This document shows positions 1 to 64,000 of a stretch of DNA of 64,000 bases, piece after piece (positions within the stretch are counted from its first letter, which is position 1; every line of letters begins with the position of its first letter). Below the pieces are notes generated by a model. The model was not told the origin of the DNA and did no database searches. It saw only the letters and a program-made list of their open reading frames with translations. Made by a program: the position numbers and the translations under genes. The stretch covers positions 1,958-65,957 of the forward strand of contig NHFA02000032.1 of assembly GCA_002170315.2 (NCBI GenBank), given 5' to 3'. Origin of the DNA: Euryarchaeota archaeon TMED99. GTDB taxonomy: Archaea > Thermoplasmatota > Poseidoniia > Poseidoniales > Poseidoniaceae.

Positions 1-108
1 GGTGGACGTTCTGCAATGGCTCGTCGCCTTGGTCTTGGCGAGAAAAAGAAACTCGATGTCGATGTATTGGATGCAGCATTAGTCGATGATGTGGTTGATG
101 CTTGGTAA
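1..108 (+). CDS. 3' end of an unidentified protein-coding gene (truncated by window edge)
   Basis: Frame 1 is open from the window edge to TAA at 106-108 (..ARRLGLGEKKKLDVDVLDAALVDDVVDAW*). Only 35 codons are visible, so no family call is possible. Confidence 0.3.
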   Translation, partial: GGRSAMARRLGLGEKKKLDVDVLDAALVDDVVDAW

Positions 109-145
109 ACAACAATACAAAGAAGCCCCTTGCAGTGGGAGTTGC

Positions 146-622
146 ATGGTCAACTATTGGCTGATGAAATCTGAACCCCATGTCTATCCGTTTGAGCAGC
201 TTGTAGCAGATGGCTCAACCCATTGGGACGGCGTTCGTAATTATCAGGCAAGAAACATGATGCGTGACGATATGAAAATGGGTGATTTTGTTCTCTTTTA
301 TCATTCAAACTTCAAACCCCCTCATGTTGTTGGCGTGGCACGTGTTTGCAAAGAGGGCTATCCAGACCACACTGCGCAAGACTCTACTTCGAAATATTTT
401 GACCCGAAAGCAACACCTGAGAATCCACGTTGGATGATGGTCGATATCGAAGCAGTCACAGCATTCACGAACATCGTACCATTGGAAGACGTCCGCAACA
501 ATCCTGCATGTGAAGACATGCTGTTGGTTCGTAAAGGTCAACGTCTGTCTGTTCAACCCGTTGATGAACAGCATTTTGATACTGTTTTAGCAATGGGCGG
601 TCTTTCTCGTAAAGACCTATGA
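146..622 (+). CDS. EVE (PUA-like) domain protein
   Basis: ORF 86-622. The internal ATG at 146 gives MVNYWLMKSEP. The motifs WDGVRNYQARN, GDFVLFYHS, VVGVARV and PRWMMVDIE are typical of the EVE / thymocyte-nuclear-protein-1-like fold. Confidence 0.75.
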   Translation: MVNYWLMKSEPHVYPFEQLVADGSTHWDGVRNYQARNMMRDDMKMGDFVLFYHSNFKPPHVVGVARVCKEGYPDHTAQDSTSKYFDPKATPENPRWMMVDIEAVTAFTNIVPLEDVRNNPACEDMLLVRKGQRLSVQPVDEQHFDTVLAMGGLSRKDL

Positions 623-661
623 GTAATTTCAAACACATCAGGATTATGGGAGCGTGTTAGA

Positions 662-1873
662 ATGTCAACAGAACAGATTCCAGTCGCTGCTCGAGCATCG
701 AGCATCGAGTACGCAATTCGTGATGTCGTTGTTCCTGCAACAGCACTTGAGCAACAAGGTCATGAGATTCTCAAACTCAATATTGGAGACCCCATTGCAT
801 ACCCCGGTTTGCCTACTCCAACGCATATGGTTGATGCATATGTCAAGGCACTGCAAGATGGTCGCAATGGGTATTCTCCATCCTATGGACTGCCAGAACT
901 TCGTGAAGCGATTGCGAAGGACGAACGTCGAAAGGGGTGGGATGCACAGAGTTCAGACATCTATGTTTGCCATGGAGTAACCGAAGCATTACAGATTCTT
1001 TTTGCCTCAGTTCTCTCCGAAGGTGACACAGTCTTGGCCCCTGGTCCACATTATCCACCTTACATGGCCTATCCACAAATGTATGGCGCTCAAACTATTG
1101 AATACAAATTGAAACCCGATGATGGATGGAAACTGGATCTTGAAGATATTGAATCAAAGATGGATTCCTCAGTCCGTCTTCTTGTCTTGATTAATCCGAA
1201 CAATCCATGTGGGAGTGTTGCGGGTGAAGAAGACATAACCAAACTCCTCAGCATAGCTCGAAAATGGCCGAACTGCATGATTGTTGCAGACGAAATCTAT
1301 GACGGACTTGATTTTACAGGATTACAAAAAAGTGTGGCAAGTCTTTCAAAAGACGTTCCAGTTTTTTCCTTGAACGGAGTCTCAAAAGTCTACTATGCAC
1401 CAGGATGGCGAATCGGATATATGGCAATTCATGATCCGACTGCTCGATTGTTGAATGTCCGTGATGGAATTGAGCGAATGCTTCGTTCACGTTTGTGTGC
1501 TTCAACACCTGCTCAACTTGGATATCTAGCGGGGCTTGAATCTGATCGTTCATGGATGGATGTATATTCGGACAAAGTTTTGGCACAACGTGATGTATGT
1601 GTCGAAAGAATTTCACAAATCGAAGGTCTTGAAGTCCAATCTTCAGGTGGCGCATTCTACATGTTTGTTCGATTAACAGATCCGAAGTGGGCGAATGATG
1701 ACAAACAATTTGTTCTTGATTTGTTGCATGAAGAGCATGTTTTGGTCGTTCACGGTAGTGGTTTTTCTCCAACTTTGGGTAAGGGCCATTTCCGAATCGT
1801 CTATTTGCCGAATATTGATGTTCTTAATGAAGCATTCAATCGAATTGAATCTTTTTTGCTCCGCCATCGGTGA
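662..1873 (+). CDS. class I PLP-dependent aminotransferase, alanine aminotransferase-like
   Basis: 403 aa, ATG start. It is collinear, from memory, with the archaeal (Pyrococcus-type) AlaAT: SIEYAIRDVV, LNIGDP, GLPELREAI, INPNNPCG, the PLP lysine in NGVSKVYYAPGWRIGY, and HVLVVHGSGF..GHFRIVYLP. Confidence 0.85.
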   Translation: MSTEQIPVAARASSIEYAIRDVVVPATALEQQGHEILKLNIGDPIAYPGLPTPTHMVDAYVKALQDGRNGYSPSYGLPELREAIAKDERRKGWDAQSSDIYVCHGVTEALQILFASVLSEGDTVLAPGPHYPPYMAYPQMYGAQTIEYKLKPDDGWKLDLEDIESKMDSSVRLLVLINPNNPCGSVAGEEDITKLLSIARKWPNCMIVADEIYDGLDFTGLQKSVASLSKDVPVFSLNGVSKVYYAPGWRIGYMAIHDPTARLLNVRDGIERMLRSRLCASTPAQLGYLAGLESDRSWMDVYSDKVLAQRDVCVERISQIEGLEVQSSGGAFYMFVRLTDPKWANDDKQFVLDLLHEEHVLVVHGSGFSPTLGKGHFRIVYLPNIDVLNEAFNRIESFLLRHR

Positions 1874-1929
1874 AGAGAATGAATTATGTCGTCGATGCTT
1901 TGATGACTTAGAGTGATACCGAGTAATTC

Positions 1930-4900
1930 ATGGGCAAGACGGGTCTAAGGCTCCGTGTATTGATTTGGTCTTCTTTGATGGCCTTTTTTTTCGTCCAGCC
2001 AGCATCCGCAAATCAAGTTGCAGATTTCAATCAATTCACCTTTGATTCTTTCGTACCAATATTGATTGCGTTCGCTATTGCAATCCCGGTTTGGAGAATA
2101 TTCATTCCGAATCAACTTGCCAATCTCCAGGTTGCATTTGAAATTGATGATGACCTCTATGAAGTTCACAAAATTACTGGGAGTGTTTCAGATGCCCGGA
2201 TCCTCCTCAAACAAGGCGCAGTAGGTTACGGAATCGGTCTTTACATGATGGGAATGACCGGTGTTCTCATTCTCATAATGGAGTTATTATTCGACCCTGA
2301 AGTCTACTTTGAAGCAAGTCTGCTTCTTGCAGGTATTCTCATTCTAATACCCGTTCTCATTTCCCCATGGGAAACATTGAACGCACAAATCCTTGGTAAG
2401 GGCAACAATAAATCAAAGCGGAACAGAATAACAGGCTTTGTTCGAAGAATCATAACTATTTCTTTGCTCATCGGTGCTACGATTGCCACCTTGTTGTATG
2501 GTATTCAGAGTAGTCCACAAAACACTCTTTCGCCTGTATGGCTTGCAGCTGGAATGTTGACCTTCATGTCACCCACAATTATGGCCTATGGTCGTATTAT
2601 GGGTGCTTCTTGGAACATGCTCATCATTAACAAGTGGCGGACTTCGAACGGGAAACCAAACCCGATAGACCCCGATAAACCACGATTCCTTAATCGATTG
2701 TTTTCACTGGTTCTTGTTTTGTTCTTGATTACGATGCCATTGACTGCATTAAATGGAATTGTCACAGTGTTTTATGTCTTATTCAACAAGCCCGCTAATG
2801 CCGAAGAGGTTCTCAATTTCGGTGGAATCATCGGCCATTCTATTTACCAAAGAATCGACATTATTTCCGAGTTACTCTTCCATTGGCAATTTATCAAGGC
2901 ACTTCCTCAGTTCTTGTCTCTCTATCTTTCTCTGAACATTGCTATTGTTGGTCTTGCGTTCATATTTGAACTAACTCGCAACCTTATCCTAGGAGGGCAA
3001 ACATTCGGAGGCCTCTTTGGCGTGACGCTTGATTCACCCCGAGAAATTCGAACTGAAGTGAAAGCACAAACTCGGCAACTCACCTTTGCGTTTGCAGGAT
3101 TTTCAGGCTACACAGTCCTTCTTCTGGTTTTGGTTTGCTACAAAGAATTTGGAGACCTCATGCCTTACACAGACGTGCTCGAACGTAACGGATTCGACGA
3201 GGGTAATCGATTATTGACAACGTGGATGTTCATCGCTTTCGGACAGGCTGTATTTTTATTCACCTGGCTTCTTTCTATTATTCGGTATTCTCCATTGCTC
3301 AAACTTCGTTTTGACTTGAACCCTGATGAACGCCGTGAAGGTGCAGTTAAGTTCGCTGGAGGCGATTGGATGCGTGAGTTGGTTGATGAGGCTGCAATTC
3401 GAGAAGACCTCGATGGACTCATTCAATTCCAACGTCGTTCAATAGAGGGCGATTCTGCCCTTGTCCGTCATGAAAAAGCTCGCGCTCACATGTGGGAACT
3501 CGCACTTCGTGGTTTGTGGCCTAAGGCAATAGAAGAAGCCCGTAAAGTACTTGCTCAGGCAGGTGGGGAAGACGACGTTGCACGAATGATTGTCGCAGTG
3601 GGATATATGGCCTCAAGAAGATTAGATGCTGCACGTGAAGCACTTCATGGATTACAACAGCCTGAAGGCTATGATGAGCCGGAACTCTTAGCATTCGTTT
3701 GTGAATGGCTGGACCCTTGGCAAGGCATGGTCACTGACGATGACTTTTGGGATTGGGAAAATAATTCCTGCATCGACCACCTTCAAGGTTTGATGAGAAT
3801 GTTACGTGGTTGGCAACCTTCTCCGAATGATGACTCTATACACAACGATCGATTGACAAGAGTTGCCCAACTTTCGATGATTTCGCTCATGCGTGCTCAA
3901 AGAAAACATGACGATGCGCTCGAACTCTCACTGAAATTAATTCGGGATGAGCCAACTGGAGTTCGCCCACGAATTGCTGCATCACTCTGTCTCATCGATA
4001 AAGGGGATTGGCACAGCGCACGTTCAATTTTAACAGAACTCAAAGAAAGTGACCCACAAGACCCTCGGGTGCTCGCATTGAGCAGTATTCTCGGCCAAGT
4101 TGTCGATGAAGAAGAAATGGAAGTTTCTCTTGCTGTTGGTAAAGGTAAGAAAATGAGGAAATGGATTAATTCCGCACCAGTCAATGCAATTGCAGGTCTC
4201 ATGGTGCGTGGTGGAACAGATGAGGCGATTAATGCGAACATTCTGATTGCATCACATGAGGCCACACGTAGGGGTATGCCACCAATTTATCGCGCAAGTA
4301 TTCTAAATACTATATTCCATCTTCTTGTTCTCATTCCTACATGGATTGTTCTCGGAATTTATGTATCGCAAGAAGTCGGCCAAGGCCAAGGAGTTTTAGT
4401 GGTTCTTACTCTGTTCATGGTTCAATTTGGTAGCAAGCGTTTCAATCGCCAACAGCAACGCGTTATTCGTCATCGTGATCAAAAGGCATTGATTGCATAT
4501 TCAAAACGTATGAAGAGATTCAAAGTTCAGCCTGAAAGGGAAAATATTCCTGTTGGCACACACCTGTTACTCTCTGGAATGTTGGTCACCGTCAATGGAG
4601 TTGTGCTCGATGTTGGCATGCCTGGATGGATGACTGAACGCCTTCCACGAGATTCTGAAAAGTCAGTCAAAGCCCGATTAAAGCGTCAATCAAAAGCGAT
4701 GTCAAAGTCTCGCCCTCCTCGACTACAACCACTCGGTGAAGGTTGGTGGTTAAAGCGTCCGAAGGAAGATGGCGCTGATGTTCCTGCACTTGAACGACTT
4801 ATCGGTGCTGTTGCTTACCGAGGCCGACCACAATACATACAGAAGAAAACTGGTAAACAATCCTCACGAGTTGGTTCGAACAAAGCCAAAAACCGACCTG

Positions 4901-5088
4901 TTTCAGAAATTAACCTGGACCGACGAGGTATTCCTACCAACACGCGAATTTCTGAACGTTCAAGGCGACATCCAGGGCCATCGTCAACAGTTAACGTCGG
5001 AAGTAAGATTCCAGGTCCAAATGTTCGTCCGTCTACTCTTCGAGATGCTACAAACGATGACGATGATGATTTCCTTTCATTTAACTGA
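1930..5088 (+). CDS. large polytopic membrane protein with a central TPR-like helical region and a basic/Pro-rich tail
   Basis: 1052 aa. It has an N-terminal signal-like segment and about 10 hydrophobic helices in residues 40-470. A soluble helical-repeat region (~470-760) is followed by 2 more TM helices. The tail is Lys/Arg/Pro-rich and ends DDDDDFLSFN. I recognise no enzymatic motif. Confidence 0.6.
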   Translation: MGKTGLRLRVLIWSSLMAFFFVQPASANQVADFNQFTFDSFVPILIAFAIAIPVWRIFIPNQLANLQVAFEIDDDLYEVHKITGSVSDARILLKQGAVGYGIGLYMMGMTGVLILIMELLFDPEVYFEASLLLAGILILIPVLISPWETLNAQILGKGNNKSKRNRITGFVRRIITISLLIGATIATLLYGIQSSPQNTLSPVWLAAGMLTFMSPTIMAYGRIMGASWNMLIINKWRTSNGKPNPIDPDKPRFLNRLFSLVLVLFLITMPLTALNGIVTVFYVLFNKPANAEEVLNFGGIIGHSIYQRIDIISELLFHWQFIKALPQFLSLYLSLNIAIVGLAFIFELTRNLILGGQTFGGLFGVTLDSPREIRTEVKAQTRQLTFAFAGFSGYTVLLLVLVCYKEFGDLMPYTDVLERNGFDEGNRLLTTWMFIAFGQAVFLFTWLLSIIRYSPLLKLRFDLNPDERREGAVKFAGGDWMRELVDEAAIREDLDGLIQFQRRSIEGDSALVRHEKARAHMWELALRGLWPKAIEEARKVLAQAGGEDDVARMIVAVGYMASRRLDAAREALHGLQQPEGYDEPELLAFVCEWLDPWQGMVTDDDFWDWENNSCIDHLQGLMRMLRGWQPSPNDDSIHNDRLTRVAQLSMISLMRAQRKHDDALELSLKLIRDEPTGVRPRIAASLCLIDKGDWHSARSILTELKESDPQDPRVLALSSILGQVVDEEEMEVSLAVGKGKKMRKWINSAPVNAIAGLMVRGGTDEAINANILIASHEATRRGMPPIYRASILNTIFHLLVLIPTWIVLGIYVSQEVGQGQGVLVVLTLFMVQFGSKRFNRQQQRVIRHRDQKALIAYSKRMKRFKVQPERENIPVGTHLLLSGMLVTVNGVVLDVGMPGWMTERLPRDSEKSVKARLKRQSKAMSKSRPPRLQPLGEGWWLKRPKEDGADVPALERLIGAVAYRGRPQYIQKKTGKQSSRVGSNKAKNRPVSEINLDRRGIPTNTRISERSRRHPGPSSTVNVGSKIPGPNVRPSTLRDATNDDDDDFLSFN

Positions 5089-5139
5089 CCCATTGTTTGC
5101 CATCAATGAGTTCAAAGACCGACTTCACAAACAGTGTTT

Positions 5140-6453
5140 ATGCAGCGCGAACGTGGAACTTGGTCTCCGAGTCAGTCAACTCTTTCAAATGCTCAAGCGG
5201 TATTAGATGCAACTGCAGCAAGTGGTGATTTGTATCGCAACGGGTTAGGTATGATTGCTTCTGAGAATATCGTATCGCCAATGGTTCAAAAAATAGTTTC
5301 AAGTGACCTTCATGGCAGATATGCAGAAGGTCTACCAGGTAAGCGATATTATCAAGGTTGTAATGATTTTGACACCATCGAAAGTCTTGGAATTGAGTTG
5401 GCTCAAAAGGTATTCAATGCTCCATTTGCGAATATTCAATCAACTTCAGGAACCGTTTCGAACATAGCCGCACTCAAAGCATTGGCCAAGCCAGGAGATC
5501 AAATCACCGCTGTGTCAACCGCTGATGGGGGGCATATCTCTCACGCTCGAATGGGTGCTGTTGGACTTCGTGATCTTGATTTGTCAACTTATCCTTGGGA
5601 TGAAGAACGAATGGAACCCGATGTTGATGGTGCTTGTGCGCTGATTCGTGAACTTGAACCAAAGGTTGCACTTGTTGGCCAATCGGTTTTCTTGTTCCCA
5701 ACTCCACTTCGCGAAATTGCGGACGCTGCCCATGAAGTCGGTGCTTCGGTCATGTATGATGGAGCCCATGTATTGGGCTTGATTGCTGGTGGATGCTTTC
5801 AAGATCCATTGCGTGAAGGTGCAGACCTCATGACCGGTTCATCACACAAAACATTCCCGGGGCCACAGGGTGGTTTCTTACTTTCATCGAGTGAAGACCC
5901 GACATTCCAACGTAAGTTGAATACTGCGATTTTCCCTGGAGTTTGTTCTTCATATCACCTTCACCACGTCGCTGGAAAAGTAGTCGCTTTGGCTGAGTTT
6001 GAAGAATATGGTACTGCATATGCGCATGATATTGTTGCCAATGCCCAAGAATTTGGTTCGGCAATGGCTGCTGAAGGTTTTGATGTTCTTGCAGAGTCTC
6101 GAAATTACACTGAATCACACCAAGTACTCACACGTCATGGTGATACCGATTCAGGCGCAGGTGCAAAAGCTGCGTTGTTGCTTGAAGAGGCTGGAATAAT
6201 TACCAATATGAACATGCTTCCAGGCGATACAAAAGCGATGACTCCATCTGGTCTTCGACTCGGCGTGCAAGAATTGACTCGTGTAGGAATGGGAACACTG
6301 GAAATGCAAGAGGTTGCAAAATTGTATGCGCGAGTTCTGCTTCACTCTGAAGACCCTAAGTCTGTTCAGAAAGATGTTGCTCAACTCAAGTCTAATTTCC
6401 AAACGATTCGTTATTGCTTCAATGAAGAGAATGCGAACGGCTACCCCTTTTGA
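5140..6453 (+). CDS. glyA: serine hydroxymethyltransferase
   Basis: Motifs LGMIASENIVSP, HGRYAEGLPGKRYYQGC and the PLP-lysine motif GSSHKTFPGPQGG. GTG at 5134 or ATG at 5140 are both possible starts. Confidence 0.9.
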   Translation: MQRERGTWSPSQSTLSNAQAVLDATAASGDLYRNGLGMIASENIVSPMVQKIVSSDLHGRYAEGLPGKRYYQGCNDFDTIESLGIELAQKVFNAPFANIQSTSGTVSNIAALKALAKPGDQITAVSTADGGHISHARMGAVGLRDLDLSTYPWDEERMEPDVDGACALIRELEPKVALVGQSVFLFPTPLREIADAAHEVGASVMYDGAHVLGLIAGGCFQDPLREGADLMTGSSHKTFPGPQGGFLLSSSEDPTFQRKLNTAIFPGVCSSYHLHHVAGKVVALAEFEEYGTAYAHDIVANAQEFGSAMAAEGFDVLAESRNYTESHQVLTRHGDTDSGAGAKAALLLEEAGIITNMNMLPGDTKAMTPSGLRLGVQELTRVGMGTLEMQEVAKLYARVLLHSEDPKSVQKDVAQLKSNFQTIRYCFNEENANGYPF

Positions 6454-6462
6454 GAGAGAAAA

Positions 6463-7539
6463 ATGACCAACGAAGACAGCCCACCATCTTCAACGAAACT
6501 CTTTGAAGCGCTTCAGAAAGAATTTACCTGTTTCAATGATGGCTCCGTTCGTGACTCACGAGGAATTCTCAATACAGTTTGGAAAGTGAGTGATTTCCAG
6601 CGCTGGTGGCTTGCTTTTGAAACGCATGCAGGTGTGCCGCTCGGACGAAAGTTAATGAATGCAGCAACAGATCAAGAGGAGTATTTTTTGAATGAGTCAT
6701 CACTTTTCGATGTTGGCTGGTTCATGAAGAAACTCAAAGTGAACGCTCTTTTGACTCAACGTTGGCAAAACATGGGTTGGGGGCAGTATTCTCTTTCGAA
6801 AAATACAGTTCTTTCTCACCTACTTGCACCTGTATGTAGTGGATTTGCTCTCGCAACTCTTGAAACTTTGAAGTCTCATCGATTCAAAGTCCAATGGAGG
6901 CAAGTCTCGAATGTTCAAATTCAACTCGAAACCAGTGATGATCCTCGCTCAATATCCGTTGCTCCACCGCCACCTCAGTTTCATTGGGATTCAAAACCAA
7001 TTGATTCTCTACCTCAACAAAACAAGGGGCTTGCTCTTGATTTGCAGCTGAATGAGTATGGTTGGTCACATTCCGGTGAGCACTGTTTTCTCTTACCAAT
7101 CGGTGTTTTGCAAAGGTTGTTTGAGTCTGTAAACATGCAAGGTCTTCAACTGCCTTCAGATGTGTTAGATGCTTGGGAGTTTCCAGAGGAATTCAATTCT
7201 TCGCATGCGCTCAGTCTTGTTCTTTCCTCTCTTGCAATGAATGACATGGTGTCTCAAAGTGAACGACCAATTTACATTCAAAATTTGAAAAGTTGGAGTC
7301 AACTCGTTGAAGCATATATGGTTCCTTTCGGTTTTGGGTCGTTTGCTAGCATTCGTGCACTTGATGAACAAGGAGGCGTTGAATTTGAACTCCGCCCTTC
7401 AGCACTTTTGCCACTAACTCTCGGATATTTGATAGCATTTTGGCAACGTGGAATAGGTCGGAAGGCAAGGGTGAAAATGGCCTCAAAGAATGAAAATTGG
7501 TCGTTTCAAATTACATCGTTTTTAGACTATGCAGAGTGA
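6463..7539 (+). CDS. hypothetical protein, possibly a tandem V4R-like small-molecule-binding fold
   Basis: 358 aa, ATG start, no TM helix. Two halves each end in a G-rich/Cys segment (MGWGQYSL..APVCSGFALATLE and FGFGSFASI..LTLGYLIAFWQ) that resembles V4R domains. This is a weak call made by eye. Confidence 0.45.
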   Translation: MTNEDSPPSSTKLFEALQKEFTCFNDGSVRDSRGILNTVWKVSDFQRWWLAFETHAGVPLGRKLMNAATDQEEYFLNESSLFDVGWFMKKLKVNALLTQRWQNMGWGQYSLSKNTVLSHLLAPVCSGFALATLETLKSHRFKVQWRQVSNVQIQLETSDDPRSISVAPPPPQFHWDSKPIDSLPQQNKGLALDLQLNEYGWSHSGEHCFLLPIGVLQRLFESVNMQGLQLPSDVLDAWEFPEEFNSSHALSLVLSSLAMNDMVSQSERPIYIQNLKSWSQLVEAYMVPFGFGSFASIRALDEQGGVEFELRPSALLPLTLGYLIAFWQRGIGRKARVKMASKNENWSFQITSFLDYAE

Positions 7540-7561
7540 GATATACCGCCTCAATTTTGAT

Positions 7562-7575
7562 TCAAATCGATTTGA
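7562..7575. promoter_or_regulatory. perfect 14-bp palindrome TCAAATCGATTTGA in the intergenic region upstream of the TSP3 giant gene
   Basis: Read directly from the sequence. It lies 23 nt after the stop at 7539 and about 60 nt before the ATG at 7637. It could be an operator or a small hairpin. Confidence 0.2.
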
Positions 7576-7636
7576 GAGAGAACACATTGAGAGTTAAGGT
7601 CTATAACCGAAACACCAAGTCGCTAATTTTGCACAG

Positions 7637-10600
7637 ATGTGCACGGTGTTCAAAATGTCTCTTAGTCACAACCAAATGGCCTATGCTGCAATCATCTCAA
7701 CGCTGATTTTTGGCTCCCTCTTTGTAGGATTTTCAGGGTACTTCCAAACAAGCGAATCGGTTGGTGGTTTCGAAAGTGCTGCCGAAGAGGATTTGATTGG
7801 TTCCGGAACTTCGATCAGTGCTGCTACAGACACCGATGGTGATGGCCTTTCTGACTTACTCGAATCAACTCAATACGGAACTGACCCTGAGTTAGCCGAT
7901 ACAGATTTTGATGGAATGAGCGATGGTTGGGAAGTTGCCCATGGTCTTAATCCACTCGATAATGGTGAATCGGAAGACCTCCTCAACGACCCATCTCAGG
8001 CTGAGGAAACCGATGATGCAAGTATCGAAAACGAAACTGATTCGTGGCCAGACCCTGAACAAGGTCCGAATGGTGACCCCGATAATGATGGACTTACAAA
8101 CCAAGCTGAGCAAGAACTCGGTACCGACCCTCAACGCTCAGATACAGATAATGATGGACTTAACGACCGTTGGGAATCGATGTATACTCAAACTGTTCAA
8201 ACTCCTGGTGGCGAAGTCACTTTGTTTAATCCACTCAACGGAAATTGGGATTGTCTCTTACTTGACCAAGCCATGATTGATACTTTGACGACTTTTTACG
8301 ACTCTGATGATGCTCTCCCTTCATGGGACAGTCTAGCGAATGCAATGGGCTCCTACTCTTGTGACATGGTCCTTGACACCGATGAAGACGGTCTTCCTAA
8401 TTTCCTTGAAGAAACATATGGAACCGATCCTACCGCACGTGACTCCGACATGGATTTACTCGATGACATCGTCGAAATCGGTAACTTGACTGCAACACTT
8501 TTCACCGGTGTTGGAGAAAACTGTAATGTTCCTCTCCTCGACCCAATCGTCCGAGCATCACCATTTGCCGGCGTCGATAATTCTTGGTTCTTGATGGACA
8601 TGGATAATGATGGCCTTCTCAACGGTCCATCGGATTGGGACACTGATGGCGATGGTATGCCAGATGGATTCGAATTTTGTTATTCGAACGTGAATGACCA
8701 TCCCCAAAACGATGCATCTATGGTTTTGAATCCTGCCAATGCTTCTGACGGCTACGGCGATTGGGATGAAGATGGCCTCAACAATTTCGAAGAATATCAA
8801 GTTGCGAATATTTTCGGCCCAACGAATTTCACCTCTCCATGGCGTCTTGATACCGATATCGATGGTATGCCAGACGGTTGGGAATCAACCAATGGGCTCC
8901 ACCCTCGTGACGGTGCGAACGGTAACCTTGACCCTGACCATGATGGATGGGATGTCGATGGTGATGGTGGCGTATTCTACAGCACATTAGACTCTACAAC
9001 AATTGTAATTGGCGTCGACGTCATCAAAGATCAGTGGGTTGAAGCGAACGCTACTGTTGCTCGTGGACAAATCACTCTCGCAGGTGGTCAAAAGCAAACC
9101 ATTGCAATGCTTGCCCCAGTTTCTGGTTATGTTTACCAAATCAATGTCGCAGTTGGACAAGCGGTTGAATCAAGATTGTTCAAATGGATGGAAGTTGTTG
9201 AGCCGGAAGAACAATTCACGAATTTGATGGAATACAATGCTCGAGATCGAGACGGTGACGGTATCATTGATGGCCGTTCGACCGACCCTCTGAATCCTGA
9301 TACCGACGGCGATGGGTTGTTGGACGGAATTGAAGTAATGGGTTGGGAAATCTTAGTTGTTAACAATGGTGTCATCAAAACGTGGGTCACTTCAGACCCT
9401 GGATTATTTGATACCGATGAAGATGGTCTTTCTGATTATGATGAGTTTGCAAATACCTGTGCCGGTGGTTCGAATGCTTCGAACCCAGATACTGATGGTG
9501 ATGGCGAACTTGACCAAATTGAGGCTTTAACTGGCTATTCTTGGGAGGGTGTTGCTTACTTCACCAGTCCATGTATGTTTGATACAGATAACGACGGACT
9601 CGAAGATGGTGAAGAGGTTATTGCTGGTAAGGATAATTTCCTCACGCATGCCAATAACTCCGATACAGATAACGACAGCTTGGTTGATGGAAACGAAGTT
9701 CTCTTCGTACCTCGGCCGTTCCAAAACCCGACCAATCCCTTACTGAACGATACAGATTCTGATGGAATGCTTGATGGTTGGGAAATGCAAGTGAAATCCG
9801 CTGAAGACAATACCAATTCTCACAGCCTTTGGGTTGCAACCTCTTCATGGCAACGCCCTGGCTGTGTTTCATCTCAAAACAATGACTGTTCGATGGAAGC
9901 AGGTGGCTATGTTTGGCAAAACAACCTCGGTGGTTTCGTGAATGAGAAGAAATTTAGCGTTGCAGAAATGAACCTTACTGGGTTTGTGGTTCCATTGAAC
10001 GACTTCTGTAATTGTAACGGACGTTGGGCGCTGGACCCGTCACTCGATTCACTTAAGGATGACACCTTTGATATCGATAATGATTCTCTCGCTAACGGGG
10101 CTGAAGCACCAGACAAATGGAATACAAATCCAGTTGATGACGATACTGACGGCGACAACCTCCCTGATGGTTGGGAAGTTTACTATTCAGGTCTTGCACT
10201 TGAGAGTGGGCTTGTCGACAATGGTTCTATCGATGCATATGGTGCTCGTGGTGTTATGGACCCGTCAATGCCTGACAGTGACCTTGATGGTATCATGGAT
10301 GGTGAAGAAGACCCTGACCAAGATGGCTTGAACCGTACTGGACTCATCAAGAAGTATTGTTCCGGATACAATGATACGACCAATTCCGATTGTAACATTG
10401 ACCCAGATACCCCAGATGGGAAAAAGTTCTATGACAACCTCGAAAATTATACCAATTTTGAAGAGAAAGAGAATGGAACAAATCCAATTACCAACGATAC
10501 AGACGGCGATGGCTGGAATGATGGCCCAGAAGTCTATTATCAAGACCATGACGATGATGGAATGGCTACTGGCTGGGAATTCCACTTCCAGTTCGACCCT

Positions 10601-10738
10601 GATGACCCTGCTGACCGCATGATCGATACCGATGGCGATGGTCACGTTAACTACTGTGAATTCAAGTGGGACACGAACCCAAGAAATCCGACCAGTTTCC
10701 CAGGACAAGGGGAATTGTGCGATCCATTTGCTCAGTAA
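7637..10738 (+). CDS. very large secreted/anchored protein of thrombospondin type 3 (Ca-binding DxDxDG) repeats
   Basis: 1033 aa with an N-terminal hydrophobic anchor (AAIISTLIFGSLFVGF). There are more than 20 copies of D-x-D-x-D-G-[LM]-x-D-x-x-E (DTDGDGLSDLLE, DTDFDGMSDGWE, DTDNDGLNDRWE ...). The start may instead be the ATG at 7655. Confidence 0.8.
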   Translation: MCTVFKMSLSHNQMAYAAIISTLIFGSLFVGFSGYFQTSESVGGFESAAEEDLIGSGTSISAATDTDGDGLSDLLESTQYGTDPELADTDFDGMSDGWEVAHGLNPLDNGESEDLLNDPSQAEETDDASIENETDSWPDPEQGPNGDPDNDGLTNQAEQELGTDPQRSDTDNDGLNDRWESMYTQTVQTPGGEVTLFNPLNGNWDCLLLDQAMIDTLTTFYDSDDALPSWDSLANAMGSYSCDMVLDTDEDGLPNFLEETYGTDPTARDSDMDLLDDIVEIGNLTATLFTGVGENCNVPLLDPIVRASPFAGVDNSWFLMDMDNDGLLNGPSDWDTDGDGMPDGFEFCYSNVNDHPQNDASMVLNPANASDGYGDWDEDGLNNFEEYQVANIFGPTNFTSPWRLDTDIDGMPDGWESTNGLHPRDGANGNLDPDHDGWDVDGDGGVFYSTLDSTTIVIGVDVIKDQWVEANATVARGQITLAGGQKQTIAMLAPVSGYVYQINVAVGQAVESRLFKWMEVVEPEEQFTNLMEYNARDRDGDGIIDGRSTDPLNPDTDGDGLLDGIEVMGWEILVVNNGVIKTWVTSDPGLFDTDEDGLSDYDEFANTCAGGSNASNPDTDGDGELDQIEALTGYSWEGVAYFTSPCMFDTDNDGLEDGEEVIAGKDNFLTHANNSDTDNDSLVDGNEVLFVPRPFQNPTNPLLNDTDSDGMLDGWEMQVKSAEDNTNSHSLWVATSSWQRPGCVSSQNNDCSMEAGGYVWQNNLGGFVNEKKFSVAEMNLTGFVVPLNDFCNCNGRWALDPSLDSLKDDTFDIDNDSLANGAEAPDKWNTNPVDDDTDGDNLPDGWEVYYSGLALESGLVDNGSIDAYGARGVMDPSMPDSDLDGIMDGEEDPDQDGLNRTGLIKKYCSGYNDTTNSDCNIDPDTPDGKKFYDNLENYTNFEEKENGTNPITNDTDGDGWNDGPEVYYQDHDDDGMATGWEFHFQFDPDDPADRMIDTDGDGHVNYCEFKWDTNPRNPTSFPGQGELCDPFAQ

Positions 10739-10801
10739 GTTGCTGATACAACCGCACATATTGGCCGAACATTGATGTTTGGTAGTTGCAGAGTTGATGA
10801 C

Positions 10802-12364
10802 ATGGGGGGGAGTAAACGCTGCATTTTGATGCTGGTTTTTTCAATCATTGCTCCAGTTTTACTTACATCTTCAGTAACTGCATCCTCTCCTCATGATGAC
10901 TTACTCGGATTCACACTCTCGCAAGAGCATGGAGAAGTGTTCGATGATTTGCTCTATCTCAATGGCAGTTCAACCGTTTCACTTACTGACTTTAACTGGG
11001 TTCTTTTATCGCTTGATAGGGGTGCTCCTCCATTGGAATCTGGTAAATTAACCAGTGTTACTGCTGTTGCTGAAAGCATATGGGATTGGGAGATAGAAGT
11101 CAATGTGTCTGCGTACGATTGCACATGCCTCATCCATATAGTTGATTCATCGACCGAACACCCTCCCATCATCTCAAGAATTGTTTACTTGGGTCAACTT
11201 CATCACATTCCTCACATCCTTCCATTTTCTTCAACAATGAATGGTTTTCTGAATGAAAAACCATTGTTCCACCTTTCTCAATCAAATCTTGCTCTCGAAA
11301 TACCAGTCGTTATGCCACAAATTGTCAATCAAGAATCATTTGTCAAGCTACGCATATGTCCTGCACCAAACGGTTTATGCCTTACTGAAATGGTCGATTT
11401 CTTCAACTTTAACACCAGCGTCGGTGATGAACAAATTCTGCTGGAACTCGACCGCACTGGTGTTGATTTGCTCGATGGCTTTTGGCTGTTCAATATCACC
11501 CTTTCCGATGCACTGTTAAGGTCGTCAAACACTGAACATTTCATGGTGCTAATGGATCAAAACCTTCCCGAAACTACATTGTCGTGTGATGCAAGCGATG
11601 CAGTGAACGAAGGTGTTAGTACTGCCTCGCAGCCACAATCCCTCATTGTGGGAGAAGGCACTTCAATCTCATTTTCCGCTTCTGTCGACGACGGTTATGT
11701 TGGGGGTCAGAATATTCTCACATGGACGCTGGTCCTTCCAGATGAATCACGCCGTGCACTTCTGCCCAGTGAACAGATTTCAGAATCTCTCATTACGCTA
11801 AATCCACAAATTCCAGGCATTTGGTCTGTAGAACTTTTGGTACGTGATACCGCTGGTTGGTTATCTCATTCATCTGTAGAATTTAATGTTGATAATATCG
11901 CTCCTGTTGCCATTGTTGAATTGGATTCCTTTGTGGTTGGGAATGGAGCAACAGTTTCTCTTACTGCGGGAGAAAATTGGACGCTCAACAGCAGCAAAAG
12001 TTCAGACACTCTGAATGATGAAGCAGGCTTGATTCATACTTGGTATGTGAACGGCAATACATTCGTTACTGGGAAAACAACACTCCTCGCCTCTGACTTT
12101 ACGAAACCTGGTCTATATGATGTTGTTTTGATTGTGGCTGATGATAATGGTGAAACCAGTGAACTTACTTTCCAAGTTCAAATTAATGATGATGTTGACT
12201 CTTCTGAAGTGAGCTCGAAAACACTCTTGGTCTCGGGTACTTTGTTCATCTTCGTGCTTCTCACCATTGGCTTACTTGTTTCTTCTGCTCGTAAAAAATC
12301 ACGACAAACCGTTGTTCCAAAGTGGGTTTCGAGTGGTGATTTATCTGATGATAAGCCGTCCTAA
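10802..12364 (+). CDS. secreted, C-terminally anchored surface protein with PKD-like Ig domain(s)
   Basis: ORF 10772-12364. The ATG at 10802 gives a canonical signal peptide, MGGSKRCILMLVFSIIAPVLLTSSVTA. There is a PKD-like segment (HTWYVNGNTF..GLYDVVLIVADDNGETSE) and a C-terminal TM helix followed by a basic stop-transfer sequence (LLVSSARKKSRQ). Confidence 0.7.
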   Translation: MGGSKRCILMLVFSIIAPVLLTSSVTASSPHDDLLGFTLSQEHGEVFDDLLYLNGSSTVSLTDFNWVLLSLDRGAPPLESGKLTSVTAVAESIWDWEIEVNVSAYDCTCLIHIVDSSTEHPPIISRIVYLGQLHHIPHILPFSSTMNGFLNEKPLFHLSQSNLALEIPVVMPQIVNQESFVKLRICPAPNGLCLTEMVDFFNFNTSVGDEQILLELDRTGVDLLDGFWLFNITLSDALLRSSNTEHFMVLMDQNLPETTLSCDASDAVNEGVSTASQPQSLIVGEGTSISFSASVDDGYVGGQNILTWTLVLPDESRRALLPSEQISESLITLNPQIPGIWSVELLVRDTAGWLSHSSVEFNVDNIAPVAIVELDSFVVGNGATVSLTAGENWTLNSSKSSDTLNDEAGLIHTWYVNGNTFVTGKTTLLASDFTKPGLYDVVLIVADDNGETSELTFQVQINDDVDSSEVSSKTLLVSGTLFIFVLLTIGLLVSSARKKSRQTVVPKWVSSGDLSDDKPS

Positions 12365-12426
12365 GCAATGGTTTTTGTATTGATTCCAATGCAATTATTG
12401 AATACTGTAGAACACTTGGCATCATC

Positions 12427-13797
12427 ATGAACGAAGCAGCGATGCGTCACATTGGCCCTCAACCAGATGCTATTTCTATGGATGAGTTCAGGGCTCGACA
12501 AGTCCGCCTTACCTCACAGTTGCGGCCTGATGACCTTTTGATTCTCTGTGCTCCTGAAGAGGCTACACATTCGAATGATGTTCATTATCCATACAGAACG
12601 ATGAGTGACATGCTCTATTTTGCTGGATGGATTGAACCTGAAGCAGTCTTTACACTCCGTTGTGTTGAGGGTTCATGGATTTCAACTCTGTTTGTTCAAC
12701 CCAAGGATACGCTCAAAGAAATCTGGGAAGGTCGACGACCAGGAGTTGAGGGTGCACTCGCCAATTGGGCTATCGATGAAGCCCATTCAATCGATGACAT
12801 GCATGAAGTTCTCTCTTCTTACGTTGATCAATCACATCGCGTCCTCATGCGAACTGGAGTTCGAAACGAGGTTGATGAATTGATTCGTCTTGCTATTGAT
12901 AGAAGGGATCGGGCAAGGCAACACTTTGGAACTGGGCCAGTTTCTCTCGAAGACCCAAGTGCTCGCATCGCTGAACTTCGCCTGCGAAAATCTCATGCAG
13001 AAATTGAGCAGATGCGCTTTGCTTCTGATGTCAGTAGTTATGCCCACATTGCAGCCATGCGTCATTCGAAACCGGGTCGTATGGAATATCAATTCCAATC
13101 AACCATTGAAGGATTCTTTGTCTATGCAGGCACTTCTGGTTGGGCCTATCCATCGATTGTTGGATGTGGTGATAACGCTACGATTCTTCACTACAAGGTG
13201 AATGACGATGTCTGCGAAGATGGTGAAGTCATTCTCATTGACGCCGGTGCAGAATTTAGAGGCTATGCTGCTGATATTACACGTTCATGGCCGATTAACG
13301 GTAAATTTACGGAAGCTCAAAAAGAGATTTATCAAGTAGTATTGGATTCTCAAATGGCTGCAATTGATTGTTGTCGTGTTGGTCAGCCCTATACCGCACC
13401 TCATGAGGCTGCTCGAAAAGTTCTCGCTGAAGGATTAATCAAATTGGGAATTATTGAACAAAGCCTTGAACAGGCTCTCGATCCTGAAACCGGCGATCTT
13501 CGCAAATGGTACATGCACAATACCAGCCACTGGATTGGACTGGATGTCCATGATGTTGGAATTTACAAACCAAATGGTGAACCACGTCTTCTTGAAGAAG
13601 GAATGTGTTTAACTGTTGAACCCGGTCTGTATTTCGGTGCATGGCGTCCTGATGTCGAATGCCCTGAGCGCTATGCGAACATCGGTATTCGAATTGAAGA
13701 TGATGTCCTTGTCACTTCGGGTGAACCTGATGTTCTCACTTCTGCTTGTCCAAAGACAATTGAGGAAATCGAAGCAATAACTGGAAAAGCATTCTGA
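12427..13797 (+). CDS. pepP: Xaa-Pro aminopeptidase (M24B family)
   Basis: Metal-ligand motifs of M24B are present: ILIDAGAEFRGYAADITRSWP, HWIGLDVHDVG, TVEPGLY and IRIEDDVLVT. Confidence 0.85.
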   Translation: MNEAAMRHIGPQPDAISMDEFRARQVRLTSQLRPDDLLILCAPEEATHSNDVHYPYRTMSDMLYFAGWIEPEAVFTLRCVEGSWISTLFVQPKDTLKEIWEGRRPGVEGALANWAIDEAHSIDDMHEVLSSYVDQSHRVLMRTGVRNEVDELIRLAIDRRDRARQHFGTGPVSLEDPSARIAELRLRKSHAEIEQMRFASDVSSYAHIAAMRHSKPGRMEYQFQSTIEGFFVYAGTSGWAYPSIVGCGDNATILHYKVNDDVCEDGEVILIDAGAEFRGYAADITRSWPINGKFTEAQKEIYQVVLDSQMAAIDCCRVGQPYTAPHEAARKVLAEGLIKLGIIEQSLEQALDPETGDLRKWYMHNTSHWIGLDVHDVGIYKPNGEPRLLEEGMCLTVEPGLYFGAWRPDVECPERYANIGIRIEDDVLVTSGEPDVLTSACPKTIEEIEAITGKAF

Positions 13798-13806
13798 GGT
13801 GTCACA

Positions 13807-14991
13807 ATGGATTGGTCATCTATCCTTGAGCGTCAAGCCTCGTGGCAGGCTGATAGGTCGCTTGAGTTTCGACTTTCTGAACTCGAAGCAATTGAATTGT
13901 ATACCAATGCTCCACTCCATCAGCTCATGAATGCCGCCCATAAGCGGCGAAATGCTATGCATGGAGCAAAGAAAGTCACCTACCTTATTGATAGAAATAT
14001 CAATTACACCAATGTATGCACAATTAACTGTCAATTTTGTTCTTTTTACCGTCCACCCGGTCACGATGAGACCTACACGCAAACGACCGATGAAATCTCA
14101 GAACGCATTCGTGAACTGGAAAGTATTGAAGGAGTTCGTATTCTCATGCAAGGTGGTGTTAATCCAGAATTAGATTTTGAGTGGTATGAAGATTTAATTC
14201 GAGAACTTTGCATCCGCCACCCAACCATCGACATCGACTGTTTTAGTCCAATTGAGATAGAGGGTATTGCCGAAGTGAGTCAATTGACGACACTTGAAGT
14301 TCTCAAGCGACTCAAAGACGCTGGAATGCATGGCTTGCCAGGTGGTGGTGCTGAAATGCTTGTCGAAGATGTACGCAAAGATGTCTCTCCCAAGAAAGGT
14401 TCACCGCTGAATTGGCTGCGTGTAATGGAAGAGGCTCAGTCTCTTGGTCTCACGACCAGTGCAACAAATGTCATTGGCTTTGGCGAGTCTTTCGCACAAA
14501 GAGTTGAACACATGCGGCGAATCCGAGAATTGCAAGATCGATCACTTGAGAACCATTCGATTGGATTTACATCTTTCATTGCATGGCCTGTTCAACTTGA
14601 AGTCAATAGTTTTGGACGAAGGAATCGTGGTCAAAACAAGGTTGAGTTAGGATCTGGTTCATCCGAATACCTTCGTCACGTAGCAGTATCAAGATTATTT
14701 CTCGACAGCATACCAAATATACAATCCTCATGGCCAACAATGGGCATTAAGACTGCACAACTCGCCTTGTTTGGCGGTGCAAATGATGTCGGTTCAACGA
14801 TGATGGAAGAAAACGTAGTCTCAGCATCTGGTACAACCAAATTCCAAGCATCTGAACGTGAACTTCAGGATGTAATTTTACGAGCTGGATTTACACCTCA
14901 ACGACGAGACAGTGACTATGTGTTCCTTGACACGCCTTTGAAAGGAGCGCCTCTTGAAGGCCTTGCCTCCCCTCCGCCAGTTCAATCTTAA
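13807..14991 (+). CDS. radical SAM enzyme of the MqnC/MqnE/CofH family (futalosine-pathway menaquinone biosynthesis type)
   Basis: Motifs IDRNINYTNVCTINCQFCSFYR (CxxxCxxC), GGAEMLVEDVR and SRLFLDSIPNIQSSW..GANDVGSTMMEENV. I cannot separate MqnC from MqnE by eye. Confidence 0.7.
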   Translation: MDWSSILERQASWQADRSLEFRLSELEAIELYTNAPLHQLMNAAHKRRNAMHGAKKVTYLIDRNINYTNVCTINCQFCSFYRPPGHDETYTQTTDEISERIRELESIEGVRILMQGGVNPELDFEWYEDLIRELCIRHPTIDIDCFSPIEIEGIAEVSQLTTLEVLKRLKDAGMHGLPGGGAEMLVEDVRKDVSPKKGSPLNWLRVMEEAQSLGLTTSATNVIGFGESFAQRVEHMRRIRELQDRSLENHSIGFTSFIAWPVQLEVNSFGRRNRGQNKVELGSGSSEYLRHVAVSRLFLDSIPNIQSSWPTMGIKTAQLALFGGANDVGSTMMEENVVSASGTTKFQASERELQDVILRAGFTPQRRDSDYVFLDTPLKGAPLEGLASPPPVQS

Positions 14992-15002
14992 ACTCTCTGA
15001 GT

Positions 15003-18000
15003 TCATGTTGTGGCGTTGTAGTAAACGACCCAGATTTCTGCGTGAATATTTCTTTGACCATTACCGATTCCATCAGAAGGAACATACTCTTGTCCATTCA
15101 TAAGACCACGATAAGTGAGATGGTTAACTCCGCCATTCATGTCGCTCCAACTTGTGATGTCATAGGTCCACTGTTTGACGTCTTGACCGGCGCACCAGCC
15201 TGCTCGACCAAATGGCCAGGAACCAAATTGATTGGCAACTACGCCATTTTGTACTTCATTTTCGCATCCTTCACTTGAAGAGACAATGGGATGCCACTCA
15301 TACGTGGTAAATCCATTCAGGTAGTAGTGGTGTTGGTGATCACAAAACTCGGCACAATTTGCATTGTCTTGGCCAAAACCATGTCCTGTAATCGTTGCCA
15401 CAATTTCGACCTTGTCTGCCCATGATGGAACGGTAAAGTTGAGGTCTCGAGTATATTTTGAAAGGTTGTTGTATGTTCCATCAAATTGCCCTCCAGTAAA
15501 TGCAAAATCAGCATCTTGGCCTCTCAACCCGCTGTTCCAGTTACTTAACAAAAAGGTGACAGTAAGGTCACCCTTGTTTGCTCCTCGATATTTGAAGGTT
15601 CGATTGTCATCATTGTCCAACATGAAGAGATATGGAGAAATATCGGTCAGCCATTTTCCTTCTCGACCGTACGTGGTAATCCATCGCATAAATTCAGTGC
15701 CGCATGAAGAAGCGTTATCCCTCTTGCAAATACGTAGGTTTGCTTCATAATCCCATTCATGGCATCCACCGGTCGTTCCATCACTTTTCTGATGTCGATT
15801 TGAACGTTCATCACACGCATGCTCGTGGTAGACTTCAAGCGTATCATAATCGGTCAAGTTACTCGGGAAGGCAGCTGTTGTTGTACTGGTAAAACCACCA
15901 CCCCAGCCACCGGAATGTCGGTAGAAGTCGAGTGCAGTGACCTCATGTATCGCAGAATCTTGCCTTCGTATTTCCACAGGGAATTCAGCATTCCACTGGT
16001 GCGGTTCATGGATGAGATGCTTTGGGTCATTACTCGAAGTTGTCCAAGCGTAAAGTGAGCCGGTTTCCCGAGCCATTTGGAATCGGTCAATGCCCATGTA
16101 AAATGGAGAATTGAAATTAGAAATCATTTGACCAAGTCCACCGGAAATGGTATTTGCTCGTTGGTCGATGTAGTGGATTCTTCCATCCCAGTCTTCTTCT
16201 TCACTTGGATTAAGGGCATTTTCAACAGCTGCTTTTCTGTTCACGATGTCGGTATGATAGGTTGAATCAAAAGAACCGAAAAAAACGTGCACATTGTCGG
16301 GCAACCCTCTGAGAAAGGGTCCAGGACTCTGTCCCCAAGTCCCCGAGTTTGAATTTCCACTCGAGTCAGTGTATTTGAATAAAAAGTAGTAGACGTCGTA
16401 ACCTGTCCATTCTTGCTGGAAATAAAAGGTTCCATCGAGCGTTGGTACTGAGAAGTTTGGAACAACTTGAATTGGCCCAGTGACAGATGTTCCACTCTTC
16501 CATGCTACAGGGTTTTGGACAACAGCACATCCTTGCGCATCAATGGTCCATCTTTCGGGAGAGTTTGGACAAATATCGACATTTGCAAATACCCCGTCAT
16601 CATCAAGGTCAGCGCATCCAATGACATTGACAATCAGGCCTTCAGGTGTTCCAGGACATTGATCGTTCGCATCATTCACCCCATCAGCATCGGTGTCTCT
16701 CTGTGTCGCTGAACACCCGACATCATTGACCTGAGTAGCGTTCAGAGGAGTTTTCGGACATTCATCAAGCGGATAACCTGTCGCATTGACATCAAACACA
16801 CCATCATTATCATCATCTTCATCTTCAAATTCATCCGCACACCCATCGCCATCAAAGTCGGTATTCTCATCGCGAATCCAGTTTGTCAGACCCTTTGGGC
16901 AAGCGTCAGATGTGTCGTTTAATCCATCATTGTCATCGTCGAAATCTTCATCCAAGTCAGAACATCCGTCACTATCCCAGTCACTAAAACTGCTTGATGC
17001 CCAATTAAGGAATCCGTATGAGCACGCATCATCTGAATCAGGTATACCATCGTTATCATCGTCTTCGTCGTCATCCGTATCATGGCATCCATCTGAATCA
17101 TAGTCTGCATCGGGCGTACTCACCCAACCAAAAGATGTTCCACAGCGATCAAAGTCATCAATGACTCCATCATTATCATCATCAAGGTCCTCTTGAAGAT
17201 CGTGACAACCATCATTATCTTGGTCACTCGCAGGAGTTGATGACCATCCATCTGCCGCACCGTAGCCATTTGGACATTGGTCATTGGAATCTAAAATCCC
17301 ATCGCCATCAGCGTCTTCACCAGTGTTTTCAAGCAAGACTTGTGTTGTGACAGTATCACTTTTCCTGGTATATTCGCCACACTCTGCAACGGTAACTAAT
17401 TCAAAATTCTCATTTGTTTCAGAGAAGTCGAGCAAGATTTTCCACGCACCAATATCGTTGAAGTTTGTGGTGGTTTTCACATCGCCAAAAGAAGTGACCT
17501 CGACCACACAAGTTGAAAGCGAACTGTGTTCTAATTCTCCCTCAAACCATATGACTGAGGGTTCTTCAAGTGAAAGCACAACGGGAGCAAAGAGAACTGG
17601 AGCATCTTCAGTCGGGGGAACTACAGAGACTGTATGTGTCAGTCCTTCTGGAACCGGTTCGGCGAATACGGCATCATTTTGAGGAATGAAATCAACCTGG
17701 ACAGTGTAATCGCCTAAGGTTTCTGGAACAAAGGACAATTGAAATCCGAGAGGTGTATCTTCTAGATTATAGTCTGAAAAGAGAGATATTTGAGGTGTGA
17801 TAATCAGAACTTCTACCTCCCAGTTCTCTCCTTCACTTTCAACCTCAAACAACAATTGGGCAGGAGTTCCATCAAATTCTATGGTATCGGTAACAACCCC
17901 CCATGAAGCAGAGAGTTTTACTTCGTTTGACTGTGAATCAGGAACCTCTGTCTCGTCTTCAACTGTGTCAACTGAACCGAGACAACCGGAAATGACCAAG

Positions 18001-18041
18001 AGACTGGCAAGGAGGATAGCCGCAAATGTCTGCCTTTGCAT
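15003..18041 (-). CDS. surface lipoprotein: N-terminal Ig-like region, thrombospondin type 3 repeats, thioredoxin-like middle region and a C-terminal PNGase F-like domain
   Basis: ORF 15003-18116. The ATG at 18041 gives MQRQTFAAILLASLLVISGC, a lipobox-like signal. TSP3 repeats are present (DQDNDGCHDLQED, DYDSDGCHDTDDD, DWDSDGCSDLDED ...). The C-terminal motifs CHEWDYEANL, GHGFGQDNANCAEFC and GRAGWCAGQ match remembered PNGase F motifs (CDEWDRYANV, GCAEWC, DRAGWCPG). Confidence 0.8.
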   Translation of the reverse strand: MQRQTFAAILLASLLVISGCLGSVDTVEDETEVPDSQSNEVKLSASWGVVTDTIEFDGTPAQLLFEVESEGENWEVEVLIITPQISLFSDYNLEDTPLGFQLSFVPETLGDYTVQVDFIPQNDAVFAEPVPEGLTHTVSVVPPTEDAPVLFAPVVLSLEEPSVIWFEGELEHSSLSTCVVEVTSFGDVKTTTNFNDIGAWKILLDFSETNENFELVTVAECGEYTRKSDTVTTQVLLENTGEDADGDGILDSNDQCPNGYGAADGWSSTPASDQDNDGCHDLQEDLDDDNDGVIDDFDRCGTSFGWVSTPDADYDSDGCHDTDDDEDDDNDGIPDSDDACSYGFLNWASSSFSDWDSDGCSDLDEDFDDDNDGLNDTSDACPKGLTNWIRDENTDFDGDGCADEFEDEDDDNDGVFDVNATGYPLDECPKTPLNATQVNDVGCSATQRDTDADGVNDANDQCPGTPEGLIVNVIGCADLDDDGVFANVDICPNSPERWTIDAQGCAVVQNPVAWKSGTSVTGPIQVVPNFSVPTLDGTFYFQQEWTGYDVYYFLFKYTDSSGNSNSGTWGQSPGPFLRGLPDNVHVFFGSFDSTYHTDIVNRKAAVENALNPSEEEDWDGRIHYIDQRANTISGGLGQMISNFNSPFYMGIDRFQMARETGSLYAWTTSSNDPKHLIHEPHQWNAEFPVEIRRQDSAIHEVTALDFYRHSGGWGGGFTSTTTAAFPSNLTDYDTLEVYHEHACDERSNRHQKSDGTTGGCHEWDYEANLRICKRDNASSCGTEFMRWITTYGREGKWLTDISPYLFMLDNDDNRTFKYRGANKGDLTVTFLLSNWNSGLRGQDADFAFTGGQFDGTYNNLSKYTRDLNFTVPSWADKVEIVATITGHGFGQDNANCAEFCDHQHHYYLNGFTTYEWHPIVSSSEGCENEVQNGVVANQFGSWPFGRAGWCAGQDVKQWTYDITSWSDMNGGVNHLTYRGLMNGQEYVPSDGIGNGQRNIHAEIWVVYYNATT

Positions 18042-18084
18042 GAAGAATTGACGTCTCAGCCGAGACTTGAATGTGTTGCTCAAA

Positions 18085-19215
18085 TCAAATGGTATCTGAT
18101 TCTGTTCTACCATCATTGGTCGGTAGTGTTTCGTTGCGAATAGAGTTTTTTTGGTGGCTTACTGCCAATGGCAGAACCCACAAAAGTGGCCCGTCTTTCT
18201 TTCTCTTAATATGAACAATTATCTCCCAATGAATTCGTATCATCGCCGTTGAGACTGTGCCTGGCCACTGTGATTGAGGTGGTTGAAGAATGATCTCTTC
18301 ATCAGAAATTGGTGCTTCATCTCCATGTTCCATAATTCGCATTGGACGTAAAAAGAGGCCTCCCTCTGCCTCGTGATGTTCCATAGGAGCCTCTTCTCCA
18401 CCTCCGGTGCCATCATCAAGACCAATTTCCCAATGGTGTGGTAATTCGGTTGTGAGTCCAGGCGGTGGTTGTTTCGATTCTCTTCGACCCAGTGCACTGA
18501 AGACTGCATCTCTTGCAGGGGGGAGCACCCCAACTCTCCACATGACCTTGATATCACTCCATTCCTCTCTAACTTCAGGAAGTTCTACCTTGATTTTCAA
18601 TGGCTGACCTGCAACTGGCTGTTCTCGAATTTCAATGATTGGTCTCTGAGGTGAAGATTTGAGAAATTTACGTTGCTGTACCAAATCTGCAAGATTTGCA
18701 CCAACTCGTAATGCCAGTGGTGAGAACAGCAAAGGCACGATGATGACTGCCAATACTGGATAGTCGAGTAAACCGATTCGTATGGTTCCTGTTCCTATAC
18801 CCGGCACTCCAAAAGAACTCAAAATTGGTTCAACGAACAGATATCCCAGCGTGATGAGTAACACAATAACTGTCTTGGAGATGTAGTTTCTTACTACTGA
18901 GTGAATCGGATTCGGGGTGAGATACCATCCTCGGCGCTGTTTTTTTACGACACGCGGCGTTTTACTGTCTTCCAAATAAAACTCATTCCTTTCAATATCC
19001 GTATCATCATAGGGTTTTCCATCCAATAGGAATCGTTGCTCTACCAACCAATCATTCTCACTCCCGAGTCGGAAGCTTGGTGAATGGTTTGAGAGAGTTT
19101 CTATGATTTCACTATCTTTACCTCTACAGAGTACATTTTTTCCAGTAGAAATTGGTAATTTTGATGGATTGAATCGGTATGACTCAAAAGGTGGAAAGCG
19201 AATGCGCTGCTCCAA
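18085..19215 (-). CDS. hypothetical membrane protein (cytosolic N-domain, 3 TM helices, beta-rich C-domain)
   Basis: 376 aa. The only available start is TTG at 19215, and there is no in-frame ATG for more than 250 codons. Hydrophobic helices lie around residues 115-175. It sits immediately upstream of, and co-directional with, the PNGase-like lipoprotein gene. Confidence 0.5.
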   Translation of the reverse strand: MEQRIRFPPFESYRFNPSKLPISTGKNVLCRGKDSEIIETLSNHSPSFRLGSENDWLVEQRFLLDGKPYDDTDIERNEFYLEDSKTPRVVKKQRRGWYLTPNPIHSVVRNYISKTVIVLLITLGYLFVEPILSSFGVPGIGTGTIRIGLLDYPVLAVIIVPLLFSPLALRVGANLADLVQQRKFLKSSPQRPIIEIREQPVAGQPLKIKVELPEVREEWSDIKVMWRVGVLPPARDAVFSALGRRESKQPPPGLTTELPHHWEIGLDDGTGGGEEAPMEHHEAEGGLFLRPMRIMEHGDEAPISDEEIILQPPQSQWPGTVSTAMIRIHWEIIVHIKRKKDGPLLWVLPLAVSHQKNSIRNETLPTNDGRTESDTI

Positions 19216-19241
19216 TTCTAATTTTGCGATAAAATCACACC

Positions 19242-20456
19242 CTATCTAAACATAAGCCGAGTACCCGCTTTGAGAGCAAGTTTACGGAATGCTGGAACTT
19301 TTTTCAACAGTGCAAGACCCAGCGGAACGGGTTTCTCAATATCGCCAATTTCATTGATTAATTCGAGAACATCTGGTTTTGCAAAATTTGTAAAATGTGC
19401 TTCTAATTCTTTATCTGGAACATCACTGACCAGTAAATTACGTAATGCACGAGCCTTGTCTTGGTCTTTTTTCATTGCAGCGAAATGTTTGGAAGTAATT
19501 TTTTTGAGAGATTTTTCGGTTAGATTATCGCTCGTTATTGCCTTGCTGAGAGGTTGCAAAATTCCCTTAATTTGTTTGAATCCAGGTCCAATACCACCAC
19601 CTGTGGTTGGTTTCGCCATTCCAGCAGCATCACCGAGTAACATGACGCGATTCGTAACAGTCTTTCGAACCATTCCACTGGGTATCGGGCCACAAAATCT
19701 TGCAATTTCCTTGATGTTTGAGAAACGATCTTTCCACAGGGGATGGTTGAGCAAATCATCATAACATTGTTCGACACTCCGTCCGTTCAAACGTTCAGGT
19801 GTGGACCAGACGCCAATTCTATGGCTTCCAAAACCTGATGGAATGACCCATGAGAAAAACCCTGGTGCGATCTCGGAGCCACTATACATGTCGAGCCATC
19901 GTTCATTGCCTTCATAGCCCAACACTTCTGCCTGAAATCCAATCATCATTTCTTTGGGTCTTCCCATTTTGAAATATCGACGAGTCCAACTGTGCGCACC
20001 ATCGCAGCCAATCAGTAATTTCGTAGACAATTTCATTTCCACTCCATTCTTATCAATAACAATCGAAACATTCTCTTCAGAACTCTCAGCAGATACTGGT
20101 TGTGAATTGAGCCATAATGTGGTTCCCGATTCCATGGCCTGCTGAACAACGCCCTGGTCGAATTTTTTTCTGCATACGACATAGGTGCGTAATTTCCCAT
20201 CTGTGCCGACTGGTACGAGGGTTCCAGATGGGCCATGAATTCGGGCCCCATCAACCTCTTCCAAAACAGAATCGTAAAGTCCAACTTCTTGCAATGCCTT
20301 TGGTGTGACAAGACCTGCACATTGGAACGGTCGACCAATTTCTGAGTGTTCTTCCAACATCAATACACGATGACCTAGTGAAGAAAGATGCGTCGCAGTA
20401 CGGCCGCCTGTTGGGCCGGCGCCGACGATGATGACGTCCCAATCGGTCTCCTTCAT
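19242..20456 (-). CDS. geranylgeranyl reductase family flavoprotein (archaeal lipid saturation type)
   Basis: FAD-binding N-terminus WDVIIVGAGPTGGRTATHL..LMLEE, plus GCDGAHS and LLGDAAGMAKPTTGGGI. Confidence 0.85.
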   Translation of the reverse strand: MKETDWDVIIVGAGPTGGRTATHLSSLGHRVLMLEEHSEIGRPFQCAGLVTPKALQEVGLYDSVLEEVDGARIHGPSGTLVPVGTDGKLRTYVVCRKKFDQGVVQQAMESGTTLWLNSQPVSAESSEENVSIVIDKNGVEMKLSTKLLIGCDGAHSWTRRYFKMGRPKEMMIGFQAEVLGYEGNERWLDMYSGSEIAPGFFSWVIPSGFGSHRIGVWSTPERLNGRSVEQCYDDLLNHPLWKDRFSNIKEIARFCGPIPSGMVRKTVTNRVMLLGDAAGMAKPTTGGGIGPGFKQIKGILQPLSKAITSDNLTEKSLKKITSKHFAAMKKDQDKARALRNLLVSDVPDKELEAHFTNFAKPDVLELINEIGDIEKPVPLGLALLKKVPAFRKLALKAGTRLMFR

Positions 20457-20520
20457 GGTGCACCACTACAAACCGTTGAACATCAACCTTCGCTCTGTGA
20501 GAGCAGGTTAGCGGGCATTC

Positions 20521-23268
20521 TCAGCGTTTTGCAAAACGATAACCGATCGATTCGTTCTTCTTGAGGTAGAGTGTTGCAGAAAACTCTCTGTTTGTCTTTT
20601 TCGAGATGAAATCATCAAAGGGTCCGAGTTCTCGCTTTTCGATGAGAATCTTTGCCTCTTCACGTGTAATGGTTCTTTTCGAGATTTCTCTTAAAATTTG
20701 TATTGAACATCCTGTAGAACCTTCTTCTGGTTGATAGTGAGTTTCAGTTTCAACAATGTTGACCTTGGTTTTTGGACATACAGCAACGACGCCTCCAACG
20801 ACGGGGAATTTCGTGGCATCGGCTGCAGCTTCTCGTGGAGGAAATTCAAATTTAATTCGATTGTTATCTCGAACAAGATATGCCTTAAACGGTCGGCCAC
20901 GTTTTGAGATGAAATCTTCAAGAAGACCTGACTTTCCATTTGTCAGTATATTCTTAGCCTCTTCAGGCGTAATTGGTCTCTTGCACATTTCCTTTGAAAC
21001 ACCTCTGAATTTACATTCATCGTGATCGCATGCATACATTGTTTGACCAATTCGGATTGTACCATGATCACATGCAGGACAGGGGCATACCTCTTCATCA
21101 GACGCATCAGATGAAGATTCTCCACCACCAACAAATTCAACCTTTCCTTCATCGGATAACTTTACTGTTGCAGTATAAGGTTCCCCTGAGCGGTTGAAAA
21201 ATCCATGAAGGTCTTCAAGTTGGCGTTTTTCAAGAAGACGCTTTGCAGTGGCATGGTCAAACCAACGCCCCGAGGTATCTTTCCAGAATACGAAAGAGCA
21301 ACCTTTGTCACGGCCTTCATTCAATTCGCATTGGTATGTCATGGTCGTTTCAATAATCTTGCCATTACACTTCAAGCATCCACCGATTGAAGGTTCATTG
21401 ACATACAATTCAGAGCGGTCATGATTCTTTATTTTCTCTACCATGACCGTGGTTTGTTCAATCACTGCGTTCATGTAATTCTCTCGTGGTTCTTCACCTC
21501 GTTGAACACGAAGTAAAGATGACTCCATTTCACCAGTCATTTCTGGTGAAGTGATCCATTCTACGGGAATCTTTCTCAAAACATCAATGATTCGAATTCC
21601 ATGGGCTGTTGCACTTATGCTTCCTCCACGTGAGCGTTGGATATATCCTCTGTCGACTAATTTTTCAATTGTGTCTGCACGAGTAGCTGGAGTTCCCAAC
21701 CCTTTATCCTTCATTGCATCTGAAAGAGTTTCATCGTCGATTTGCTTGCCTGCATGTTCCATCAATCGGAGCAAACCGGCTTCCTTAAGTCGGCCTTTCG
21801 GCTTCGATTTTTCTTCTTTGAACTCATAAGATTCGATTGTTCCATCACAAGGATTGCTCGGTAAAACATTCCAATTCTCAGGAAGCGACTGTTTCTTTGG
21901 ACGAACGGCTCGCCAACCTTCTTCTTTGATTGTTCTCGCTTCTTTGGAGAATTTCTCTCCTTCCAAAGTTGCAGTTCGCTTTTGAACATCCCATACCGCC
22001 TCGGGGTGCCATGAAGCCAAAAATGTTCGAACGATGAGGTCATAGAGTCGTTGATGGTCCGTATTCAAATTTCCTTCGGGTATTTTACCAGTGGGGATTA
22101 TCGCAAAGTGGTCACTCACTTTCGAATTATCAAAGTTTCTTCCAGCATTTTTCATTCCCTCATCAACAATTCGTGTTGAATGGACATTGTAGGGATCCTG
22201 AGCGCCGAGTTGTCGAATTGTTTTGGCAATTTGCTCATGCATATCTTCGGGCAAGTGCCTTGAATCTGTTCGGGGATAGGTCGTAAGTTTATGCGAGTCA
22301 TAGAGATCTTGAGCAACGCCCAATGTCTTCTTCGCAGACCATCCGAGAATGTTATTTGCTTCTCGCTGAAGACTTGTGAGATCAAAATTTAATGGTGGCT
22401 TTTCAATCGAATCTCGTTGGCTTTGTTGAATTGTTGCAGTGCCACCTGACGTCAAAATATCTTTGAGTTTGTCATGCTCAGCCTGTTCAATTATTCTGTG
22501 TGCCTTGTAATCCGGTTGCTCAGGGTCGTCAACATGGTTTGTTCGCTCCCAACGACCGGTCCATTTTGCATCTCCTGATTCAAAATTGGCTTCCAATTGC
22601 CAGTAAGGGAGGGGCGAATGACCGAGAACGTTCAGTTCGTGTTCGACAATCATTGCTAATGTAGCGGTTTGAACTCGACCAAGAGAGATGGCTACTCGCT
22701 CGTTCTTTTTACGAGGCAAAAACGAGTTAGCAATGCGTGAACCGTTCATTCCGATAATCCAATCAGCCTCTGAACGAGAATATGCAGCATCTCGTAGAGC
22801 AGAATATTCATCACCATCAAGTCGATTTTCCCAAGCCTGCTGAATTGCATCCTTGGTCATTGATTGCAGCCACATTCGCGAGTTTTTCACCTTTGATTTT
22901 GTGTGCTGGACAATTGTTCTGAAAATCAATTCACCTTCTCGTGCAGCGTCACAAGCATTGACGATTTCGGTTACTTCCTTCGATTTAATCAGTTTCGTAA
23001 TGGCAGAAAGTTGTTTTTTTCCACGACCGCCGATAGGTTTGTACTCAAATGATTCAGGAATATATGGCAAACGGTCAATGGTTTTACGCCAATCTTTGAA
23101 GGCTTCATCATAGTCATCCATGTATTTCAGTTGCAATAAATGCCCAATTGCCCAAGTGACGATAAGACCGTTTCCCTCCCAGTGCGTATCTTTTTTTGAT
23201 GACGCTCCGAGAACTTGGGCAATATCGTTAGCGACACTTGGCTTCTCGGCAACTATGACGACACCCAT
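20521..23268 (-). CDS. type IA DNA topoisomerase (Topo III-like) with Zn ribbons and three C-terminal ~45-aa repeats
   Basis: 915 aa. The TOPRIM start is VVIVAEKPSVANDIA and the active-site region is LTTYPRTDSRHL. CxxC zinc ribbons are present. The motif ..EEAK.L....g...DFISK.G.PF.A.L.. occurs three times at the C-terminus. Confidence 0.9.
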   Translation of the reverse strand: MGVVIVAEKPSVANDIAQVLGASSKKDTHWEGNGLIVTWAIGHLLQLKYMDDYDEAFKDWRKTIDRLPYIPESFEYKPIGGRGKKQLSAITKLIKSKEVTEIVNACDAAREGELIFRTIVQHTKSKVKNSRMWLQSMTKDAIQQAWENRLDGDEYSALRDAAYSRSEADWIIGMNGSRIANSFLPRKKNERVAISLGRVQTATLAMIVEHELNVLGHSPLPYWQLEANFESGDAKWTGRWERTNHVDDPEQPDYKAHRIIEQAEHDKLKDILTSGGTATIQQSQRDSIEKPPLNFDLTSLQREANNILGWSAKKTLGVAQDLYDSHKLTTYPRTDSRHLPEDMHEQIAKTIRQLGAQDPYNVHSTRIVDEGMKNAGRNFDNSKVSDHFAIIPTGKIPEGNLNTDHQRLYDLIVRTFLASWHPEAVWDVQKRTATLEGEKFSKEARTIKEEGWRAVRPKKQSLPENWNVLPSNPCDGTIESYEFKEEKSKPKGRLKEAGLLRLMEHAGKQIDDETLSDAMKDKGLGTPATRADTIEKLVDRGYIQRSRGGSISATAHGIRIIDVLRKIPVEWITSPEMTGEMESSLLRVQRGEEPRENYMNAVIEQTTVMVEKIKNHDRSELYVNEPSIGGCLKCNGKIIETTMTYQCELNEGRDKGCSFVFWKDTSGRWFDHATAKRLLEKRQLEDLHGFFNRSGEPYTATVKLSDEGKVEFVGGGESSSDASDEEVCPCPACDHGTIRIGQTMYACDHDECKFRGVSKEMCKRPITPEEAKNILTNGKSGLLEDFISKRGRPFKAYLVRDNNRIKFEFPPREAAADATKFPVVGGVVAVCPKTKVNIVETETHYQPEEGSTGCSIQILREISKRTITREEAKILIEKRELGPFDDFISKKTNREFSATLYLKKNESIGYRFAKR

Positions 23269-23371
23269 GAATGAATAGGCGACCGCCGAGGCTACTTGAA
23301 CTCTCTTATACCTCCATAGAGAGGCAGATACATTGTATCTGTAAAAAGAAATCAGAAATTGACTTCACGCT

Positions 23372-23842
23372 TTAGAGTAGCCCAGAACGTGACTTTTCTT
23401 CATCCCATGGCATCTCAGAATTTGGACCTCCGCATCCAACACATCCAGGATATCCTGCGACATGAAGTTCGTTACAAACGAGAACCACTTCCTTCCATCC
23501 GGGGTTTCTTTCCATCTTTACCCATCGCACATTCGGTGCTGGTTCTGTCATTCCAATTGATGCAATCATTCGAAGATGTTCCCCCTCTTTTACATGGACA
23601 CATACATCATTGCATTGTTGGATTTCAAAGGTTGGAAATTGTAATCGTTCAGGTTGAAAGTCACTAATTTCAAGTAAAACAGCATGCATATCCTGTTCAA
23701 ATTCAGGTGGCAGTATCAAGTGAAGATTTTCTCTTCTCAAGATTTGACGAGAAGTTTCCAAAACCACTGGCCACAAGGGGTCATCTATGCGCACAGACAG
23801 GCCTAGTGGGCGAAAGTCTTGAAGGATACCGGTCCGAGCCAT
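23372..23842 (-). CDS. hypothetical protein with a C-terminal Cys cluster
   Basis: ORF 23372-23854. Starting at the third ATG (23842) avoids overlap with pyrD. The C-terminus reads CNELHVAGYPGCVGCGG. No family is recognised. Confidence 0.45.
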   Translation of the reverse strand: MARTGILQDFRPLGLSVRIDDPLWPVVLETSRQILRRENLHLILPPEFEQDMHAVLLEISDFQPERLQFPTFEIQQCNDVCVHVKEGEHLRMIASIGMTEPAPNVRWVKMERNPGWKEVVLVCNELHVAGYPGCVGCGGPNSEMPWDEEKSRSGLL

Positions 23843-23846
23843 AGGC

Positions 23847-24977
23847 ATGGGCATAGGTTACCGGGTCATTGTTCGCCCCGCGTTACGTGTTCAGGATTCA
23901 GAAAAAGCCCACGGACGGGCTTTGATGATGCTGCGTTTTCTTTCAGCAAATCCGCTTACTCGTGGCATGCTTTCTCTGCTTTATCGTCCACGTAAAAAAT
24001 TGACAGTCAAGTGTTTTGGTCAAACCTATAAGCATCCCTTTGGAAACGCAGCAGGTCTTGATAAACGAGCTGAAGCACTGCGAGGTTGGGAAGCAATTGG
24101 CCTTTCTTTTATTGAAATTGGCGGCGTTACTGAACATGAGCAAGAGGGAAATCCCAAGCCTCGAATGTTTCGAGCATCCTCCTCTCTTTCTTTAGTCAAT
24201 AGAATGGGGTTCAACAACCCCGGTTCTGTTAAAGTTGCATCGAAATTAAAGCACCATTTTTCTCGTCATGGTTCACCGAATATCCCGTTATGGGCAAATC
24301 TTGGCAAATCGAAGATAACACCACTCGATGAGGCTCCAAGTGACTATGCTGCTACGATGGATCGTCTCTGGGAATATTGTGACACCTTTGTGATCAACGT
24401 ATCATCACCCAATACCCCTAACCTGCGAGAGTTGCAGCATGATGATGCTTTAGAATCAGTCATTCAGGCGTGTCAAGAAGTCAACTCACGACATTCGAAG
24501 TCATCGAAAACTGAACTAAAACCTTTGTTGATTAAAATTGCACCCGATGTCACTGATGAGCAATTAACTGCAATTGTTCATACTGCTCGCAGTGCAGGTT
24601 GTGACGGAATTATTGCTACGAACACAACTCTTGAGCGACCTGAAACATTTCCAAAAGGTGAAGAAAAGGTGTTCACGCAAACCGGTGGATTAAGCGGAGC
24701 ACCACTGTCGAATCGTTCCACTGAAGTAATACATCAAATCTATTCGATGACCAATGGAGAGTGGCCGATTGTTGGTGTCGGTGGGATTCTTTCTGCGGAT
24801 GATGCATGGGAAAAGATTGGAGCAGGTGCTACTCTTTTACAGGCATACAGCGGTTTTGTCTTTGAAGGTGCGGCACTTTCTAAATCAATAGTCAATGGGT
24901 TGGATAAGAAGTTAAGTGAACACGGATTTAAGAATATTGAAGAAGCAGTTGGTTTCAGTCATCGTGGTAATGATTAG
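23847..24977 (+). CDS. pyrD: dihydroorotate dehydrogenase (quinone), class 2
   Basis: Motifs RPALRVQDSEKAHG, FGNAAGLDK, IEIGGVT, GNPKPRMFR, LVNRMGFNNPG, NVSSPNTPNLR and GGLSGAPL. Confidence 0.9.
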   Translation: MGIGYRVIVRPALRVQDSEKAHGRALMMLRFLSANPLTRGMLSLLYRPRKKLTVKCFGQTYKHPFGNAAGLDKRAEALRGWEAIGLSFIEIGGVTEHEQEGNPKPRMFRASSSLSLVNRMGFNNPGSVKVASKLKHHFSRHGSPNIPLWANLGKSKITPLDEAPSDYAATMDRLWEYCDTFVINVSSPNTPNLRELQHDDALESVIQACQEVNSRHSKSSKTELKPLLIKIAPDVTDEQLTAIVHTARSAGCDGIIATNTTLERPETFPKGEEKVFTQTGGLSGAPLSNRSTEVIHQIYSMTNGEWPIVGVGGILSADDAWEKIGAGATLLQAYSGFVFEGAALSKSIVNGLDKKLSEHGFKNIEEAVGFSHRGND

Positions 24978-24987
24978 GTGAGTCGTT

Positions 24988-25371
24988 ATGTTTTCTCGAC
25001 GAACTCGAATACTTCTTATCGGTGCGGTCATTACTGTAGGATTACTTGGTGTCATCTTAATTGAAGCACCAGAGCCAACCCGTACCGTTGATGAACTCAT
25101 GGATGAACCTTCATCGTATCTTGACCGAGAAATTGCTGTGCGAGGGGAAATAGTCGATGGTAGCATCGATGAAAATCAAAGTGTATTCTACCTTCATGGA
25201 ACGACGCACACTTTGCTCATTGACTATCTCGATGCTTCTGTATCAAACGGGTTAGGGGATAACCGAACCGTATACGCACAAGGCGTCCTTTACTACCTTG
25301 AAGGCGAGTATGTATTCGAAGCACAAATAATCAAGACTTCATGCCCTTCAAAGTATGAAGAAGAGTCTTGA
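24988..25371 (+). CDS. ccmE: CcmE-like heme chaperone, variant CxxxY type
   Basis: 127 aa with an N-terminal TM anchor. The OB-fold region is collinear with E. coli CcmE (IAVRGEIVDGSI ~ LRVGGMVMPGSV). The heme-binding HDENY position reads CPSKY. An SD-like AGGTGAG precedes the ATG. Confidence 0.65.
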   Translation: MFSRRTRILLIGAVITVGLLGVILIEAPEPTRTVDELMDEPSSYLDREIAVRGEIVDGSIDENQSVFYLHGTTHTLLIDYLDASVSNGLGDNRTVYAQGVLYYLEGEYVFEAQIIKTSCPSKYEEES

Positions 25372-25408
25372 GCAGAATTAAACTCCGAGTCTGTGTATGG
25401 GTTTTGTT

Positions 25409-25417
25409 CAAATATAG
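25409..25417 (+). promoter_or_regulatory. TATA-like box (CAAATATAG) about 25 nt upstream of the predicted SRP RNA 5' end
   Basis: An AT-rich octamer sits in an otherwise GC-rich non-coding stretch. Its spacing to the GGG at 25436 fits archaeal promoter geometry. Confidence 0.3.
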
Positions 25418-25435
25418 TCAGTTGTAGCACCTGAT

Positions 25436-25745
25436 GGGATAGGTGGGGAGCTAGGCGTACCCTGAACCACAAATCGTCTTTACGGTGGGCTGAACGCCTT
25501 TGGGCGGCGAAAGCGGCTCCTTGGTTTCTGCATGCGGACGTTGATGTCTCGCCCCCACATGACTCGGGTGCTGTGAACTGTTTCCGGAGGGAAACAGGAA
25601 ATGGATAGCCGGGGGAATAGGTCAGGCCGGGAACGGAGCAGCCCTACTCGGAGCCATGGGTGCTGTGGGGTAACGGGATGGAGGAAGTGTGTGGGTTTAG
25701 CTGAGGAAAGCGCACGTCAACCTTTGGAATTCCCACTCTGAGGTC
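25436..25745 (+). ncRNA. ffs: signal recognition particle RNA (archaeal 7S / SRP RNA)
   Basis: This is the only ORF-free, GC-rich stretch of more than 300 nt in the window. At 25620-25643, GGTCAGGCCGGGAACGGAGCAGCC matches the universal helix-8 motif GGUCAGGUCCGGAAGGAAGCAGCC with compensatory stem changes. A helix-6-like hairpin CTGTTTCC-GGAG-GGAAACAG lies at 25578-25597. The 5' GGGGAGCTAGGCG is typical of archaeal SRP RNA. The 5' GTGGGGA can pair with the 3' TTCCCAC (25730-25736). An oligo-T run follows at 25746-25749. The ends are approximate. Confidence 0.8.
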
Positions 25746-25750
25746 TTTTG

Positions 25751-26029
25751 ATGGTTCTTTTGAACATGTATTCTGTCTCCCATTTTTTCATTTGGTCGAC
25801 TGCTGGCCGTTTTTTCCTGACCAATTGGCAGATTTTCTTTTTGTTAAGTATTGGTTGGGAACTTCTTGAACTCGTACTTCCATATGAATTTGCAGTTGAG
25901 GATTGGGGAAACAAGGGAATGGACCTTGTCGTCAACACTCTAGGTTTCTTAATCGGAACTCGTCTTCGCTATGACGGCCTCATTGATCAGATATCAAATA
26001 CCACATCACAAAACCAACCTGGGCCTTGA
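25751..26029 (+). CDS. small integral membrane protein (DUF2585/VanZ-like motif)
   Basis: Three hydrophobic helices. The motif IGWELLELVLP..DWGNKGMDLVVNTLGFLIG resembles small membrane-protein families. The ORF begins right at the SRP RNA 3' end and overlaps the archease 3' end by 43 nt, so the call is uncertain. Confidence 0.4.
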   Translation: MVLLNMYSVSHFFIWSTAGRFFLTNWQIFFLLSIGWELLELVLPYEFAVEDWGNKGMDLVVNTLGFLIGTRLRYDGLIDQISNTTSQNQPGP

Positions 26030-26487
26030 AAATCGGGTACCTGTTCCCATTTAGAATGAATCTCTTCTCCCTGTTTGAGTTCTGTGAATTGCAATTCATG
26101 ACTGGTTACGGCCTTAATTTCAATTTCTCTTTCCACTCGATCTGAGTCCACCCATGAGACTTGAGCCGAGAGCATGACATCCGTTTCTCCCCACACTGCA
26201 GATATCTGGCAATCAACAAGCCATTGTTGATGTATTTCTGAACGGTAAAGGACTTCTTCAAGCCATTGAACGAGCAATAAGTCCCAATGTTTCACCCCAT
26301 CCGTAACTGGCGAACTGATCTGCCACTGAGAGGTGTGACGTACGTGTTGGTTGATTGATTTTTGAGCCTTCGGGGAGAGTAATATGTCCTGCATTCCAAG
26401 GGTTGCTTCACTGATAAGTCGACTTGGACTCGCAGCAAATGCCCGTAAACCGATATCAGCGGTCGTTGGCCTTGGCCAAGCACTCAT
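25987..26487 (-). CDS. archease (RtcB tRNA-ligase / tRNA methyltransferase activator family)
   Basis: The N-terminal TTADIGLRAFAAS matches the HTADIG-type motif. IKAVTSHEL and the C-terminal CDVVFDI are typical archease signatures. Confidence 0.8.
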   Translation of the reverse strand: MSAWPRPTTADIGLRAFAASPSRLISEATLGMQDILLSPKAQKSINQHVRHTSQWQISSPVTDGVKHWDLLLVQWLEEVLYRSEIHQQWLVDCQISAVWGETDVMLSAQVSWVDSDRVEREIEIKAVTSHELQFTELKQGEEIHSKWEQVPDFQGPGWFCDVVFDI

Positions 26488-26496
26488 AGCAACACC

Positions 26497-27591
26497 TCAA
26501 CGTTTTGAAACTTGAAGGTTCCAAGACATTTCGCCAATCCTATCGATTAAATCTTCGCGGCTAAGAACAAATGATTCTGTTTGATGAGCTCCCAATATAC
26601 ACTCGCATGCTGCATTCGCAAGCAGGGCAGTGTTTCGAACAGAGAGACCTTTCGAAATCGCAACTGCTACTGCAACAGCAGCAGCATCGATGAGACCAAT
26701 CATTTGTCGCAAGTCATCAAGTGTGCACGGTGCATGAACCACTTCCTCGTCACTTGAATAAATTGTAACACCCGCTTCACCTGAAAGGACAACTAAATGT
26801 TCCCATCCATGCGTTTCTATCAACTGTAGTGCTGCTTCGCTCCCAGTAGAAACTCCAAGCCTTCTCCTCATCAGTTCAAGTCCTTGAGACTGAAACAAAA
26901 TCCAATTTACACCATGTGTACGGTGTAAACCTGTGAGCTTTGGGTCTGCAATAATTTGAACATTATTCTCTTTAGCAGCAGAGATAACTCGCTCTGCACC
27001 AGCATCGTTGACGACGCCTTGCCCATAATCTGACAAGATAACAACATCTGCAGAAGTAACTTCCTCAATTGCTTGGTCATACAGAGAAACGGATGCATCA
27101 GTGGGTACGGGGTTATCATCTTCGACATCCCATCTCAAGAGTAGTTGTTCATCACTGACTAGACTTTCACGCGTAGCGAGTAGACGAGTTTTCACCGTCG
27201 TTGTTCGACCATCGAGTATTGAAATACCGTTTGTAGAAACACCTTCGTCATCGAGTAATTGGAGAATGTTTAGTCCTGCACGGTCATCACCGACGACGCC
27301 GAATAAATGACTTTGCAATCCCATCGACTTCAACCCTCTTCCAACATGTGCGGCAGCGCCAACATCTTCTTCTCGCATCGTTTCACGAAGAACGGGAACA
27401 GGTGCTCTCGAGTTGAGATTATTCGCATATCCATGAATATAGCAATCCATCATGATATCACCGATGAGAACAACTTTACATTCTTCGTCAGCTTTCAATT
27501 GACCTTTGAGTTTGTTGAGTTCTTCGTAGACTGCCTCTTCTTCGTCTGACATTCCCATAGATAACCCTCTCATGTGTTCGAACGTAATCAT
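26497..27591 (-). CDS. PfkB-family carbohydrate kinase-like protein, RfaE/HldE kinase-domain type, with a degenerate C-terminal motif
   Basis: VVLIGDIMMDCYIHG...SRAPVPVL matches the RfaE domain I start, along with VVGDDRAG and ILSDYGQG. The expected DxxGAGD reads MIGLIDAAA. The ATG abuts the upstream stop (TGAATG). Confidence 0.7.
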   Translation of the reverse strand: MITFEHMRGLSMGMSDEEEAVYEELNKLKGQLKADEECKVVLIGDIMMDCYIHGYANNLNSRAPVPVLRETMREEDVGAAAHVGRGLKSMGLQSHLFGVVGDDRAGLNILQLLDDEGVSTNGISILDGRTTTVKTRLLATRESLVSDEQLLLRWDVEDDNPVPTDASVSLYDQAIEEVTSADVVILSDYGQGVVNDAGAERVISAAKENNVQIIADPKLTGLHRTHGVNWILFQSQGLELMRRRLGVSTGSEAALQLIETHGWEHLVVLSGEAGVTIYSSDEEVVHAPCTLDDLRQMIGLIDAAAVAVAVAISKGLSVRNTALLANAACECILGAHQTESFVLSREDLIDRIGEMSWNLQVSKR

Positions 27592-28587
27592 TCACTTGAT
27601 ATTATCGCGTAATTCTGCCAGTAGGCTAGCATGTTCTGCATCAGTTATTCCAAGAGTCTCACGAAGTGTAGCCAACATTGCACCTTCATCACTGGTGATT
27701 ACTCCATCATTCATTGCTGTCGAGAGTGTTGATTTGTAGGTTAAATGTTTTTCAGAAACAAGAGGAGATTGTTTTGCCTCCTCAAGCAACTTGTCATGGG
27801 TAAGTCGATCAAATCCATAAGCGATTCGTACGGTTTCCAAGAGTGCGATTTCATCATCGACCAATTCCCCATCAATCATTGCCTGCCTGAGCATGTCTCG
27901 ATATATTTCTTCAGGTGGTGATGCCTTCTGTTCTTTCCTCGCCTCATCCGAAAGACGACGAACTCTCTCTGGATGCATGCCAAGAAAATCGACGACTTCA
28001 GACAACAAATACTGTTCATCACGAGTGATTTTTCCATCTTCCCACGCACGAGCGAATAACCTGCGGACCAAATGTTCTCCTGCCTGAGCATCCAAAGACG
28101 CGACCCCTTCAGGATTCGATACCGGGGATACTACAGGATGTTCATTGTAATTCATGCCTTCATCAATATGTGAAAGAAGATCAAGTGTTGCTTGACCGCC
28201 CTTTCTCAACTCTGAAAGAATTATTTTTTTACCGTTCTGCGTAACCAACTGAGAGAGTATTTTTTCACGTAGCGCACTCGCTTTTTCCTTTCCATTTGGA
28301 GTAAGTCCATACACTTGCCTACGCTGCTTTCCTCCAGGTACGTGACGTTTAGATTTGGTTAAGTCACCGCGTTGTTCTAAGCGTTTTATGGTTCTTGGAA
28401 CGTGCTTTCTTTGAACATGAACTGCAGCAGAGATTCCAGCCTGAGTAAGTGCAGATGGTGCTTCCCATTCACCTTCAGGCAAATTGTTGTCACACAAGTG
28501 TAAGAGCATACGCTCTTCAGTGGTCAATGAGCCAAGATACCCGTCCACCATGGCAGTCCCTGCGTTGTCGAAGAAGTGAAGGCACAT
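27592..28587 (-). CDS. winged-helix DNA-binding protein with three TerB/DjlA-N-like repeats
   Basis: The N-terminal region is wHTH-like (LTQAGISAAVHVQRKHVPRTIKRLEQRGDL..VYGLTPNG). It is followed by 3 repeats of the pattern DG-x-[IV]-x-x-DE-x-x-L-x-x-[LV]-x-x-x-[LY]-G (DGKITRDEQYLLSEVVDFLG, DGELVDDEIALLETVRIAYG, DGVITSDEGAMLATLRETLG). Confidence 0.6.
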   Translation of the reverse strand: MCLHFFDNAGTAMVDGYLGSLTTEERMLLHLCDNNLPEGEWEAPSALTQAGISAAVHVQRKHVPRTIKRLEQRGDLTKSKRHVPGGKQRRQVYGLTPNGKEKASALREKILSQLVTQNGKKIILSELRKGGQATLDLLSHIDEGMNYNEHPVVSPVSNPEGVASLDAQAGEHLVRRLFARAWEDGKITRDEQYLLSEVVDFLGMHPERVRRLSDEARKEQKASPPEEIYRDMLRQAMIDGELVDDEIALLETVRIAYGFDRLTHDKLLEEAKQSPLVSEKHLTYKSTLSTAMNDGVITSDEGAMLATLRETLGITDAEHASLLAELRDNIK

Positions 28588-28637
28588 AGGGCCATCGGTT
28601 ACCCTAAACTCAAATGATGTGATGATGACGGCGGAGC

Positions 28638-29750
28638 ATGGCGAGGCAGAACCGTAAGTTCACACCGCGCCAACGAACAACTCGACCACTTGGTGCCCCC
28701 CTCACATCAAACCAACCTCCTGTACAACCGCTTCAACCCCCCTCTCATCGTGATGGCGCTTGGTTTCTTGAACCTCCACTTTCTTCAAGACTGTATCAAA
28801 AAAGTGGACTTGGGAAAATGCAGAGTGATGAGAGTATCCGACTTACACCAGAAGAAATCATGTTCTGTCATTGGCATCGTCACGTTCCATTGCCAAGTGA
28901 AACATGGTTTGAAGAATTAATATCCACAGACGCCGACATCATTGCCCGTAGCATCATCTTTGATACTGCTCGAAGTGGAGGGGAAATTCTCATCCCTGTC
29001 GAAAATATTCCTGAAAAATGGGATATCGATTTGCTTGATTCAACTTGGGCATTGCGTTGGAATCGCGAACACATATTCTCGAAACAACCTCCTGTGGCCC
29101 ATGTTCGGTGGGCTTGGACAACAGACCAGATCGATTGGACTGAAATGCTTCAATGGACCAGAGAAGTACATTCTCGAGATATGGTTGCTGAATTTTTTGT
29201 TATCGATGAGGAAATGGATGTGACGATGTATCTACTCGGACTTGATCAGCCAGGTGGCCATCAGACACTTTGGGAATCTTTTTCCTCAGAAGAGAAAGAC
29301 CATCTCTCTACTCTATGGGGGCAAAGAATTGCTCGAGGAACGGGTTGGTACATCCCTCGCGTGAGGAATTGGCCTTGGGATACAATTGGTGTCGAGCACC
29401 TTTCCGGCCGTCACCTTCGCCAAGAAGAAGGGGAATTACTTTCTGTGCTCCTCAGTAATCTTGAGGTACCAAAAGAACTCCATCTCTACAATGATCTGAT
29501 GTCACGGGGAGTTTTACTACGTCCTGGTTTCAAGTTTGGAAGTCGTTGGCGTGTTTACGAAACTCCAGTAGGTGAAGCCCATGCTCCTTGGCTTGTTCAA
29601 CCAGTCGAATTGGCACCATCAACTTGGGAAGGCGCATGTCTAGCAGTTCGATTGTCCGAAGGTGTGAATAAAACATGGCTCTGTGCCCTTCAATCTGAAG
29701 ATAACTGGTTTTACCTACACATGCAACGATGGTTACCGGGTCGAAATTAG
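28638..29750 (+). CDS. endA: tRNA-splicing endonuclease (long, two-domain form)
   Basis: The C-terminal catalytic-domain motif is GVLLRPGFKFGSRWRVYETPVGEAHAPWLV (conserved Tyr/His context). A length of 370 aa suggests a duplicated-domain homodimer type. Confidence 0.75.
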   Translation: MARQNRKFTPRQRTTRPLGAPLTSNQPPVQPLQPPSHRDGAWFLEPPLSSRLYQKSGLGKMQSDESIRLTPEEIMFCHWHRHVPLPSETWFEELISTDADIIARSIIFDTARSGGEILIPVENIPEKWDIDLLDSTWALRWNREHIFSKQPPVAHVRWAWTTDQIDWTEMLQWTREVHSRDMVAEFFVIDEEMDVTMYLLGLDQPGGHQTLWESFSSEEKDHLSTLWGQRIARGTGWYIPRVRNWPWDTIGVEHLSGRHLRQEEGELLSVLLSNLEVPKELHLYNDLMSRGVLLRPGFKFGSRWRVYETPVGEAHAPWLVQPVELAPSTWEGACLAVRLSEGVNKTWLCALQSEDNWFYLHMQRWLPGRN

Positions 29751-29751
29751 T

Positions 29752-31857
29752 TCACTCTCTTTCATCGAAGGAACGACCCCATGCATCAGTTTGGGTTTCT
29801 TTCTCTATGTATGGTGTTGATTCTTGAACCGGGATTTTGGTGTTCTTTTCCGTTGTTGGTTTCCTCTCAAACATACCGATTGCTACCCATATCATGCACA
29901 CAATTCCAGCACTCCCGAGTAACTTCCCAGGTGTTCGCCACTCGTCAATAAAATTCCTTTCTCCATCGACTGCTGTGTATTTGAGTTCGATAGTCCATCG
30001 ATGTCCGCTTTGTGAGATGAGGATGAGTTGACCATCGACAGACATTCGGTCCTCGAGAAGTCCATTGGGGTTGATTTCAACAAATGCTTTATCGCTCCCA
30101 TCAAGTATGATTTGATTTGAAACTGTTCCGATTCTTGACATTGGTCCATCGAGCTCAACGGTAAATGTTTGAGTTGAATTACCTCGAGATGTGATTGGAA
30201 TTTCCAGTGTTGATTTCTCATATGCAGCAATTGTTCCAGAAGCTTCAACCTCGTAGGGTATTCTCCCGAGAGTCAATATTTGAGTTTTAAGATACAATGA
30301 ATCCTCACCGCAGTGAATGAACCCTTCAAGCACAGAAATCGCATTTTCTGTAGCCAGAGCAGTATATTCGAGTTCAATTTCTATGTTTTCTCCATCGATT
30401 GTGAAATTTTGCTCTGCAAATCCTCTTCCATCCGATAAAACCAAATCATGCGTTAAATCACATGATTGGATACTCGAAACAACAAGTGGAAGATTGTCTG
30501 TGAGTAAATACACTCCGCCATAATCGGGTATGTCCACATCAAATTGTGGAGAGCAATTTGGAGCAGTGAAGTGAATCTCGACAGTGATGTTGATTTCCAC
30601 CGTTGCCACCCAGGGTACGAGGAATCCATCATGCGTGAATATTTGTACACCGCTTGCTCCAAAAGAGGTGTTGTTGAGGAATAAATCCGTAGCCTCGCCA
30701 GAGTTTGCCCCATTCAATAAATCCGTTCTCCCATCAGCCTCTATGACTCTTAGCCACGGCTGGTCTGAATCTCTGTTGAGTTCATTCTTTTCTTCATCTC
30801 CAACGCTTCGGTCTTGGTATGTTACCAAAATACCAGAGCCTGGGAGGTGCTGATCGAATCCTGAATATGAACGATATTCAATCCAAATTGTCTCCATTTC
30901 GTTGAGCGGAATTTTTAGTGAAGTTCCATTCTCACTCATTCCTTGAAGTTGGATGCTTGGGCCAATGCAGGGTGCTTGAGCGCTTTGAGGCCACGTCAAA
31001 TCAAGTGTTTGACTCCGGTCTGCTTGTAAGAGGTCCATCGATGCAGCAGTTGGTAATGCGGGCCATACGCCACCACCGTTCCAATTTCCACTCGCCATGA
31101 TGTCCCAATCACCAACGCCTTGCCAATCATTCAATTGGTGAGTTTCATGAACGGGGTAGAGGTCAAGCGCTCCCATTTGATGAAGCATTTCGTGAAGTAT
31201 TGTTCCCATTCCGCTGGAACCCGTACGTAGACTTGCCATGGTATAATGGGCGACTTTGAGATTGAGCTCCACAGTGATTGGTTGATCAAACATTGTGAAA
31301 TGGCTCCAAATTTTAGATGTTTGTCCAGGGTTTTCTTCCTGACCCTTGGTTGAATGAAGAATCAAAAGCCTGTCGACATATCCGTCGTTATCAAGATCAT
31401 ATTCATCCCAATCGACCAGATTCTCATGGTCATTTACCGTTTGCTCGGCTAAAATCATTGGAAGAAATGTACCATCGGCACCGGTATCTCTGTTTCCATC
31501 TGTGTCACTGCCATAATCTGCAAGTGCTCCATTAGCACGTGTTACTTTGGTATGTACATCAATTTGAATTTCAGTGGACGAACCAGATAATTGAGTAATG
31601 TAGTTACGAGCCACATCATCAAGCAGGGTTTGTGCTTGACTGGGCCCCCAAGCATCTGTTGCGGGCTGTTCTTCAAAGTCGGTGAGGAGAACAAGCCATC
31701 GCTCATTTTCTTGAAGTGGCAGCAGGTTGACGTGTTCTTCTTCGATAGAAATCGTATTTTCAGTCATCCATTCTTCTATGGTATCGTTATTTGAAAAACT
31801 CCACGAGCTTGCTAGTAAAAGTACGATGATAATGGGTATGCCATACCTCGGACTCAT
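29752..31857 (-). CDS. secreted, C-terminally anchored zinc metalloprotease, M6 (immune inhibitor A)-like
   Basis: There is a signal peptide, MSPRYGIPIIIVLLLASSWS. The HExxH motif lies in GTILHEMLHQMGALDLYP and is followed by GDWDIMASGNWNGG, as in the M6 family. Ig-like C-terminal modules and a terminal TM helix are present. Confidence 0.7.
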   Translation of the reverse strand: MSPRYGIPIIIVLLLASSWSFSNNDTIEEWMTENTISIEEEHVNLLPLQENERWLVLLTDFEEQPATDAWGPSQAQTLLDDVARNYITQLSGSSTEIQIDVHTKVTRANGALADYGSDTDGNRDTGADGTFLPMILAEQTVNDHENLVDWDEYDLDNDGYVDRLLILHSTKGQEENPGQTSKIWSHFTMFDQPITVELNLKVAHYTMASLRTGSSGMGTILHEMLHQMGALDLYPVHETHQLNDWQGVGDWDIMASGNWNGGGVWPALPTAASMDLLQADRSQTLDLTWPQSAQAPCIGPSIQLQGMSENGTSLKIPLNEMETIWIEYRSYSGFDQHLPGSGILVTYQDRSVGDEEKNELNRDSDQPWLRVIEADGRTDLLNGANSGEATDLFLNNTSFGASGVQIFTHDGFLVPWVATVEINITVEIHFTAPNCSPQFDVDIPDYGGVYLLTDNLPLVVSSIQSCDLTHDLVLSDGRGFAEQNFTIDGENIEIELEYTALATENAISVLEGFIHCGEDSLYLKTQILTLGRIPYEVEASGTIAAYEKSTLEIPITSRGNSTQTFTVELDGPMSRIGTVSNQIILDGSDKAFVEINPNGLLEDRMSVDGQLILISQSGHRWTIELKYTAVDGERNFIDEWRTPGKLLGSAGIVCMIWVAIGMFERKPTTEKNTKIPVQESTPYIEKETQTDAWGRSFDERE

Positions 31858-31907
31858 GCTTCAAGGAAAGCCATTGAGTGTTTGAATGCTTGGCTTTTAT
31901 GGTTCGA

Positions 31908-33206
31908 TTACATTACAATTGCGTGAATTCCTATTGCTTCGAGTTCGGGCTGAATTTTCACTGCTAATTCCGTATCGATTCGCAGAACAACTTTTTCCGG
32001 TTCATACGTTGATTTCAAAACTTCATTTTCATTTCGGGTATCAAGTATCAGTTCGCTTAACTCCGAATTTTCAAGAACAGAAACGATGCGTTGACTTTGC
32101 ATTGATTTTGGCCATGGGTCATGAAGACATGCAATGGATAATTGAAGTTCGAGAGCGTAATTTTGTGATGGTCTTCGTTCAAAGTTGAGGCCTCTCAAAG
32201 TACATCCCAGTGAGGAACAGTTCTTTTTGAACGATTCAGGTAATGAATCAATTGAACAACCGCTAAGAAATACATCTGATATTCGATGGCGCATTACTTT
32301 TTCAAGAACCAATGCTCGTTCTCTCGGCGAATCACAAAGTGAGTGGGATGGATGAACTGGGATTGGTAAATCAACAGTTTTTGGAAGTGCAGTGGTATTT
32401 CCGTCCGGTGAGCAATCAACGACCATCATGTGACGCAGTTCACCCTCTGCATCCATGATGGGTTGGAATCCTCGAAAGAGAGGTGGCATTCCTCTAAGCC
32501 ATTTTCTTGAACATACCTCGATGGTTGAAACGGCCAATATTGCGAGGGTAATGGCCAAACCTCCAAATTCAGGAAGTGATGCGAGCAGAAGTAAAACGAC
32601 GAGCCCATATATTCGAATTCTCCACCAATCAGCGGTATCCTCATTGAGCATACCGAGTATGCCTGCTAGCATCATCGCAAAGATTGCACATGCTACTATT
32701 ACTTCTGTCCAGATGACTGCAATCACCAGTGAAAGCATGTGTACTGCGTCATATCTCGCATCCAATTTCATCGATTCATGTGTTTGGTGACCGGTATCAA
32801 AAAACATTGGAAAAAGCAATCCAATTGTGGTTATAACGGCAACAATGGTGCTCAGGGCTCCTGCAAGAAACCATGTCTTCATCCAAGTACGCTCGCTTGG
32901 TAGTAAGCCAGGCTTCGAAAATTTCCACATTTGGTGGAGTGCAATTGGCATGACGGTAATTATTCCGAGCAGTGCTGCAGTCATCCATCGTACTGCACTC
33001 CATTTCGCAGGGTCAAAGAGATTAAGGCAGTCATTTTCACACGGATTCAGTTGTCTCAAGAGGTCATCTAAAAGTGCATCAACCTGCGTTAACCACGCAA
33101 GTGTGGTAACGGTTGCCAAAAAGAGAGTGAACGTCACACGGGCAGTCAATTCATTCAAATGTTCCTGAACATGAATCGATGAATCCTGTTCAAGTTGAAA
33201 TGACAT
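31908..33206 (-). CDS. tatC: twin-arginine translocase subunit TatC with a ~190-aa C-terminal cytoplasmic extension
   Basis: The TatC start motif is EHLNELTARV. The motif MPIALHQMWKFSKPGLLPSER matches P..yQ.w.F..PGL...E. Six TM helices lie in residues 1-240. Residues ~245-432 are soluble and Cys-containing, with no recognisable family. Confidence 0.7.
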   Translation of the reverse strand: MSFQLEQDSSIHVQEHLNELTARVTFTLFLATVTTLAWLTQVDALLDDLLRQLNPCENDCLNLFDPAKWSAVRWMTAALLGIITVMPIALHQMWKFSKPGLLPSERTWMKTWFLAGALSTIVAVITTIGLLFPMFFDTGHQTHESMKLDARYDAVHMLSLVIAVIWTEVIVACAIFAMMLAGILGMLNEDTADWWRIRIYGLVVLLLLASLPEFGGLAITLAILAVSTIEVCSRKWLRGMPPLFRGFQPIMDAEGELRHMMVVDCSPDGNTTALPKTVDLPIPVHPSHSLCDSPRERALVLEKVMRHRISDVFLSGCSIDSLPESFKKNCSSLGCTLRGLNFERRPSQNYALELQLSIACLHDPWPKSMQSQRIVSVLENSELSELILDTRNENEVLKSTYEPEKVVLRIDTELAVKIQPELEAIGIHAIVM

Positions 33207-33242
33207 GGCATGGCCTCAGGTTCCTTGAAGGAATATGAATGC

Positions 33243-34208
33243 TCAAACCATGTCTTTGGGTTGAGCTACAGCACGTGCTTGGACAATGGTTCGGTATACC
33301 CCGTATATTGCCCAGAGAGCGAGCATGCCGAGTGTAAGCAATACTTGCCATGATTGGCCACCATCAACAGCCCATGCAAAGAGAAGCAGCATGATTGCTG
33401 CAACTGCACTTCGACGAACTCCTTGTGGAATGGCGAGGCTTCGATCAAGATGTTCTGGTCCGCCACCGAACTTTCGCTCGTAAAATTCCCCTTGAACAAC
33501 TGCAGCGATAATTATGATAGAAAGGGTCGTGAAGTAGAACAAGTTACCTTCATCGAAGAATAATTCTGCGAGTTCTTCTTGACGTTCCGCTTCTACCGCT
33601 TCAGGGTCTTCCTCAGCAACAAAGAGTGCATCATAGTCTCCAACGCTAATAGTTCGCATTGTTAGGTTTTCAGCATTGTCGTTGGTGGTTGTTCCTGGAG
33701 GACTAATCGAAAAAGAGAGGATATTCCATGTATCACCAGCATCGAAGTTTCCATTACCATTCACTGCATTACCGACGAGTTGGAATGGAATAGAGCCAAC
33801 ATCAGAACTCGGAGCCGTCCAAGTAATTTCCCAATCATTGCCAACATCGGATTGAGATACGCCACCGGTAGGGCTTCCTGCATCTTCAACAGCCATTGAG
33901 CCTTCACCAGGGGTTAAAGTTCCCATATTGTAATCCCAAATCATGTAGCCACCTTCGAGATTCGAGGCATGCTGCAGAGATATCGTGAAATTATAGGATT
34001 GATCGACAGTGTAAGCACGCGGAACCCCTGAGATGGATACGACCACATCGTTTGACGGCGCACCGTCTCCGTGGCAACTGCACCCTGTCTCAACAACGAG
34101 GTTTTCACCATTCTTCCATGGAGGTCCACCAGGCATAGCGAATACCGGTGCGACCATAAGAAGACTGACCAATACAATCAGTAACAAACGTGAATTGCGC
34201 GATAGCAT
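33243..34208 (-). CDS. secreted beta-sandwich protein with a Cys-Ser-Cys-His motif and three C-terminal TM helices
   Basis: The ATG at 34208 gives the signal peptide MLSRNSRLLLIVLVSLLMVAPVFA. Motifs are ETGCSCHGDG, WEITWTAPSS and NAVNGNGNFDAGD. An acidic linker precedes 3 hydrophobic helices. Confidence 0.5.
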   Translation of the reverse strand: MLSRNSRLLLIVLVSLLMVAPVFAMPGGPPWKNGENLVVETGCSCHGDGAPSNDVVVSISGVPRAYTVDQSYNFTISLQHASNLEGGYMIWDYNMGTLTPGEGSMAVEDAGSPTGGVSQSDVGNDWEITWTAPSSDVGSIPFQLVGNAVNGNGNFDAGDTWNILSFSISPPGTTTNDNAENLTMRTISVGDYDALFVAEEDPEAVEAERQEELAELFFDEGNLFYFTTLSIIIIAAVVQGEFYERKFGGGPEHLDRSLAIPQGVRRSAVAAIMLLLFAWAVDGGQSWQVLLTLGMLALWAIYGVYRTIVQARAVAQPKDMV

Positions 34209-34261
34209 CGTCTCACCCAAATCTTTCCACCAAGCCCAGCCCTTTGAACGTTCCTTTTACT

Positions 34262-34280
34262 CATGCCCCTAAGGGGCATG
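34262..34280. repeat. perfect 8-bp-stem hairpin CATGCCCC-TAA-GGGGCATG between pntB and the downstream gene
   Basis: Read directly from the sequence. It lies 23 nt downstream of the pntB stop on the minus strand. There is no clear oligo-T run after it in the transcribed orientation. Confidence 0.3.
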
Positions 34281-34302
34281 AAAATGAGCCGTCTTCTTCG
34301 GT

Positions 34303-35724
34303 TCAAATCTCCTTGATTGCAGTATTCAATTCAGACATCATAGCCTTTCCATCACCGAACAGCATCATGGTTTTGTCCATGTAAAACAAGTCATTATCGA
34401 CACCAGCATAACCGACGGAGAGTGAACGCTTGATGATCACAACGGTTCGAGCCATATCTGCATCGATAATTGGCATTCCTGCCAGAGGCCCTTCACCACT
34501 TCGAGCTGCTGGGTTTGTCGTGTCGTTTGCACCAATAATGACGGCAACATCACAATCTGGGAATTCACTGTTAATTTCATCCATTTCAATCAATTGTTCA
34601 TATGGAACATTGGCTTCAGCAAGTAAGACGTTCATGTGCCCTGGCATTCTTCCAGCAACAGGGTGAATGGCATACTTGACTTCAGTATCAAACTTCTCAG
34701 CGATCAAGTCAGCAAATTCTTTGACTTGATGTTGACATTGAGACACAGCCATTCCGTAACCTGGAACGATAATGACTTTCTGTGCACCATCAACCATCAT
34801 TGCGACTTCATCAGCATCTGAGCCAACTTTAGTTCGGCTAACTGATGCCTTTTCGCCACTGCCGCCAAATGACTTGAACAAAACATCAAGTAATGTTCGA
34901 TTCATTGCCTTGCACATAATGAATGTCAGGATAAGTCCTGATGCTCCAACGAGCGAACCTGCGATAATGAGAACTGAGTTTCCAATAATGAATCCAGTGA
35001 ATGCTGCAGCAATCCCAGACAGTGAGTTGAGCAAGGAGACAACAACGGGCATATCTGCACCGCCAATAGGCAGAACGAGAATTACACCGAGCAAACAAGA
35101 AATTCCAATAATTCCCCACATGTAATCTGTGTTTGTCGGCTCACAAATGCTGTAGTAAATCAATACGCCAACTGCGACTAAAAGCAAGACTTTGACGCCG
35201 TTGAGCCAACTTGGACCCCATGTTGGAGTTTTAATCCACTTCCCAAAGACGCTGATTCCGCCTTTGAGTTTATACATTGCGAGTACTGAACCAGTAAGAG
35301 TCATCCAGCCTACCAGGGCAGAAAGACCTGCAGCAACCATGGTTACTGTCAGTTCAAGACCTTCAGGAATGGTGCTGGAATTTTCGATGTATTTTTGGAT
35401 TTCAGACAGAGCTACAAGCGCTGATGCCGCCCCTCCAAATCCGTTGAAGAGAGCAACCAATTCCGGCATTCCCGTCATTTCAACACGGACTGCAAGCCAA
35501 TAGCCAATGAGTGATCCTATGACGAGACCAGCAAGAATCAGCGTCCAATATGCTGGGCTGCTGGCCAGTTCCATACTCAATATAGTGGTGAGGACAGCAA
35601 CGAGCATCCCCATTGCACCGAGTTGATTTCCAAATGGTGCAGTGCGTGGATGGCCTAATTTTTTGAGACCAAAAATAAACAAAGCTGCAGAAATCAAATA
35701 TCCAATTGAAACCCAATCTTCCAT
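34303..35724 (-). CDS. pntB: NAD(P) transhydrogenase subunit beta
   Basis: The polytopic N-terminal half is followed by the dIII domain motifs IIVPGYGMAVSQCQH, HPVAGRMPGHMNVLLAEA and VIGANDTTNPAA. The ATG at 35724 follows the pntAB stop. Confidence 0.9.
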   Translation of the reverse strand: MEDWVSIGYLISAALFIFGLKKLGHPRTAPFGNQLGAMGMLVAVLTTILSMELASSPAYWTLILAGLVIGSLIGYWLAVRVEMTGMPELVALFNGFGGAASALVALSEIQKYIENSSTIPEGLELTVTMVAAGLSALVGWMTLTGSVLAMYKLKGGISVFGKWIKTPTWGPSWLNGVKVLLLVAVGVLIYYSICEPTNTDYMWGIIGISCLLGVILVLPIGGADMPVVVSLLNSLSGIAAAFTGFIIGNSVLIIAGSLVGASGLILTFIMCKAMNRTLLDVLFKSFGGSGEKASVSRTKVGSDADEVAMMVDGAQKVIIVPGYGMAVSQCQHQVKEFADLIAEKFDTEVKYAIHPVAGRMPGHMNVLLAEANVPYEQLIEMDEINSEFPDCDVAVIIGANDTTNPAARSGEGPLAGMPIIDADMARTVVIIKRSLSVGYAGVDNDLFYMDKTMMLFGDGKAMMSELNTAIKEI

Positions 35725-35725
35725 A

Positions 35726-36037
35726 TCAAGCACCTCTTCGCTTCTTTCCAGCAATCATATTGAGCATTCGATTTGTCACCGCAAATCCCCCGACGACGTT
35801 GATCATGGCAAGAACAACTGCGACAAAAGCAAGAATACCTGAAACGACAGTTTCTCCACCTTCGTATGCCACATTGGCTCCTAAAAGAGCACCGATAATG
35901 CTGATACCTGAGATTGCGTTTGCACCGCTCATCAGAGGAGTGTGAAGTGTCGCAGGTACTTTTGTAATCAATTCAAATCCAAGGAAAATGGCAAGGATAA
36001 ACAGGGTGATATTTCCGATTAACATTTCAGGGGTCAT
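35726..36037 (-). CDS. pntAB: NAD(P) transhydrogenase subunit alpha, part 2 (membrane)
   Basis: 103 aa with three TM helices, including LHTPLMSGANAISGI. It has an ATGA overlap with pntAA. Confidence 0.85.
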   Translation of the reverse strand: MTPEMLIGNITLFILAIFLGFELITKVPATLHTPLMSGANAISGISIIGALLGANVAYEGGETVVSGILAFVAVVLAMINVVGGFAVTNRMLNMIAGKKRRGA

Positions 36038-37197
36038 TCGAGCACACCTCCAAGGCGTGTTTGTTTAGGGTGCAAGGCACCATCATGGCAGAGGAGAACG
36101 CCTCCCATGCCGTTGACATAGAAATCAGAGCCCTCAGGTGCTCCAACAAGGATATCGTCATCTTCACTGATGACGACCTCACCCTCTTTGACGAGAGATG
36201 TGATGAATGTTGTCAAGTTGTTTGAATACAACATACTTGCAGTTGTTGCGAGAGTTCCAGGAAGATTTGATGTTCCAACAATAATCACTCCATTCTCTGT
36301 CGTCTTCACTTCACCCGCTACTGTATCCTCACAATTTCCTCCAACATCAGCATTCATATCGACAACGACTGCTCCGGATTTGAAATTCTTCACAGCACTC
36401 GAAGGAACGGTAATAGGAGCAGGACGGCCAAATATTCGTGCAGTTGTAACGATGATATCAGCATCAGCAGCAACGCCACATACAGTATCGTTGACCTTTT
36501 GAATAAACTCGGGAGTCAATGGCTTTGCATAGCCTGCTTCGTCTTCAAAATCATCCATTCCATCGACCTCAATAAAACGTCCACCAACTGATTCGATTTG
36601 TTCAGCAGCAGACTTTCGAACATCAGATGCATAGACAACTGCGCCGAGTCTTTTTGCTGTTGCAATTGCTTGTAGGCCTGCAACACCGCTCCCCATAATC
36701 ACGACCTTTGCAGGTCGGACAGTTCCGGCTGAAGTCGTCATCATCGGAATTCCCTTTGGAACATGTGCGGCACCGAGGAGTACTGCTTTGTATCCAGCGA
36801 GATTATCTTGACTGGAATTAACATCCATTGATTGTGCTCGTGAAAGTCGACGAGGAATCATGTCCATAGAAAGAAGGGTGATCCCTGCATCAATGCATGA
36901 TTGAACATGTTGTGGATTGCGGAACGGGTCAGCAACACATGCAATGCGTGTTCCCTTACTGACTCCTTCAATTCCTGGGAAACGGATGGAGATGATGGTA
37001 TCGCATTCCAAGACATCCTTTCGAGAGACCATTTTTGCGCCTGCAGATTCATAATCCGCATCCAAATAATTCGATGCCTTACCGGCGTTCTTTTCAATCA
37101 AGACTTCAAACCCAGCTTTCAATAATTTCTTCATGCTTGAAGGGGCAATTGCCACTCGTGTTTCGCCATCAGGTTCCATTGGTACGCCAAGTTTCAT
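36034..37197 (-). CDS. pntAA: NAD(P) transhydrogenase subunit alpha, part 1 (alanine dehydrogenase-like dI)
   Basis: MKLGVPMEPDGETRVA is a typical start. The NAD-binding motif VVIMGSGVAGLQAIATAKRLGA is present. Confidence 0.9.
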   Translation of the reverse strand: MKLGVPMEPDGETRVAIAPSSMKKLLKAGFEVLIEKNAGKASNYLDADYESAGAKMVSRKDVLECDTIISIRFPGIEGVSKGTRIACVADPFRNPQHVQSCIDAGITLLSMDMIPRRLSRAQSMDVNSSQDNLAGYKAVLLGAAHVPKGIPMMTTSAGTVRPAKVVIMGSGVAGLQAIATAKRLGAVVYASDVRKSAAEQIESVGGRFIEVDGMDDFEDEAGYAKPLTPEFIQKVNDTVCGVAADADIIVTTARIFGRPAPITVPSSAVKNFKSGAVVVDMNADVGGNCEDTVAGEVKTTENGVIIVGTSNLPGTLATTASMLYSNNLTTFITSLVKEGEVVISEDDDILVGAPEGSDFYVNGMGGVLLCHDGALHPKQTRLGGVLE

Positions 37198-37394
37198 GCC
37201 ACTTCCTCGAGCCCCCATGGTCAAAAACAGACTGGGGATGTTGTTGGCACAGTAAGGAGGTTCTTAGATGAAACGCTTCGGAGTTGTCAATCAAAGTCAT
37301 GGAATTCTTGATTTTTTCAAATTCCGAATGAAAGAAAACAACCATGTTGCTTATTGATGGTCGAGTCTTGGCAAAAAACACTGAGGAATTTCTT

Positions 37395-38333
37395 ATGTCC
37401 AGTCATCGTAGAAAAATAGCCGTTATCGGAGCCGGAAATGTAGGCGCAACATGCGCATTCGTACTTGCACAAATGAAAATTGCAGATATTGTTCTGCTTG
37501 ATATCTATGAAGGATTTGCAAAAGGTAAAGCCCTCGATATGTCTCAAAACGGACAAGTTCTCAACTACGATGGCTCCATTACAGGCACATCGGATTACAA
37601 TGATATTGCTGGAGCGAGCGTCGTGGTCGTCACTTCCGGATTCCCACGCCAGCCTGGCATGACTCGTGAGGATTTGATTGCAAAGAACGCTGGAATTGTC
37701 AAGCAAGTTGGTGAAGGCATTCGAGATCACGCTCCGGATTCAACAATAGTAATGGTCACGAATCCTCTGGATCTTATGACTTACCATATGCAAAAGGTAA
37801 CAGGATTCCCCGCAAACCGTGTATGCGGTCAGGCAGGTGTTCTGGACAGTGCTCGAATGACTCATTTTGTAGCCCAAGCTGTTGGATGTTCTGAAGAAGA
37901 CGTTCAGGCAATGGTTCTCGGTGGCCATGGAGATACTATGGTTCCACTCCCGCGATTTACGACGGTCGGCGGAATCTCAATCACGCATTTACTCGATGAA
38001 GAAACCATAGACGCAATATGTAAGCGAACTGCTTCCGGCGGTGGGGAAATTGTCAAACTTCTTGAACGTGGTTCAGCATTTTATGCACCTGGTTCTGCTG
38101 CTGCTGTTATGGCTGAAGCAATTTTGAATGACCGCAAGCGATTGATTCCTGCTTCAGCACATCTTACTGGTCAGTATGGACTTGATGATGTCTACATTGG
38201 TGTACCGGTGATTCTAGGAGCATCTGGCATTGAAAGAATACTTGAACTTGATTTATCAGACAGTGAACTTGAATCTCTACAAGGTTCTGGTAACTTCTAC
38301 AAATCTCAGTTGAAAGAATTGTTAGGCTACTGA
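37395..38333 (+). CDS. mdh: malate dehydrogenase (LDH-like family)
   Basis: Motifs KIAVIGAGNVGATCAF, GFPRQPGMTREDL, VTNPLD and GGHGDTMVP. The ATG at 37395 fits the family N-terminus better than the ATG at 37344. Confidence 0.9.
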   Translation: MSSHRRKIAVIGAGNVGATCAFVLAQMKIADIVLLDIYEGFAKGKALDMSQNGQVLNYDGSITGTSDYNDIAGASVVVVTSGFPRQPGMTREDLIAKNAGIVKQVGEGIRDHAPDSTIVMVTNPLDLMTYHMQKVTGFPANRVCGQAGVLDSARMTHFVAQAVGCSEEDVQAMVLGGHGDTMVPLPRFTTVGGISITHLLDEETIDAICKRTASGGGEIVKLLERGSAFYAPGSAAAVMAEAILNDRKRLIPASAHLTGQYGLDDVYIGVPVILGASGIERILELDLSDSELESLQGSGNFYKSQLKELLGY

Positions 38334-39037
38334 TTTGCTTCTCGAACAATTGCCAGCGATTGTTGTTCGCCACGTGTTGTGATGAATTTTTCAGCAACAT
38401 CCCCATTTTTTACTTTAACGAGAATTTTTCCCTTTTTCCCTCGCGATAACATCCGTACAAGGATTTCCTGTCCGATGTAACATCCTTTTTGAGGATGGAC
38501 AAGATGCTCCAGTCCTGCCGAGAGAGGATGATGTACGCTGGAAATTTCAGTTTCATTCCATGGGATGAGATTCTCAATTCTCCATTCATGAAACGGCTCG
38601 GCTTGTGTATCAAACTGGACTCCTGTGTCAAGCGATGCAACGATAATTGAGTAGTGTTGGTTGACATAGCCGTATGTTTCACCTCCATGCGCCTCAAAGT
38701 GACCTACTTTCGTGTTAGAACAAGCATATTCAATCCCAAATGTGTTGCGTGAGGTTACATCACTGATGGAAACATCTTGGTCGAGAATCCTCGGAGTAAT
38801 GTGTTTCAATAATGATTCAAGCTTTGATTTGTGGGTAAGAACTGCAAAAAATCCACCCATGTGAAAAACAGTTGCCAGATCGATTATTTTTGCTTTTGAA
38901 GATGTAAATACGGTCTGACGAATCTCACCTTTGACCATATCAATTGTTTTGTTTGTTGATAATCCATCGATGAATTGGGGTACATCTCTGCCTTTCCAAA
39001 CGGTGAGAGCAGCATCAGCATAAGCCACTTTAGGCAT
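38327..39037 (-). CDS. ygfZ: YgfZ/CAF17-type folate-binding protein (aminomethyltransferase fold, Fe-S cluster maintenance)
   Basis: The signature KGCYIGQEILVRM is present. The protein is 236 aa. Its 3' end overlaps the mdh 3' end by 7 nt in convergent orientation. Confidence 0.75.
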   Translation of the reverse strand: MPKVAYADAALTVWKGRDVPQFIDGLSTNKTIDMVKGEIRQTVFTSSKAKIIDLATVFHMGGFFAVLTHKSKLESLLKHITPRILDQDVSISDVTSRNTFGIEYACSNTKVGHFEAHGGETYGYVNQHYSIIVASLDTGVQFDTQAEPFHEWRIENLIPWNETEISSVHHPLSAGLEHLVHPQKGCYIGQEILVRMLSRGKKGKILVKVKNGDVAEKFITTRGEQQSLAIVREANQ

Positions 39038-39046
39038 GCGTTAACC

Positions 39047-39385
39047 TCAAGCGAAAGATTCGCCGCATCCACAAGATGATTCAGCATTTGGGTTATTGAT
39101 TTTGAATCCTCCACCCATTAAACGGTCGACGTAATCGATTTCAATACCGTCGAGAAGATGACTGGACGCTTTTGGAACCAATACTCGAAAACCATCTACT
39201 GTGATTTCTTGACAAAGTTGGTCAGTTTCTTCAACAATTTGTAAATCATACATATATCCGGAACAACCACCAGAGAGAACACCTACAAGAAGGGCCATAG
39301 AACGGTCATCTCCAAAGGCATCACCGAGCATTTCTTGAGCCTTGTCGGAGATGGTTAGATTGACGTGGACGACCTCAGGTGTCAT
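39047..39385 (-). CDS. iron-sulfur cluster insertion protein (IscA/ErpA/HesB family)
   Basis: Motifs GGCSGYMYDL and the C-terminal SSCGCGESF. Upstream alternative starts exist at 39427 (ATG) and 39445 (GTG). The longer form would add a CGTC motif. Confidence 0.85.
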   Translation of the reverse strand: MTPEVVHVNLTISDKAQEMLGDAFGDDRSMALLVGVLSGGCSGYMYDLQIVEETDQLCQEITVDGFRVLVPKASSHLLDGIEIDYVDRLMGGGFKINNPNAESSCGCGESFA

Positions 39386-39487
39386 CACTTGCACAGGTCC
39401 GGAAGTTTCACAAGTACCGCAGTCCATGTTAAAGCCAAGGAGCACTTCTCTATGAACCTGTTCTTTGAATGGAACAAAAATGTGGCA

Positions 39488-42079
39488 TTATCGTCGCTTG
39501 TTTTTGCGTTCAACTTCCTTCAAAAGTATTCCACAGCGTCGAATTTGTTCCTTTGCTCTTTTCACTTCTTCAGGCTCAAGTCCTCGAGGAATAGCTTGCT
39601 CAAAGCATTTCATTGCATCGGGGTAACGTTCCATTTCAGCATATGCACTCCCCATATTATACAGCGTATTTCCGCGAACTTCTGCAGGACGGATCAGCAT
39701 TGCTTGATGGTATGATTCGACGCATTTCGGATAATCTTCAAGATAGTAGTACGCATTACCGCGTCCATTGAGTATTCGAATGAGCATTTCATCATCGCCT
39801 GCAAATGAGGGAAGGGCTCTATCAAAACAAGACAGTGCCTCTCTGAATTTTCCATCTTCAATTAGTCCAACACCTTGATTATACCAAGCAACATCTTGAT
39901 TGGAAACAGAACTTGAATCAACTTCAGTATCAATAGACGCAGATGCCAATTCTTGGGCTTGTATGGCCGCTTGGGTCAAATCATACGAAGATTGGACGGG
40001 GATACTTTCAGAAGGTTCATCCATCACTTCGACACTTTGGTTCAACAATTGAGTCGATTCTGTCAGCGGTGAATGCTCTGCTTCGACCAGAGGCTGGGGA
40101 GTCATTTCCTCTTGAGGTTGATTTTGCAATCCAAGCGCATTCATGTAGAAATCCGCTTGCGTTTCTTGGGGGTCCATTACCGGTTCCACTGGAAGCGATA
40201 CTTCGGGTTCTGGTACTACTGTTAGTTCAGGCTCTGGAACTGGTTCTGAGACTGGAGCCAGAACTGGAATCGGCTCAGGTGTTTGCGTGACAGGCTGAAC
40301 TTCTGGAACAGAGGCTCCACTGAGCTCGTCAGCTTTTCGATGGCATTTTTGGGCAGTTTCTAAGTCACCTGCTGATTCAAGGGAACGAGCAAGCCCACGC
40401 CAAATTTCGGGATTACTGCCATCGACTTTAATCATTGATTTCCAGACTGTAACTGCCTGAACATCATTCTTTGCAGCAGTGTATGCTCTTGCATGAAGTT
40501 CGGTAGTTCCTTCGCCTAAATAACTCAGGGCTTCATTAGCAAGGTGTGGCCCTTCAGGTAAGGTAGGTGGTAATCCTTGAACAGATTCGAGAACATGTGC
40601 TTCACCCTCAGCGAGTTCGATCAGGACTCGAATAAATTCATTCTTTACCGCATTTTCAGGTTCAATTTCGAGAAGTATTCTGGTTGAATGGAGATAATTT
40701 TCTATATCGCCAGTTTGATTGCACAGTTGACTGCACTTCATCGCTGCTTTGAGATAACCAGACTGGACATTCATGGCTTTAACATAGCTATCAATTGCCT
40801 TTGAGTTGTCTCCTTTTCGTTGGTATATCGATCCAAGGTTAAACCATCCACTGCCCTGATGAGGGTCGAGCGATTGTGAATGTTCGAGTGCAGATATTGC
40901 GTGGTCATCAAGGTCTAAGCGAGCCATAGCACCACCTGCAATCCTCCATGCACTTGCATGTTCAGCACCAATCGTCTTGAGATGAGGGCTGAGTAATTCC
41001 AACGCAGATTTCGCATCACCAGAGCGTATCATCTGTGTTGCCTGTTCAACCAATTCATCCAAATTGATTGGAACTTCCACTGGCTCTTCGATTACAGGAA
41101 GAACTTCTTCAACCACAGGTTGGGGTGCTTGTTCGATGACGCTTTGAATTTCTTGGGTAGCGGCAACAACTTGAGCTGCGGATTTCAGTTCTTGGTATTC
41201 GAGATTTTGATTTTCATCAACATCATGGTGTGTTGCTTCTGCAAGTACGGCTGCTTTATCACTCACACCGACTTCTTTCATTGCTTCTGCAACATGTTGT
41301 TCATCATATGTTTGAGGAGGTGTCTGAATAGGCATGGATTCTATCGGTAGTTGTTCTCCACTTTCTGCACAACGGTTTTTGACATCGAGCAAGAGTGGGT
41401 GGCCCGGGAAAAATTCGAGTGCTTTAACAGCCATCTTGTAAGCAGCACTCTCGTCTCCGATACGTTCGAGTAATGTTGCAATATTTGCAGTTGCTGGAGC
41501 GTTATTGGGATTGATATCTAAACAAATCTGGAAGGCCTGACGTGCTCCTCTTGCATCTTGCTCAGCTTCAAGTAAAACACCACGATTGAACCAAGCCATG
41601 TCACAAGACGGATCTAATGCTATGGCTTTATTGAAAGCGGTTAAAGCGCCTTTCGAATCATTTTTACGAGAACATTCTTCTCCAAGTTGCAAGAGGTATT
41701 CAACAGAATTTTCTTTCTCTTCTTGCTTTTGTTTTTCTTGCAGTTGAGCAACCCATTCTTGAGCAGCAGTTTGCAATTCCTCTTCCTTAAGGTAATTGTT
41801 CCCATCAGCATCTTTGGTGTGAGCAAAAGTAAGAAAGGCTTCTCTATCTTGTATGGAATATTGGTTAATAATTCTCTCCAAGATATTTTCAGAATACCCC
41901 ATCTGCTTGACCTCAACATGTTCAATCATGTTGCCCAAACCCGCCGAACGCAGTGCTGCGGCCATAGATTCGGTGACAGCATCCGAAACGGCATTTGAAT
42001 CAGAGGGGTTTTGAGGTTCGTCATCGGCAGCGCTCATTGTGTCACCAATTCCAAGCGGTGATGCGACCGGCATAAGCAT
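39488..42079 (-). CDS. TPR-repeat protein with two EF-hand-like loops and Pro/Glu-rich linkers
   Basis: 863 aa. TPR-like units recur (AWFNRGVLLE.., GWFNLGSIYQRKGD.., AWYNQGVGLIEDGKF.., LYNMGSAYAEMERY..). The loops DADGNNYLKEEE and DVDENQNLEYQE fit the 12-residue EF-hand pattern. Confidence 0.75.
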   Translation of the reverse strand: MLMPVASPLGIGDTMSAADDEPQNPSDSNAVSDAVTESMAAALRSAGLGNMIEHVEVKQMGYSENILERIINQYSIQDREAFLTFAHTKDADGNNYLKEEELQTAAQEWVAQLQEKQKQEEKENSVEYLLQLGEECSRKNDSKGALTAFNKAIALDPSCDMAWFNRGVLLEAEQDARGARQAFQICLDINPNNAPATANIATLLERIGDESAAYKMAVKALEFFPGHPLLLDVKNRCAESGEQLPIESMPIQTPPQTYDEQHVAEAMKEVGVSDKAAVLAEATHHDVDENQNLEYQELKSAAQVVAATQEIQSVIEQAPQPVVEEVLPVIEEPVEVPINLDELVEQATQMIRSGDAKSALELLSPHLKTIGAEHASAWRIAGGAMARLDLDDHAISALEHSQSLDPHQGSGWFNLGSIYQRKGDNSKAIDSYVKAMNVQSGYLKAAMKCSQLCNQTGDIENYLHSTRILLEIEPENAVKNEFIRVLIELAEGEAHVLESVQGLPPTLPEGPHLANEALSYLGEGTTELHARAYTAAKNDVQAVTVWKSMIKVDGSNPEIWRGLARSLESAGDLETAQKCHRKADELSGASVPEVQPVTQTPEPIPVLAPVSEPVPEPELTVVPEPEVSLPVEPVMDPQETQADFYMNALGLQNQPQEEMTPQPLVEAEHSPLTESTQLLNQSVEVMDEPSESIPVQSSYDLTQAAIQAQELASASIDTEVDSSSVSNQDVAWYNQGVGLIEDGKFREALSCFDRALPSFAGDDEMLIRILNGRGNAYYYLEDYPKCVESYHQAMLIRPAEVRGNTLYNMGSAYAEMERYPDAMKCFEQAIPRGLEPEEVKRAKEQIRRCGILLKEVERKNKRR

Positions 42080-42143
42080 TGCTTCTCGGTGTTCTACAAA
42101 TTTTCTGCACTATATTCAAATGCTACCTGTGAAAGTCGGTAGC

Positions 42144-42701
42144 ATGACACAGGCTCCACCTCGAATTCTCGGACTCTCTGGCGAGTATCGCTCGACTTCA
42201 AAGAGCGGTATGATGGTGAATCATGCTCTGGCGTATGCAGAATCCAAAGGTGCTGAAATTATTTTTTGGGATTGTGCATTAAAACCTCTTCCTTTTGTTG
42301 GCGAAGAAGGTTGTTGGGACAATGAAAATGTCAAGGAGTTTCAATCACTTGCATCTTCTTGTGATGGTTTTTTGGTGTGTTCACCTGAATACCACGGAAC
42401 GATGTCAGGTGTTATGAAAAACACCTTTGATTGGTTGTATGATAAGCACATCGGCGGGAAACCGTTTGGCTTGATGTCTACCCTCGGAGGAATGCAGAAT
42501 TCAAACACCCTGAATCACATGCGCATCATGTTGCGCTGGTTGCATGCTTGGCCAGTTCCAGAACAAGTTGCAGTTGGGCATGTGAAAGAGGCTTTTGACG
42601 AAAATGGTAAATTGAACGATGAAGATGTCAAGCAACGTCTCCAGAAGTTGGTTGATTCAGTGATTGACATGTGCGCTCTCTTTGCATCCAAAAGTGAGTG
42701 A
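42144..42701 (+). CDS. NADPH-dependent FMN reductase family protein
   Basis: Motifs RILGLSGEYRSTSKSG and LVCSPEYHGTMSGVMKNTFDW. The ATG at 42144 avoids overlapping the divergent TPR gene. Confidence 0.8.
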   Translation: MTQAPPRILGLSGEYRSTSKSGMMVNHALAYAESKGAEIIFWDCALKPLPFVGEEGCWDNENVKEFQSLASSCDGFLVCSPEYHGTMSGVMKNTFDWLYDKHIGGKPFGLMSTLGGMQNSNTLNHMRIMLRWLHAWPVPEQVAVGHVKEAFDENGKLNDEDVKQRLQKLVDSVIDMCALFASKSE

Positions 42702-42706
42702 GCGTA

Positions 42707-43444
42707 ATGGCAGACGATCGTCCATACTTTGACGATGATTTTGGTGGTCGTTACATCTTAGTTGAACCTGGAACTTTTGTAATGGGGGATGCAAACGGCA
42801 CTCGGAATGAACAACCGCCTCATGAAGTTCATGTCAGTGAACCTTTTTTTTGTGGAGAACGGCCAGTTACACAGGCTCACTGGCAATCCATCATGCAAAC
42901 GAATCCATCTGCTTTCACCGAAGGTTGGGCTGCTGGACTTCGTCCTGTTGAACAAGTTTCATGGAATGATGTTCAAGATTTCATTTTTCAACTCAATCAA
43001 CGCGATGCCGATATTGAAAGACTCGGTGTCAAAGGAATCTGGAGATTGCCGAGCGAGGCTGAATGGGAATTTCTTGCTCGGGCAGGTACTACGACACGTT
43101 GGGCATTTGGTGAGAGAGATACAGACTTGAACGATCACGGTTGGCACGCAGGTAATTCTGGTGCAAGCACCAGAGAAGTGGGTCAGAAGAAAGCGAATCC
43201 TTGGGGCTTTTTGGACCTCCACGGACAAGTATCTGAATGGTGCGAAGATTCTTTTCTCACCGATTACACATCTCATAATGGAACGCAACAGCCGGTACAA
43301 ATTTCAACAGCCACTCGAAAAGTTCACAGAGGCGGCTCATGGTTCACGGAGTCAGATTCTACGCGCTGTGCCTCTCGTGGTTCAGCACAAACGACTCTTC
43401 AGAGTGACGGCATAGGTTTTCGATTGGTTTGGCAACCACTTTAA
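42707..43444 (+). CDS. formylglycine-generating-enzyme (FGE/SUMF1) fold protein
   Basis: Motifs PHEVHVSEPFFCGERPVTQAHW, WRLPSEAEWEFLARAG, NPWGFLDLHGQVSEWCED and HRGGSWF..RCASRG..IGFRL. Confidence 0.8.
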   Translation: MADDRPYFDDDFGGRYILVEPGTFVMGDANGTRNEQPPHEVHVSEPFFCGERPVTQAHWQSIMQTNPSAFTEGWAAGLRPVEQVSWNDVQDFIFQLNQRDADIERLGVKGIWRLPSEAEWEFLARAGTTTRWAFGERDTDLNDHGWHAGNSGASTREVGQKKANPWGFLDLHGQVSEWCEDSFLTDYTSHNGTQQPVQISTATRKVHRGGSWFTESDSTRCASRGSAQTTLQSDGIGFRLVWQPL

Positions 43445-43466
43445 GTTAATTCAATTCGCCTTAATT

Positions 43467-43817
43467 ATGGCTCTGCTTTACCATAACCCTCGATGTTCGA
43501 AATCTCGACAAGCTGTTGCGCTTTGCGAAGAATCACAGCTCGATGTTACCATTCATCATTATCTCACATCACCACTTGATTATGATACAATTCATTCTCT
43601 TCTTCTGCGTCTTGACGGTGATATCAAACAAGCCATCCGATGGAAAGACAAGGCATTCAAAGAACTTGATTCACCTGATATCGATTCGACAAGCATTGAA
43701 TCCATAGCGAATTTTCTCGTCCTGCATGGCAATCTTATGGAGCGCCCTTGGCTTGATACGGGAAAAATTACTCGGATTGGACGTCCTGTTGAAGTTCTTC
43801 TTGATCTGCTTGAATGA
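43467..43817 (+). CDS. ArsC/Spx-family thioredoxin-fold protein (arsenate reductase-like)
   Basis: The start MALLYHNPRCSKSRQA is typical of the glutaredoxin-type ArsC/YffB family. The protein is 116 aa. Confidence 0.8.
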   Translation: MALLYHNPRCSKSRQAVALCEESQLDVTIHHYLTSPLDYDTIHSLLLRLDGDIKQAIRWKDKAFKELDSPDIDSTSIESIANFLVLHGNLMERPWLDTGKITRIGRPVEVLLDLLE

Positions 43818-44322
43818 CATTCCTTTCTGATTCGCTTCTTGGTTCTGTATCGTAGATGATTGTCATTTGACCAGTTTGAAGTGTTTGGTTCTGCGGAGTT
43901 TGCCCTGGCCCAATGTTCCATTTATGGTTGAATGGTTCTTGTAATACTGTCATAAGATTTCGTTTTTTGAGAGCATCAATTCCGCTTGCAGTACGATCGA
44001 CTGCAGGAGCAACATTTTCTTTGAAGACATCATCCATCAATTCGCAAATGGTCTGAAAACTGCGAGAACCGTCACACAATTCCCACAACATGCTGTTCAT
44101 TTCATCCAGAGGCCTTCGCACTTCCCGAGGTGCTCGTAACACTTTAGCCAATATTCGTTCAAATCGGGTGAAGCGTTTCTCGATTCGCAATACTATCTTT
44201 TTCCCAGTTACGCCTTCTGCAACACAATGTGGCCCTATCTCTCCAATTCGGCCCCACCATACAGGTAATCTGCATGGATAGAATCCTGCATATTGATGCT
44301 TTTCTGTATCGGCTAAATCCAT
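43768..44322 (-). CDS. PqqD-like (RRE-type peptide-binding) domain protein
   Basis: The central segment PLDEMNSMLWELCDGSRSFQTICELMDDVFKE..VDRTASGIDALKKRNLM follows the PqqD pattern (LdE.g..iWelcDG.rt..eI...l...f). The C-terminal tail is acidic and Gln-rich. It overlaps the ArsC-family 3' end by 50 nt. Confidence 0.55.
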   Translation of the reverse strand: MDLADTEKHQYAGFYPCRLPVWWGRIGEIGPHCVAEGVTGKKIVLRIEKRFTRFERILAKVLRAPREVRRPLDEMNSMLWELCDGSRSFQTICELMDDVFKENVAPAVDRTASGIDALKKRNLMTVLQEPFNHKWNIGPGQTPQNQTLQTGQMTIIYDTEPRSESERNVIQADQEELQQDVQSE

Positions 44323-44331
44323 TTTTTCACC

Positions 44332-44511
44332 CTAGAATTGTGTGAAGGTCCATATGACCATGACACTCATGGCCGCAACTCCTGTAAATGCAATAAATCG
44401 AGTCGCCTCTACACGTTCGGTAAAGTTTCTTAGAAACCAAGTACCCACTCCACATACTGCAATGACGAGCCACAATAAGTACCAAACGGGAGGATAAGTG
44501 GCAGATTCCAT
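44332..44511 (-). CDS. 59-aa two-TM microprotein
   Basis: The internal ATG at 44511 of ORF 44332-44598 gives MESATYPPVWYLLWLVIAVCGVGTWF...FTGVAAMSVMVIWTF. It sits between the giant surface-protein gene and the PqqD-like gene. Confidence 0.35.
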   Translation of the reverse strand: MESATYPPVWYLLWLVIAVCGVGTWFLRNFTERVEATRFIAFTGVAAMSVMVIWTFTQF

Positions 44512-44536
44512 GCTCTTTCCTCTTGTAGATAGACCG

Positions 44537-47500
44537 TTATTGTTTCCTATCGAGGTATTGCTGTCCGTAGTATTGCCATTGCTCCATAGTCCATCCATTT
44601 GGTAGACCTTCAGCAGGAATTTCAGGTCCGCTTTGAACCTGTGGCTCAGTTTCTGGTTGCTGTATATGCTGGACCGTTGGTTCAGGGTTTACTTGTGATG
44701 CGGGTGGTCCGTTGGTAGAAACCGGAGGTCCACTTGTTACCGTTTGATTCTGGATCTCCATGAATACTTCTTCTTCGAATTCTTCTTCAGTTGTTTTCTT
44801 TCTCAATACAAGTGCTAACACAACGGCAATGAAGAGAACTGAAGCGATTGATGTAGCAATCATCTCAACATTCATTTTCATTCCATCTTCTTTCTGCTCG
44901 CTGAAGGTGAAACTTCGACTGTCGGACCAACTCATGACACCGTCAGTTGATTCAATTGTAACCGTTACAATACCCTCAGTATCTCCTCCAAGTCGATGCA
45001 ATTCACACATCATGTCGGTATATTTCGGAATGAGATGTCCCGCTTCATGCTGCAAAGTTTGTCCCTCTCCATCGACCAAGATTCCTTGGCAAACAGTCTG
45101 CCATTGTTCGGGTTGTTGAACGTGTATCAGGTACTCTTCAGGCTGGGTTGACATTGATGTCACATTGATCCAAAACGATGCAGGTATACCCGTGGTGAAG
45201 ACATCTTCAGGCTGTTGGCTCATTTCTGAGACCATTGAACGCTGCTTATCGACAAGAATCATGATTTCATGTTTGAGTTCATACGGTCTTGACTCTGTAT
45301 CTTCCCCTGCCATGACCTCGAAAGTAACGACAATTCGAGTGTTGAGTGGGATGTCATCTGGGATGATGATATCGACAACAACTGTCATTTCTTGTCCTGC
45401 ATCCATTCGGAATGGATTGAATATTTCAAGTGGTCGAGATGCTCCTGAATCTCCAATACTCATGAACGCAATAACACCTTCATGTGGCGGTGATGTTGAA
45501 ACTGAGGACATGATCATGAAGTGTTCATCTACTGCATTCCCAATATTCTTCACAGATACATTGACAGTTGCAGTTCCACCGACGCTTGCAGTACTTTCAG
45601 TCATATCCGTATGCATTGCTGGTATTCGAACAGAGGCTGTAATCGAATCAAAGGATACGGAGTTGTCGAGAGGCTGGATGTCGATGAATCCATCACCGTT
45701 GGAAACTACAAAATCAAGGGAATGGATTTCTCCAGCTTTCTCTGCACTTGGCAAGAGAATCCAAACCTCTACCATTTGAACATCCTCGTTATCATACGGT
45801 GCAGAGAGTTCGATCATCCCCGTGTGATTCATTTCTTCAACAACAGTCCACCATTGCCATGAAGAGGGAATAGAGTTGCTTGACAGTGAAGCAGAAACTG
45901 GTCCATTACCGTTATTCTCTATTTCTAATGTCACCTTTGATTCAATTCCTGGTGTCAATTTCTGTGGTGATTCGAGAAGTCGTAATTCAAGGTCACTAAC
46001 CGTATTGACAGTTATGCCTGCGTATGGAGTGCCTTGGAATTCCATTCCACTGCGTTTTGACAGTAACACAGGCGTAATAGAAGGTGCTGTATCTCCTGCC
46101 TGTCCTGTATTTGGAGCCGTTATATCGATGCGGAAAGATGTTTGCGATTCGCCGTTAATGACTGCATTTTCCATGTTGGGTTGTTCGATGACCCATTGCC
46201 CAGCGTTGTCGTGAAGTATCTCGACAGAGAATATATCTTGCCGAGTTGCATTATTCCATATTGTAAATTCAACAGATATCGTTTCACCCGCATCAACCAT
46301 CAAATCCTCTAGTCTCTGTTCCGCAGAGATGTCGACTGATGCATCACTTATCATTGATGCTGAAATATCAATAACTTCGGTGAATGTTCGTATTGTATTA
46401 TTTTGTGATATTGCCGTCAATGAGAAACTGAACATTGAATCAGGAATTGCATCGACAGGAATTGTCATGGTTAGTGCGACATCGACCGGAGTATCAGGTC
46501 TTACCAGAACGTTCGGATCTTGAGTCCATGCAAACTGCACTCCCCAGTTACTTGGAAGTGTCGAGCTGTCAAGAGACAATTCAAACACATCAGTTGCATC
46601 ACCTAAATTGTGGACCTCAACGGAAAAAGGACAGGTGCTACCTGGGGCGCATGACGGAGAAACTTGGGGCTTCACAATGTATGGTTCCCTATCGGGAACG
46701 ACTTGGAATTGCATCGGTAAGGTTGTGTTTATTGATGCATATTGGCTTGAGACACCTTTGAATGTCATCTGATGCAATCCCGTTGAAGCATTTTCATCTG
46801 GCTGAATTTTGATGTCAATCATCTTTGATTCGCCTGGTGCGAGGAGAACACCGGATTCTGTGTTAATTGAGACTCCACTCGGGTTTGCAAAATACACACT
46901 CCATCCAGCAGGCAGTCCTGAAACTTCAGGAAGTATCGAGTCGGAAATATTGCCATCATTGGTAACTTCCACTCGGACATGCCCCCATTGGCCGGGCACT
47001 GAACCTACAGTCGAAACACCGTTTGATGACAGTGAATATTCTTCGGGTCGGACTTTTTGATCATAGACGAAGACCAACTCATCGAAGTAATATCCTATAT
47101 CAGTGCCAGTTGAATCACTTTCAAACAAAAACCTAAACTGAGTTTGACTATGAAAATACTCTTGTGGAATGGGGATTAGTGGAGATGTTGCACCAGCGTG
47201 GTTAACTGAAAAAGTTTGATAATCTTGACCATCGATGAAGTTTTGGTCAATTGAACTGCTGATGCTTCCGAGTTGATACCACCCGCCCATGGCTGAGAGG
47301 ACTTCAATTTTCAATACATCACCAGCTACGACGCTTCCAGTGTAATAGAAACTCAAACCATTTGTTCGTGTAGGATTCGTTACTGCATCAGACATATCCA
47401 TAACAGGAGTCACTAATGACGTTGCGAGATTGTTCGAGTAGGAGGACGATTGGCCATTTCCAACGTGGCAACTGCTTCCCATCGAAAGAGCGGTATCTGT

Positions 47501-48103
47501 GCTCAAACTCCATTGAGTGCCAACAGTCCAGCCAGTTAAATCATCGCAATTCAAGTAACTGCTTGCAACTGTAAAACTCCCAACATTTTGGTCATTCTGT
47601 ATGTTGTCATCCAGTACTGTAGATGTCGCCTTAATCACCAATGTATGGTTGCCTGCGTATGTTGGCGTAAATACTCTAGATACTGAATTTGAATTACCAC
47701 CGTTCAAAGAGTTCATTTGAACTGTTTCATTAATCATTTCAAAAAGAGAATATTCATTGTGGAGAACTTTGATGTTGACATCGATGGTTCCCGATGATGC
47801 CGTGCCTAAGTTTTCTACCATGATGTCAAGTTGAATCGGCACGTTAGCAACAGCATCTACAACATATAATTCGGCAGGCCTATTGAATCCCAAAACGGGG
47901 TAATTTGAGGAAAACATACGATATTGTTCTTCGTCTCCAGCAGTCGTGTATGAGAAAGAAACATCCGTTATGGTTACATCAACTCCAGTTGCGCGTCCGG
48001 ATGCCTCTAGAGCTTTGTATTCGCTCAACTCCTCGCCATGTATTGCTGAGAAACTACACCCAACAAAAAGGAACAAGAAGAGAATGGCTACGAACTTCTG
48101 CAT
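44537..48103 (-). CDS. very large cell-surface (lipo)protein of CARDB/NEW3-like Ig modules with a C-terminal TM anchor and cytoplasmic tail
   Basis: The ATG at 48103 gives MQKFVAILFLFLFVGCSF, a lipobox-like signal. About 1050 extracellular residues of repeated beta-rich modules follow (..APGESKMIDIKIQPDENASTGLHQMTF.. type). The TM helix is IASVLFIAVVLALVL, followed by RKK. The ~110-aa tail ends GWTMEQWQYYGQQYLDRKQ. Confidence 0.7.
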   Translation of the reverse strand: MQKFVAILFLFLFVGCSFSAIHGEELSEYKALEASGRATGVDVTITDVSFSYTTAGDEEQYRMFSSNYPVLGFNRPAELYVVDAVANVPIQLDIMVENLGTASSGTIDVNIKVLHNEYSLFEMINETVQMNSLNGGNSNSVSRVFTPTYAGNHTLVIKATSTVLDDNIQNDQNVGSFTVASSYLNCDDLTGWTVGTQWSLSTDTALSMGSSCHVGNGQSSSYSNNLATSLVTPVMDMSDAVTNPTRTNGLSFYYTGSVVAGDVLKIEVLSAMGGWYQLGSISSSIDQNFIDGQDYQTFSVNHAGATSPLIPIPQEYFHSQTQFRFLFESDSTGTDIGYYFDELVFVYDQKVRPEEYSLSSNGVSTVGSVPGQWGHVRVEVTNDGNISDSILPEVSGLPAGWSVYFANPSGVSINTESGVLLAPGESKMIDIKIQPDENASTGLHQMTFKGVSSQYASINTTLPMQFQVVPDREPYIVKPQVSPSCAPGSTCPFSVEVHNLGDATDVFELSLDSSTLPSNWGVQFAWTQDPNVLVRPDTPVDVALTMTIPVDAIPDSMFSFSLTAISQNNTIRTFTEVIDISASMISDASVDISAEQRLEDLMVDAGETISVEFTIWNNATRQDIFSVEILHDNAGQWVIEQPNMENAVINGESQTSFRIDITAPNTGQAGDTAPSITPVLLSKRSGMEFQGTPYAGITVNTVSDLELRLLESPQKLTPGIESKVTLEIENNGNGPVSASLSSNSIPSSWQWWTVVEEMNHTGMIELSAPYDNEDVQMVEVWILLPSAEKAGEIHSLDFVVSNGDGFIDIQPLDNSVSFDSITASVRIPAMHTDMTESTASVGGTATVNVSVKNIGNAVDEHFMIMSSVSTSPPHEGVIAFMSIGDSGASRPLEIFNPFRMDAGQEMTVVVDIIIPDDIPLNTRIVVTFEVMAGEDTESRPYELKHEIMILVDKQRSMVSEMSQQPEDVFTTGIPASFWINVTSMSTQPEEYLIHVQQPEQWQTVCQGILVDGEGQTLQHEAGHLIPKYTDMMCELHRLGGDTEGIVTVTIESTDGVMSWSDSRSFTFSEQKEDGMKMNVEMIATSIASVLFIAVVLALVLRKKTTEEEFEEEVFMEIQNQTVTSGPPVSTNGPPASQVNPEPTVQHIQQPETEPQVQSGPEIPAEGLPNGWTMEQWQYYGQQYLDRKQ

Positions 48104-48160
48104 GTCGCTCAACGCATCACATATCTTCAATATATATGAGGCAATTGGGCAATGTACTCT

Positions 48161-48976
48161 CTATTCTTCAAGAGATGCTTTTACATGCTCTTCAGATTGT
48201 TCCAGTTTCAATCTGTCTTTATTTTCCTTTGCTTTTGCTGCAAAATACACGGTAAATGATGGAATTAATACCATTGAGAAACATCCAACTACTGCAGCTA
48301 AAGCCCAAAGGAATTCAGTAGCAGCATCGACTGAAAATACTGCGATCGAATCAAATTCCTCATTTACGGTTACCAAAATGATTTGTGGTGTCGTCACTCG
48401 CTCGCCGGTTTCAGTAACCTGGATACTGAGCATAGACGGACTGTGTTCATATTCAACCAATTCTCTGGCTTTAACCGTCGCTTCTTGTATGTCCGCACCA
48501 TAAACGGTTCCGTTATTCCTACGTGCAGGGTCGAATGAAGTAAGTGCATGTATAACGACGGTTCCACCGTCTGGTGAATCGACTTCATGAGTTGTGTTTT
48601 TTTGGCATTGCTCTGCACAACTGAATGCCTGGTCAGATTCCACACCGAGAAGCCGGTGACTGAACAGCCCGGCTGAATTACTCAGTTTGACCGTAGATTG
48701 TGCCGACAAGTCGACTGCTGACAGATGAATCCATGTCAGATTCGAGCCGTTAGCGGGCACATCCCACGCCCAAGTTGTTGTATTCGTTGATTCTTGATAG
48801 ATTCTTGTTGGCTCACCAATTTCATGATTAGTTTCATTCGCATCAGTGGTATACAGATAGTAAGAAGGCGATACTGTGGCCCCATAAACTGCATATGAAA
48901 GCAGCAGAATCAACGTTACGGACAGTCCTAGAAGAGTCCGTAAAAGATTTGGATTTTGAGCCAAAGCCTTCTTCAT
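48161..48976 (-). CDS. bitopic/two-TM membrane protein with a sequon-rich extracellular domain
   Basis: The ATG at 48976 gives MKKALAQNPNLLRTLLGLSVTLILLL. Six N-x-S/T sequons are present. A second TM helix lies near the C-terminus (FLWALAAVVGCFSMVLIPSF). It is the first gene of the minus-strand block. Confidence 0.5.
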   Translation of the reverse strand: MKKALAQNPNLLRTLLGLSVTLILLLSYAVYGATVSPSYYLYTTDANETNHEIGEPTRIYQESTNTTTWAWDVPANGSNLTWIHLSAVDLSAQSTVKLSNSAGLFSHRLLGVESDQAFSCAEQCQKNTTHEVDSPDGGTVVIHALTSFDPARRNNGTVYGADIQEATVKARELVEYEHSPSMLSIQVTETGERVTTPQIILVTVNEEFDSIAVFSVDAATEFLWALAAVVGCFSMVLIPSFTVYFAAKAKENKDRLKLEQSEEHVKASLEE

Positions 48977-49079
48977 CAATTCACCCACCAACTACTCTGT
49001 TTTGAACCCTTGTTCTTGACATATTTCGATTTACTGAACGAGAATCGAAACTTCTGAGCGGGCTGTTTTACCCGTTCTC

Positions 49080-49087
49080 TTCATATA
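49080..49087 (+). promoter_or_regulatory. TATA-like box (TTCATATA) upstream of the r-protein cluster
   Basis: It is centred about 40 nt upstream of the eS19 ATG, in the 130-nt intergenic gap. Confidence 0.25.
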
Positions 49088-49123
49088 GGGGAGTTCGGTC
49101 GGCAAAATGCTCGGTGTCTTGTC

Positions 49124-49618
49124 ATGACCACTCTCTACGATATACCCGCTGAAATCTTTAACCCAGCTCTTGCTGCGCGACTCGAAGAAACCCAAAGCGT
49201 TTCTACGCCGAAGTGGGCTGAATTTGTCAAAACTGGTGTTGATCGAGAACGCCCTCCATCTCAAGAAAACTGGTGGTTCTTACGCTCTGCAGCAATTCTA
49301 CGAAAGGTTGCTCGAGAAGGTCCTGTTGGTGTCACTCACTTGGCCCAAGCATTCGGTGGCCGCAAAGATAACGGCGTTGGACCGAACACCCCTGGTGTCG
49401 CTTCTCGTCATATTATTCGCACATCACTTCAACAACTCGAAGAAAAGGGACTTGTCGAAAAGGTTCCTGGACGCATTGTAGAAGATGAAAACGGCGATCA
49501 ACTCCAACTTTTCAAAGGCCGCTCAATTACAGCAGCTGGCCACAAGATGATTGACAGTGTTGCGCATGAATGCCGCCCACTGGCTGAAGAACAATACCCT
49601 GGACTCTCTAAGTATTGA
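49124..49618 (+). CDS. rps19e: ribosomal protein eS19
   Basis: Motifs TPKWAEFVKTGVDRERPP..NWWFLRSAAILRKV and GRSITAAG. Confidence 0.9.
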   Translation: MTTLYDIPAEIFNPALAARLEETQSVSTPKWAEFVKTGVDRERPPSQENWWFLRSAAILRKVAREGPVGVTHLAQAFGGRKDNGVGPNTPGVASRHIIRTSLQQLEEKGLVEKVPGRIVEDENGDQLQLFKGRSITAAGHKMIDSVAHECRPLAEEQYPGLSKY

Positions 49619-49640
49619 GGATGTGAATGAGGTGACAAGC

Positions 49641-50000
49641 ATGGTTTCTACTCAAGATGATGAGTTCAACCAACTTCGCGAACAACGTCGCCTCGCATTG
49701 CAGAAACAACTCGAACAACAAGCAGCGCAGCAAGCAGATGCTGAAGTGAAGGCTCAAGAAGCTCAAATAGCATCACAAAACCTTGACGCAGCAATGAAAA
49801 CTCTTCTTTCTCCAGAAGCCCGCTCTCGACTTTCCGCTATTTCCTTAGCGACACCAGAACGTTCTCAAATGATTAAACAAACTATTTTCCAACTTCACGC
49901 TGACGGTAAACTGAAAGCGATAATGAATGATGAGCAATTGAAGCAATTGCTCCTCTCCCAATCCAAGAGCCGCCGTAGTGCGTCCATCCGAAGAATCTGA
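49641..50000 (+). CDS. PDCD5/TFAR19-like dsDNA-binding protein
   Basis: The ATG at 49641 removes the overlap with rps19e. The protein has a coiled, charged N-terminus, then [34 protein letters not shown]....[10 protein letters not shown], typical of the archaeal DNA-binding protein found next to eS19/eL39. Confidence 0.75.
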
Positions 50001-50014
50001 GAAGGTGCTCGAAC

Positions 50015-50170
50015 ATGTCAAGAAATAAACCAGCAGCGAAAAAAATACGCCTCATGAAAGTGGGGAAGCAAAACCGGCGTGTCCCAGTTTGGGTCATGCT
50101 CAAGACTGACCGAAACACTGTGTCGCACCCAAAGCGTCACCACTGGCGCCGTAGTAAGCTCCAACGATGA
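50015..50170 (+). CDS. rpl39e: ribosomal protein eL39
   Basis: Not in the supplied ORF track because it is 51 aa. My hand translation gives [51 protein letters not shown], a canonical eL39 sequence. Confidence 0.85.
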
Positions 50171-50180
50171 GGTGATTTGA

Positions 50181-50456
50181 ATGGTACGTGCTAATGAATC
50201 TGAGTTAACTGTCCCTCTGCGTAAAGCGTGGAGCATTACTCGCTACAAGCGAGCCCCTCGAGCAATCCAAATTATTCGCGAACATGTGATTCATCACTTG
50301 AAAGTTGGCGAAGATGAAGAAGTTTGGATCGACCCGAGTGTCAATGAACATATCTGGTCTCGTGGAATCGAGAACCCACCTCGCAAGATTCGCTTGCAGG
50401 TTACTCGCCACGATGAGCCTGATATTCCAATCGAAGTCAAATTGTTTGAGGAGTGA
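50181..50456 (+). CDS. rpl31e: ribosomal protein eL31
   Basis: Motifs [22 protein letters not shown] and [25 protein letters not shown]. Confidence 0.9.
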
Positions 50457-50461
50457 ATAAT

Positions 50462-50653
50462 ATGGGAAATATCCGACCAAGTTTTATCAAAATACGTGCA
50501 ATCCATCTTGTTGAAGACCACGGTGAGAAATTCACCGATGACTTTGACCACAACAAGAAAATGGTCCAACAACTTACCGATGTTGAATCGAAAAAACTTC
50601 GCAACTGGATAGCTGGATATGTTACGACATACCGCCAGCGCAGAGTTGACTGA
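50462..50653 (+). CDS. rps17e: ribosomal protein eS17
   Basis: [48 protein letters not shown]. The ATG is at 50462. Confidence 0.9.
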
Positions 50654-50666
50654 GAGAGGCGGTAAC

Positions 50667-50897
50667 GTGTCAGTGCGTGTCAATTGGGACCGCACACCTG
50701 TATCAGTGCATCATGATTCGAAAGATGTTCTTGAAGCACTTATTCTCCACTTGAAAAACATCCACGGAATTCGAAAACGTTCTCTGGTCATGCAAGACCG
50801 CGAAGAAGGAGGATTTCTCTTCTTTCTTTACCAACCATGCAATCCTCGTTGGATTTTAGAATACGAATATCGCTCTGATGTTCAAGAGGAGGAATGA
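50667..50897 (+). CDS. hypothetical 76-aa protein, translationally coupled to trmJ-like gene
   Basis: A GTG at 50667 lies 8 nt after a GAGAGG purine tract. The stop overlaps the next ATG (ATGA at 50894-50897). No family is recognised. Confidence 0.35.
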   Translation: MSVRVNWDRTPVSVHHDSKDVLEALILHLKNIHGIRKRSLVMQDREEGGFLFFLYQPCNPRWILEYEYRSDVQEEE

Positions 50898-51739
50898 GCA
50901 TGGGTGACCGGCAAGGACTCCCTCTTCCACAGAGGACCTATTCTCTTCACATCGTACTTGTAGGCGCCTCACATCCTGGCAACTTAGGAGCAATTTGTAG
51001 AAGTATGTTGAATTACGGTTTCGCATCGTTGCGTTTGGTGAATCCAGTTTGTTCACCTGATGATATTGAAGCACGGAATAGAGCGAAGCATGCAGGCCGG
51101 ATACTGGATTCATGCCAAGTATACGATTCGCTCGAAGATGCTACATCTGATTGTTCCCTCACCGTAGGAACTTCAGGAAAGCGCGAGATTGGTACGAAAA
51201 CAACTTTTCGGCATTTCATGTATCCGTGGGAATTTGCAGAGCGCCTTGAGGATTTCACCGAATCAGTATCACTGGTTTTTGGTGAAGAAGGAAAAGGTCT
51301 CTCAACAGACGATCTTGGACTTTGTGATTTTCTTGTCACTTTGCCTACTTGGGAAGGCTACCCAATTGCCAACCTCTCTCATGCAGTGAATACTTGTGTG
51401 TACGAACTTCATCGCACAACTGTTCATTCGAAGCAGGGTTCAGATCCAGGTATACCTGATATCGTTCCTCTTGAGCGGAGTTTGAATCCAACACTGAAGA
51501 GTATTCTCCAGCAGGGTATAATGGAAATGGGCCAAGCCTTACCAGGTAATGATGACAGAAAACATAGTTTTTCACACAACCTTCGCAGAGGAATAATGCG
51601 TTCAATGCCAACTGAAGATGAAGCAACTCGGCTCATTGGTGGTATTCTTGATGCCACTACTGCACTGCAATATGTCGCTGGAAATAGCGAATGGAGAAGT
51701 AAACGCAGACGCAAAATCACTCGTAATGAAGAAGAGTGA
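50894..51739 (+). CDS. SpoU/TrmH-family RNA 2'-O-methyltransferase (TrmJ-like)
   Basis: Motifs IVLVGASHPGNLGAICRSMLNYGF, LVFGEEGKGLS and LPT...YPIANLSHAVNTCVYEL (SPOUT knot motifs), plus a ~90-aa C-terminal extension. Confidence 0.8.
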   Translation: MSMGDRQGLPLPQRTYSLHIVLVGASHPGNLGAICRSMLNYGFASLRLVNPVCSPDDIEARNRAKHAGRILDSCQVYDSLEDATSDCSLTVGTSGKREIGTKTTFRHFMYPWEFAERLEDFTESVSLVFGEEGKGLSTDDLGLCDFLVTLPTWEGYPIANLSHAVNTCVYELHRTTVHSKQGSDPGIPDIVPLERSLNPTLKSILQQGIMEMGQALPGNDDRKHSFSHNLRRGIMRSMPTEDEATRLIGGILDATTALQYVAGNSEWRSKRRRKITRNEEE

Positions 51740-52189
51740 TTATGGAATCCATGAAGCTGTGCTTTTTGGAGTTTCACGTACATGCATTGCAACAAGTCGC
51801 AATCGATTCCCATATGCTGTTGCAATGTGCGGTTCAACCTGTTCAAAAGCCCATTTTGCTAGATTCTCAGCAGTTGGAATAAAAGGTACGACAACAGTTC
51901 TGTGTCCATCACCCATTTCAGCACAAGCTCTTAGAGCAGCATCGTCTCCTTCATAGACCACGAAAGCGTGATCAACAATGTCGTGTACGTATGTCATTAA
52001 AATTTGACTGACATCTGAAAAATCCATGAGCATTCCTTCTTCACTTACGCCAGATTCTTGTACTGTGTCACCTTCAATTTCGGCTTCAAATCGATAACGG
52101 TGACCGTGCATGTGCCTACACTTACTCTTGTGATTTGGAACACGGTGCCCAGTATCTGTCTCTACGTATCTTCGAATTCTTGTTGTCAT
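51740..52189 (-). CDS. queD: 6-carboxy-5,6,7,8-tetrahydropterin synthase (QueD/PTPS family)
   Basis: The zinc/catalytic motif is CRHMHGHRY, preceded by HRVPNH. The protein is 149 aa. It has an ATGA overlap with queC. Confidence 0.85.
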   Translation of the reverse strand: MTTRIRRYVETDTGHRVPNHKSKCRHMHGHRYRFEAEIEGDTVQESGVSEEGMLMDFSDVSQILMTYVHDIVDHAFVVYEGDDAALRACAEMGDGHRTVVVPFIPTAENLAKWAFEQVEPHIATAYGNRLRLVAMHVRETPKSTASWIP

Positions 52190-53337
52190 TCTTCTCTCTC
52201 CTTGAAATCTAATGATGCAGAATTAATGCAGTAACGTTGGCCACCAAATGCCAAAGGCCCATCTTCAAAGATGTGTCCAAGATGAGCGTCGCATTTTGAG
52301 CATTGAACTTCGATTCGTTGCATCCCATGACTGTTATCTTGGATGTGCTTTATTCCCGCACGTGGATGTTCTGTGTGGAAAGAAGGCCAACCGCATCCTG
52401 AATCAAATTTCATATCGGAAGTAAACAGGAGGTGGTTACAGCATATGCAATAGTAATCACCGGTTCTTTTCTCATCCCAATAGATGCCTGTAAAAGCACG
52501 CTCAGTACCACTTTCTCGTGTGACATAATACTGCTCTTCTGTGAGTCGTTGTCGGTATTCTTTGTCATTGTGCACTCTTTCAACCTCCAAAGCATTCGCT
52601 AGAACTTCTTCCCACGAAGTTTGATACTCGACAGGGTCAGCAAGGTCGAGTTTGTGAAATGCGAGTATTCGTTCAATGTCAGCGCCACTTCGGCCAGAAC
52701 TCCTCCCTTCTTTGTCGGGGTTATATGACGTGTTCGTGTTGGCAAAAACAGTGTCAAAATTGAGTCCAAGTTTATCGGTTGCATTCAGTGCGTCTTTCAA
52801 TATCGACACTTTATCTCCTTCGAGGTAAGGTAACTTGAATTCAACATTTTCACTTTCCCAATTTCCTATCGCAAAAGCATGTCCGAGAGCATTGTAAAAT
52901 TCTGGACGACAATCTGGATAGATTTCGTGGTCACCGGAATGGACACCTAATGCAATCTCTACTCTGCAATTTTCCCTTGAGGCTACCGAGAGAGCATATC
53001 CGTAAACAATTGAAGCAAATATTGCATTTCTGTTCGGAACGACGGTTGATTTCATCTGTTCTGCCTCATAGTGACCTTCTGGAATATCATCTCCGCCTTC
53101 GATCAAAGAACTTTCAAATATATTCATTGCACTGCTTAGGTCGACGATTTTATGGGTGACATGAATATTTTTTGATTGCAGATATTCGATATTCATCTGA
53201 GCACGTTCCAGTTCCACACTGTGCTTTTGACCATACTTGTACGAGATACAATCGACTTTGTATCCATCAGCAAGTAAGCTCATGAGTAAGGCAGTTGAAT
53301 CCATTCCCCCTGAAAGGGCCATTACCGCACGTTGCAT
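52186..53337 (-). CDS. queC: 7-cyano-7-deazaguanine synthase (QueC) fused to a methionine-R-sulfoxide reductase (MsrB) domain
   Basis: The N-terminal half carries ALSGGMDS (PP-loop), YGQKHSVELERA, VVPNRNAIF and IYPDCRPEF. The C-terminal half carries YYCICCNHLLF, GCGWPSF, CSKCDAHLGHIF and QRYCINS. The frame is continuous across the junction. Confidence 0.85.
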   Translation of the reverse strand: MQRAVMALSGGMDSTALLMSLLADGYKVDCISYKYGQKHSVELERAQMNIEYLQSKNIHVTHKIVDLSSAMNIFESSLIEGGDDIPEGHYEAEQMKSTVVPNRNAIFASIVYGYALSVASRENCRVEIALGVHSGDHEIYPDCRPEFYNALGHAFAIGNWESENVEFKLPYLEGDKVSILKDALNATDKLGLNFDTVFANTNTSYNPDKEGRSSGRSGADIERILAFHKLDLADPVEYQTSWEEVLANALEVERVHNDKEYRQRLTEEQYYVTRESGTERAFTGIYWDEKRTGDYYCICCNHLLFTSDMKFDSGCGWPSFHTEHPRAGIKHIQDNSHGMQRIEVQCSKCDAHLGHIFEDGPLAFGGQRYCINSASLDFKEREE

Positions 53338-53996
53338 TAGTCAACACCCATCCATTTGTGTGTTTGTAGACTCAACCTCCAAGGAGGTGATTCTTTGACG
53401 ACTGCTTCTGTTAATGCGAAGTTTTTGCCATTCCACTCTACAGTTTCAGAATCCATGTAGCAAGGTTGGAGAAAGTGGTGCGTGAATCCATCCAGCAGTC
53501 CATCATAAAGCGAGAGCTCTTGACCGACATATACACACTTCAATTCATCTCCTGTTCTTTGTCGAATTTTCACACCAGGATACATTTGGTCTTTCGGAGA
53601 AATACAGATCCAATCCAACAGTCCTTCAGGTATTGCAATTGTACCGTTTGATTCACACGAAAGATGATATCCGCGTGCTTTGAATAGGCGATGCAAAGGC
53701 CATAAATCATTGAGCATTGGTTCTCCTCCTGTGAAGATAATTCTTTTCGATGGATATTTCATTACTTCACCCAAGATATCCACTGCCGACATTTCGTCAA
53801 ATGTTTCAAAATCGGTGTCGCACCATTCGCATTGAAGGTTACATTTACCAAAACGGATGAATACATGCGGTATTCCTGCATGTGCTCCCTCTCCTTGTAC
53901 GGAATGAAAAATCTCTACTATTTTGTAAACCATGGCGAGGTCAGATGCAGAATCAACCGGATGAGTACCAGACAATTCGCATGCAGATTCCAGCAT
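53337..53996 (-). CDS. queE: 7-carboxy-7-deazaguanine synthase (radical SAM QueE)
   Basis: Motifs EIFHSVQGEGAHAGIPHVFIRFGKCNLQCEWCDT and IIFTGGEP. Confidence 0.85.
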   Translation of the reverse strand: MLESACELSGTHPVDSASDLAMVYKIVEIFHSVQGEGAHAGIPHVFIRFGKCNLQCEWCDTDFETFDEMSAVDILGEVMKYPSKRIIFTGGEPMLNDLWPLHRLFKARGYHLSCESNGTIAIPEGLLDWICISPKDQMYPGVKIRQRTGDELKCVYVGQELSLYDGLLDGFTHHFLQPCYMDSETVEWNGKNFALTEAVVKESPPWRLSLQTHKWMGVD

Positions 53997-54005
53997 AGAA
54001 ACACC

Positions 54006-54575
54006 TCAGAGTGGACGTGAATGAATTAACTGCATCAATTCTTGACGTGGTTCTGCCTTCTCAAAAAACACCCCACGCATGGCTGATGTTGTCATTACTG
54101 AATTTTGTTTTCTCACACCTCTGCAGCGCATACAGCCGTGTGAAGCCTCAATGATAACGGCAGTTCCAAGTGGATTCAAATATTTTTCAAGATCATCAGC
54201 TACACCCTTGGTAATACGTTCTTGATTTTGCAATCGGTGTGCATGAGCGTCCACTATTCGTGCTAACTTACTGATACCAACGATTCTGTCAACTGGAATA
54301 TATGCAATGTGTGCTCTGCCGCTAAAGGGTTGAAGATGATGTTCACATGTCGAATGAAATTCAATATCTCTTAGCAATACTATACCGTCATATCCTTCAC
54401 CATTGAAGGTCGATTGAAGGAGTTCTTCAGGGTCGACTTTGTAGCCTGAAAAAATCTCATCCCACGAATCAATGACACGTTGAGGCGTTTTTTCTAAACC
54501 CTCGCGCTGTGCGTCACCCTCGAGGTATTCCAGCAATGTTTTCACTGCTTCTTCCGCCTGATTCTTTGTCACCAT
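54006..54575 (-). CDS. folE: GTP cyclohydrolase I (FolE type 1)
   Basis: Motifs FHSTCEHHLQPFSGRAHIAYIP, ISKLARIV, RLQNQERIT and EASHGCMRCRGV. The start is ATG at 54575 or TTG at 54584. Confidence 0.9.
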   Translation of the reverse strand: MVTKNQAEEAVKTLLEYLEGDAQREGLEKTPQRVIDSWDEIFSGYKVDPEELLQSTFNGEGYDGIVLLRDIEFHSTCEHHLQPFSGRAHIAYIPVDRIVGISKLARIVDAHAHRLQNQERITKGVADDLEKYLNPLGTAVIIEASHGCMRCRGVRKQNSVMTTSAMRGVFFEKAEPRQELMQLIHSRPL

Positions 54576-54580
54576 GTCAA

Positions 54581-54745
54581 TCAATTCCTTCCATGCCGTG
54601 CATCGATTTCGTCCAATTGGTCGAGCAGTTTTCTGCAGGCTGTACGCACTGCATCAGCCAGACTGACAAACTTGTGTTCATCTCCAACATGCTTGCGAAG
54701 GTCTTCAACCAACTCAGCAGGCATATCCAATGAAATCTTCGGCAT
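54581..54745 (-). CDS. 54-aa ribbon-helix-helix (CopG/Arc/MetJ-like) protein, first gene of the preQ0 operon
   Basis: Not in the ORF track because it is under 60 aa. My hand translation gives MPKISLDMPAELVEDLRKHVGDEHKFVSLADAVRTACRKLLDQLDEIDARHGRN*. The N-terminal beta-strand KISLDMP followed by two helices fits the RHH pattern. The stop lies 5 nt before the folE ATG. Confidence 0.55.
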   Translation of the reverse strand: MPKISLDMPAELVEDLRKHVGDEHKFVSLADAVRTACRKLLDQLDEIDARHGRN

Positions 54746-54767
54746 GATTCCTCCTCACGTCAATTGC

Positions 54768-54776
54768 ATATAAATA
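54768..54776 (-). promoter_or_regulatory. TATA box (minus-strand TATTTATAT) about 27 nt upstream of the RHH ATG, implying a leaderless or near-leaderless operon transcript
   Basis: Read directly from the sequence. The spacing from the box centre (about 54772) to the ATG at 54745 equals the usual archaeal TATA-to-TSS distance. Confidence 0.3.
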
Positions 54777-54783
54777 TTCTCAG

Positions 54784-54801
54784 AGTAATACTGCAGTAAT
54801 A
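54784..54801. promoter_or_regulatory. AGTAATA direct repeat (11-bp phasing) containing the 10-bp palindrome TACTGCAGTA; candidate operator
   Basis: AGTAATA occurs at 54784-54790 and 54795-54801, and the palindrome at 54789-54798. The site lies in the divergent intergenic region just upstream of the TATA box of the RHH/preQ0 operon. Confidence 0.25.
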
Positions 54802-54872
54802 TTCAAAATTGTGTCAAAATATGCTCGAATCATCAATTCTAAAGCCAATGTTCAAAGAACCCCGTCGGTGCC

Positions 54873-56381
54873 ATGTTGTTGATGTCTACACTTGTTGCTG
54901 ATGCTTTCGCTCATCTCGAAAGTCTACGAAACCCTGCAATTCACCGTGATACTGTCGGCCTCAAAGACTCGGTCATTCGACAATTCTTATCGCACGATGA
55001 GGGTCTTTCATCAGCGATTGCTGAGGCAGTTGCTCGACGAGACACCCTTTCTCAGGAGTTTGGAGAAGAAATGATGTCTCTTCCCGAATCGGAATTGGTC
55101 AAAATCCTTCAATCTGATTACATTAATTTCTATCCACCTGCCACTGTGAATCCATATGTGGCGCTTGCCGCACGTGGCCCTTGGATTATCACGACACATG
55201 GAGCAGTTCTTCACGACAATGGAGGGTATGGTATGCTTGGCAGTGGCCATGGACCCACTGATGTCATCGCAGCAATGTCTGGCAATTGGGTTATGGCGAA
55301 TGTAATGACACCGTCATACAGTCACAAACGCCTTGCCAACCGATTGCAGCGAGAACTTGGCCATACACGTGGCTCCTGCCCATTTACTCGATTTATTTGT
55401 ATGAACAGTGGTTCTGAATCCGTTACCGTCAGTTTACGTATTGCTGATGTCAATGCTCGAAAAATGACTGGTCCAGGCGGCAGGCATGAAGGGAAGGAAA
55501 TCATGCTCATGGCCGTAGAGAAAGCATTCCATGGTCGAACAGACCGTCCTGCGCAAATATCTCACTCATGTAAGCCAGCATATGACAAAAATTTAGCAAC
55601 TTTCAGAGACCGTGAAAACCTCATTCTCGTTCCAGCAAATGATGTTGCAGCACTTGAAGCAGCTTTTGCAAAAGCGGAGGCTGACAACCAATTCATTGAA
55701 TTAATGGCGATTGAACCTGTTCAAGGAGAAGGTAATCCAGGATCGTGCGTGGAGCGTTCGTTTTACGATGCTGCTCGTCGATTAACTTTGGAGCATGGCT
55801 CAATGTTGCTCGTCGATTCAATACAAGCTGGTATTCGAGGCCAGGGTTGTCTTTCTGTCATAGATTACGAAGGTTTCCAGGATGCTGAATGCCCAGATAT
55901 GGAGACGTGGTCAAAAGCACTGAATGCAGGCCAATATCCTCTATCAGTACTTGGTTTGAACGACCGTGCTTCTGAAAATTATGTCGTTGGAATTTATGGC
56001 AATACAATGACGACGAATCCTCGAGCCTTAGAAACAGCATGTGCTGTTCTTGACCTCATCACTCCTGAACTAAGAGAGAATATTCGAGCACGAGGCGTTG
56101 AATTTGTTGAAAAATTGTATTCTCTTGCTGTTGAAATGCCTGGAATCATCACTCAAGTTCAAGGAACTGGATTGTTGTTAAGCGCTGAACTTCAACCAAC
56201 AAAATTCCCAGTGGTGGGCTTTGATGCTGTCGAAACTTGGTGCCGTAAGCATGGCCTAGGCGTAATTCATGGCGGAACGAACGCCCTACGTTTCACTCCT
56301 CACTTTGGTATTACTTCGGCAGAGATTGACCTCATTATCGATGTTGTCCGCGATTCTTTGGAACACTTCGCAAATGCCTAA
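54873..56381 (+). CDS. class III PLP-dependent aminotransferase with a long N-terminal extension
   Basis: Motifs MNSGSESVTVSLRIA, FHGRT, EPVQGEGN, LLVDSIQAGIRGQG and WSKALNAG (lysine position). The catalytic core is preceded by about 110 extra residues. Confidence 0.8.
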   Translation: MLLMSTLVADAFAHLESLRNPAIHRDTVGLKDSVIRQFLSHDEGLSSAIAEAVARRDTLSQEFGEEMMSLPESELVKILQSDYINFYPPATVNPYVALAARGPWIITTHGAVLHDNGGYGMLGSGHGPTDVIAAMSGNWVMANVMTPSYSHKRLANRLQRELGHTRGSCPFTRFICMNSGSESVTVSLRIADVNARKMTGPGGRHEGKEIMLMAVEKAFHGRTDRPAQISHSCKPAYDKNLATFRDRENLILVPANDVAALEAAFAKAEADNQFIELMAIEPVQGEGNPGSCVERSFYDAARRLTLEHGSMLLVDSIQAGIRGQGCLSVIDYEGFQDAECPDMETWSKALNAGQYPLSVLGLNDRASENYVVGIYGNTMTTNPRALETACAVLDLITPELRENIRARGVEFVEKLYSLAVEMPGIITQVQGTGLLLSAELQPTKFPVVGFDAVETWCRKHGLGVIHGGTNALRFTPHFGITSAEIDLIIDVVRDSLEHFANA

Positions 56382-57598
56382 GACAGTGAAGTGACAATAT
56401 CTTCACGGCTAAATTGCTTCGAAGCATAATATGCAGCTAGGCTCGCATAGATGACTGATGAGACTGCCCAAATGATGACGTGCTCCGTAATGACTCGATT
56501 CATTAACAGTTCACGTAATGCAAGCAAGATATTCACGACGGGAATGGCAAACCAAAATCCTTCTATCCCATCCAGATTGATGACTTGAGTAAACAGTGCA
56601 GGGAAGAGGATGAGCATGAGTGCAGGAGCAAGTATCGAGCCTGCTTCTTTGACACTGTGCGAACGCATAGCTAAGGCTAACTCAAAGGCAACAACCATAA
56701 TTGCGAACAGCATAATTGAGAGTACAATGAGCAGTATTGATACGATTGAAAGTTGAGGTACTCCAATGAAACTCGAGGTTGCCAGGTAACCAATTGCAAA
56801 GAGTAATCCAAAGATTTGCAGGAGAACACCTACCCCTGTAATTGTCGCAACAGCAAGCCACTTGCCGAACAAGAGTTCCATTCGCGAACATGGTAAGCAG
56901 AGCAATGCTTCCAATGTGCCTCGTTCACGCTCACCTGCAGTCATGTCAATCGACGGTTGAATCGCACTTGAGTAGGTCCAAATCGCAAGGACGAGCGGTA
57001 TGAAGAGTGATAGAATCATACCTGATTGCTCACCAGATGTAGCAACATCTCCTGCCGAAATTTCCCCATCCCAACGCAAAGGATCGAGTGTCTCATTCAC
57101 ATCGAGTCCACCTTGGTCTATTCTCTCTCTTATCTCAGAATTTTCCCAATCACTCAATACATTGAGTATACGATATCGTGCTTCATTTGAACGCTCTGAA
57201 GTCGAGAGGTGTAGAATCGCATAATTCCAAATATCTTCATTCGATTCAAACCTCAAAACCGCATCGGTTGAACTGTTTCGTACACGGTCAAGATCTTGTC
57301 CAGGAACAGCGAGAGATGAGGTTTCAGGAAGTTCCTCAATTGAATAATTCATACCGCTGAGGGAAATGTTCTCGGCCAGATTCTCTGGCAAACCATCGGT
57401 TTGAATGATGATTGATAATTCAAGAGCATCAAGTTCGGCAGCCTCAGATTCAAGCAATACAGGGAATAAAATGAACAGTAAAGGGAACATAAGCAATGGA
57501 ATAACAATTATTGCGATAATCGTTCTCCAATCTCGAGTGAATTCTACCACCTCCTTCTTCGCAATTGAACGCACTCTGCGAAAACTTCCTTCACTCAC
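56378..57598 (-). CDS. ABC-2 type transporter permease (NatB-like)
   Basis: 406 aa. One N-terminal TM helix is followed by a large extracytoplasmic loop and 5 C-terminal TM helices. The GTG start overlaps the ATPase stop by 8 nt. Confidence 0.7.
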   Translation of the reverse strand: MSEGSFRRVRSIAKKEVVEFTRDWRTIIAIIVIPLLMFPLLFILFPVLLESEAAELDALELSIIIQTDGLPENLAENISLSGMNYSIEELPETSSLAVPGQDLDRVRNSSTDAVLRFESNEDIWNYAILHLSTSERSNEARYRILNVLSDWENSEIRERIDQGGLDVNETLDPLRWDGEISAGDVATSGEQSGMILSLFIPLVLAIWTYSSAIQPSIDMTAGERERGTLEALLCLPCSRMELLFGKWLAVATITGVGVLLQIFGLLFAIGYLATSSFIGVPQLSIVSILLIVLSIMLFAIMVVAFELALAMRSHSVKEAGSILAPALMLILFPALFTQVINLDGIEGFWFAIPVVNILLALRELLMNRVITEHVIIWAVSSVIYASLAAYYASKQFSREDIVTSLS

Positions 57599-58436
57599 TC
57601 TCCATCACCTCTTGGGTCGTTGACGGCGTTTTTGGCGTAAACAATCGACGCCACCATCCAGTGAATGCACTCTCTTTTGTGTTGTCTTCTTTTCTTGTCC
57701 TTGCTTGGTCTAAGGTAAGGGAAACGTATGCTTCTTCAAGGGAATCAGTTTCAGTGTCTTGCAATAATTGTTGGGGTGAACCGTCGGCTCGAATTTCACC
57801 ATTATGGATGATGACAATTCGGTCACAAACCTGTTGGGCTTCTGCTAATTGATGGGTTGAATAAATGACAGTTCCACCCTCATCACGCAATTGGCGAACA
57901 AGTGCACGAACGGTCCTCGCACTTGTTATATCGAGACCAGCAGTTGGTTCATCGAGAAGGAGAATATTCGGCCCGTGTGCCAATGCTCTTAGCAAGGCTG
58001 TCTTTTGTTTCATGCCTCTTGAAAATCCCTTTGTATGGCGTCCTAAACTATCCTTCATGTCAAGATGTTGAGCGAATTTTTCAGTTCTCGCCCATGCAAT
58101 TGAATCCTTCACTCCATGCATTCTGCTGTGATAGCGTATGTTCTCCCAAGCAGTCAATCTTGAATAGAGACCGGTTGATTCAGGAACGACACCTAATTCA
58201 TGACGCATATTCATTACTGGTTCGCCGTTACTAAGAACCACTGTTCCACTTGAGGGTTTATACACGCCTGCCATAAGTCGCAGCAGAGTGGTTTTACCTG
58301 CACCATTGCTTCCGACCAAACCAACAATCTCTCCAGAATATATTTCTAGACTGATCTTTTGAAGAGCTTCTACTTCAGCGAAGTTTTTGGTTACATCACG
58401 AATCGATAAAAGTGATTTCGCCATACAATCCCTCAT
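57591..58436 (-). CDS. ABC transporter ATP-binding protein
   Basis: Walker A is GSNGAGKTT, the signature region is FSRGMKQK and Walker B is LLLDEPTAGLD. There is a ~50-aa C-terminal extension. The start has an ATGA overlap with the epimerase stop. Confidence 0.9.
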   Translation of the reverse strand: MRDCMAKSLLSIRDVTKNFAEVEALQKISLEIYSGEIVGLVGSNGAGKTTLLRLMAGVYKPSSGTVVLSNGEPVMNMRHELGVVPESTGLYSRLTAWENIRYHSRMHGVKDSIAWARTEKFAQHLDMKDSLGRHTKGFSRGMKQKTALLRALAHGPNILLLDEPTAGLDITSARTVRALVRQLRDEGGTVIYSTHQLAEAQQVCDRIVIIHNGEIRADGSPQQLLQDTETDSLEEAYVSLTLDQARTRKEDNTKESAFTGWWRRLFTPKTPSTTQEVMESE

Positions 58437-58867
58437 GCTGTCGATTGAGTAAGTTCAACTAAAACTCCGCCAGTTGACTTTGGGTGGACAAATGCAATCA
58501 TCTTACCCCCAGCCCCTCTTCTTGGCACCTCATCAATCATTTGAATTTCATTTTCTAGAAGATACGCGATGAGACCTTCAAGGTCACCGACTCTGAAGCA
58601 CAGTTGCTGGATTCCAACACCTCTTTTCAAAATGAATTTCCCAATTGGTGTATCTGAAGAAGTTGGTTCAAGTAATTCAATTTGAACAGGATGTTCGTGT
58701 TCATTCGAAGCAGATGTCGAGAAAAAGCGAGTCGTTACTCCTTGGTCTTCAACCAATTCGTCATCCTTATTCTCAATGAGTCCAAGAAGTCTCCAAAAGT
58801 GGCTGCCCTGTTCAAGCTCATCGACAGCGATTCCAATGTGATCAACGTGTATTGGTCCAAATTTCAT
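58433..58867 (-). CDS. methylmalonyl-CoA epimerase (VOC/glyoxalase fold)
   Basis: Motifs HVDHIGIAV, IELLEP and IAFVHPKSTGGVLVEL. Confidence 0.85.
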   Translation of the reverse strand: MKFGPIHVDHIGIAVDELEQGSHFWRLLGLIENKDDELVEDQGVTTRFFSTSASNEHEHPVQIELLEPTSSDTPIGKFILKRGVGIQQLCFRVGDLEGLIAYLLENEIQMIDEVPRRGAGGKMIAFVHPKSTGGVLVELTQSTA

Positions 58868-58876
58868 GTATCCACC

Positions 58877-60520
58877 TCAAAATCCACTTGGCGCCATCCA
58901 TGTGCCAAAGACATCTTTCATAGCTGTAATTATTTCTCCAAGAGTACAGTCCATCCGAACTGCATTCAACACATGCGGGAATAAATTATCCTCACTTGCA
59001 GCAGCCACTCGAATGGCTTCAAGACAAGCATCAACTGCTTCTCCATCTCTCTTCTTTCGCAACTCTGCGAGTCGCATGCATTGTTCATCTCCCACCGAAG
59101 GATCGAGTTTGAGAACTTCAGTCTCTGTTTCTTCATCCATAAGGCCATGGTTGACACCGACTATTTTTCTCTTCTCGGCTTCAACGTCGTTCAAATGTTG
59201 GTATGCAGCATTATGGATTTCACGTTGCTGCCAGCCCTGTTCGATTGCTTTCATTGAACCCCCGAGAGATTCAATTTTGTTGATTTGTTCGAGCGCCATA
59301 TCATGGATTCTTTTGGTTAATGCTTCGACGTGGTATGAACCGCCTAAGGGGTCAACTACATCTGCAACACCACTCTCTTCAGCAATGATCTGTTGAGTCC
59401 TTAATGCCACAGTTGCCGATTTCTCTGTAGGCAAACCGAGAGCTTCGTCATAGGAATTGGTGTGTAAACTCTGAGTGCCTCCGCATACTGCAGCGAGTGC
59501 TTGAATGGTCACTCGTGCGATGTTGTTCAAGGGTTGCTGGGCAGTCAAACTCACCCCGGCAACTTGAGTATGGAATCGAAGCATCGAGGATTTGGGGTTA
59601 CTCGGATTGTATCGTGATGTAACCAACTCATACCACAATGTTCGGGCTGCTCTAAATTTCGCTGCTTCTTCAAAAAAATCATTATGGCAATTAAAGAAAA
59701 ACGACAATCGAGGGGCAAATGAATCAATGTCAAGGCCTTTTTCAATGGCTGCTTCGACATATGCAAGAGCGTTAGCGAGCGTGAAAGCAACCTCTTGAAC
59801 AGCGGTTGAACCAGCCTCGCGAATGTGATAGCCAGAGATTGATATCGTGTTCCACTTTGGCACATTCGCTGCACAGTATTCGAAAATATCAGTAATCAAA
59901 CGCATGCTAGGCTCGGGAGGGAACACATATGTTCCACGTGCGATATATTCCTTTAATATGTCATTTTGAATGGTACCGAGAACTTCATGCGAGGAAACCC
60001 CCTGTTCTTCTGCAACGGCGATATACATGGCCAGAAGAACCATTGCTGGAGCATTAATTGTCATCGAAGTACTGACTTTATCCAATGGAATACCAGCAAG
60101 AAGTTGCCTCATGTCATCAAGCATTGAAATGGAGACACCAACTTTTCCAACCTCGCCAAGAGACATCTCGTCATCAGCGTCAAGGCCTAACTGAGTCGGC
60201 AGGTCAAAGGCTACAGAGAGTCCTTTTTGTCCTCTTTCAAGTAGCAATTTGAATCGCTCATTTGTAGCCTTGGCACTTGAAAAACCGGCATATTGTCGCA
60301 TTGTCCACAAACGTGAGCGATACATCGTAGAGTGAATTCCGCGAGTGTATGGTGGCTTCCCAGCATCACCATTATGAGAAGGATCTGCGCCAATACCTTC
60401 AAGAGTTGCTGGTGTGCTTTGTAGGTCCAAATCAAGACCACTCAAGGTCTTCCATTCTTCCTTACGCTGACTGACCATGTACCCTCCATGCAGAGGGGCT
60501 TCATCAAGACTCCCACGCAT
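58877..60520 (-). CDS. methylmalonyl-CoA mutase, large (catalytic, N-terminal domain) subunit
   Basis: Motifs PYTRGIHSTMYRSRLWTMRQYAGFSSAKATNERFKLLLERGQKGLSVAFDLPTQ and GTIQNDILKEY. No B12-binding domain is seen in this ORF or adjacent to it. Confidence 0.9.
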   Translation of the reverse strand: MRGSLDEAPLHGGYMVSQRKEEWKTLSGLDLDLQSTPATLEGIGADPSHNGDAGKPPYTRGIHSTMYRSRLWTMRQYAGFSSAKATNERFKLLLERGQKGLSVAFDLPTQLGLDADDEMSLGEVGKVGVSISMLDDMRQLLAGIPLDKVSTSMTINAPAMVLLAMYIAVAEEQGVSSHEVLGTIQNDILKEYIARGTYVFPPEPSMRLITDIFEYCAANVPKWNTISISGYHIREAGSTAVQEVAFTLANALAYVEAAIEKGLDIDSFAPRLSFFFNCHNDFFEEAAKFRAARTLWYELVTSRYNPSNPKSSMLRFHTQVAGVSLTAQQPLNNIARVTIQALAAVCGGTQSLHTNSYDEALGLPTEKSATVALRTQQIIAEESGVADVVDPLGGSYHVEALTKRIHDMALEQINKIESLGGSMKAIEQGWQQREIHNAAYQHLNDVEAEKRKIVGVNHGLMDEETETEVLKLDPSVGDEQCMRLAELRKKRDGEAVDACLEAIRVAAASEDNLFPHVLNAVRMDCTLGEIITAMKDVFGTWMAPSGF

Positions 60521-61026
60521 CAGTGGTCTTCTGTTCCATCTGGGCCGTGTGCATGCCCATGTGATGTTTCGTCATCGGTTGCCTGGCGCAATGCGATGAT
60601 TTCAACTGCAAAGGTGAGTGATTTACCTGCAAGGGTGTGATTGAAATCAGCAGTAATAAATTCGTCACTGAGTTCAGTAATGGTAAAGGGGGAAGGTCCG
60701 TGAGGCATTTGTGCAACCAACTGCATACCTGCTTCAAGGGATGCTTCTGCTTCCAATTGTGCAAATTGTGCACGTGGAATTTGTAATACTCCTGTCTCGT
60801 CTCTGTCTCCATAGGCACGCTCTGCAGTTAAGGTGAATTCTCGCTTTTCACCAACTTTTGCTCCGAGAATTTCTTCTTCAAAACCTGGAATCATTTGTTT
60901 GTGGCCAACAAGGAATGTGAGGGGTTCCCTTCCTTCACTGCTGTCAAATACTTCTCCATTGTCTGGAAGTGTTCCGGTATAGTGTACGCTTGCTACTGTA
61001 TCTTTGCTAACTGTTATTTCTGCCAT
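60520..61026 (-). CDS. slyD: FKBP-type peptidyl-prolyl isomerase, SlyD-like, with a His-rich tail
   Basis: Motifs VHYTGTL.DGEVFDSS and PLTFLVGHKQMIPGFEEEILG. An IF-insert region is present. The C-terminus reads SHGHAHGPDGTEDH. Confidence 0.85.
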   Translation of the reverse strand: MAEITVSKDTVASVHYTGTLPDNGEVFDSSEGREPLTFLVGHKQMIPGFEEEILGAKVGEKREFTLTAERAYGDRDETGVLQIPRAQFAQLEAEASLEAGMQLVAQMPHGPSPFTITELSDEFITADFNHTLAGKSLTFAVEIIALRQATDDETSHGHAHGPDGTEDH

Positions 61027-61030
61027 TGTT

Positions 61031-61930
61031 TCACCTTCGTGTTGTCATCCGAGAAACCAAATCTCTTAATTTATCAGCGATTTCTCTCGGAAGTATTTCC
61101 TCTTCTACTTTGAGTTCGATGAATTCCAGGGCATCGCTGACACCCATTCTTTCACCTTTTGCCCATACTTGTCCGAGTACATTCGATCGATGTTCGAGAG
61201 CAATCGAATCATCATCAAGAAGGTCGCGGGCAGCATATTTGTATTCGAGATATTTTTGTCGGTTAAGTTTCTTTTCTTGCTTTTGGCGACCGCCGCCTTT
61301 CTTATCACCGCGACGTCTTTTTCGACGGCGGTCTGAGGAGGGTTTTGCAACCTCGGTTTGAATGGTTTTGAAAACATCATTTCTTGATTTCTCAGCTTTT
61401 TTACTGGCAGCAGGTGGCGCAGCTTCTTCTAATTCAGCGACACCTTGATCTGCAGATACAAATTCAATGACGGGTTCAGCCTCAACGACTTGAATTTCGG
61501 GTTGAACTTGAATATTATCGCTGCGTTGGGCCTTTGCATTCCTCCGCGACTCTTCTGATTTGCGTCGCAACTCGGCCATTCGGTCTTCTCGTGATGCCTT
61601 TGGAGCAGACACTTCAGCCTTCTCAACAGAATTGGTAAATGTGGGTTCTGCAACTGTTTCAATTGGTTTTTGAACATCTTTAGCAGCAGGTTTTGCATCC
61701 TGAGTGCCGAGACGGTTCAACGCTTCTTGCCGGCGTTTCGCCAGTTCATTATGAGCGGTTTTTGTATCTTGTTGAGGCCGAGGTGTAGGTCGTTGAGCAG
61801 GAGCATTGCGGCGTTGATTTTGAGAACGTTCACTCATACGCTTATTCCGTTGTGCACTTGCATCACGGGCAAAGGGGTTGAATGGTTCATCTTTTTTACG
61901 CCGCTCGCCGCTAATGTTCAGTTCCCCCAA
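61031..61930 (-). CDS. highly charged, mostly disordered protein with a compact ~80-aa C-terminal domain
   Basis: 299 aa if the TTG at 61930 is used (the next ATG is at 61837). About 220 residues are rich in K/R/E/Q/A/P. The sequence then reads RRRKRRRGDKKGGGRQKQEKK and ends in a hydrophobic-patterned helical domain (YLEYKYAARDLL..VLGQVWAKGERMGVSDALEFIELKV..). No family is recognised. Confidence 0.5.
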   Translation of the reverse strand: MGELNISGERRKKDEPFNPFARDASAQRNKRMSERSQNQRRNAPAQRPTPRPQQDTKTAHNELAKRRQEALNRLGTQDAKPAAKDVQKPIETVAEPTFTNSVEKAEVSAPKASREDRMAELRRKSEESRRNAKAQRSDNIQVQPEIQVVEAEPVIEFVSADQGVAELEEAAPPAASKKAEKSRNDVFKTIQTEVAKPSSDRRRKRRRGDKKGGGRQKQEKKLNRQKYLEYKYAARDLLDDDSIALEHRSNVLGQVWAKGERMGVSDALEFIELKVEEEILPREIADKLRDLVSRMTTRR

Positions 61931-61979
61931 ACTCTTCTCGACATTGACTCCTTAAAAACAATTAGCGTTTAATCGAAGA

Positions 61980-62993
61980 CTAAACGGCCCATGTCACCTG
62001 AGTTTGGTCAGTACGGAGGTATTGGTCAATAGCGCTTTCTTGAAGTGTCGTAATCCTTCCTTCCTCGAGTTCAATATAGCCAAGAAGAGCAATCATTGTT
62101 CCGTTATCTATGCAATACATACGCGGAGGTGCATGAGATGTGGATTCCCTTTCTTCTGCCATCTGTTCACACATTGTGCGAAGTCTAGTGTTACAAGCAA
62201 CGCCACCTCCGAGAAGAAGTTCCTTTTTCCCAGTATGTGAAAGGGCGCGTTCAGCAATTTCAACGCACGCAGCAAATGCATGCTCTTGCAATGACCAGCA
62301 AACAGCACCGAGGTCAGCACCATTGTCGATTAGCCTTTGAGCAGCAGTCATGACACCCGAAAACGCAAGATCCATTCCTCGGACTGCGAATGGCAATTCG
62401 AGCCCATCAAGAGACGGGTTCTCCTGGCTTTCAAGCCATTCTGCTGCCAATTTTTCAATGACAGGTCCACCAGGAAAAGGAATACCCTGCGCTCGAGCGA
62501 ATTTATCAAGCATATTTCCAATTCCAATATCGAGTGTTTCACCGAGAACTCGATAACGCCCCTCGAGGTGAGCGATGACCTGTGTATTCCCGCCTGAAAC
62601 ATAAAGCAAAACCGGATCTTTACATCCACATTGTTGTCTTCCAATTTCAATATGTGCGACACAGTGATTGACACCAATCAGTGGAACATCTAAGCGACTT
62701 GAAATGCCACGTGCAATTGCTGCTCCAACACGCAAACATGGACCCAATCCAGGCCCTTGGGAATAAGCGACAGCACCAATGTCACGAGGAGACAAATCAT
62801 ATTTTTCCAGGACTGAAGTAAAGAGAGAATTGGCAATATCCTTGTGGTGGTCCGCAGCTTCTCGAGGGTGAATGCCACCTTTGTCTGGGCGGACAGTATC
62901 GGATGAAGCTGGGTGAGGAATCCCCATTCCATCAACCAAACCAAACGAAAGCGTGTGGGCTGTCGATTCAATACCAAGCGTCCAAAGAGTCAT
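61980..62993 (-). CDS. kae1: tRNA N6-adenosine threonylcarbamoyltransferase Kae1 (KEOPS catalytic subunit)
   Basis: The ATG at 62993 gives MTLWTLGIESTAHTLSFGLV. Other motifs are GIHPREAADHH, AYSQGPGLGPCLRVG, VNHCVAHIEIG and LLLGGGVACN. It is not fused to Bud32. Confidence 0.9.
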   Translation of the reverse strand: MTLWTLGIESTAHTLSFGLVDGMGIPHPASSDTVRPDKGGIHPREAADHHKDIANSLFTSVLEKYDLSPRDIGAVAYSQGPGLGPCLRVGAAIARGISSRLDVPLIGVNHCVAHIEIGRQQCGCKDPVLLYVSGGNTQVIAHLEGRYRVLGETLDIGIGNMLDKFARAQGIPFPGGPVIEKLAAEWLESQENPSLDGLELPFAVRGMDLAFSGVMTAAQRLIDNGADLGAVCWSLQEHAFAACVEIAERALSHTGKKELLLGGGVACNTRLRTMCEQMAEERESTSHAPPRMYCIDNGTMIALLGYIELEEGRITTLQESAIDQYLRTDQTQVTWAV

Positions 62994-63051
62994 CTCAATC
63001 AGTTCACCCAGAGAGCCATTGTTCTTCAACCCTCAGCATACAGCAGAATAC

Positions 63052-64000
63052 ATGCGCACCGTTTATGTCGATGCTGGGCCGATGGCTCATCTCTCTGGCA
63101 AAGGGCCACTCAAAGGGCATTCACTGCTCGATGCAGAAGCGCTCGTTTCACCAAAAGGTATGGGCCTTGTCGTATTCGAAGAGAGAATAGAAGCGATATC
63201 TCATTCGGAAGAATTAATTGCAGAATATGGAGCTCCAAACGACCAATTGTCCTCTGATTCCGAGATCAAAGTCATATCATTGAACGGGAATGCCATAATT
63301 CCTGGTTTAGTCGATTCACACACGCATTTGCTGTGGGCTGGCGATCGTTCGCGAGAACTTTCATGGCGGCACAGCGGAAAATCGTATAGAGAAATCTCGG
63401 AAATGGGCGGCGGTATTCAAGATACCGTCCGAGCCACTGCAGCAGCATCAGATGAAGAATTGCTCAAACTTGGATACTCGCGTATGCGGAGCGCTTTGCG
63501 AACTGGAACGACTCATATGGAGGTCAAAAGTGGCTACGGACTCACTACAGAATCTGAATTAAGATTGATTGAGATTGCATCTCAGTTGAAAGGAATGGAA
63601 CATTTGCCATCGATGGACTTGACATGGCTCGGGGCGCATGATACTCCTCACGGTATGAATACCGAGCAATATGTCGAGCAAATTCTTTCAGAACAATTGC
63701 CGAAAGTGATAGAGCAAGGTCATGCACGTTCTGCCGACGTATTCTGTGAACCTGGCTGGTTCAATGTTGAACAATCCGAAGACATTCTGAAGTCATCTCG
63801 AGATGGTGGGCTTGATTTACGAATACATATTGATGAGTTCGTCGATGGAGGTGGTGGTGAATTGGCAGCTGAATTGAACGTTACCACTGCTGACCATGCA
63901 TTCCACAGCAGCGCTGATGCGAGAAGAAAAATGGATGCCGCCCAAGTGAATACTGGTTTTTTGCCTGGAACGCCTTATGCACTGGGTACAGAATGGCCTG
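63052..64000 (+). CDS. hutI: imidazolonepropionase (amidohydrolase superfamily), 3'-truncated by window edge
   Basis: Not in the ORF track because no stop lies within the window. Frame 1 from the ATG at 63052 gives MRTVYVDAGPM..IIPGLVDSHTHLLWAGDRS.E......SY.EI...GGGI..TV.AT, followed by TTHMEVKSGYGL, WLGAHD, DVFCE and RIHIDEF. Confidence 0.85.
   Translation, partial: MRTVYVDAGPMAHLSGKGPLKGHSLLDAEALVSPKGMGLVVFEERIEAISHSEELIAEYGAPNDQLSSDSEIKVISLNGNAIIPGLVDSHTHLLWAGDRSRELSWRHSGKSYREISEMGGGIQDTVRATAAASDEELLKLGYSRMRSALRTGTTHMEVKSGYGLTTESELRLIEIASQLKGMEHLPSMDLTWLGAHDTPHGMNTEQYVEQILSEQLPKVIEQGHARSADVFCEPGWFNVEQSEDILKSSRDGGLDLRIHIDEFVDGGGGELAAELNVTTADHAFHSSADARRKMDAAQVNTGFLPGTPYALGTEWP

Follow-up and report, generated by a model that had tools for sequence, protein, structure and literature searches.

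A queC-msrB fusion gene in the preQ0 operon of marine Poseidoniales, with a QueC domain that has no zinc-site cysteines

A 64,000-nucleotide stretch of contig NHFA02000032.1 of Euryarchaeota archaeon TMED99 (the window) contains a gene that codes for parts of two enzymes, and it raises the question of how these came to be joined and whether the union has any bearing on an unusual feature of the first of them. QueC converts 7-carboxy-7-deazaguanine (CDG), with ammonia and ATP, to preQ0, from which archaea make the archaeosine of their tRNA; MsrB reduces methionine-R-sulfoxide with thioredoxin. An earlier note, made by reading the sequence, described a single 383-codon frame coding for QueC and a complete MsrB, saw that the zinc-site cysteines of QueC are missing, and linked their loss to the gain of the MsrB domain. 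The genes and protein features that bear on the question are as follows, with coordinates in the window.

54006..54584, minus strand: folE, coding for GTP cyclohydrolase I and opening the preQ0 operon (Pfam GTP_cyclohydroI, E 8e-68; NCBIfam FolE, 237 bits, above cutoff).
53337..53996, minus strand: queE, radical-SAM CDG synthase (Pfam Radical_SAM; best NCBIfam match TIGR04508 queE_Cx14CxxC, 136.5 bits, below the cutoff of 240).
52186..53337, minus strand: queC-msrB fusion open reading frame, 383 aa (open reading frame list, Pfam, and NCBIfam).
52564..53337, minus strand: QueC domain, residues 1-258 (Pfam QueC at 3-229; unfused relatives; fold match).
53296..53313, minus strand: PP-loop SGGMDS, residues 9-14, ATP pyrophosphatase motif (family alignment).
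52678..52728, minus strand: former zinc knuckle, residues 204-220, SYNPDKEGRSSGRSGAD (alignment and counts over 120 members).
52546..52614, minus strand: junction helix, residues 242-264 (AlphaFold2 model; unfused species).
52201..52545, minus strand: MsrB/SelR domain, residues 265-379 (Pfam SelR; TIGR00357; PDB 6sym).
51740..52189, minus strand: queD, CPH4 synthase (Pfam PTPS, E 3.6e-26; TIGR03367 QueD, 82.3 bits with the cutoff at 89.25; the CxxxHGH signature is visible as CRHMHGH).
50894..51739, plus strand: SpoU-family methyltransferase gene (Pfam SpoU_methylase, E 1.5e-23).

The operon is organized as folE-queE-queC(msrB)-queD, an order conserved in Poseidoniales loci, folE included, and the presence of folE, queE, and queD confirms the proposed location of the fusion inside a preQ0 operon. 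The overlaps reported on its two sides can be read directly in the sequence: the queE stop and queC start share TAATG (53335-53339), and the queC-msrB stop and queD start share ATGA (52186-52189). The SpoU-family gene is convergent with queD and abuts it, and it is syntenic in most Poseidoniales loci, a conserved neighborhood that need not imply a role in the pathway. A promoter and terminator scan of 51500-55000 gave sites no more numerous than in shuffled sequence, and its bacterial consensus makes it uninformative for an archaeal host. A zinc-sparing adaptation of the whole operon was considered and is unsupported: FolE keeps its CEHH...C zinc motif and QueD its CxxxHGH zinc ligands, and MsrB adds a Cys4 zinc site.

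The fusion is a single uninterrupted frame, and public assemblies hold a protein that is 100% identical to its product (P0001). The Pfam search that had been suggested as a check matches both parts strongly, with QueC (PF06508) at residues 3-229 (143.6 bits, E 7.8e-42, cutoff 22) and SelR (PF01641) at residues 265-379 (165.2 bits, E 6.2e-49, cutoff 24.9), and because both score far above the family thresholds, chance is ruled out for the two domains. The product also exceeds the cutoff of the NCBIfam MsrB model (TIGR00357, 170.7 bits; cutoff 113.05) and falls narrowly under that of the QueC equivalog (TIGR00364, 139.5 bits against 150.3). The open reading frame and these profile matches together bear out the two-domain description, and every motif quoted for it is present in the translation. 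The QueC motifs are SGGMDS (residues 9-14), YGQKHSVE (35-42), VPNRN (100-104), and YPDC (140-143), and those of MsrB are CICC (297-300), GCGWPSF (314-320), CSKC (346-349), and RYCINS (368-373). Cysteines are located at positions 30, 124, 143, 297, 299, 300, 315, 346, 349, and 370, and a scan of residues 144-296 found none.

The hallmarks of QueC, as defined experimentally in a 2026 survey of the family (PMC13329287), are SGGxDS, YxQxHxxE, VPxRN, YPDC, and C(x)8CxxCxxC, and the survey states that the canonical enzyme needs zinc. In the Escherichia coli enzyme, Y35, R99, and Y131 are essential, as is Y189 beside the first zinc ligand (PMC13329287). The Cys4 site is indeed missing from the fusion: in a MAFFT alignment with ∼60 Cys-containing QueC representatives, the ligand cysteines align to S204, S214, S217, and D220, and the TCYNG of PDB 2pg3 aligns to TSYNP, with the family-invariant tyrosine retained as Y205. 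The earlier account of the site as one of four cysteines stands, but the x8 spacing given with it does not fit the closest Cys-containing relatives, which have C-x9-C-x2-C-x2-C. Across 120 family clusters, Ser occupies the first ligand position in 118 and Cys in two, which have Cys at that position only; the other 118 have no Cys4 residue at all, and the last position is Asp throughout (120/120).

Residues 204-220 are among the most conserved stretches of the protein, with invariant or near-invariant columns, and S9-S14, Y35-E42, V100-N104, and Y140-C143 are all invariant in the family alignment (54 sequences for the PP-loop). Met12 of the PP-loop is nearly invariant across the zinc-free clade. 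The modeled QueC fold matches 2pg3 and 3bl5 with TM scores of 0.72-0.78, and the domain bears an extra, subfamily-specific C-terminal helix that is also present in unfused relatives; these are 256-270 aa long and align with the fusion up to residue ∼253. Judged from its sequence, the N-terminal domain is likely a zinc-free but otherwise canonical QueC, and it is predicted to be active.

The C-terminal ∼125 residues appear to constitute an ordinary zinc-containing two-cysteine MsrB, also with predicted activity. The putative Zn ligands are C297, C300, C346, and C349, with C315 as the resolving and C370 as the catalytic cysteine, so that the domain is complete, as had been claimed. E. coli MsrB (6sym) is matched in sequence (E 2.4e-41), with C315 and C370 aligned, and by Foldseek in structure (6sym_B; target-normalized TM 0.89, rmsd 1.3 Å over 125 columns, 53% identity), and the modeled domain has a pLDDT of ∼90. 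Every one of the 120 family members has both CxxC pairs, and 119 retain the motifs that hold the catalytic and resolving cysteines.

The fusion is common in its host group, the Poseidoniales (Marine Group II). There are at least 120 protein clusters (at 90% identity) from independent Poseidoniales assemblies, and they share the in-frame architecture at 66-100% identity; they come from ENA, JGI, Logan, NCBI, and Tara, and some are found on as many as 25 contigs. The architecture had been put forward as an unfamiliar one, and searches of one literature library for a QueC-MsrB fusion or a zinc-free QueC returned nothing, although with so many public clusters it is not rare. A survey of 80 species-representative loci, 79 of them readable, shows no QueC Cys4 site in any of the 79. 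The two genes are fused in 38 (361-388 aa); 20 Poseidoniales loci have queC (256-262 aa) and then a separate msrB open reading frame in another frame, nine of these with a 4-nt ATGA-type overlap; 10 loci from Marine Groups II and III (MGII/MGIII) have queC followed directly by queD in an operon without msrB; and 11 loci of Planctomycetota have a stand-alone queC. Of the 68 readable archaeal loci, 58 therefore carry msrB inside the preQ0 operon, after queC and before queD, and 41 of the 79 loci have an unfused Cys-less QueC.

Relatives of the QueC domain are also present in viruses. Of the 80 best virus-contig loci in IMG/VR, 75 have a Cys-less QueC and none has an MsrB, and the viral genes are located in queD-queE-folE-queC-dpdA clusters. 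One of these relatives, the QueC of Flavobacterium phage immuto_2-6A, is Cys-less, and the phage DNA contains fdPreQ1, which is made downstream of preQ0, at 345,000 per 10^6 nucleotides, corresponding to full modification (PMC10516641).

Where the two genes are unfused, queC stops and msrB starts at the position of the junction helix, which AlphaFold2 models as one helix running from the QueC C terminus into the MsrB N terminus (residues 242-264, pLDDT ∼88-93); this continuous helix and a pTM of 0.78 suggest a fixed arrangement of the domains. There are two classes of fused junction, each with a different MsrB subtype, and the fusion would therefore have arisen in two separate events or in a single one followed by a deletion at the junction. 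In a neighbor-joining tree of QueC domains, the fused proteins are monophyletic with 78/100 bootstrap support (13 fused proteins among representatives at 50% identity), but deeper nodes, which bear on the order in which viral and cellular lineages lost the cysteines, are at or below 14/100. Fused and adjacent states are intermingled in a QueC tree of the 79 loci, a topology without readable supports, and in the MsrB tree the two fused classes and the adjacent one are more clearly set apart. Owing to these limits of the trees, two junction types are claimed here and not a number of fusion events. The pairwise distances of QueC and MsrB are weakly correlated (Pearson 0.23, Spearman 0.04), which carries no conclusion.

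Several explanations of the fused gene need to be weighed. Because separate queC and msrB genes overlap by 4 nt in some species, an error of 1 nt could imitate a fusion, and the earlier note had raised the concern of an assembly-made one. The recurrence of the same in-frame architecture in at least 120 clusters from many independent assemblies and in 38 species-representative genomes dispels this, the junction is a conserved and confidently modeled helix, and an artifact of assembly or gene calling has a negligible chance of being the answer. A structural replacement of the QueC knuckle by the zinc ribbon of MsrB, with the fusion enabling or following the loss, is attractive in that both changes coincide in the same protein, and some compensation might be expected given that mutating the four cysteines of QatC, a QueC-family protein, abolishes its function (PMC13639016). 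The distribution of Cys-less QueC largely refutes this explanation, which is rejected and must be counted as highly improbable: unfused Cys-less QueC occurs in 20 + 10 + 11 genome loci and in most of the best viral loci, and immuto_2-6A, which has such a protein, makes preQ0-derived DNA bases. In addition, MsrB lies ∼40 residues past the former zinc site in primary sequence, by way of a long helix, and the Ser/Ser/Ser/Asp segment, because it is strongly conserved, is likely to be a stable, selected local structure. The link drawn earlier between zinc loss and MsrB gain is thus unsupported. It is also very unlikely that the N-terminal domain is a diverged paralog that does not make preQ0, for example one that ends at the amide ADG, as phage QueC* might, or one acting on another substrate. 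The missing zinc hallmark and a TIGR00364 score below the trusted cutoff point that way, as do the repeated repurposing of the PF06508 scaffold (PMC13329287) and the proposal that QueC* of phages is an ADG synthase (PMC10516641). However, the repurposed clusters are without the catalytic motifs (PMC13329287), whereas here all of these except the zinc motif are invariant; the surroundings are those that mark canonical QueC, a complete folE-queE-queC-queD operon; the preQ1-derived base of the immuto phage requires the nitrile preQ0; and the PADLOC model for defense-type QueC matches weakly, in the N-terminal part.

A further possibility is that msrB is kept beside queC, or fused to it, because MsrB acts on the pathway, either by repairing oxidized methionine in QueC (SGGMDS) or in the oxygen-sensitive radical-SAM QueE or as a redox link to archaeosine and preQ0 synthesis in sunlit surface water; taken together, these variants are unlikely. 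The position of msrB in the archaeal operons, fused or with an ATGA-type overlap, the two fused junction types, the near invariance of Met12, and the modeled interdomain helix are all consistent with such a coupling, but the 10 MGII/MGIII species, Planctomycetota, and all of the viral relatives have zinc-free SGGMDS-type QueC without a nearby msrB. No chemistry joining methionine sulfoxide reduction to the CDG-to-preQ0 step is known, operons of streamlined genomes frequently combine unrelated housekeeping genes, and the fused MsrB retains all features of a general-purpose MsrB. A fuller version, in which the placement of msrB and the two junctions reflect a functional partnership (in-cis repair of the SGGMDS methionine, or redox gating, in surface water rich in reactive oxygen species) and the zinc-free knuckle is part of the same oxidative or low-zinc adaptation, is rather improbable.

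The explanation that we consider probable is that the fusion is a bifunctional protein formed from merged, coupled neighbors, with zinc loss as a separate matter and no replacement of the zinc by MsrB. The starting point would be a conserved folE-queE-queC-msrB-queD operon in which queC and msrB were translationally coupled, and loss of the stop/start overlap between them would have produced a single polypeptide. Loss of the Cys4 zinc site would be an event apart from the fusion and most likely an older one, because it is wider than the fusion and independent of it; zinc-free QueC would be common to a marine archaeal, planctomycete, and viral clade that works without MsrB, and the MsrB zinc site would therefore be no substitute for the lost one. 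We infer both this order of events and the lack of mechanistic coupling. The frequency of msrB in the archaeal operons (58/68) and the two junction classes hint at selection for coexpression or proximity, which counts against a merger of coupled neighbors because a purely accidental fusion leaves it unexplained. Other counterweights are the fixed domain arrangement suggested by the AlphaFold2 pTM and interdomain helix, the TIGR00364 score just under its cutoff, the stated zinc requirement of canonical QueC (PMC13329287), and the QatC cysteine mutants (PMC13639016).

Two features appear to be undescribed: a large clade of QueC proteins that are zinc-free but canonical in other respects, and an msrB embedded in the preQ0 operon. 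The 2026 survey counts the zinc site among the hallmarks of QueC (PMC13329287), yet a natural clade keeps the other catalytic motifs without the zinc ligands. Its members come from abundant marine archaea and from Planctomycetota of the sea as well as from hundreds of viral contigs, and they include a phage whose preQ0-derived DNA bases have been proven by experiment. This opens the question of whether zinc in QueC is purely structural and how replaceable it is, for which the natural Ser/Ser/Ser/Asp and Ser/Asp/Ser/Ser solutions could be swapped into model enzymes. The public fusion clusters are annotated by one half only, as either "MsrB" or "QueC," and under such names one of the two activities drops out when the metabolism of Marine Group II archaea is reconstructed. 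With msrB fused, adjacent, or absent in one operon, the loci also provide a natural series for studying how genes fuse when a coupled stop/start overlap is lost.

The N-terminal domain resembles canonical QueC in its PP-loop Rossmann fold, the SGGxDS, YxQxHxxE, VPxRN, and YPDC motifs, the knuckle-region tyrosine, and an operon with queD and queE, and differs in the replacement of the four zinc cysteines, the extra C-terminal helix, the attached MsrB, and the narrowly subthreshold TIGR00364 score. The immuto_2-6A QueC is 44% identical across the whole QueC domain, C-terminal helix included, and likewise has SGGMDS and no zinc cysteines, but its ligand positions read S/D/S/S (in SDYKSASSVER), its knuckle loop carries an insertion, and it has no MsrB; it serves DNA modification, whereas the QueC of the fusion would serve modification of tRNA. 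Assignment to the defense-type QueC proteins QatC and Cap9 was rejected, as the canonical motifs are present and the neighbors are folE, queE, and queD and not defense genes; the PADLOC match is 44 bits (best stretch residues 2-69), and Cap9 (PDB 9nto) is matched at E 0.012. Unlike the fusion, QatC is without YxQxHxxE, VPxRN, and YPDC, Cap9 is a minimal protein of ∼190 aa, and the partners of these proteins are QatB and CD-NTase. Closer in organization is Gat-QueC of Crenarchaeota and phage 9g, in which a QueC-family domain is also fused to a second enzyme domain in 7-deazaguanine metabolism (PMC5699537), although there the partner, a class-II glutamine amidotransferase (GATase), is N-terminal and provides nitrogen for the same pathway, and here it is C-terminal and belongs to chemically unrelated redox repair; Pfam and NCBIfam scans of the fusion found no GATase domain. 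The MsrB part is like the E. coli (PDB 6SYM) and human MSRB3 (6Q9V) proteins in its two CxxC zinc pairs, GCGWPSF, and RYCINS, and unlike the E. coli protein it is carried on the C terminus of QueC, and the loop leading up to its catalytic cysteine is slightly longer (DGPLAFGGQRYC versus DGPQPTGERYC). Fusion of MsrB to other enzymes is frequent, as in MsrA-MsrB and Trx-MsrA-MsrB (PilB), with 3E0M, 5FA9, and 7E43 among the matches, but those partners share one repair pathway, and QueC lies outside it.

The queC-msrB fusion is organized within a preQ0 operon, the other genes of which were assigned by Pfam and NCBIfam scans:

54006-54584, minus strand (as the fusion): folE
53337-53996, minus strand: queE
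52186-53337, minus strand: queC-msrB fusion ORF, 383 residues as translated from the window
51740-52189, minus strand: queD

Pfam places QueC (PF06508) at residues 3-229 (E 7.8e-42) and SelR/MsrB (PF01641) at residues 265-379 (E 6.2e-49), bearing out the single-ORF fusion proposed in the earlier note. By NCBIfam, the C-terminal part scores above the cutoff of the MsrB equivalog TIGR00357 (170.7 vs 113), and the N-terminal part just below that of the QueC equivalog TIGR00364 (139.5 vs 150.3). Read directly in the window DNA, the queE stop and queC start overlap in TAATG and the fusion stop and queD start in ATGA, so the overlaps claimed for both sides also stand. The closest public proteins are named from Candidatus Poseidoniaceae or Poseidoniales MAGs, and the window is therefore from a Marine Group II archaeon. 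A SpoU-family methyltransferase gene (50894-51739, plus strand), convergent with queD and abutting it, is syntenic in most Poseidoniales loci, and the subset of loci nearest to the window also has, in synteny, a class III aminotransferase gene (54873-56381, plus strand) divergent from folE. At the window start (86-622, plus strand), 50 kb from the preQ0 operon, lies a gene for a protein with an EVE domain (PF01878, E 9e-55), a domain type that reads modified bases.

A 2026 survey of PF06508 defines bona fide QueC by a catalytic signature (SGGxDS, YxQxHxxE, VPxRN, and YPDC) and a C(x)8CxxCxxC zinc motif, with an essential tyrosine (E. coli Y189) within the zinc region, and queC is often operon-linked to queD and queE (PMC13329287). 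The cysteines are the sole element of this signature absent from the window protein; the others are present and invariant in the family alignment (S9GGMDS14, Y35GQKHSVE42, V100PNRN104, Y140PDC143, and Y205), the modelled fold resembles those of QueC 2pg3 and 3bl5 (TM 0.72-0.78), and defence-type QueC models match weakly. The full 383-aa translation has cysteines at positions 30, 124, 143, 297, 299, 300, 315, 346, 349, and 370, and none in residues 144-296. In a MAFFT alignment with about 60 Cys-containing QueC representatives, S204, S214, S217, and D220 occupy the four ligand columns (C...C-x2-C-x2-C), which read CCCC in every canonical QueC aligned, and phmmer against the PDB aligns TCYNG of 2pg3 (Pectobacterium QueC) to TSYNP; the reported lack of zinc-site cysteines is thus not a misalignment.

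Across the 120 closest clusters, the ligand positions are Ser (118) or Cys (2), Ser/Asp, Ser/Thr, and Asp. Segment 201-227 is among the most conserved stretches of the protein, with T201, T203, Y205, P207, D208, G211, R212, G215, G218, D220, E222, R223, L225, A226, and F227 invariant and S204, S213, S214, S217, and I224 nearly so; such strong conservation marks it as a selected replacement structure rather than decay. In one fused cluster (P0090) and an unfused Marine Group III protein (locus L047), Cys takes the place of Ser at just the first of the former zinc positions (TCY...) and the other three are still S/S/D; this Cys either was retained or arose by a single back-substitution.

The MsrB half is, judged by its motifs, a normal and complete MsrB, as the earlier note had it. 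It has the two CxxC pairs, a resolving Cys (GCGWPSF), and a catalytic Cys (RYCINS), a set kept in 119 of 120 family members, and is 53% identical to E. coli MsrB 6sym (TM 0.89, rmsd 1.3 A). Two fused proteins (P0025 and P0109) change at their C-terminal ends to other MsrB-type sequence (DGPQPTCDRYCINS... and DGPKPTGLRYCINSASLRF...), possibly through chimeric assembly or recombination with a different MsrB.

The fusion is genuine and frequent. Among 5.8 billion proteins searched, at least 120 clusters are fused (66-100% identity, both Pfam domains in all); they derive from ENA, JGI, Logan, NCBI, and Tara assemblies, some on up to 25 contigs, which disposes of an assembly-made fusion; public names are either 'MsrB' or '7-cyano-7-deazaguanine synthase'. 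Sequence comparison separates a long junction class (about 375-388 aa), to which the window protein belongs, and a short class (361-369 aa) in which the QueC C-terminal helix continues straight into the N-terminal helix of MsrB, and the MsrB loop ahead of the catalytic Cys differs. Either two fusions took place, therefore, or a single one followed by deletion at the junction.

A profile built from Cys-less QueC domains was run against one genome for each GTDB species, and at each of the resulting 80 loci the genes were translated and the window operon proteins mapped on.

Arrangement of queC at the 80 loci
Fused queC-msrB: 38 loci, 361-388 aa
Adjacent separate ORFs: 20 loci, queC of 256-262 aa followed by msrB in a different frame
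msrB absent from the operon: 10 loci (7 MGII and 3 Marine Group III), queC then queD directly
Planctomycetota: 11 loci, Pirellulaceae or Mariniblastus, queC stand-alone and 56-60% identical to the archaeal form
Truncated: 1 locus (L038), queC ORF broken off at 91 aa

The Cys4 site is absent in all 79 readable loci, and the order folE-queE-queC-(msrB)-queD is conserved in all Poseidoniales loci. The central result is that zinc loss and fusion are independent: the linked zinc loss and MsrB gain in cis that the earlier note envisaged is not supported, since Cys-less queC also occurs beside msrB, without msrB, and in Planctomycetota. The fusion joins pre-existing, translationally coupled neighbors, 9 of the 20 adjacent pairs having a 4-nt ATGA-type overlap. 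At L038 (PANM01000013.1), the QueC match runs on past the 91 codons, with an MsrB match downstream in the short-fusion position, and the interruption is probably a sequencing error or pseudogene. Locus L033 (NZFX01000056.1, 'Phycisphaerae bacterium isolate MED703') has full Poseidoniales synteny (folE-queE-queC::msrB-queD-SpoU, 54-80% identity) and probably is an archaeal contig wrongly binned into a bacterial MAG.

The Planctomycetota loci (L075-L077, L079-L082, L084-L086, and L089; Pirellulaceae, Mariniblastus, and others) include 1.7-Mb and 4.0-Mb contigs; their former zinc positions are S/H/T/D, and folE, queE, queD, and msrB are all absent within 4 kb of queC. This distribution suggests that zinc-free QueC crossed domains between archaea and Planctomycetota. 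In a tree of representatives, the fused clade has bootstrap 78/100 and deeper nodes 14/100 or less, so archaea, Planctomycetota, or viruses may each have been the source of the zinc-free form.

The nearest 50%-identity QueC-domain representatives are mostly short metagenomic proteins, several on virus-like contigs, one with a queD-queE-folE-queC-dpdA cluster adjoining ribonucleotide reductase and others with queC amid small hypothetical genes. Among the best 80 IMG/VR loci, 75 are Cys-less, none has MsrB, and the former zinc segments are of archaeal type (GRSSGKSGADVER) or SDYKSASSVER. DNA of Flavobacterium phage immuto_2-6A, which has a Cys-less QueC, contains 345,000 fdPreQ1 per 10^6 nucleotides by mass spectrometry, a base derived from preQ0 via preQ1 (PMC10516641); although host QueC may contribute, no better in vivo indication of the catalytic competence of a zinc-free QueC is available. 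A virus-like contig (the Logan contigs with P0148, L005 at 243-6899 and L006) codes for a Cas12f1/TnpB-like protein and a ParB-N6/N4 methyltransferase, after which come queD-queE-folE-queC(Cys-less)-dpdA, as a DNA-modification cluster, and ribonucleotide reductase. Other viral or metagenomic homologues of 420-734 aa (P0121 [L007, 8232-10208], P0123, P0139, P0141, P0144, P0147, and P0154) match in two stretches, with the break between HSGD and YPDC (query residues ~137-143); P0121 is QueC, Hint/Intein_splicing, and QueC by Pfam and therefore has an intein in the QueC active-site region, with a GIY-YIG/NUMOD endonuclease gene nearby.

The comparisons establish a zinc-free QueC domain, a complete MsrB domain, and an operonic origin of the fusion. 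By family knowledge, the QueC domain would convert CDG to preQ0 for archaeosine in tRNA (pathway in PMC5699537) and the MsrB domain would reduce Met-R-sulfoxide with thioredoxin; the two activities would be mechanistically independent, with the fusion mainly fixing co-expression. An AlphaFold2 model (mean pLDDT 88.3, pTM 0.78) joins the domains by a continuous helix at residues 242-264, which suggests a defined arrangement. Functional coupling of MsrB to the preQ0 pathway, through SGGMDS methionine repair, pathway protection, or redox-linked regulation, is possible at low probability, since the chemistry does not account for retention of msrB in the operon (58 of 68 readable archaeal loci) with two fused junction types. 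Zinc-sparing of the whole operon is a weak proposal: FolE and QueD keep their zinc-ligand motifs (CEHH...C and CxxxHGH), and MsrB adds a Cys4 site.

Full-text literature searches found neither a QueC-MsrB/SelR fusion nor a zinc-free canonical QueC, in keeping with the earlier note, to which no QueC-MsrB architecture was known, and the 2026 survey, in which the zinc motif is a QueC hallmark, mentions neither (PMC13329287). QueC and SelR/MsrB are well-known families and the fused proteins are already public under half-names; a better lead than the fusion itself is the large zinc-free QueC clade together with the msrB-containing preQ0 operon. In the QueC-family protein QatC, mutation of all four zinc-site cysteines abolishes function (PMC13639016); repurposed QueC-like proteins, of which QatC is one, have lost the QueC catalytic motifs, whereas the window QueC domain keeps them.
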